Source of the DNA: Bacillus thermotolerans
GTDB taxonomy: Bacteria > Bacillota > Bacilli > Bacillales > Domibacillaceae
Assembly (NCBI RefSeq): GCF_000812025.2
Contig: NZ_JWJE02000037.1
Span: forward strand, 14,594-38,593
DNA length: 24,000 bases
Reading direction: 5' to 3'
The position numbers were made by a program, and so were the translations under genes. Below are positions 1-24,000 of this stretch, piece by piece. How positions within the stretch are numbered: the first letter of the stretch is position 1; each line of letters starts with the position of its first letter. The notes under the pieces were generated by a model. It did no database searches, was not told where the DNA came from, and saw only the letters and a list, made by a program, of their open reading frames with translations.

Positions 1-659
1 GCGCTTTCAACTCACTGAAATCGACAGTAACAAGCGCTATGAATAACGTAGTTTCAGCGGTCAAGAGCGGTTGGAATAAAGCTGTTTCTTTCTTGAAATC
101 TATTAATCTAGCTTCTATTGGAAGAAACATCATACAAGGTCTCGTAAATGGGATTAAATCAATGGCCGGCGCGGTGTCTTCCGCTATTTCTAGTATCGCG
201 AGCAATATCAAAAGCAGGATCAAAGGTGCTCTAGGGATTCATTCACCTTCTCGTTGGATGCGAGATGAAATTGGGAAGAACATCGTCAGCGGCGTTGTCG
301 TGGGGATCGATCGAATGAGTCGATCTGCTACACAATCGGCAACGAATCTAGCATCCTCTATTATGGATGCCTTCACACCTCAGCTTGCGCTGAACGATGT
401 TCGGATGGCCAGCGATCCGCTTAATGTAGATACACAAATGGCTGAACTAAAGCGTCAAGTACAAGAGGAATTAGATGTTGATCTCTGGATTCACCAGCAG
501 CATGGGGTGGCAGAAGACGGTATTGAAGAAGGGGCAGGCCGTGACATTGTGATTCAAATAGATGGCCAGGAGCTTGCTAGAGTACAGCAGCCGCATCTGG
601 ACCGCTTAAATGGCGCGAAGTTGAAACTAGCTCAATACAGAAAGGGGAGAAAGGGATGA
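1..659 (+). CDS. Tail tape-measure protein, C-terminal fragment (the gene starts upstream of the window)
   Basis: The frame of the 39..659 ORF stays open back to base 3, so the gene is truncated by the window edge. The Gly/Ser/Ala/Ile-rich sequence with GIHSPSRWMRDEIGKNIVSG is typical of TMP C-termini. It sits immediately upstream of Dit with an ATGA stop/start overlap. Confidence 0.75.
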   Translation, partial: AFNSLKSTVTSAMNNVVSAVKSGWNKAVSFLKSINLASIGRNIIQGLVNGIKSMAGAVSSAISSIASNIKSRIKGALGIHSPSRWMRDEIGKNIVSGVVVGIDRMSRSATQSATNLASSIMDAFTPQLALNDVRMASDPLNVDTQMAELKRQVQEELDVDLWIHQQHGVAEDGIEEGAGRDIVIQIDGQELARVQQPHLDRLNGAKLKLAQYRKGRKG

Positions 660-1507
660 GTGGTCATGATTACCTAACCTTTGAAGAGGGCATCGATATT
701 ATTCTTGAACGATTAGACGGCGCGCGTTATAGCTTCAAAGAGCATGGCATCGGTGTTCGTGACTTTGTTGTCCGTTCCCCGCACTATGTAACAACTTATG
801 AGGAAGTCGCAAACATGCTGGGGATGCTGGACACCGGCACGAAGCTTGGCTATCGTCAGCTGAAAATGTCTCTTTACTTTGTAGCAGACAGCATGGATCT
901 CTATGCGAAAAAGCGCGATGAAGTCTTCCGGATATTAAACAGCCAGGAAGCTTTCTATATTACCGAATCTCGGCGTCCAATGCAGCGCTGGCTGGTCAAG
1001 GTGACTGGAAGCTTTGAACCGGATCAGGCTCGCTTATTCGGCTTTGTCGATGTTGAGTTAGTGTCCGCCTCTCCTTTCGCTGAATCGCCTGGGACCACGC
1101 TCAGACAGCCATACACAGATTTTTATTATCCGATAGGTGAAGGGAGAATCAATGAAGGAGATCCACCGGTTCAATATGTATTCACAGAGAATACCTTTTC
1201 AGTTTTTAATGATTCAGATATAACGGTGGATCCCAGAAACATGGATGTCTTGATCGAGTTCGTGGGCGAGTCCAATGATCTTACCATTCGAAACCTAACG
1301 ACCGGCGATGCCTGGAGCTATAATGGCTCCAGCTCGGTTGGGGATGTCATTCGGTTGGAGGGCATTCGATCGTTAAAGAATGGCCAGAGTATTTTCGGTC
1401 AGACGAACAAAAAGCTCATTCGCCTTGATTCTGGCTGGAATGACTTTGAGATCAGCGGGGCTAGCGACTTCGTGATCAGCTTCGATTTTAGATTTTATTA
1501 CTTATAG
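656..1507 (+). CDS. Distal tail protein (Dit; siphovirus tail family protein)
   Basis: 283 aa, translationally coupled to the TMP by a 4-nt overlap. Position and size match Dit, and the sequence resembles the Sipho_tail family by recall. Confidence 0.65.
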   Translation: MSGHDYLTFEEGIDIILERLDGARYSFKEHGIGVRDFVVRSPHYVTTYEEVANMLGMLDTGTKLGYRQLKMSLYFVADSMDLYAKKRDEVFRILNSQEAFYITESRRPMQRWLVKVTGSFEPDQARLFGFVDVELVSASPFAESPGTTLRQPYTDFYYPIGEGRINEGDPPVQYVFTENTFSVFNDSDITVDPRNMDVLIEFVGESNDLTIRNLTTGDAWSYNGSSSVGDVIRLEGIRSLKNGQSIFGQTNKKLIRLDSGWNDFEISGASDFVISFDFRFYYL

Positions 1508-1532
1508 AGATATAGAGAGAGGAGCGGTCCGC

Positions 1533-4418
1533 TTGCAGGTACAAAATAAGCAATCCATTACAGTGGACCTTCGTCGGTCCATGACTATGCCGGTCCCGCG
1601 TTATCGGCAACATGATACAAATATCCTTGAAATTAAAGTTCTTGATAACGCGCAGCCAGCTGATTTATCCAATGTCACTTGGATTACCGCTGCTTATAAA
1701 CGGCCAGATAAAGAAGTCGTTTCAAGAATAGTATCCAAAGAGGGGAATGTTCTCACCTATCAGATCGGAAAAGAGGAATGCGATTATCCGGGCAAAGGCG
1801 AGTTGATGATCCAATTCTATGAAGGGGATCAGCGTCTTTCCACGATGAAAATTCAAGTGATTATCGACTCTTCTTTCGAACCGGATATCGAAGGGACAGA
1901 AGATCTTCAACTTCTTCAAGAGCTATTTATTGAGGTCGATACACGGCTGGCTGATATTAATCGCACGAATGAAATCTATCAAGTGAATGAAGCAAAGCGT
2001 AAAGAAAATGAAGTAACTCGACAAGATCAGGAAGCGGCTCGTTTGGCTGCAGAGAATAGGAGAGAAGCCGCTGAAACGACTCGACAAGAACAGGAGTCAG
2101 CTCGGCAAACAAATACAGCACAAGCCATCAGTGATGCAGTAGCGGCTACACAACACGCGGCCACCCAAGGGGATTATGCGAAAGAGCAAGGTGACTATGC
2201 CAAGACTCAGGGCGATGCAGCGGCTCAGCGCTTAGCGGAGTTGAACAATGCAGACGCCGCTCAGCTGGATGATCGGCTGACAGAAGTTGAAGGTAGACTA
2301 TCAGAAACTGGACGGCACACACAGATCCTTGAACCAGGCATGAACATTCTGGATGCGAATGTAGCTACACCGGTTGATTTTGAGATTCAGGGACGCACGC
2401 TTATAAACTTGCTAGGCAAAAAAGGAGGATTTGAAACCGCAAGCACTTCTGGTGATACCGGTGAATACTGGACAGCCATTGGCACTGGAAACCCTCTTTA
2501 TGCGTATTTCTCTATTGAAAACGGAAGACAAGTAATTGAATCCAGAGAAAATACAACCTTTTCTGGTAGAGTGCAAATACTTAACCTGTTATATGAACCG
2601 GGAAAGTATTATGTGGCGGTGACGGAGGTTGAAACGGTCGGTATAGGAGCGTGGACAGGAGTAAGAAGCAACGGATCTGGTGGATTAGGAGCTACCAGCA
2701 ATACTGCCAGAATACCAGCAGATTTCAAAGGGGTATCAGTTAACAAAATTGCTGGAACCGGTGGGGATGGATGGATCCAACTAAGTGCTGATAGAGACGC
2801 AGGGCAGACGAAAATAGGAAAGGTTTATTTTGATAATGTAAGAATATACGAAATCACAAGAGCGGAATATGAAAAAATCGGTTTGGAATGGACGGATGAA
2901 GAAGTGGCCCGTCGTTATCCATATGTAGAACATGCACAGCATTTACAGAATCCGTATGTGATAGCGCAGGGTGAGAATTTAATGCCGCCATTTCATACGT
3001 GGAGTATACCAACAGCAGACATGCCCGCGTTAAGTCAATCACCCTATGAATATGTAACGGAAGTAAAAACACATACAAAATATATGGAGTCACCTGTTAT
3101 TGATGTGGTGAAAGGCAGGGAATACACTTTCTCCCTAAATAAAGATAAAACAGTTCAATTTGCTATACGCGATGCGGTTACAAATGAATATCTGTATGGT
3201 TATACAACAAATAACAGCCGTACTTTCACAGCGACTTCAGATAAAATCATTATTTACATGAGAACTGGAAGCAGCGTGGATCCTATTGATAATCCTTATA
3301 CTTTTTCGCGCCCTATGCTGACACCGGGAAACACAGTTAAGCCATTCACGCCAAGCAACCCATCTTTTCTATACGCAGAAACCAAACTGGCTTCCGTCGG
3401 TAACAGAAAAGATGTACTTTACAAAGAAGAAGGCCGCTGGAAGGTGCGACATACTATCGAAAAAGAATTTATTTTAGATGGTTCATTAGATTGGAGGTTA
3501 AGCAGCGTAGTTAGTACAGACTTAAGTTTTAAAAGATTTATTATTGGAATTTTATTACCGGGTATGAGTCAAATGAGCGACCAAATGATTGCTTATGATT
3601 ATATGTACAATGTTTATAAAGGAATAACTTTGAATGCTTCTAATGCTACGCCTAAGCCTTTTCAAGTTGGAAGCGGAAATGTTAATCCGTTTATCACGGT
3701 TCCGAACAGTTTAACAGGTTTTGGCGAATCCTATGCACCTACGAATGATGAAATCAAAGCTTACTTCAATGGTTGGAAAGTCAAAACATCTGATGAGACC
3801 GGTAAACCAATCGCCTGGATCTCCGTGGTAGATAGCACAGATGCACCTACACAAACCCTGGAATATGTCAGTACCAATCGCGCATCAAACTATACGCCGT
3901 ATAAATTGAGTTACGCTCTTTCCTTTCCTGTCACAGAAGAAGTGGATGTGGAAGGTGATATTGTCGCAGACGGCTTGACACAGATGGAAGTGGGGAGCGG
4001 CGTGATTGTAAGGGAGAAATTAACGCCACAACTGGTGAACGGCAATCTTTATTATATGAACCATATCCCATATAAAAACACATTGGAGAATAAACCGGAT
4101 AGATTCATTGCTGTTTACAAAGGCAGAGAAATAGATAATTCGTGGATCACCAACAGACATGCGAATTATTACGGCGGCATAGGATTGCAATCTTCAAATG
4201 TGGATCCAGAAGCGGATTATTATGTTACGTATATTGTTCAAGAGAAACACCGCTTCACCACCAACCCTGTCGATGTGAAAGCCATGTTCGCGAAGAATAT
4301 CCGCTCTGCTTATGATGATCTAGCTGTAAAGGTTTCAGACATAGCTACGGGCCAAACAGCGTTAAATACGCTGACAGCTGAGCTGTTAAGAAGAATTAAA
4401 GCATTGGAGGGGGCTTAA
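1533..4418 (+). CDS. BppU-type baseplate / receptor-binding protein: N-terminal BppU-like domain, Ala/Glu/Gln-rich coiled coil, then two beta-sandwich-like C-terminal modules
   Basis: TTG start 8 nt after RBS GAGAGGAG (1517-1524). The N-terminal ~120 aa (ITVDL...HDTNILEIKVLD...GELMIQFYEG...MKIQVIIDSS) resemble the baseplate upper protein Ig-like domain. Residues ~150-260 are a heptad-like ExxAR/GDYAK repeat region. The distal modules end in ...FDNVRIYEIT... and ...FSRPMLTPGNTVKPFTP, a pattern seen in carbohydrate-binding RBP modules. Confidence 0.6.
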   Translation: MQVQNKQSITVDLRRSMTMPVPRYRQHDTNILEIKVLDNAQPADLSNVTWITAAYKRPDKEVVSRIVSKEGNVLTYQIGKEECDYPGKGELMIQFYEGDQRLSTMKIQVIIDSSFEPDIEGTEDLQLLQELFIEVDTRLADINRTNEIYQVNEAKRKENEVTRQDQEAARLAAENRREAAETTRQEQESARQTNTAQAISDAVAATQHAATQGDYAKEQGDYAKTQGDAAAQRLAELNNADAAQLDDRLTEVEGRLSETGRHTQILEPGMNILDANVATPVDFEIQGRTLINLLGKKGGFETASTSGDTGEYWTAIGTGNPLYAYFSIENGRQVIESRENTTFSGRVQILNLLYEPGKYYVAVTEVETVGIGAWTGVRSNGSGGLGATSNTARIPADFKGVSVNKIAGTGGDGWIQLSADRDAGQTKIGKVYFDNVRIYEITRAEYEKIGLEWTDEEVARRYPYVEHAQHLQNPYVIAQGENLMPPFHTWSIPTADMPALSQSPYEYVTEVKTHTKYMESPVIDVVKGREYTFSLNKDKTVQFAIRDAVTNEYLYGYTTNNSRTFTATSDKIIIYMRTGSSVDPIDNPYTFSRPMLTPGNTVKPFTPSNPSFLYAETKLASVGNRKDVLYKEEGRWKVRHTIEKEFILDGSLDWRLSSVVSTDLSFKRFIIGILLPGMSQMSDQMIAYDYMYNVYKGITLNASNATPKPFQVGSGNVNPFITVPNSLTGFGESYAPTNDEIKAYFNGWKVKTSDETGKPIAWISVVDSTDAPTQTLEYVSTNRASNYTPYKLSYALSFPVTEEVDVEGDIVADGLTQMEVGSGVIVREKLTPQLVNGNLYYMNHIPYKNTLENKPDRFIAVYKGREIDNSWITNRHANYYGGIGLQSSNVDPEADYYVTYIVQEKHRFTTNPVDVKAMFAKNIRSAYDDLAVKVSDIATGQTALNTLTAELLRRIKALEGA

Positions 4419-4420
4419 CA

Positions 4421-4603
4421 ATGCAAGATATAAGTCTGCTAGATGACTATTTACAACGTCTTGGATATGATACCACCGCGAAAAAGTCATTTTTTCAACA
4501 AAATGAAGAGATGGCTTCTGTTCTTGTCACCTTTCTCATGTCGGAATTAGACGTGCTGAACAAACGGATAACAGAACTGGAGGCGGAAATGAATGCTAAA
4601 TGA
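4421..4603 (+). CDS. Small phage protein (60 aa), unknown function, predicted helical
   Basis: RBS GGAGGGGG lies 7 nt upstream. The start is 2 nt after the stop of the RBP gene. Confidence 0.5.
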   Translation: MQDISLLDDYLQRLGYDTTAKKSFFQQNEEMASVLVTFLMSELDVLNKRITELEAEMNAK

Positions 4604-4730
4604 AATTTATCTCAATATGTACCGAGTTGCAGTAACAAGCAATCGTTTACCAATTGAATTTATTCCGAAGCCTTATCGAGAAGTATTGAAAAGAGAATTA
4701 GAAGAACAAGAGGTGACACCGACTGAATAG
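4593..4730 (+). CDS. Small phage ORF (45 aa: MLNEIYLNMYRVAVTSNRLPIEFIPKPYREVLKRELEEQEVTPTE), below the ORF-track cutoff
   Basis: Hand translation. The ATG at 4593 lies 9 nt after GGAGG (4579-4583) and overlaps the preceding ORF by 11 nt. The ORF ends 15 nt before the Tal gene start, and its last codons overlap the RBS of that gene. It fills an otherwise unexplained 140-nt gap in a tightly packed operon. Confidence 0.4.
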   Translation: MLNEIYLNMYRVAVTSNRLPIEFIPKPYREVLKRELEEQEVTPTE

Positions 4731-4744
4731 GAGGTGTATTTTTT

Positions 4745-7700
4745 ATGTTATCAGTTACGAATCTAAACGGAATAACAGAACCACTGACGAATATACAAGG
4801 TGCGGAGATTGAAGAAGAAGTGAATGGGGGCTTTACGCTCTCCTTCGCTTCTTTTTTTGATAATAACCCGGGTTATGAATTACTAGAAGAAGAATCAGTC
4901 GTTGAGCTGGACGGCCATGAGTTTACAGTTAAGCACATGACCGAGGAGAATGGCTGGAAAGAGATCGTAGCCGAACATGTTTATTTTAGCCTGATAGACA
5001 GCTGGCAGCCTGAAACTTTCGGCGGCGCTCGTACCATAGAAGAACTCGCGCCATTTATCCTGGATGGCACTGGCTGGACTTGGGAAGTGGAGTCAGGGAT
5101 TCCGGCGGCTTTTGTGCCTAACTTTGGTGATGATAACCGCCTGAGCCTCAGTCAGACCGCATGTGAGGCATTTGAGTGTGAAGTAAAGATTCTCCCAGGC
5201 CGTCACCTTCGATACGCTAAAGAAATCGGTCAGGATAGGGATGGACAGCTTCGCATCGGTCATAACATCGTAACGTTAAGAAGAACGATTGATACCACAA
5301 AGCTGGTCACTGTAGGCAGGGGGCATGGTGCAAATGGCTTAAAAGTAGAGTGGCGCTCTCCTAACATTGCTATTTATGGCGAGCGGTACGGTGAGCCGAT
5401 TGTCGATGAACGCTTCACAGTCGCGGATCATTTACGCGAAAAGGTACGGCAAGAGACTCAGGATGTGCCAGAAACAACGATCGAGCTAACGATTGCAGAG
5501 ATTCGAAAGGCTGGATATGAAAATCCTATTGAGCTAGGAGATTGGATCTGGCTGATCGATGAAGACAAGGATCTAATCATTCATGTGCGCGTGGCTAAAA
5601 TTAAACGCTTCCCATTCGAGAACAAGTCACCAGTTATCACCTTGTCAAACGTCGAGAAAAAAGCGAGTGACATTTTGACTGAAGTCAGGGTCGAAATCGA
5701 TGAAAATATGCGTCAACATCGCTCTCGCATTGATCAGACGAATGAGCGTATCACCTTGGAAGTGCAACGTTTAGACGGGGAATTCATCGAGGCTTACAGT
5801 CTGATCGAGCTGACAGCTGAGCAGATTCGGAGCGAAGTCGTTGAATATAACAAACAACTTGAGAATGGCATCTCGGATAATACATCTAGCATTACACAGC
5901 TGGCAAATGAAATTACATCTAGAGTCACAATGACCGCTTTCGAGCAAGGGCTACAGAAAAATTTGAATGATGCCAATACCTATGCGGACCAGCGAGAGGC
6001 AGCTGCTAATGAGTATACTGACGGGCGTCTAGTGATGGTGGATGAGCGGCTGACGAGTGCAGAATCATCGATCACACAACTCGCAAACAGTATTACCTTA
6101 AAGGTGGATCAAACGGTCTATGAAAATGGCATTCTAAATGCTCAGACCTATGCAGAGCTAGAAGCAGCTGAGGCTGAGAAAAACGCGAAAGCTTATGCAG
6201 AGACTCAGGCGAATAATGCTAGGGACGCGGCTCAGGATTATGCTGATGGTCTGAAGGCATCTATTAATTCTGATATTAATAATGTCAAACAGAGCATCAC
6301 AGACCTGGAAGGCACAATTAATAGCAGTTTTAAAGATGGTGTGATTCAGGAGTCTGAAGCACGAGCCATTGAAAAATATATCAACTCGCTGGCCGCTGAA
6401 AAAGCTGATCTGGATGGCCGGTACAACACGATCTATAGCAACATCGAATTGACCGGTGCCTCAAAGACGGATCTCGCCACCGCGAAAGCTTCCTATGATT
6501 CGGCTTATACCACTTTGATCAACTCTATTAATATAGCTATCGCAGATGGAAAGACAAACAGCACCGAAAAAGCAGATGTTGATGCAAAGTTTAAATCATA
6601 TCAAACAGCAATCTCTATTTTGGCCCAACGACTTGATGAAGCTATTGATGCCATTGCTCAGGTCAAGGCTGATGCTGCAGAATTTGACGCAAATCAATAC
6701 ACTGACAGCCAGATGACCATCGTCAACGGAGAGATTAGCGATGTGAGCGGACGAATTACGAGCTTAAATGAATATATTGATGGCAGTTTTAAAGACGGCG
6801 TAATCAGTACTGCCGAAAGAGAAGCATTATCTTCTCATATTCAGCAATTGAATAACGAAAAGGCCGGCCTGGATAGTCAATACACAGCGATTTATTCAGA
6901 TACACAGCTGACAGGAACAGAAAAGACGAGCCTTGCTTCAGCAAAAACGGCCTATGATACCTCGCATGCTAGCTTAATTGATGCAATTAATACCGCGATT
7001 GTAGACAATACCGTTACCACTGAAGAAAAGATGGCAGTCGATAATGCTTTTGCTTTTTATCGAACTGCTCTCGGTACGTTACAACAACGTTTCGAGGAAG
7101 CGGTAAAAGTTATCGCACAAGCGAAGGCAGACGCTGCTGAAGATGCGGCAAACAGCTATACAAACGGCATTACAAGTCCAATGGTAACAAGAATTACTGA
7201 GGCAGAATCATCAATCATACAACTCTCAAATGAAATCAGCAGTAAGGTGAGCGAAGACGTCTATCTGACTGATCAGGTGGTTCTACAGGGAAATATCGAT
7301 GATCTGGAGAGCACGGCAAGTAGCTTGGCTTTTCGTGTGTCTTCAGCTGAATCAGAAATCAAGCAGCAGGCTAGTCAAATATCGAGCAAAGTCAGCTACA
7401 CCGATTTTAATGGCAACGAAGTAATGTCGCGTATTAACCAAACAGCAACGACGATAAAAATGGATGCACAAAAAATTGAAATGACCGGCATTACAGAAGT
7501 CGCCAATCAGCTTCACATTGGCGGCCGAGGAACCTGGGGAGATAAATCGCTGATTTTCTCCAATGATTCTGGGATTGATAGCTGGAACAGTCGATCCATG
7601 TCGCTTGTGGCGCTAGGTGGGAATATTCACACAGAATGCAATGAATTCCGCTTTGATTCATATTTTCCTGGATCAGCAGCTGTTTTGAATATTGGAACGG

Positions 7701-7975
7701 CTGCGGATGTGATTTGGGGCAAACATGCACCACCAGCTCCTTCCTATGTTGCAAGTGCAGGTAATGCCGATAGATTAGACGGCTACCATGCTTCTTATTT
7801 TAGCGTAAGTGGTCATAACCATGATAGCCGATATAGTCGAATAGGGCATAGTCACTACGGTGATTACGTCCGAGATTATTTCGGTCAGTATTTGGATTTA
7901 TATATTGATAACGCTACAAACCGATTGGTTGTCAGAAGAAATGGGTCAATTGTAGGTAGTGTAGCATTAACGTAA
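4745..7975 (+). CDS. Tail-associated tip protein (Tal; phage minor structural protein N-terminal domain) fused to a long coiled-coil fibre with a His-rich C-terminal knob
   Basis: RBS AGGAGGTG lies 9 nt upstream. The N-terminal ~300 aa (EIEEEVNGGFTLSFA...VELDGHEFTVKHM...) match the Prophage_tail / minor-structural-protein N-terminal pattern. Residues ~320-900 are coiled coil with repeated ESSITQLAN-type motifs and a ~140-aa tandem duplication. The C-terminus reads LDGYHASYF..GHNHDSRYSRIGHSHYGDY (two HxH motifs). Confidence 0.7.
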   Translation: MLSVTNLNGITEPLTNIQGAEIEEEVNGGFTLSFASFFDNNPGYELLEEESVVELDGHEFTVKHMTEENGWKEIVAEHVYFSLIDSWQPETFGGARTIEELAPFILDGTGWTWEVESGIPAAFVPNFGDDNRLSLSQTACEAFECEVKILPGRHLRYAKEIGQDRDGQLRIGHNIVTLRRTIDTTKLVTVGRGHGANGLKVEWRSPNIAIYGERYGEPIVDERFTVADHLREKVRQETQDVPETTIELTIAEIRKAGYENPIELGDWIWLIDEDKDLIIHVRVAKIKRFPFENKSPVITLSNVEKKASDILTEVRVEIDENMRQHRSRIDQTNERITLEVQRLDGEFIEAYSLIELTAEQIRSEVVEYNKQLENGISDNTSSITQLANEITSRVTMTAFEQGLQKNLNDANTYADQREAAANEYTDGRLVMVDERLTSAESSITQLANSITLKVDQTVYENGILNAQTYAELEAAEAEKNAKAYAETQANNARDAAQDYADGLKASINSDINNVKQSITDLEGTINSSFKDGVIQESEARAIEKYINSLAAEKADLDGRYNTIYSNIELTGASKTDLATAKASYDSAYTTLINSINIAIADGKTNSTEKADVDAKFKSYQTAISILAQRLDEAIDAIAQVKADAAEFDANQYTDSQMTIVNGEISDVSGRITSLNEYIDGSFKDGVISTAEREALSSHIQQLNNEKAGLDSQYTAIYSDTQLTGTEKTSLASAKTAYDTSHASLIDAINTAIVDNTVTTEEKMAVDNAFAFYRTALGTLQQRFEEAVKVIAQAKADAAEDAANSYTNGITSPMVTRITEAESSIIQLSNEISSKVSEDVYLTDQVVLQGNIDDLESTASSLAFRVSSAESEIKQQASQISSKVSYTDFNGNEVMSRINQTATTIKMDAQKIEMTGITEVANQLHIGGRGTWGDKSLIFSNDSGIDSWNSRSMSLVALGGNIHTECNEFRFDSYFPGSAAVLNIGTAADVIWGKHAPPAPSYVASAGNADRLDGYHASYFSVSGHNHDSRYSRIGHSHYGDYVRDYFGQYLDLYIDNATNRLVVRRNGSIVGSVALT

Positions 7976-7989
7976 AGGGAGGAAAGAGG

Positions 7990-8163
7990 ATGCAAAGCAA
8001 TGAGTTAGGGTTTACTGCTGATTATTTGGCCGAAAAAGTGCGTAAGGCGAATGAAGAGGCAGCTGTTTATTATGGAAAGCTCATGATGGCGAACAATCGT
8101 ATTAAAGAGCTGGAGGCCAAATTATCTAAATATGAAGAAAAACAAATAGAAGAGAAGGAATAA
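7990..8163 (+). CDS. Small coiled-coil phage ORF (57 aa: MQSNELGFTADYLAEKVRKANEEAAVYYGKLMMANNRIKELEAKLSKYEEKQIEEKE), below the ORF-track cutoff
   Basis: Hand translation. A purine-rich RBS (AAGGGAGGAAAGAGG) lies directly upstream, and the ORF occupies the gap between the fibre gene and the next ORF. Confidence 0.4.
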   Translation: MQSNELGFTADYLAEKVRKANEEAAVYYGKLMMANNRIKELEAKLSKYEEKQIEEKE

Positions 8164-8209
8164 AGGGCACAAGCTCGTTTTTTACTTTAAAAATAAAGGA
8201 GAGAGAAAA

Positions 8210-8578
8210 ATGAACATCACTATCCACCTGCGAGATGGTTTGAAAATAACAAAGGAGAGCGTGGGCTTCGTGGCTGAGGAGTGCGCGGAAACACTAAATA
8301 ATCGTCAAGCGCTAGTAACAGCTATAGATGATATTGTGATTAATAAAAATGAGATTAAAATGATCACCCCGGCAGATGAGCCGTCCAATCCTAATATCGA
8401 GGTTCACTTGCACGATGGAAGCATTTTACGATTATTAGATGATAACTATTCTGCTGCAACTATTGTACAGAAATTCAATGAACCGTCCGTATTGATGGCA
8501 GCGGTGGGGGATGGAGTTATCAATAAAACTATCGTGAAAATGATTACACCGGTTAGTATAGAAACAGCTACAGCGTAA
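8210..8578 (+). CDS. Hypothetical phage protein (122 aa) built from two homologous ~60-aa halves
   Basis: RBS AAGGAGAG lies 7 nt upstream. Residues 2-61 and 62-121 align: NI[TE][IV]HL[RH]DG ... L[VM][TA]A[IV].D.VINK..[IV]KMITP. No family recognised. Confidence 0.55.
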   Translation: MNITIHLRDGLKITKESVGFVAEECAETLNNRQALVTAIDDIVINKNEIKMITPADEPSNPNIEVHLHDGSILRLLDDNYSAATIVQKFNEPSVLMAAVGDGVINKTIVKMITPVSIETATA

Positions 8579-8616
8579 CGGTATTGAATTCTTAGATAGA
8601 GAAAGGGGGATTGGGT

Positions 8617-9030
8617 GTGTCTGAAGAAAGGGGCGGCCTTATGACCACGGAAAGTTTCGCGCTAAAAATGTTTGAAGAGATAGGCGGCCTACGAGGAGAT
8701 TTAAAAGAAGTGTCTGCTACGATGAGAGGTATTGATGAAAAGCTGAACCACATGAATGATAAAATCGAGGATGTAAAGCTTATAGCAAAAGGGGCAGCAG
8801 AAACAGCATCGATTGCGAATGATACGGCTAGCAAGTCGCTAAACATGGCTGAAGATAATAAAGAGGATATTGAGCGCCTTTTCGAGAAGTTCCGCGAAAA
8901 AGATAAAGAGAGAAAAGCAGACCGTAAAGAGACATCAGATAAGATTGTGAAATGGGTAGGAATTGTAGTTCCAGCGAGTATCGGGATTACGAGCCTTATT
9001 GTGACGATCATTCTTAACTTTTCCAATTAA
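8617..9030 (+). CDS. XhlA-like lysis-associated membrane protein (coiled coil plus C-terminal TM anchor). The start is ambiguous: TTG 8611, GTG 8617 or ATG 8641.
   Basis: GTG 8617 lies 7 nt after RBS AAAGGGGG. The long charged helical region ends in the hydrophobic segment WVGIVVPASIGITSLIVTIILNF. Its position directly upstream of an XhlB-type holin and an amidase mirrors PBSX xhlA-xhlB-xlyA. Confidence 0.5.
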   Translation: MSEERGGLMTTESFALKMFEEIGGLRGDLKEVSATMRGIDEKLNHMNDKIEDVKLIAKGAAETASIANDTASKSLNMAEDNKEDIERLFEKFREKDKERKADRKETSDKIVKWVGIVVPASIGITSLIVTIILNFSN

Positions 9031-9043
9031 GGAGGACAAATAA

Positions 9044-9283
9044 ATGAATAAAGTCGACACTGGAACGATCGTGCGGACGGTCGTTCTTTTTGTTGCGTTA
9101 ATTAATCAATTATTAGCGGCGTTCGGATACAGCCCTTTGCCTTTTGAGGACCACGAAGTTGAAATGTTTGTTTCAACCTTGGTTACTGCCATCACTTCAA
9201 TTATTGCATGGTGGAAAAACAACAATATTACTTGGAAAGCACGCAAGAATGCTCAGTATTTAAAGAAAGGCGGTCTTGAATAA
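9044..9283 (+). CDS. xhlB: Phage holin, XhlB / SPP1 holin family
   Basis: 79 aa. MNKVDTGTIVRTVVLFVALINQLL...IIAWWKNNNITWKARKN closely parallels my recollection of B. subtilis XhlB ([22 protein letters not shown]...AWFKNNYVT). Two TM segments; RBS AAGGAGGA. Confidence 0.85.
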   Translation: MNKVDTGTIVRTVVLFVALINQLLAAFGYSPLPFEDHEVEMFVSTLVTAITSIIAWWKNNNITWKARKNAQYLKKGGLE

Positions 9284-10062
9284 TGGCTAAAAACATCATT
9301 GTATGTGGACATGGTGCAGGAGATCCGGGCGCAGCGGCCAATGGCATTAATGAACGGGATTTCATCCGCCAAGAACTTGCACCACGAATCAAAAAGTATG
9401 CCGGTTCAGAGGTTGAAATTTATGATATGTCTAAGAACTGCTATAAGGAAACGAAAAGGGGGCGCGGCATTTACTCACTTAAAGACAAAAATGTCATTGA
9501 ATTTCATTTGGATGCGGCATCCAGCAGTGCTAAAGGCGGGCATATTATTTTTGGGTCTGGATTAAAAGCGGATGCTTTGGATGAACGCCTGGCCGGTGTC
9601 ATTAAAAAACACTTTGGCTGGAGAGGCAATAAAGCTTTTCATCCACGAAGCAACCTTTTAAATGCAAACACAGCCAAGCGAATCGGGGTGAATTATCGCC
9701 TCGTGGAAGTTTGTTTTGTAACTAATCCAAGTGAAGTCGCTTATCTAAAGAGAAACATCGACCAGGTCGCGCGTGATTTTGCCTCGGCGATTATCAATAA
9801 AGAGTTAAACACAGCCACATCAGCAAGTGCGACACAAACAACTAAAAAGGAGGAGATAGCAATGTTTTTGCCACCAGAAAGCATGCATGCGTCCGTCAGC
9901 AAAGTGTTGTTGCGTTTTGCCGATAAAAGTGTTCATGGAGATAAAGCAATTGATCTATCATGGCGTGAGCGATATTTAAAGGGAGAGCTAACACAAAATG
10001 AAGCGGTTGGACTGATTTATACGGCTTTAGAACGTGGATTAGTTATCGGAGATAAGAAGTAA
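9283..10062 (+). CDS. Endolysin: N-acetylmuramoyl-L-alanine amidase (Amidase_3 / MurNAc-LAA catalytic domain) with a C-terminal putative cell-wall-binding domain
   Basis: The start overlaps the holin stop (TAATG). The N-terminus IIVCGHGAGDPGAAANGINERDF fits the Amidase_3 zinc-site pattern. A Thr/Ser/Ala linker is followed by a ~65-aa C-terminal domain. Confidence 0.8.
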   Translation: MAKNIIVCGHGAGDPGAAANGINERDFIRQELAPRIKKYAGSEVEIYDMSKNCYKETKRGRGIYSLKDKNVIEFHLDAASSSAKGGHIIFGSGLKADALDERLAGVIKKHFGWRGNKAFHPRSNLLNANTAKRIGVNYRLVEVCFVTNPSEVAYLKRNIDQVARDFASAIINKELNTATSASATQTTKKEEIAMFLPPESMHASVSKVLLRFADKSVHGDKAIDLSWRERYLKGELTQNEAVGLIYTALERGLVIGDKK

Positions 10063-10069
10063 TCAAGGG

Positions 10070-10098
10070 CCCTGCTCTTAGCAGTGGGGCTTATTTAT
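10070..10098 (+). terminator. Probable rho-independent terminator closing the lysis operon
   Basis: CCCTGCT-CTT-AGCAG(T)GG hairpin (7 bp with one bulge) followed by the interrupted T-tract GCTTATTTAT. Confidence 0.4.
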
Positions 10099-10159
10099 GG
10101 AAGTAGAAGAAAAAGGTACCTGAAATTTATAAAAATACCATGCCTGTAGAGGGGAAATG

Positions 10160-10168
10160 TGGTACTAT
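10160..10168 (+). promoter_or_regulatory. Possible extended -10 promoter element (TGgTACTAT) for the TM-GAF cassette
   Basis: TG-n-TACTAT lies ~30 nt upstream of the 10199 start. No convincing -35 is present, which is tolerated by extended -10 promoters. Confidence 0.3.
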
Positions 10169-10198
10169 TTATCTATTACTGATATAGGGGGTGAATGA

Positions 10199-11020
10199 AT
10201 GAATTTTATTACGGAAACACAGACTTTTAACGAATTAGATCAATCACTTTCTAGCCAGGTTGATAACCTCCCTCCGTCATTATTCTTATGGTTGTTATAC
10301 ATTTTAATTATATTTGGTATACTTTATCTGGGGGTAAGGATTTGGAAGGTGCACAAAGCTCCTGGATCGGATTTGATCAAAGAGTACAAAGAAAACTTAG
10401 AGAAGACTATGGATGATTCTATGCAAAAGTCTCAGATATTGACATTGATTGATCAGGTTAGTAAGGAGATACCTTATTTATTAGAATTAAATCGAACAAA
10501 TCAAAAGTCCCAACTAACTGCCCACGGAAGAAAAGTAATGGACATGATAATAGAACAGATTCCATTAACTTTAAAAAGCATGAAGAAAATTAACCACAGG
10601 TGTGCAATTTTCGTGGTAGATGATGAGGATCCTAGTCAATTGAAAATTTTTGAGGGCTGTGGTTTCAGTGTAAAAGGCAAGGAAAAGTTACGTCTTAAAA
10701 TTAGCTCTTCGATAGCAGGAAAAACTTTGTCTAAAGGTGAATATACATATTGTAAGGATGTAACGGAAGACAAAAACTTTCAGAAAAAACCCGAGGCTAC
10801 TAAGACATATTATTCACTATTATGTTGTCCTATAATGTTGAACTCAAGCCCAATAGCGGTTTTGAGCATAGATGGATCAGTGAAGGATTGTTTTTCTGAG
10901 GACGATATAGCTTATTTCCAATTGTTCTCAAACCAACTAGCTATAATTTTCGACGTAGTGGGTAAAGATAATATTGAAGGAGGAGTTTGGTATGAGCAAG
11001 AAATACAGGACGCTAGATGA
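10199..11020 (+). CDS. Membrane-anchored GAF-domain protein (273 aa): acidic N-terminus, one TM helix, helical linker, Cys-rich GAF-like domain
   Basis: RBS AGGGGG lies 8 nt upstream. The TM helix is SLFLWLLYILIIFGILYLGVRIW, followed by KVHK, so the positive-inside rule puts the C-terminus in the cytoplasm. Residues ~100-255 (HRCAIFVVDDE..LKIFEGCGFS..LRLKISSSIAGKTLSKGEYTYCKDVTEDKNFQ..YYSLLCCPIMLNSSPIAVLSIDGS..FSEDDIAYFQLFSNQLAIIF) follow the GAF/GAF_2 consensus layout. GC is ~28-38% by hand count, against ~45-55% in flanking genes. Confidence 0.6.
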   Translation: MNFITETQTFNELDQSLSSQVDNLPPSLFLWLLYILIIFGILYLGVRIWKVHKAPGSDLIKEYKENLEKTMDDSMQKSQILTLIDQVSKEIPYLLELNRTNQKSQLTAHGRKVMDMIIEQIPLTLKSMKKINHRCAIFVVDDEDPSQLKIFEGCGFSVKGKEKLRLKISSSIAGKTLSKGEYTYCKDVTEDKNFQKKPEATKTYYSLLCCPIMLNSSPIAVLSIDGSVKDCFSEDDIAYFQLFSNQLAIIFDVVGKDNIEGGVWYEQEIQDAR

Positions 11021-11162
11021 AGCTAGAAGAGCCTACTTGAACGGAAAGATTACTGCTTTAGAATTTTCATCTTTGATGAAAAAGAATACAATCGCTGACA
11101 ATGAGCGAAAACAAATCCAAAAAAAGTCGAAAAAGATTGAAAGAAAGTTAGCAACAGTTTAA
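10992..11162 (+). CDS. Small basic helical ORF (56 aa: MSKKYRTLDEARRAYLNGKITALEFSSLMKKNTIADNERKQIQKKSKKIERKLATV), overlapping the GAF gene 3' end by 29 nt
   Basis: ATG 10992 lies 7 nt after the strong RBS AAGGAGGA (10977-10984), which is embedded in the upstream gene. The ORF-track start at 10974 lacks an RBS. The ORF ends directly at a strong terminator. Confidence 0.5.
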   Translation: MSKKYRTLDEARRAYLNGKITALEFSSLMKKNTIADNERKQIQKKSKKIERKLATV

Positions 11163-11190
11163 AGTCTGCTTTATCGAGCAGGCTTTTTTA
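11161..11190 (+). terminator. Rho-independent terminator of the TM-GAF/small-ORF unit
   Basis: AAAGTCTGCT-TTATCG-AGCAGGCTTT stem (7 core bp including one G-U, extendable by A-U pairs) followed by TTTTTT. Confidence 0.75.
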
Positions 11191-11251
11191 TTTATAGAAG
11201 GAATTTGTTCATACATAGCGAATAATCACAGTTCATAAAGGAGGAGAGAAC

Positions 11252-11473
11252 ATGTTAGAAGACATCAGAAACAGCAAAGAACTAGAGGAGTACATATTTG
11301 AAAATGATGTGGATCTTCGCCACAAAGGGAGCGGCCTTTCGGTTGCTATTGTGGAACCAACAGAAGAAGGCGAGGAGATGGCAATCATATTGAATGATGG
11401 CACAGAGGTAGAGTTTCCAGCTAATCAGCTGAGTGAATTATTTGAGGCAGCGCCATTAGAAAGAAAGAAATGA
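11252..11473 (+). CDS. Small acidic hypothetical protein (73 aa)
   Basis: Strong RBS AAAGGAGGAG lies 6-7 nt upstream of the ATG. The ORF is Glu/Asp-rich with no recognisable family. It is the last ORF before the rib promoter. Confidence 0.5.
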   Translation: MLEDIRNSKELEEYIFENDVDLRHKGSGLSVAIVEPTEEGEEMAIILNDGTEVEFPANQLSELFEAAPLERKK

Positions 11474-11492
11474 AAAACTTTTCAGCAGTTTT

Positions 11493-11523
11493 AATTGGGG
11501 ACGATGGGGACGAATTGGGGACC
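11493..11523. repeat. Short direct repeats AATTGGGGACGA-TGGGGACGA-ATTGGGGACC. Possible att core or recombinase-binding repeats at the prophage/chromosome junction.
   Basis: TGGGGACGA occurs at 11496-11504 and 11505-11513, and TGGGGACC at 11516-11523. AATTGGGGAC occurs at 11493 and 11513. The repeats are non-coding and lie between the last phage-side ORF and the rib promoter. Confidence 0.5.
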
Positions 11524-11583
11524 AAATTCACCAAAAACGTTTATTTTCCATCGAAATTAATCATAAAGAGAAAGTTAAAAACC

Positions 11584-11613
11584 TTGACACAATCGCATTT
11601 TAAGGGAGATAAT
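11584..11613 (+). promoter_or_regulatory. Sigma-A-type promoter of the rib operon
   Basis: -35 TTGACA (11584-11589), 18-nt spacer, -10 GATAAT (11608-11613). It lies ~20 nt upstream of the FMN riboswitch. Confidence 0.55.
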
Positions 11614-11630
11614 AAGATATAAATTGAATA

Positions 11631-11768
11631 GGATATCCTTCGGGGCAGGGTGAAATTCCCTACCGGCGGTGATGAGCCTGCGCTCTCAGCCCGTGACCCG
11701 CATTCGTTTGCGGTGGATTCGGTGAAATTCCGGAGCCGACAGTGATAGTCTGGATGGGAGAAGGATGA
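11631..11768 (+). promoter_or_regulatory. FMN riboswitch (RFN element) aptamer
   Basis: Near-textbook RFN sequence: GGATATCCTTCGGGGCAGGGTGAAATTCCCTACCGGCGGT...AGCCCGTGACCCG...GCGGTGGATTCGGTGAAATTCCGGAGCCGACAGTGATAGTCTGGATGGGAGAAGGAT. The P1 helix pairs ATCCTTC with GAAGGAT. It sits upstream of ribD, as in B. subtilis. Confidence 0.95.
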
Positions 11769-11820
11769 AGCAGCGCGTTAAAAATAAACGTTTTTAATGC
11801 TTATTTGGCTATGCCTTTTC

Positions 11821-11854
11821 GCCCCGTATATTACATATACGGGGCTTTTCGTTT
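11821..11854 (+). terminator. Riboswitch expression-platform terminator
   Basis: Perfect 11-bp stem GCCCCGTATAT / ATATACGGGGC with a 3-nt loop, followed by TTTTCGTTT. It lies 63 nt upstream of the ribD start. Confidence 0.85.
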
Positions 11855-11917
11855 ACTGGCTGTGAACGCGATTCATGTGGCGAAAATCTTGCTTTTATAA
11901 GGAAGGGATTTGCGAAC

Positions 11918-13006
11918 ATGTTAAAGGAACACTATATGGAGTTAGCCCTGTCACTTGCAGAAGGGGTGAAGGGGCAGACGTCCCCCAACCCGCCTGTCGG
12001 TGCTGTTGTAGTGAAGGATGGACGCATTCTTGGAATGGGCGCTCATCTGAAAGCCGGTACGGCTCACGCGGAGGTGCATGCGCTCTCTGCAGCAGGAGAA
12101 GAGGCGCGCGGCGCGGATATGTATGTTACATTAGAGCCGTGCTCGCATTATGGAAAAACTCCGCCTTGTGCGGACTTAGTAATTGCTTCAGGTATTAAAA
12201 GAGTCTTCATTGCGACTGTCGATCCGAATCCGCAGGTGAGCGGCAGAGGAATCGCAAAGCTGAAGGCAGCCGGCATTGAGGTAGAAACAGGGATCTGCGA
12301 GGAAAGAGCCAATCGCTTATTACAGCCATTTTTTCATTATATCCAGTACAAAACACCATTCGTCACGATGAAAACCGCCGTTACAGCCGACGGCAAAACC
12401 GCTGCTTACACAGGCCATAGCCGGTGGATCACCAGTGAACCGGCGAGAGAGGATGTGCATCGTCTCCGCAATGAGCATGACGCTATTCTGGTCGGTGTAA
12501 ACACCGTGCTTCAAGATAACCCACTCCTTACCACCCGTTTGCCCCACGGAGGAAAACACCCCATTCGAGTTATTTTAGATACTCATTTACGTACACCCGT
12601 GACTGCCAGAGTCATTGAGAACAAAGAGGCAGATACCATGATTATTTGCGGCAAAGATGCGTCTGAGGAAAGAGAAGAGGCACTGTTGCAGAAGGGAGCT
12701 GACATTATTCGTCTGGAAACTCCCGAGATTGCTATTCCTCTTTTATTAGAGACATTAGGAGAAGAAGGCATTATGACGCTCCTCGTTGAAGGCGGCGGAG
12801 AGGTGAATGCATCCTTTCTCCAAGAGAAAGCCTTCCAGCAAATGATCATTTACGTGGCGCCTAAGCTAATTGGCGGCAAAACCGCTCCTACCTTCTTTGG
12901 CGGAGAAGGCTTTGCGGCCATGGATGAATCGGTCCAGCTGTCATTTGACAAGATAGAAATGATTGGACCAGACGTGAAAATTACAGCTTCACAGAAGGAA
13001 GGATGA
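11918..13006 (+). CDS. ribD: Bifunctional diaminohydroxyphosphoribosylaminopyrimidine deaminase / 5-amino-6-(5-phosphoribosylamino)uracil reductase
   Basis: 362 aa, collinear with B. subtilis RibD(G). It carries the CMP/dCMP deaminase zinc motif HAEVHAL...TLEPCSHYGKTPPC and a C-terminal reductase domain. Confidence 0.95.
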   Translation: MLKEHYMELALSLAEGVKGQTSPNPPVGAVVVKDGRILGMGAHLKAGTAHAEVHALSAAGEEARGADMYVTLEPCSHYGKTPPCADLVIASGIKRVFIATVDPNPQVSGRGIAKLKAAGIEVETGICEERANRLLQPFFHYIQYKTPFVTMKTAVTADGKTAAYTGHSRWITSEPAREDVHRLRNEHDAILVGVNTVLQDNPLLTTRLPHGGKHPIRVILDTHLRTPVTARVIENKEADTMIICGKDASEEREEALLQKGADIIRLETPEIAIPLLLETLGEEGIMTLLVEGGGEVNASFLQEKAFQQMIIYVAPKLIGGKTAPTFFGGEGFAAMDESVQLSFDKIEMIGPDVKITASQKEG

Positions 13007-13010
13007 GACC

Positions 13011-13658
13011 ATGTTCACTGGGATTATCGAAGAAATTGGGACAGTGAAGGAAGTCATGCCTGCCACCGAGTCTCTCGAATTGGTCATTGCGGCCTCTAAA
13101 GTGCTTGAGGATGTTCATCTTGGGGATAGTATCGCCATCAACGGCGTGTGCTTAACTGTCACAAGCTTCACAGAAGATGCCTTCACCGCAGATGTTATGC
13201 CAGAAACCTTTCACTCCACTTCACTAAGCAAAGTAAGACGCGGGTCGAAAGTGAACTTAGAGCGGGCTATGTCCGCCAACGGCCGCTTTGGAGGGCATTT
13301 CGTATCAGGCCATGTGGACGGCGTAGGAACGGTTTCAGGCAAGAGGCAGGTGGAAAATGCTCTGTATATGGATATCACGTATCCATCAGAATGTGCTTCT
13401 TATTTAATGCCAAAAGGGTCAGTCGCACTCGACGGCACCTCGCTGACGATTTTCGGCGTAAACGAGAAGGAGTTAACGATTTCACTCATTCCTCATACGC
13501 AGGAAGAAACAATATTGGCACAAAAGGCGATCGGGGAGCCGGTGAATATCGAATGTGACATGCTGGCAAAGTATGTCGAGCGGATGGTAAATCGTCAACC
13601 TGAAAAGCCTTCCTCGAATATCACGATGGAACTGCTTGAAAGAAACGGCTTTGCATAA
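13011..13658 (+). CDS. ribE: Riboflavin synthase (alpha chain)
   Basis: 215 aa. It starts MFTGIIEEIGT and has the duplicated lumazine-binding fold motifs (GDSIAINGVCLTV / GSVALDGTSLTI). Confidence 0.95.
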   Translation: MFTGIIEEIGTVKEVMPATESLELVIAASKVLEDVHLGDSIAINGVCLTVTSFTEDAFTADVMPETFHSTSLSKVRRGSKVNLERAMSANGRFGGHFVSGHVDGVGTVSGKRQVENALYMDITYPSECASYLMPKGSVALDGTSLTIFGVNEKELTISLIPHTQEETILAQKAIGEPVNIECDMLAKYVERMVNRQPEKPSSNITMELLERNGFA

Positions 13659-13680
13659 TTAAGGATACGGGGTGAAGACA

Positions 13681-14874
13681 ATGTTTGCATCAATAGAAGA
13701 AGCATTAGAAGACTTGAAACAAGGAAAAGTTGTAATTGTAGTGGATGATGAAGACCGTGAGAACGAAGGCGATTTCATTGGGCTGGCAGATTTAGCGGAT
13801 GCCGAGATGGTGAACTTTATGGCAAGAGAGGGGCGCGGCCTCATTTGTGTACCAATTGAAGAAGAGAAAGCTGAACAGCTCAGCTTGGATATGATGGTGA
13901 GCCATAATACGGATAGCCATGGGACAGCCTTTACGGTGAGCGTTGATCACATCTCTACTCATACAGGCATTAGCGCGTATGAGCGGGCTGCAACGATTCG
14001 GGAGATGATGCATAAAGACGCCGTTCCATCTGATTTTAAACGTCCGGGTCACATCTTCCCGCTGATCGCGAAAGAAGGCGGTGTATTAAAAAGAGCCGGC
14101 CATACGGAAGCAGCGGTTGATTTAGCAAAGCTTGCTGGATACCAAGGAGCCGGTGTCATTTGTGAAATCATGAAAGAGGACGGAACAATGGCGCGTCTGC
14201 CGGACTTAGTTGAACTAGCGGAGAAGCTGGATTTAAAAGTGATCACCATTCAGCATTTAATCGAATATCGCCGAAATAAAGAGGAGCTGGTCAACCGGGA
14301 AGTAGAGATTCAGCTGCCGACGGAGTACGGTGATTTCAGAGCGGTAGGTTACACGGAGAAATTAACAGGGAAAGAGCATGTAGCGCTCATTAAAGGTGAA
14401 GTCAACGATGGTGAGCCGGTTCTTGTCCGCGTACATTCGGAATGCTTAACAGGAGATGTGTTCGGTTCCAATCGCTGTGACTGCGGTCCGCAGCTGCATG
14501 CGGCTCTTATGCAAATTGAGAAAGAGGGCCGGGGCGTGCTTCTTTATATGCGTCAGGAAGGCCGTGGAATCGGTCTGATTAACAAAATGAAAGCCTATAA
14601 GCTGCAAGAGCAAGGATACGATACAGTAGAGGCGAATGAACAGCTTGGCTTTGCGGATGACTTGCGCGATTACGGCATCGGAGCGCAAATCCTGCGCGAC
14701 CTCGGCATTCAAGAGATGCGACTGTTAACTAACAACCCGCGCAAAATTACGGGGTTGAAAGGGCACGGCCTGGAGGTTGTCGAGCGCGTGCCGATTGAAA
14801 TGCCGGCGAAAGAGGAGAACCGCCGTTATTTAGAAACAAAAATAGAAAAGCTGGGTCATTACCTGCATATTTAA
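13681..14874 (+). CDS. ribBA: Bifunctional 3,4-dihydroxy-2-butanone-4-phosphate synthase / GTP cyclohydrolase II
   Basis: Collinear with B. subtilis RibA ([25 protein letters not shown] ... [20 protein letters not shown]). ATG 13681 matches the B. subtilis N-terminus. The ORF-track GTG at 13672 is probably 3 codons too early. Confidence 0.95.
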
Positions 14875-14889
14875 TGAGGAGGAAGAAGG

Positions 14890-15360
14890 ATGAGTCGTAC
14901 ATTTGAAGGGAATTTAATCGGAACAGGTTTAAAAATAGGAATCGTTGTTGCCCGTTTTAACGAATTTATTAACAGCAAACTGTTAAGCGGTGCAGAAGAT
15001 ACACTTCGCCGCCATGGCGTGGAGGAAGAGAATGTAGAAGTCGCTTGGGTGCCGGGTGCTTTTGAAATTCCTTTGATTGCAAAGAAAATGGCGAATAGCG
15101 GAAAATACGACGCAGTTATTACACTAGGAACGGTTATCCGCGGTGCAACTGCTCACTTTGATTACGTAAGCAGCGAAGCGACAAAAGGTGTAGCTCAAGC
15201 TAGCATGGAAGCTGGCATTCCTGTCGTGTTTGGTGTATTAACAACAGATACAATTGAGCAAGCAATTGAGCGTGCGGGTACAAAAGCTGGCAATAAAGGA
15301 GCAGAAGCTGCTGTGACAGCGATTGAAATGGCGAATTTAATCAGAGCGATCGAAGGCTAA
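14890..15360 (+). CDS. ribH: 6,7-dimethyl-8-ribityllumazine synthase
   Basis: 156 aa, with high similarity to B. subtilis RibH ([27 protein letters not shown]...[15 protein letters not shown]). Confidence 0.95.
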
Positions 15361-15388
15361 TTCGCAGAAGCTGAATGAGTGTGTTAAG

Positions 15389-15420
15389 AAAACCGGCCAA
15401 CCGAAAGGGGCCGGTTTTTT
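15389..15420 (+). terminator. Rho-independent terminator of the rib operon
   Basis: AAAACCGGCC..CCGAAAGG..GGCCGGTTTTTT: a GC-rich stem followed by a T6 tract. Confidence 0.85.
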
Positions 15421-15468
15421 GATGTGAAAGGTGAGAGCAGAGTGCATTCTCTATGTTGTCATCAAAGT

Positions 15469-15497
15469 TGTTTCTTCAAATTCACTTTGATACAATA
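15469..15497 (+). promoter_or_regulatory. Probable sigma-A promoter of the permease gene
   Basis: -35 TTGTTT (15469-15474), 17-nt spacer, -10 TACAAT (15492-15497) preceded by TG (extended -10). Confidence 0.45.
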
Positions 15498-15566
15498 CCT
15501 TTTGTGGCTGAACCGAATGAATCGGGGAAGCGGGTGGGAGAGGGATGTAAAAGAGGTATATGCCTA

Positions 15567-16853
15567 ATGAAGAAACGCGGAGGTTTGTTTCAATTAGCGG
15601 CACATGAGACAACGGTGAGAAAGGAAGTAACAGCCGGTCTGATCGGTTTTTTTACCATTTTGTATATTGTCGCTGTAAACTCATTAATTTTGTCAGAAGC
15701 TGGTGTTCCATTTGAAGGAGCAGTAGTAGCAACGATTCTCACGTCTTTCGCAGGCTGTTTAGTGGTGGCTTTATGGGCAAATGCCCCGCTGCTTCTTGTG
15801 CCTGGCATGGGCATTAATGCAATGTTCACCTATACATTCGTGCAAAGCATGGGGTTAACCTGGCAGGAGGCACTCGGTGCAGTAGTTGTATCGGGCATAC
15901 TGTTTATCATCGTTTCGGTGACAAGGGCGGCTGACCAGCTGAATGCAGCTATTCCTGCCTCATTGAAGGAAGCCATTTCCGTGGGGATTGGATTCTTCTT
16001 AATCCTGCTTGGACTGGAGAAAGGCGGACTCGTCGTACAGGGAGAGCATACGATTTTGGCGCTCGGCGATTTGGGCGATCCATCGGTCCTCATCACGATT
16101 TTGACATTGCTTGTGACGTTTATTGTCTTTCTGAAAGGGATTCCTGGCAGCTTTCTGTGGAGCATTGTGTTCGGCACGCTTGTCACGTGGGCGGCCGGTC
16201 TTCTGCCTGAAGCAGAGACATCTTCTTTTGACTTCTCATCGTATAGAGAGGTATTTTTCGCCTTTTCACTCGATGGCTGGTTGTCCGTGTCATTCTGGTC
16301 TGCCGTGTTTTCATTGACGATGGTGCTCATATTTGAGAATGTCGGGCTGATTCATAGCCAGACAACGATGGCTGGCCGGCCTGAAAAGTTTAAGCGTTCG
16401 CTTCAGGCGCAGGCAGCTTCCACATTAGCTTCGGGCATCTTCGGTACGAGTCCGACAGTGTCGACAGCAGAAAGCTCAGCAGCCATTGCCGCTGGCGGAC
16501 GAACTGGGCTGACATCACTCACAACAGGCGTATTATTTCTGCTTTCGATCTTTGCGATTCCTTACATGAAATGGATTCCGGATATGGCGATCGCACCGAT
16601 TCTTATCATGATCGGCAGCCTGATGGTGCAGAATATCCGCCAGCTTGATTTACATGATTGGACAGAAGCGTTGCCGGCTATTTTAATTATCGTGATCATC
16701 CCATTTACGTATAGCATAGCAGATGGCATTGCGTTCGGCTTTATTTTATATCCGTTAGTCAAGCTGTTTACCGGAAAGTGGGAGGAACTGTCGAAGCTTT
16801 TAGTGCTGCTTTCTTTCTTGTTTTTAATTAACTTTTTCCTACACTATATGTAA
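15567..16853 (+). CDS. NCS2-family nucleobase permease, AzgA subfamily (adenine/guanine/hypoxanthine type)
   Basis: Starts at ATG 15567 (MKKRGGLFQLAAHETTVRKEVTAGL...), 9 nt after AAAGAGG. It is collinear with B. subtilis PbuG/PbuO-type permeases (..FQL....T..R.E..AGL..F....YI..VN) and is polytopic. The 38 codons upstream in the ORF track overlap the promoter and lack an RBS. Confidence 0.8.
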   Translation: MKKRGGLFQLAAHETTVRKEVTAGLIGFFTILYIVAVNSLILSEAGVPFEGAVVATILTSFAGCLVVALWANAPLLLVPGMGINAMFTYTFVQSMGLTWQEALGAVVVSGILFIIVSVTRAADQLNAAIPASLKEAISVGIGFFLILLGLEKGGLVVQGEHTILALGDLGDPSVLITILTLLVTFIVFLKGIPGSFLWSIVFGTLVTWAAGLLPEAETSSFDFSSYREVFFAFSLDGWLSVSFWSAVFSLTMVLIFENVGLIHSQTTMAGRPEKFKRSLQAQAASTLASGIFGTSPTVSTAESSAAIAAGGRTGLTSLTTGVLFLLSIFAIPYMKWIPDMAIAPILIMIGSLMVQNIRQLDLHDWTEALPAILIIVIIPFTYSIADGIAFGFILYPLVKLFTGKWEELSKLLVLLSFLFLINFFLHYM

Positions 16854-16942
16854 AATTCAAAATAATTTCAAAAGAAATCGTAGACCAGCTTTTGATACTT
16901 CTGATATGCTAAAAGAAACGTATATAGATTGAGGGGATTAGT

Positions 16943-17935
16943 GTGGAAATTCAATTGATTAAATGCCATGGTTCAGGCAATGACTTCCTGTTAATAGATG
17001 AATGGACGAATGGCTACTCATTTACGGAGGAAGACCGCAGAAACTTATCTGTGACGCTCTGCGACAGAGAGTCCAGCCTAGGAGCAGATGGCATTTTATT
17101 CGTGCTTGAAAGCAAAAAAGCGGACGCAAAAATGCGTATTTTCAATTCAGACGGGTCAGAGGCTTCTATGTGCGGGAATGGTCTGCGCTGTCTTGGCCGC
17201 TACGTGTGCGAGCTGCTGAATAAGGATGAAATTGTCGTTGAGACAATGAAAGCCGACCTGAAGGTAACAAAGGACGAAGAATTGTACAGCGAGGTGCCAA
17301 CCTACCGGGTAGAAATTTCACCAGTACTGTTTGATTTGGAGAGCCTGCCGATGCATCTTGAAGGCAAGAATACGCTGCTTAATGAGAAGGTGCCAAAGCT
17401 GTCAGAAACAATTTCCTTCTCAGCTGTTGCGGCGCCGAATCCGCACTTAATTGCGATCGTTGGCAAAGAGCAGATAGCATCGGATGAGCAGAAGCAGATT
17501 GCGGAGTATTTGAACGGTCCGAATCCTGTCTGCCCGGATGGCGTGAATGTCAGCTTTGTGCATTCAATCGAGCCCGGCAAGATTTATGTTCGCACCTTTG
17601 AACGCGGCGTGGGCTTTACGAATGCATGCGGTACAGCGATGTCCGCTTCTACGCTAATTTCCTGTCTGCTTGGGTATAACAAGCTTGAAGAGGTCGTAGA
17701 GATCTACAACAATGGCGGGAAGGTACGCTGTGAAACACATAAAAAAGCAAACGGCGATTATTGGATTGACTTAATCGGCAATGCTACTTATTTATATGAT
17801 GCTTCAGTCGAGATATCGCTTGAACATCCAGCTTCCTTCCGTGTAGCAGAGAAGAAGGAAAGAGATGAGCAGGAGCAATATGATAAGCTCGGCCGTGAAG
17901 TAAAAGGCTTGCTTCAGACGACTGTATTTGCCTAA
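16943..17935 (+). CDS. dapF: Diaminopimelate epimerase family protein (long paralogue, 330 aa)
   Basis: GTG start 5 nt after GAGGGGA. It has the DapF signatures HGSGNDF, FNSDGSEASMCGNGLRC (first catalytic Cys), NPH, NVSFV and FERGVGFTNACGT (second catalytic Cys). It carries insertions and a ~45-aa charged C-terminal tail compared with ~285-aa DapF. Confidence 0.7.
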   Translation: MEIQLIKCHGSGNDFLLIDEWTNGYSFTEEDRRNLSVTLCDRESSLGADGILFVLESKKADAKMRIFNSDGSEASMCGNGLRCLGRYVCELLNKDEIVVETMKADLKVTKDEELYSEVPTYRVEISPVLFDLESLPMHLEGKNTLLNEKVPKLSETISFSAVAAPNPHLIAIVGKEQIASDEQKQIAEYLNGPNPVCPDGVNVSFVHSIEPGKIYVRTFERGVGFTNACGTAMSASTLISCLLGYNKLEEVVEIYNNGGKVRCETHKKANGDYWIDLIGNATYLYDASVEISLEHPASFRVAEKKERDEQEQYDKLGREVKGLLQTTVFA

Positions 17936-17948
17936 AGCAATGAACCAT

Positions 17949-17987
17949 AATCCTAAGAAGAAAGGCTTTCTTCTTAGGATTTTTTTG
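17949..17987 (+). terminator. Rho-independent terminator
   Basis: Near-perfect long inverted repeat AATCCTAAGAAGAAAG / CTTTCTTCTTAGGATT followed by TTTTTT. Confidence 0.9.
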
Positions 17988-18037
17988 CTTCCTGGCAAGC
18001 AGAGGTGATGAATTGAATAGAAAATGGGGGGAAACAA

Positions 18038-19378
18038 ATGACACTTAATAAGCAGGATTTAGAGCAGATGGTTCAAAAGTGGCCGCTGTTAGCAGACATG
18101 AAGGCTGGTCATGAGGTAACCTGGCTGAATGACCAGAAATCAAAGCAAGAGTCCAGTCATTGGCCGATTACACTGAAGGATATGAAAGAGGCAGATGAAC
18201 GGCTTAAAAGGTTTGCGCCGTTCCTTGCGCATGTGTTTCCGGAGACAAAGGCAGCCGGCGGCATCATCGAATCCCCGCTAATAGACATCAGCGGGATGAA
18301 AGCATTTCTTGAGCAGCTGCACGGCCAAACGATCGATGGCCGCTTGCTGTTGAAGGCGGATCACCTGCTGCCGGTAGCAGGCTCTGTGAAGGCGAGAGGA
18401 GGAATGTATGAGGTACTGAAACTTGCCGAAAGCCTAGCGATAGAACATGGTTTTCTATCGCTGACAGATGATTATCGCAAGCTGGATTCACCATCTATGA
18501 GGGAGTTCTTTTCTCGTTATTCTCTCTCAGTCGGGTCAACGGGGAATTTAGGGCTCAGCATTGGCATGACAGGAGCGGCTCTTGGTTTTCAGACAACGGT
18601 TCACATGTCTGCAGATGCAAAGGAATGGAAGAAGAATCGGCTAAGAGCACGAGGCGTGAATGTAGTGGAGTATGCCGACGATTACAGCCGTGCAGTTAAA
18701 GAGGGAAGAAAGTTAAGCGAGCAGACAGCTGACAGCTTCTTTGTCGATGACGAGCAATCAAAAGAACTATTTACAGGCTATTCTACATCTGCTCTTCGTC
18801 TGGAGCAGCAATTTAAGGAGCAGGGAATTCAAATTGATGAACAGCACCCGCTCATTGTCTACATACCGTGCGGGGTCGGCGGAGCGCCGGGAGGCATCTT
18901 TGCTGGGTTAAAGAGAGTGTTCGGAGATCATGTATATGGTTTCTTTGCTGAACCAATAGAGGCTCCGTGCATGCTTATCGGTTTAATGACAGGGCTCCAT
19001 GATGAAGTCTCCGTGCAGGATATCGGACTGGGCGGGAGAACAGAAGCAGATGGGCTCGCTGTCGGTCGTCCGTCCAGCTTCGTTGGCAAGGCTGTTGAAC
19101 CCCATTTAGATGGTATCTTTACCGTCACGGACGAAAAGCTGTTTGCTTATTTATATACATTGTTTACTTTCGAAGGAGAAAAGCTGGAGCCGTCTGCGCT
19201 TGCAGGGATGGAAGGACCGATTAGGGCTGTAAAGAGCGGCTGGATGGCATCTGCCTTAACAGAGCAGCAAAGAGCAGGAGCAGTTCATCTCGTTTGGTCT
19301 ACAGGAGGCAGCCTCGTGCCGCAAGCAGAAATGAACGCTATGCTCGAACGGGGAGAGAAGCTGAGCGGAACGATATAG
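18038..19378 (+). CDS. dsdA: D-serine ammonia-lyase (D-serine dehydratase), PLP-dependent
   Basis: 446 aa. It has the DsdA-type N-terminus (W.N....) and the PLP-lysine motif AGSVKARGG, with the fold-type II layout and a glycine-rich loop (GSTGNLGLSIG). Confidence 0.85.
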   Translation: MTLNKQDLEQMVQKWPLLADMKAGHEVTWLNDQKSKQESSHWPITLKDMKEADERLKRFAPFLAHVFPETKAAGGIIESPLIDISGMKAFLEQLHGQTIDGRLLLKADHLLPVAGSVKARGGMYEVLKLAESLAIEHGFLSLTDDYRKLDSPSMREFFSRYSLSVGSTGNLGLSIGMTGAALGFQTTVHMSADAKEWKKNRLRARGVNVVEYADDYSRAVKEGRKLSEQTADSFFVDDEQSKELFTGYSTSALRLEQQFKEQGIQIDEQHPLIVYIPCGVGGAPGGIFAGLKRVFGDHVYGFFAEPIEAPCMLIGLMTGLHDEVSVQDIGLGGRTEADGLAVGRPSSFVGKAVEPHLDGIFTVTDEKLFAYLYTLFTFEGEKLEPSALAGMEGPIRAVKSGWMASALTEQQRAGAVHLVWSTGGSLVPQAEMNAMLERGEKLSGTI

Positions 19379-19463
19379 ATATAGAGGAAAGAAGGCGGCC
19401 GCTGTTTAGCCTGAAGCTAGATAGGTAAAAGGATAGAGAGACTGACGAAATAGTGGTGATGAC

Positions 19464-20516
19464 ATGGAGGAGTTACAGGCGTTGTTTGCTTCTGAGCGCA
19501 CTATGCTTCGGTTTGTGCAATTCTTTGCTCTATCGGGCCTGATCTTATTTGGGAAATGGCTTATTATGAAAATCGTAAAAGGACGGAAGGTTGCATCAGA
19601 GCTGTGGAACAAGGAGCTTGTTCCTTTGCTGAATACGACGTTAAATTGGCTGACCTTTTATGGTGTTCTTATCCTCTTTCTGCATCTCTTTTCAGAGGAA
19701 AACTGGCTGTTTTATCCGCTGTATACATCCGGCGAAGTACAGGTTACAGTTTTTCTCATCCTGGTCGCGGTCCTGATTGTTTCCCTGGCTCATCGGCTTG
19801 TGAAAATCTTTAATCGGTTTGTAATGAGCCGGCTATATGAGTTTTATGGACTGGATACAGGCATGAGCTATACATTAAATCAGATCATTTATTATATGGT
19901 GATGCTCATTGCGCTAGCTGTCAGCTTTACAACAGTCGGTTTGAACTTATCGGCTGCTGTGGCTGTGTTAAGTGTGCTCGGCATTGGGATTGGTTTTGGG
20001 ATGAGGAATGTGGCCGGTAACTTCGTATCGGGCATAATTATTCTATTTGAGCGTCCCATTGAAGTAGGGGAAATCGTCGAAATTAAAGGACAGGTTGGGC
20101 GGGTGGAAGAGATTCGCCTGCGGTCTACCGTTGTAAGAACGGCAACAGAAGGAACGCTGATCGTTCCGAACCAGCACTTTATCGAGCAGATTGTACCGAA
20201 CCGGTCGGGAGCAGAGATTATGGCGAAGGTGAAGGTCGAAGTAGATTTTGGACAGGATACAGAAAGAATCGAACAGCTTCTGCACGAGGCCGCTGATCGG
20301 GTGATAGGCGAAAGGGAAGTGCGCTTGATGGGACCCAAAAATGTCCGTTTTATTGACTTTCGCAATAAAGCAATGGTATTTATAGTAGAGATGCCTGTTC
20401 AGAGTATCGAAATTCAGCAGAAGATTGAAAGCAGAATGCGTCATGCCATTGCGGCGTTGTTTCAAGAGAACGAAATCGAGCTCGCTTCACAGCCGATTGA
20501 AATCGAGAAAACTTAG
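19464..20516 (+). CDS. Mechanosensitive ion channel family protein (MscS-like)
   Basis: Multiple N-terminal TM helices, then the conserved MscS pore/beta-domain motif NVAGNFVSGIIILFERPIEVGEIVEI.GQVGRVEEIRLRSTVVRT..G.LIVPN. The start codon is uncertain. Confidence 0.8.
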   Translation: MEELQALFASERTMLRFVQFFALSGLILFGKWLIMKIVKGRKVASELWNKELVPLLNTTLNWLTFYGVLILFLHLFSEENWLFYPLYTSGEVQVTVFLILVAVLIVSLAHRLVKIFNRFVMSRLYEFYGLDTGMSYTLNQIIYYMVMLIALAVSFTTVGLNLSAAVAVLSVLGIGIGFGMRNVAGNFVSGIIILFERPIEVGEIVEIKGQVGRVEEIRLRSTVVRTATEGTLIVPNQHFIEQIVPNRSGAEIMAKVKVEVDFGQDTERIEQLLHEAADRVIGEREVRLMGPKNVRFIDFRNKAMVFIVEMPVQSIEIQQKIESRMRHAIAALFQENEIELASQPIEIEKT

Positions 20517-20536
20517 TGGCCGGGAAGGTGCTGTTC

Positions 20537-21328
20537 ATGTGTTTAATTAATTTTCAGTTTCAAAGAGATGCAGAGTACCCATTTGTCCTCGCAGCAAACA
20601 GAGACGAGTTTTTCACTCGTCCAACGAGACAAGCCCACTTTTGGAAAGACGAACCGGGCGTTCTGGCGGGACGAGATTTAGAAAAACTGGGCACCTGGCT
20701 CGGCATAACGAAAAGCGGACGGTTTGCTGCATTAACGAACTTTCGTGATCCGGCCGAAAAGGCGGATGGAAAGAAGTCGAGAGGGGAACTAGTCCGTTCA
20801 TTTTTATCAGGCACCGCCAGCCCGGAATGGTTTATGAAGGAATTACAGAAGGAAAGAACCAGCTATCCTGGCTTTAACTTGCTTGCAGGAACATTAGATG
20901 AATTGTGGTGCTACAACAATAGAACGGATGATCTTCGAAAGGTTTCTCCGGGCACCCACAGCTTAAGCAATGCCTGCTTAAATTCTCCGTGGCCTAAATC
21001 GGAAAAGGGAAAGGCTTCTCTCGATAATTGTCTGCAGCATGATCGAGAGAACTTGTCAGCCTGTTTATTTTCCTTCCTGCAGGACCGTCAGCAGGCTAAG
21101 GATAAGGACTTGCCGGCTACTGGTGTGCCGCTTGAGAAAGAGCGTGTGCTTTCTTCTATTTTTATTGAGGATCACGAAAATGATTACGGCACCCGGTGTT
21201 CGACGGTGCTGCTTATAGACCGTCAGCAGAACGTGTACTTTGCTGAAAGAACTTACTTGCACGGTCAGTTGGCTGGAGAAGAAGTATTTCAATTTGCTAT
21301 CGAACGAGAAAAAGACACAGCTGAATAA
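20537..21328 (+). CDS. NRDE family protein (DUF833 / TANGO2-like)
   Basis: The ATG at 20537 gives the N-terminus MCLINF, and the literal motif AANRDEF follows. RBS GGGAAGGTG lies 6 nt upstream. The ORF-track GTG at 20516 is probably too early. Confidence 0.75.
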   Translation: MCLINFQFQRDAEYPFVLAANRDEFFTRPTRQAHFWKDEPGVLAGRDLEKLGTWLGITKSGRFAALTNFRDPAEKADGKKSRGELVRSFLSGTASPEWFMKELQKERTSYPGFNLLAGTLDELWCYNNRTDDLRKVSPGTHSLSNACLNSPWPKSEKGKASLDNCLQHDRENLSACLFSFLQDRQQAKDKDLPATGVPLEKERVLSSIFIEDHENDYGTRCSTVLLIDRQQNVYFAERTYLHGQLAGEEVFQFAIEREKDTAE

Positions 21329-21345
21329 TTCAGCCGTGTCTTTTT
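21309..21345. terminator. Bidirectional terminator between the convergent NRDE gene and bioY
   Basis: AAAAAGACACAGCTGAA-TAA-TTCAGCCGTGTCTTTTT (17-bp arms, one mismatch), flanked by A and T tracts on either side. Confidence 0.8.
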
Positions 21346-21347
21346 CT

Positions 21348-21920
21348 TTAAGCCGTACGTTTAGATGAAGAATACGGCAGCAGACGGGCAGAGGCCAGGC
21401 GCTTGCGTATTTCGATGCCGAGCCACGCGGACAGCAGTGCCTTGATGACTCCGCCAATGAGAAATGGAAGAAAACCAGCCGCAAAAGCTTCCGGCCAGGA
21501 AAGTGAAGCGGCAACCTTCAGCCAGGCTGTACCCATAAAGAGGTTAATAAACATGCCGATGACGTTGGCGATAAAGGCGTGTGTGACCGTAGCCTTCGTA
21601 GCCTCAATATACCAGCCGATCACAAAGGCAGAAATAATAAAGCTGACAATAAACCCTCCTGTCGGGCCTACAATAATGCCCATTCCACCGCTCATTCCCG
21701 AGAAAACAGGAACCCCCACCGCACCTAGCAGCATGTACAGCAGGGCGGACAGAGCGCCATATTTCGAGCCGAGAATCGTTGCAGCAAGTCCGACGGCGAG
21801 TGTCTGCCCGGTAATCGGCACAAGCGGCAGCGGAATAGTCACTTGCGCAAGTATACCGATGATAGCAGCGAAAATAGCAGAGGTCAGCATCATCCTAAGT
21901 TTTTCACGTTGAGCATTCAT
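21348..21920 (-). CDS. bioY: Biotin transporter BioY (ECF-type S component)
   Basis: 190 aa, polytopic. AQVTIPLPLVPITGQTLAVGLAATILG...GPTGGFIVSF matches the BioY family pattern. RBS GGAGGAAAAG on the minus strand. Confidence 0.85.
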   Translation of the reverse strand: MNAQREKLRMMLTSAIFAAIIGILAQVTIPLPLVPITGQTLAVGLAATILGSKYGALSALLYMLLGAVGVPVFSGMSGGMGIIVGPTGGFIVSFIISAFVIGWYIEATKATVTHAFIANVIGMFINLFMGTAWLKVAASLSWPEAFAAGFLPFLIGGVIKALLSAWLGIEIRKRLASARLLPYSSSKRTA

Positions 21921-21949
21921 ATCTTTTCCTCCAAAGTTAGGTAAATAAT

Positions 21950-21990
21950 TTGTTAACCAAATTCTAAACTAAGATAACTAATAACGTCAA
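21950..21990 (-). promoter_or_regulatory. bioY promoter overlapped by a BirA-operator-like imperfect inverted repeat
   Basis: The minus strand reads TTGACG-18 nt-TAGAAT. TAGTTATC (21973-21980 on plus) and GTTAACAA (21950-21957 on plus) are separated by 15 nt and resemble the TTGTTAAC half-sites of biotin operators. Confidence 0.4.
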
Positions 21991-22046
21991 CAATAATTTA
22001 TTTCATATTGTGCAAAATTCAAATTAATAAACCATAACATTAGCAA

Positions 22047-22075
22047 TTGGAGGAGTCTGAAAAAAAGATTATAAT
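22047..22075 (+). promoter_or_regulatory. Probable sigma-A promoter for the GHMP-kinase gene
   Basis: -35 TTGGAG (22047-22052), 17-nt spacer, consensus -10 TATAAT (22070-22075). Confidence 0.5.
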
Positions 22076-22121
22076 AGATCGAAAGAATAAAAAAAGCCGT
22101 TATTGGCTGAGGTGAGTGCGT

Positions 22122-22982
22122 ATGAGAAAAGGAAAGGGAAAAGCTTATGGAACATTTGGAGAATTGGCGCAAGGCGAGGTTGCCGGTCAGCCATTTTTAT
22201 TTACTTTACCAGTTCCTTGGGGAAGCCGGGTTGTATTTGTCCCTCGCTCTTCAACGGACCTTCGGACAAACCGGCCGCATAAAAAGAAAATGCTGAGAGC
22301 CGCAGAGCGGACGATGCAGCATCTTGGAAAAAGGACGGGGGGCTTTCTGTCAGTTCATTCCCGGTTGCCGGAAAGCAAAGGCATGGCGAGCAGTTCTGCC
22401 GATATTACGGCTGCTGTCAGGGCTGTCGCTTCAAGTCTCGAAACGAATTTGACTGATGGAGAGATTGCGGCGATTGCTGCTGAAGTCGAGCCGACAGATG
22501 GGGTCATGTACAGAGGCATCAGCGCTGTTAACCAGCAAACGGGCCAGTTAATCCGTTCTTATCCGGTGCCTCCAGATCTTCTTTTAATCGGCTATGATAG
22601 CGGCGGGAAGGTCAATACAGAGAAGTACGGCCTGAGTAAACGGGAATATTCCTTGCAGGAAAGAAGAGAAATGCAGGAAATTTTTACAGATATGGATGCA
22701 GCTCTTACATCTAATGACCATAATACTATTATGTCAACTTCAACGAGGAGTGCAATGTTAAATGAGCGATTCTTGCCGAAACCGTTTTTTTCCTTATTTC
22801 ATGAGCTGGCAGAAAAACATCACGGCGGGGTCGTCGTCGGTCACAGCGGTACCGTGATCGGGATTCTCCTTTGCCAAAAGGAAGCTGCCTGGAAGGAGAA
22901 GGCACGATTGATTGAGCAGGCAGTGCATGAAAGGACGGGATGGAAACCAATCATTAAAGCGTCTATCCCTGAAGCTAACTAA
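22122..22982 (+). CDS. GHMP-family kinase, PduX-like (L-threonine kinase-like, COG4542 type)
   Basis: ATG 22122 lies 6 nt after GAGGTGAG. The N-terminal GKAYGTFGELAQG resembles the PduX GxxGELxQG motif. The GHMP ATP-binding motif 2 is KGMASSSADITAAVRAV. Confidence 0.6.
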   Translation: MRKGKGKAYGTFGELAQGEVAGQPFLFTLPVPWGSRVVFVPRSSTDLRTNRPHKKKMLRAAERTMQHLGKRTGGFLSVHSRLPESKGMASSSADITAAVRAVASSLETNLTDGEIAAIAAEVEPTDGVMYRGISAVNQQTGQLIRSYPVPPDLLLIGYDSGGKVNTEKYGLSKREYSLQERREMQEIFTDMDAALTSNDHNTIMSTSTRSAMLNERFLPKPFFSLFHELAEKHHGGVVVGHSGTVIGILLCQKEAAWKEKARLIEQAVHERTGWKPIIKASIPEAN

Positions 22983-23085
22983 CAAAAAAGCCGAAGCCGT
23001 AAATGAACTCCATCAACTAACAGGGCAAGCTAGCTCAGTAAGAATGAACCAATGCCTAGAGGAGATTGAATAGGCGATTGAATCT

Positions 23086-23430
23086 ATGCCATGCGTATGC
23101 GAACGAGGAGAAGCTCATAAATTAAAAGTCGAGGGGAATGTGGGAGCAGACCCTATATGGTGCAGTCAATGCGGACATAACTTGGATTTAGCAAATATTC
23201 CACTTTCGAAGAAGTTAAGAACTGAGTTACTGAGGTGGGGAAGTGGATATGGCAAGTGGATTGACTGGGATAAAGATGAGTTAGCCCGAGGCGGTATCGA
23301 AATGGAAGATGAACATAATAACCAGGGAGCTAAATTAACGGAAAAAGCAAAGAGAGAACTTAGTGGGCAATATCGGGTGAAGTTTTCACCATCTACAATT
23401 GCGCGAAGCTATGCTAATAATAAACGATAA
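23086..23430 (+). CDS. Hypothetical protein with a putative zinc-ribbon (CxC...CxxC), 114 aa
   Basis: The ORF has MPCVCE...WCSQCGH cysteine pairs. There is no good RBS, so the start is uncertain. Confidence 0.4.
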   Translation: MPCVCERGEAHKLKVEGNVGADPIWCSQCGHNLDLANIPLSKKLRTELLRWGSGYGKWIDWDKDELARGGIEMEDEHNNQGAKLTEKAKRELSGQYRVKFSPSTIARSYANNKR

Positions 23431-23476
23431 CACTGAGCAAGTTGACGATTGTCCTAATGGAAGAAGAATGACAACA

Positions 23477-23512
23477 GCCCGCACGCAAGAGGTCTAACTG
23501 TTGTGTGCGGGC
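23477..23512. terminator. Possible shared hairpin terminator between convergent genes
   Basis: GCCCGCACGCAA / TTGTGTGCGGGC forms a 12-bp stem (one G-U) with a 12-nt loop. T-tracts are weak on both strands. Confidence 0.35.
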
Positions 23513-23535
23513 CTATCATTCGTTTGAGTTCGTTT

Positions 23536-24000
23536 TTATTTATTCAGTACTTTAAGCTGGGACTGAATAATACCTATATGCATACCTTCATGGAAAAGCG
23601 AGAAGTTAATTAGATCATCAATTGTTTTTAAAGCAAGCGGTCCGATCGCAAGCTCCTGAGCAGGCTGGTCAGAAAGACGCTCTTCGAAATACTGCTTCAC
23701 CCGCTCTGTCTGGCCAGAAAGCAACTCGATCATTTCCTGCTTGGAAGGACCGTTATCCGTCCATTCTGAAGGTCTTGTACCTGTGCTGAAAAGTGAAGCA
23801 TACTCTTCTGCTTTCACCGCTTCATAACCAGGGGCAGCCACCTGAAGTAAGGACTCTAAAGATATGTAAATGTGGCCTGCATTCCATTTAATGGTGTTGC
23901 CGAATCCTTCGGGTTGTGTATTCCATTTTTCTTCCTCAATCGCTTCAAGCGTGCCGACAGTTGCTGACCGGGCAAATTCTAAACGCTCCCAAATTGCCAT
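23536..24000 (-). CDS. DinB-family (DinB_2 / YfiT-like four-helix-bundle) protein
   Basis: 154 aa, and the start codon is exactly at the window edge (CAT at 23998-24000). It has DinB-style histidines (WNAGHIY..., FHEGMHIGII). Confidence 0.65.
   Translation of the reverse strand: MAIWERLEFARSATVGTLEAIEEEKWNTQPEGFGNTIKWNAGHIYISLESLLQVAAPGYEAVKAEEYASLFSTGTRPSEWTDNGPSKQEMIELLSGQTERVKQYFEERLSDQPAQELAIGPLALKTIDDLINFSLFHEGMHIGIIQSQLKVLNK

Follow-up and report, generated by a model that had tools for sequence, protein, structure and literature searches.

A membrane-anchored GAF protein and its overlapping small basic partner may form a mobile toxin-antitoxin-type cassette in a Bacillus thermotolerans prophage

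A two-gene unit in the terminal part of a prophage

The terminal part of a prophage of Bacillus thermotolerans carries a compact two-gene unit, the features of which are collected in Table 1; all coordinates refer to the window, i.e., the whole 24-kb stretch of DNA that was analyzed. The upstream gene (gene 1) and the downstream gene (gene 2) overlap by 29 nt, and this overlap, both ORFs, and the AAGGAGGA site inside gene 1 are as an earlier note, made from the sequence alone, had claimed. The AAGGAGGA site doubles as codons for a conserved GG near the C-terminus of the gene 1 protein. The start of gene 2 is placed at the ATG at position 10992, since 10 orthologues align from this ATG; an alternative TTG at position 10974 lies further upstream.

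Table 1. Features of the two-gene unit and of its borders (positions in the window)
Feature	Position	Strand	Description
Weak terminator-like hairpin	10074..10103 including repeat (hairpin 10074-10090)	+	3' of the endolysin gene; upstream border of the cassette
Putative extended -10 (TGgTACTAT)	10160..10168	+	Conserved TATGGTAAAAT equivalent; putative promoter
Shine-Dalgarno-like AGGGGGTGA of gene 1	10186..10194	+	Upstream of the gene 1 ATG; read off the sequence
Gene 1	10199..11020	+	273 aa, membrane-anchored GAF protein, WP_039237303.1; putative toxin/effector
Transmembrane helix codons	10277..10339	+	Residues about 27-47; single helix, predicted N-out, C-in
Long cytoplasmic helices codons	10340..10570	+	Carry D73-S74-x-Q76-K77-S78
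GAF domain codons	10571..10954	+	Residues 125-252
Ribosome-binding site AAGGAGGA of gene 2	10977..10984	+	Inside gene 1; 7 nt upstream of the gene 2 ATG
Gene 2	10992..11162	+	56 aa, basic protein, WP_157761902.1; putative antitoxin/regulator
Intrinsic terminator	11161..11200 including repeat (stem 11161-11186 plus T-run)	+	Directly after gene 2

The strong terminator that had been noticed at the end of the unit is indeed present as a stem followed by a T-run, and an intrinsic terminator lies directly 3' of gene 2 in every close-family locus examined. The extended -10 proposed earlier for the upstream end is less clear-cut, as a scan for the -35/-10 consensus does not detect it, but a TATGGTAAAAT equivalent is found at the matching place in five of seven orthologous loci (6/8 loci in all). 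Judging from this promoter-like sequence, the pair would be expressed in the lysogen. With a GC content of 0.346, the cassette is the lowest 1.1-kb stretch in the 24 kb (mean 0.449, sd 0.034). The earlier note was therefore right about the low GC content but overstated the contrast with the neighboring genes, as the lysis genes have 0.42-0.43, not 0.47-0.57, and the rib operon has 0.485. A 13-nt direct repeat flanks the cassette, with copy 1 at positions 10091-10103 (TTATTTATGGAAG) and copy 2 at positions 11188-11200 (TTATTTATAGAAG); none of nine other loci that were inspected has it, so that it is probably local or due to chance.

Predicted properties of the two proteins

A GAF fold in the gene 1 protein, as suggested in the earlier note, is recognized by Pfam as GAF_2 (PF13185; E=7.9e-13, 49.2 bits versus a cut-off of 28.6, residues 125-252) and as GAF (PF01590; 24.6 bits versus a gathering threshold of 22.4). 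The AF2 model (pLDDT 79) consists of a transmembrane helix (residues 28-53), two further helices (57-99 and 103-129), and an α/β GAF domain (133-254), and when this model is compared with the PDB by Foldseek, the best 50 matches are almost all GAF domains (E 8e-9 to 6e-6, target TM-score up to 0.8). The closest solved relatives are the cAMP-binding PDE10A GAF-B (E=4.8e-12) and Lcd1, and PtsP and NifA also count among the best relatives. As the GAF domain of gene 1 is of the canonical ligand-binding type, a pure sensor role would fit the predicted fold equally well. Gene 1 shares this canonical sequence and fold with the GAF domains of PDE10A (GAF-B), Lcd1, PtsP, and NifA, which are regulatory and fused to enzymes or DNA-binding domains, and with free methionine-R-sulfoxide reductase (fRMsr), which is itself an enzyme. 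Unlike in these known GAF proteins, however, the GAF domain of gene 1 is the sole globular domain, is tethered by a single transmembrane helix, and has a micro-protein as partner.

The gene 1 protein contains one hydrophobic segment only. Its acidic N-terminal tail (net charge -4) is devoid of K/R, whereas 4 K/R follow the transmembrane helix, and the C-terminal part contains 6 Cys; within the close family, the 15 residues that precede the helix include 0-1 K/R and the 15 that follow it 2-5, and the C-terminal domain has 4-6 Cys. From this charge distribution and Cys content, an N-out, C-in orientation with a cytoplasmic GAF domain is predicted, so that the single transmembrane helix, the acidic N-terminus, and the Cys-rich cytoplasmic domain of the earlier note agree with the charge count and the AF2 model, the topology being a prediction. 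The sequence D73-S74-x-Q76-K77-S78 is the best-conserved motif of the gene 1 family outside the GAF domain, and the long helices in which it lies are likely a region for dimerization or partner binding.

The gene 2 protein has a pI of 10.3, a net charge of +10, and no signal peptide. Its AF2 model (pLDDT 84, pTM 0.45) is elongated and consists of a short and a long helix without a globular fold, a predicted shape that suits a partner-binding peptide. For the part of gene 2 that does not overlap with gene 1, a dN/dS of about 0.16 was obtained from 15 usable pairs, and, by this sequence-based measure, gene 2 is under purifying selection. Gene 2 is also better conserved than gene 1 (mean column identity of 74% versus 60%). 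There is no significant Pfam or PDB match to gene 2, the resemblance to YppF (16.7 bits) staying below the Pfam cut-off (24.7 bits). UniRef labels gene 2 as a VbhA-type antitoxin, a candidate assignment that we rejected: no VbhA family is found at E<=10 among 11 orthologues, no VbhA chain appears in the PDB profile search, and hhalign against a verified VbhA sequence gives a probability of 0.15%. The inhibitory motif of VbhA, (S/T)xxxE(G/N), is missing in 11/11 gene 2 orthologues, and no Fic-domain gene is annotated in the surveyed contexts.

A rare family in diverse genomic contexts

The close family of gene 1 is rare, comprising 17 protein clusters among 5.8 billion, and all named ones are from Bacillaceae. 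The earlier note had proposed to check whether the two ORFs belong together, and in 13 of 13 genomic contexts the GAF gene is indeed followed by the small ORF with the overlap kept; in the close family, the overlaps span 23-35 nt and the Shine-Dalgarno site lies inside gene 1. Even beside a GAF relative of 29% identity, encoded on a plasmid-like contig, the small partner is still recognizable (hhalign P=1.4e-4, 38 columns). In six prophages, the pair is located directly after the endolysin gene and on the same strand, and four different endolysin types are involved. Elsewhere, it is part of a DGR/integrase cassette, of which one genome has copies in two prophages; it is also found close to GmrSD_N in a conjugative element of the TrbL type, or alone among decayed chromosomal genes, and no lysis genes are nearby in four loci (L003, L020, L021, and L017). 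This distribution, which includes sites after varied endolysins, other prophage positions, a conjugative element, and chromosomes, suggests that the pair is an autonomous mobile module and not a lysis accessory. Defence genes are found beside the pair in two loci, and in one locus (L009) the IetA/IetS system adjoins it. The slot after the endolysin, to which the earlier note had drawn attention, is a genuine hotspot for accessory or defence genes, but the pair is not restricted to the ends of prophages.

In PADLOC-DB v2.0.0, neither gene 1 nor gene 2 has a match with E<=1, and two members of the wider family lack one with E<=0.01. No match to the pair was found in PHROGs or in 50,697 phage genomes, and tblastn of phages and plasmids revealed no family member. 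As the earlier note had presumed, the pair therefore does not belong to a characterized phage structural or lysis family (Pfam, PHROGs) and is not matched in PADLOC-DB. Scans for further pairs added only N. niacini from genomes, the H. krulwichiae prophage only or nothing from viral sequences, and nothing or a contig identical to that of L017 from metagenomes, while a profile search of a word-indexed database added only P0157. A protein of 171 aa (P0001) was considered as a truncated homologue or pseudogene and was rejected as a contig-end artefact. On a Thermobacillus plasmid, tblastn turned up an analogous pair consisting of a 2TM-GAF gene and a small ORF.

Known membrane-GAF systems and possible roles of the pair

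The combination of a transmembrane GAF protein with a micro-ORF, in which the earlier note did not recognize a named system, has precedents in SpoIISA/SpoIISB and toxFtsL_D9:PanA. By analogy, the pair resembles most these few known membrane-GAF toxin-antitoxin systems. SpoIISA consists of three transmembrane helices and a cytoplasmic GAF fold, SpoIISB is an antitoxin of 56 aa, and the spoIIS locus, in which the toxin gene precedes the antitoxin gene, adjoins PBSX (PMC3057836, PMC6562991). A membrane anchor, an extended helix, and then a cytoplasmic GAF-like domain are common to the SpoIISA/SpoIISB system (SpoIISC, PDB 3O6Q) and to gene 1, SpoIISB and the gene 2 protein are both basic, of 56 aa, and encoded immediately downstream of a gene for a GAF fold, and both spoIIS of B. 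subtilis and the pair are located in Bacillus by the lysis end of a prophage, which is PBSX in the case of spoIIS. However, SpoIISA requires its three N-terminal transmembrane segments for toxicity whereas gene 1 encodes one helix, SpoIISB is natively disordered whereas the gene 2 protein is predicted to be helical, and spoIIS belongs to the core genome of many bacilli whereas the pair is rare and mobile. For sequence comparisons, SpoIISA was verified against 3o6q_A and SpoIISB against 3o6q_B. The Pfam scan of gene 1 shows no match to the SpoIISA_toxin family at E<=1, 3o6q_A is not listed when the gene 1 family profile is compared with the PDB at E<=10, and 3o6q is not among the best 50 Foldseek matches of the gene 1 model. 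In hhalign, the gene 1 family alignment reaches a probability of 0.2% against SpoIISA, and the gene 2 family alignment aligns in 1 column with SpoIISB, also at 0.2%. As these profile tests are negative, homology is rejected and SpoIISA/SpoIISB is kept as an analogue only.

The second precedent, toxFtsL_D9:PanA, is a toxin-antitoxin system of Gelidibacter mesophilus (toxin WP_027127282.1) from the NetFlax study (Ernits et al., 2023; PMC10440598). Its toxin, which has a length of 281 aa and carries the description "GAF; FtsL; transmembrane," was validated experimentally and acts slowly, blocking divisome assembly before the culture collapses (PMC10440598). Compared by description only, toxFtsL_D9 and gene 1 are of similar length (281 versus 273 aa), both have a transmembrane segment, an α-helical region, and a GAF domain, and toxFtsL_D9 is likewise part of a two-gene toxin-antitoxin module. 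In contrast, the antitoxin of toxFtsL_D9 is a Panacea-domain protein whereas gene 2 encodes an unrelated basic helical protein of 56 aa, downstream and overlapping, and the host is a member of the Bacteroidota whereas that of the pair belongs to the Bacillota. No Panacea match is obtained for gene 2 or the flanking ORFs, and no Panacea gene is annotated beside the pair in the 13 contexts. The Pfam scan of gene 1 gives no FtsL/DivIC match at E<=1, although the original toxFtsL assignment was made with more sensitive profile-profile searches.

With a probability of roughly 0.5, we consider the cassette to be a self-contained, horizontally mobile module of the toxin-antitoxin type carried as a prophage moron, the role of which may lie in abortive infection or in addiction of the host to the element. 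For the pair, we infer toxicity, direct binding, neutralization, a trigger, and an anti-phage effect. The gene 1 protein would enter the membrane via its one N-terminal helix, leaving a short acidic tail outside and the long helices, which probably mediate dimerization, together with the GAF domain in the cytoplasm. Unrestrained, it might harm the cell envelope, precedents being SpoIISA, which disrupts membrane and wall, and toxFtsL, which blocks the divisome before lysis occurs. Transcription of both genes would start from the extended -10 promoter of the unit and would not depend on the late lysis operon, and through the 29-nt overlap on the shared mRNA the gene 2 protein might be made in fixed proportion. 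Its long basic helix may bind the cytoplasmic helices or the GAF domain of the gene 1 protein and thereby keep it inactive. The effector would then be set free when its partner is lost or when the GAF pocket senses a signal, and candidate triggers are the disappearance of the element from the cell and the shut-off of the host by an incoming phage. The cell would be killed or arrested, resulting in abortive infection or in addiction to the element that carries the pair, be it prophage or conjugative. A more far-reaching version, in which a GAF pocket reading an infection-derived small molecule gates a single-pass effector, with the micro-protein as safety catch, and in which the pair represents the first case of an unrecognized prophage- or ICE-borne abortive-infection family in Bacillota, is an unlikely, tentative proposal.

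A non-toxic function in signaling, in which a membrane GAF sensor holds the gene 2 protein and frees it on binding of a metabolite or nucleotide to regulate prophage or host genes by partner-switch or sequestration, seems unlikely as well. The canonical ligand-binding type of the GAF domain (PDE10A GAF-B, Lcd1, PtsP, and NifA relatives) speaks for such a pair, as does the net charge of gene 2, which is often similar in small nucleic-acid-binding proteins. CodY is a regulator carrying a GAF domain. YppF, which gene 2 resembles at a score that is below the Pfam cut-off, cross-links to CodY in cells (PMC11383924). However, the short and long helix of the AF2 model do not constitute a recognizable DNA-binding fold, and a regulator would need conserved targets, yet the settings between which the pair moves range from prophages that are not related to each other to a conjugative element, a contig of plasmid-like character, and a bare chromosome. 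A role as lysis-timing accessory, with gene 1 acting like a class III holin and gene 2 as antiholin to tune the lysis by the SPP1-type holin and amidase, would explain the six prophages in which the pair lies directly 3' of the endolysin gene on the same strand, and in Foldseek comparisons with BFVD the gene 1 model matches the class III holin of Proteus phage Stubb (E=2.1e-5), the phiP4-3 holin (E=7.2e-5), and the "T holin lysis mediator" of Serratia PS2 (E=3.7e-4, TMt 0.63). For the class III holin T of T4, which has RI as antiholin, Foldseek aligns the single transmembrane helix, the following helix, and the α/β domain with the gene 1 model, and T is associated with lysis genes and controlled by a small partner protein, likewise reminiscent of the pair with its small partner and its lysis neighbors. 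However, T and gene 1 are without sequence match, and T is oriented N-in with a periplasmic domain, whereas the Cys-rich domain of gene 1 is predicted to be cytoplasmic in an N-out, C-in topology. Furthermore, the unit is equipped with a promoter-like element and a terminator, a hairpin parts it from the lysin gene, a Holin_SPP1 gene already precedes the amidase/endolysin here, and holin or XhlA genes lie ahead of the endolysin gene in the orthologous prophage loci. As the pair also lacks a Pfam holin match, has no counterpart in the phage genomes searched, and occurs away from lysis genes in the four loci named above, we regard this function as improbable.

The earlier note had drawn an analogy with CBASS and Pycsar, which is unsupported; no nucleotide cyclase gene is annotated near the pair in the 13 contexts. 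Its alternative of a ligand sponge, for instance a membrane-tethered GAF domain that would soak up a cyclic-nucleotide immune signal and so shield the phage or lysogen, could draw on the cAMP-binding GAF domains among the closest solved relatives (PDE10A GAF-B and Lcd1). To our knowledge, the sponges described so far are soluble proteins that work without a partner. This is a poor fit to the pair, in which neither the anchor in the membrane nor the small protein is dispensed with, and which is also retained in chromosomes and in a conjugative element, so that such a counter-defence seems highly improbable. An automatic JGI label names several gene 1 orthologues as fRMsr, fRMsr structures are among the Foldseek matches (E about 1e-7), and the domain is rich in cysteine, but at the profile level fRMsr chains score poorly (E 0.05-0.3 versus 5e-12 for the PDE GAF). 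The only cysteine kept in the wider family, C209, belongs to an LLCvPI motif that also aligns with PDE10A GAF-B, whereas C135, C154, and C231 are replaced. A soluble enzyme of this kind would be expected neither to be anchored in the membrane nor to have an obligate partner, and we give hardly any credence to the label. Taken together, the earlier interpretation of the pair is partly supported: the anatomy was described correctly, and those refuting conditions of the earlier note that could be checked by computation did not overturn it.

Membrane-anchored GAF toxins have so far been two isolated cases, SpoIISA and toxFtsL, neither of them with a known physiological role. The pair shows the membrane-GAF architecture as a compact mobile unit that is found repeatedly in the slot after prophage endolysins and beside known defence genes, and it provides a concrete setting for asking what membrane-GAF toxins are for, be it defence, addiction, or exclusion, and whether the GAF pocket is the trigger. 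With gene 2, a toxin type already known for partner swaps would gain a further family of small, antitoxin-like proteins that is new. Should toxicity and phage protection hold, the pair would extend the defence catalogues, as PADLOC-DB v2.0.0 misses it now. If the proposal of a GAF-gated abortive-infection family were true, this would be the first defence system with a GAF domain as sensor, and SpoIISA, toxFtsL, and the T-type holins would be linked as envelope killers that share a mechanism under the control of a GAF domain.

Layout of the cassette and its surroundings

On the plus strand of this stretch of Bacillus (Quasibacillus) thermotolerans DNA, tail genes are followed by a gene for a membrane protein, a holin, an endolysin, the two-gene cassette, two small coupled ORFs, an FMN riboswitch, and ribD, an order that puts the cassette at the prophage's right end, a short way ahead of the rib leader. 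As the prophage ends within at most ~450 nt of this leader, the element is integrated immediately upstream of riboflavin biosynthesis. Both cassette proteins match NCBI records exactly, gene 1 being WP_039237303.1 (“GAF domain-containing protein”) and gene 2 WP_157761902.1 (“hypothetical protein”).

Features of the prophage end and the adjoining rib leader (window coordinates)
Feature	Position	Strand	Remarks
139-aa membrane protein	8611-9030	+	upstream of holin
SPP1-type holin	9044-9283	+	
Amidase_3 endolysin	9283-10062	+	
Gene 1, 273 aa	10199-11020	+	
Ribosome-binding site of gene 2, AAGGAGGA	10977-10984	+	inside gene 1
Gene 2, 56 aa	10992 (ATG)-11162	+	starts 7 nt after AAGGAGGA
Strong intrinsic terminator	11161-11186	+	after gene 2
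73-aa acidic ORF	11252-11473	+	strong AAGGAGGAG site ahead; weak DUF2442 match (E=0.085)
50-aa ORF	11470-11622	+	4-nt overlap (ATGA) with 73-aa ORF
FMN riboswitch, Rfam RF00050	11632-11769	+	116 bits
ribD, start of rib operon	11918 onward	+	

The earlier note had described two ORFs overlapping by 29 nt, a ribosome-binding site embedded in the first, a strong terminator after the pair, and a GC content below that of the neighbors. ORFs, overlap, and terminator are as it described them, the hairpin after the endolysin gene being weaker than the cassette terminator, and no other 1.1-kb stretch of the window has a GC content as low as the 34.6% of the cassette (24-kb mean 44.9%, sd 3.4). That description is therefore correct except for the GC content of the lysin, which was overstated, as the lysis genes have 42% (rib operon, 48.5%).

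A 13-nt direct repeat, TTATTTAT(G/A)GAAG, has just two copies in the window, one after the endolysin hairpin (10091-10103) and the other after the cassette terminator (11188-11200), which bracket the 1097-bp cassette. They could be an insertion footprint, but chance is expected to produce repeats of this length here, and no equivalent was found in nine other loci checked. The two small ORFs between cassette and rib leader form a second mini-operon (11252-11622); identical metagenome contigs (L012) have gene calls for both, and the 50-aa ORF runs with its 3′ end into the likely rib promoter (TTGACA-18-GATAAT, 11584-11613).

The two proteins and their conserved pairing

Residues 125-252 of gene 1 match Pfam GAF_2 with a score above threshold (E=7.9e-13). 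Its AF2 model, built from a 17-sequence alignment (pLDDT 79), consists of a short N-terminal helix, a TM helix (28-53), two long helices (57-99 and 103-129), a GAF α/β domain (133-254), and a disordered tail. Foldseek searches of the PDB with this model return canonical GAF domains (PtsP, Lcd1 with cAMP, PDE10A GAF-B, and fRMsr; E ~1e-8), and the best solved relative of the family profile is PDE10A GAF-B (E=4.8e-12); the GAF fold and single TM helix proposed from the sequence alone are borne out. Gene 1 has one hydrophobic segment, preceded in the close family by 0-1 and followed by 2-5 K/R residues, the C-terminal part of close-family proteins contains 4-6 cysteines, and no signal sequence is present in the partner. 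These features predict a cytoplasmic GAF domain, with the short acidic N-tail outside.

Gene 2 is strongly basic (pI 10.3, net charge +10) and is predicted to form a short helix (8-16) and one long helix (22-55) without a globular fold (pLDDT 84, pTM 0.45). It is better conserved than gene 1 and has a dN/dS of ~0.16; searches of Pfam, PHROG, NCBIfam, PADLOC, and PDB give no significant match. UniRef names it “Antitoxin VbhA domain-containing protein.” This identity was rejected: there is no VbhA match (hhalign probability 0.15%), none of 11 orthologues has the inhibitory motif, and the neighborhood contains no Fic gene. Residues 8-31 of gene 2 (window 10992-11162) match Pfam YppF below threshold in 6 of 11 orthologues, the best at E=0.005 with 16.7 bits, the cut-off being 24.7. 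CodY carries a GAF domain, and a non-significant Foldseek match of gene 2 is to YppF in a CodY-YppF model (9a6f_B, E=2.9). In B. subtilis cells YppF can be cross-linked to CodY (PMC11383924). As a lead only, the G-K-I-T-x-x-E-F motif of gene 2 may be a mark of small GAF-binding proteins.

The close family of gene 1 is very rare, comprising 17 protein clusters among 5.8 billion, and its named members (Bacillus sp. KH172YL63, Metabacillus, Neobacillus niacini, and Halalkalibacter krulwichiae) are all Bacillaceae. No match was found in 50,697 phage genomes; one locus is present among 185,579 species genomes and one in IMG/VR. An exhaustive HMM search adds a wider family of ~30 representatives (265-310 aa, 24-32% identity) with the full architecture and the “LN.DSKQK” helix motif, the named ones all being Bacillota (Pullulanibacillus, Brevibacillus, Alicyclobacillus, Desulforadius, and Dehalobacterium). 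The pairing suspected in the earlier note holds in other genomes: in all 13 distinct genomic contexts the GAF gene is overlapped at its 3′ end by a small ORF. In the close family this ORF encodes 54-58 aa, overlaps by 23-35 nt, and has its Shine-Dalgarno site inside gene 1. P0157, a distant relative with 29% identity, keeps an overlapping ORF that can still be aligned to the gene 2 profile (hhalign P=1.4e-4, 38 columns). A terminator lies directly 3′ of gene 2 in all close-family loci examined, and an extended −10 element, TATGGTAAAAT or TGTGGTACTAT, is located ~30-45 nt upstream of gene 1 in six of eight loci.

Genomic contexts of the pair

In 6 of 13 contexts the pair directly follows an endolysin, of four different types (M23+LysM, Amidase_3, Amidase_3+SH3, and Amidase_2/LysM). 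In another prophage (L009, 3708-7091; 1/13), a full IetA/IetS (Gao_Iet) system (PADLOC E=4e-92 and 6e-61) is situated between a VanY endolysin and the pair, which confirms the slot after the lysin as a hotspot of defence genes in these phages. The earlier interpretation is partly borne out, the cassette being a real accessory module that is complete in itself, absent from catalogues, and placed in a slot prone to defence genes. Two contexts share one ~4-kb cassette, identical in two different H. krulwichiae prophages (L004 and L005, 6314-10184; L011, 3562-8169). It begins with a 360-aa reverse transcriptase and continues with small ORFs, the GAF gene, its small ORF, an HTH_26 gene, and a 280-296-aa tyrosine recombinase, in this order. 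We take “IGFYTSQ” in this reverse transcriptase to be the IGxxxSQ motif of diversity-generating retroelements (DGR). A putative variable tail-fibre C-terminus is encoded upstream of this cassette, which in one prophage interrupts the tail genes. These observations suggest a mobile or recombining block.

The pair is not tied to prophage ends: one context is a TrbL-type conjugative element with a GmrSD_N gene nearby, two are stretches of ordinary chromosomal genes without phage genes nearby, and P0157 is encoded on a 103-kb plasmid-like contig with TrbC, a ParM-like gene, ParA, and T2SSE. This spread is that of an autonomous mobile two-gene module, unlike a part of the lysis machinery.

In three loci (L006, 4726-6042; L007, 4545-5887; L008, 2939-3931) a 329-330-aa tyrosine recombinase lies between tail genes and lysis cassette, an unusual integrase position, paired in L006 and L007 with a divergent HTH_26 gene. 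On plasmid pTHECO01 of Thermobacillus composti (NC_019898.1; L018, 3377-4566) there is an analogous pair without clear homology. One member has 339 aa, with a coiled coil, a GAF_2 domain (E=4.5e-14), and, at the N-terminus, two hydrophobic segments; the other, a 57-aa acidic ORF, follows and overlaps the gene of the first by 4 nt. This suggests that the combination of a membrane GAF protein and an overlapping micro-ORF has come up repeatedly on mobile elements, the partner differing from case to case.

Known systems and possible functions

Contrary to the earlier note, this combination has precedents. SpoIISA of B. subtilis (248 aa) has a cytoplasmic GAF-fold domain after an extended helix, and the antitoxin SpoIISB is encoded just downstream (PMC3057836, PMC6562991). 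The 56-aa downstream partner is common to both systems, whereas SpoIISA possesses three TM segments and gene 1 a single hydrophobic one. With SpoIISA and SpoIISB sequences checked against PDB 3O6Q, no homology to the pair is detectable, and 3o6q is absent from the top 50 Foldseek matches of the gene 1 model. A close match to gene 1 in size and architecture, as compared by description, is toxFtsL_D9 of Gelidibacter mesophilus (281 aa, annotated “GAF; FtsL; transmembrane”), validated by toxicity-neutralisation assays, which acts slowly, blocking divisome assembly without depolarisation before the culture collapses (PMC10440598); its antitoxin PanA, however, is a Panacea-domain protein and not a 56-aa basic one.

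Our preferred reading, with a probability of about one half, is a toxin-antitoxin-type module that would serve abortive infection or element addiction. It builds on gene structure, fold, predicted topology, obligate pairing and coupling, on transcription signals of its own, on its mobility among unrelated elements, and on defence-gene neighbors in two loci. Gene 1 would act as the effector, anchored in the membrane and harmful to the envelope once free, and gene 2 as a translationally coupled inhibitor binding the cytoplasmic helices or GAF domain of gene 1, both expressed in the lysogen from their own promoter. Gene 1 would be released when its partner is lost or a signal reaches the GAF pocket, with abortive infection or addiction to the element as the putative outcome. 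For the CBASS/Pycsar-like signalling logic brought up earlier, no supporting evidence was found.

A non-toxic sensor/regulator pair seems rather unlikely. Among viral structure models, Foldseek aligns the TM, helix, and GAF parts of the gene 1 model with single-TM phage proteins annotated as GAF-containing and with class III (T4 T-type) holins, for example the “T holin lysis mediator” of Serratia phage PS2 (BFVD; TMt 0.63, 151 columns), and these matches would imply a GAF-like soluble domain in holin T. The topology of T4 T-type holins is opposite to that predicted for gene 1. An accessory role in lysis timing is improbable, given that the pair has its own promoter and terminator, that the lysis cassette already contains a holin gene, and that the pair also occurs far from any lysis genes. 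A nucleotide sponge, which we regard as quite improbable, and an fRMsr enzyme, as highly improbable, would both leave the obligate anchor and partner unexplained.

The cassette offers a clear experimental path. In kind, the pair would be a membrane-GAF toxin with a small antitoxin, as already known, in a new variant with a new partner family.
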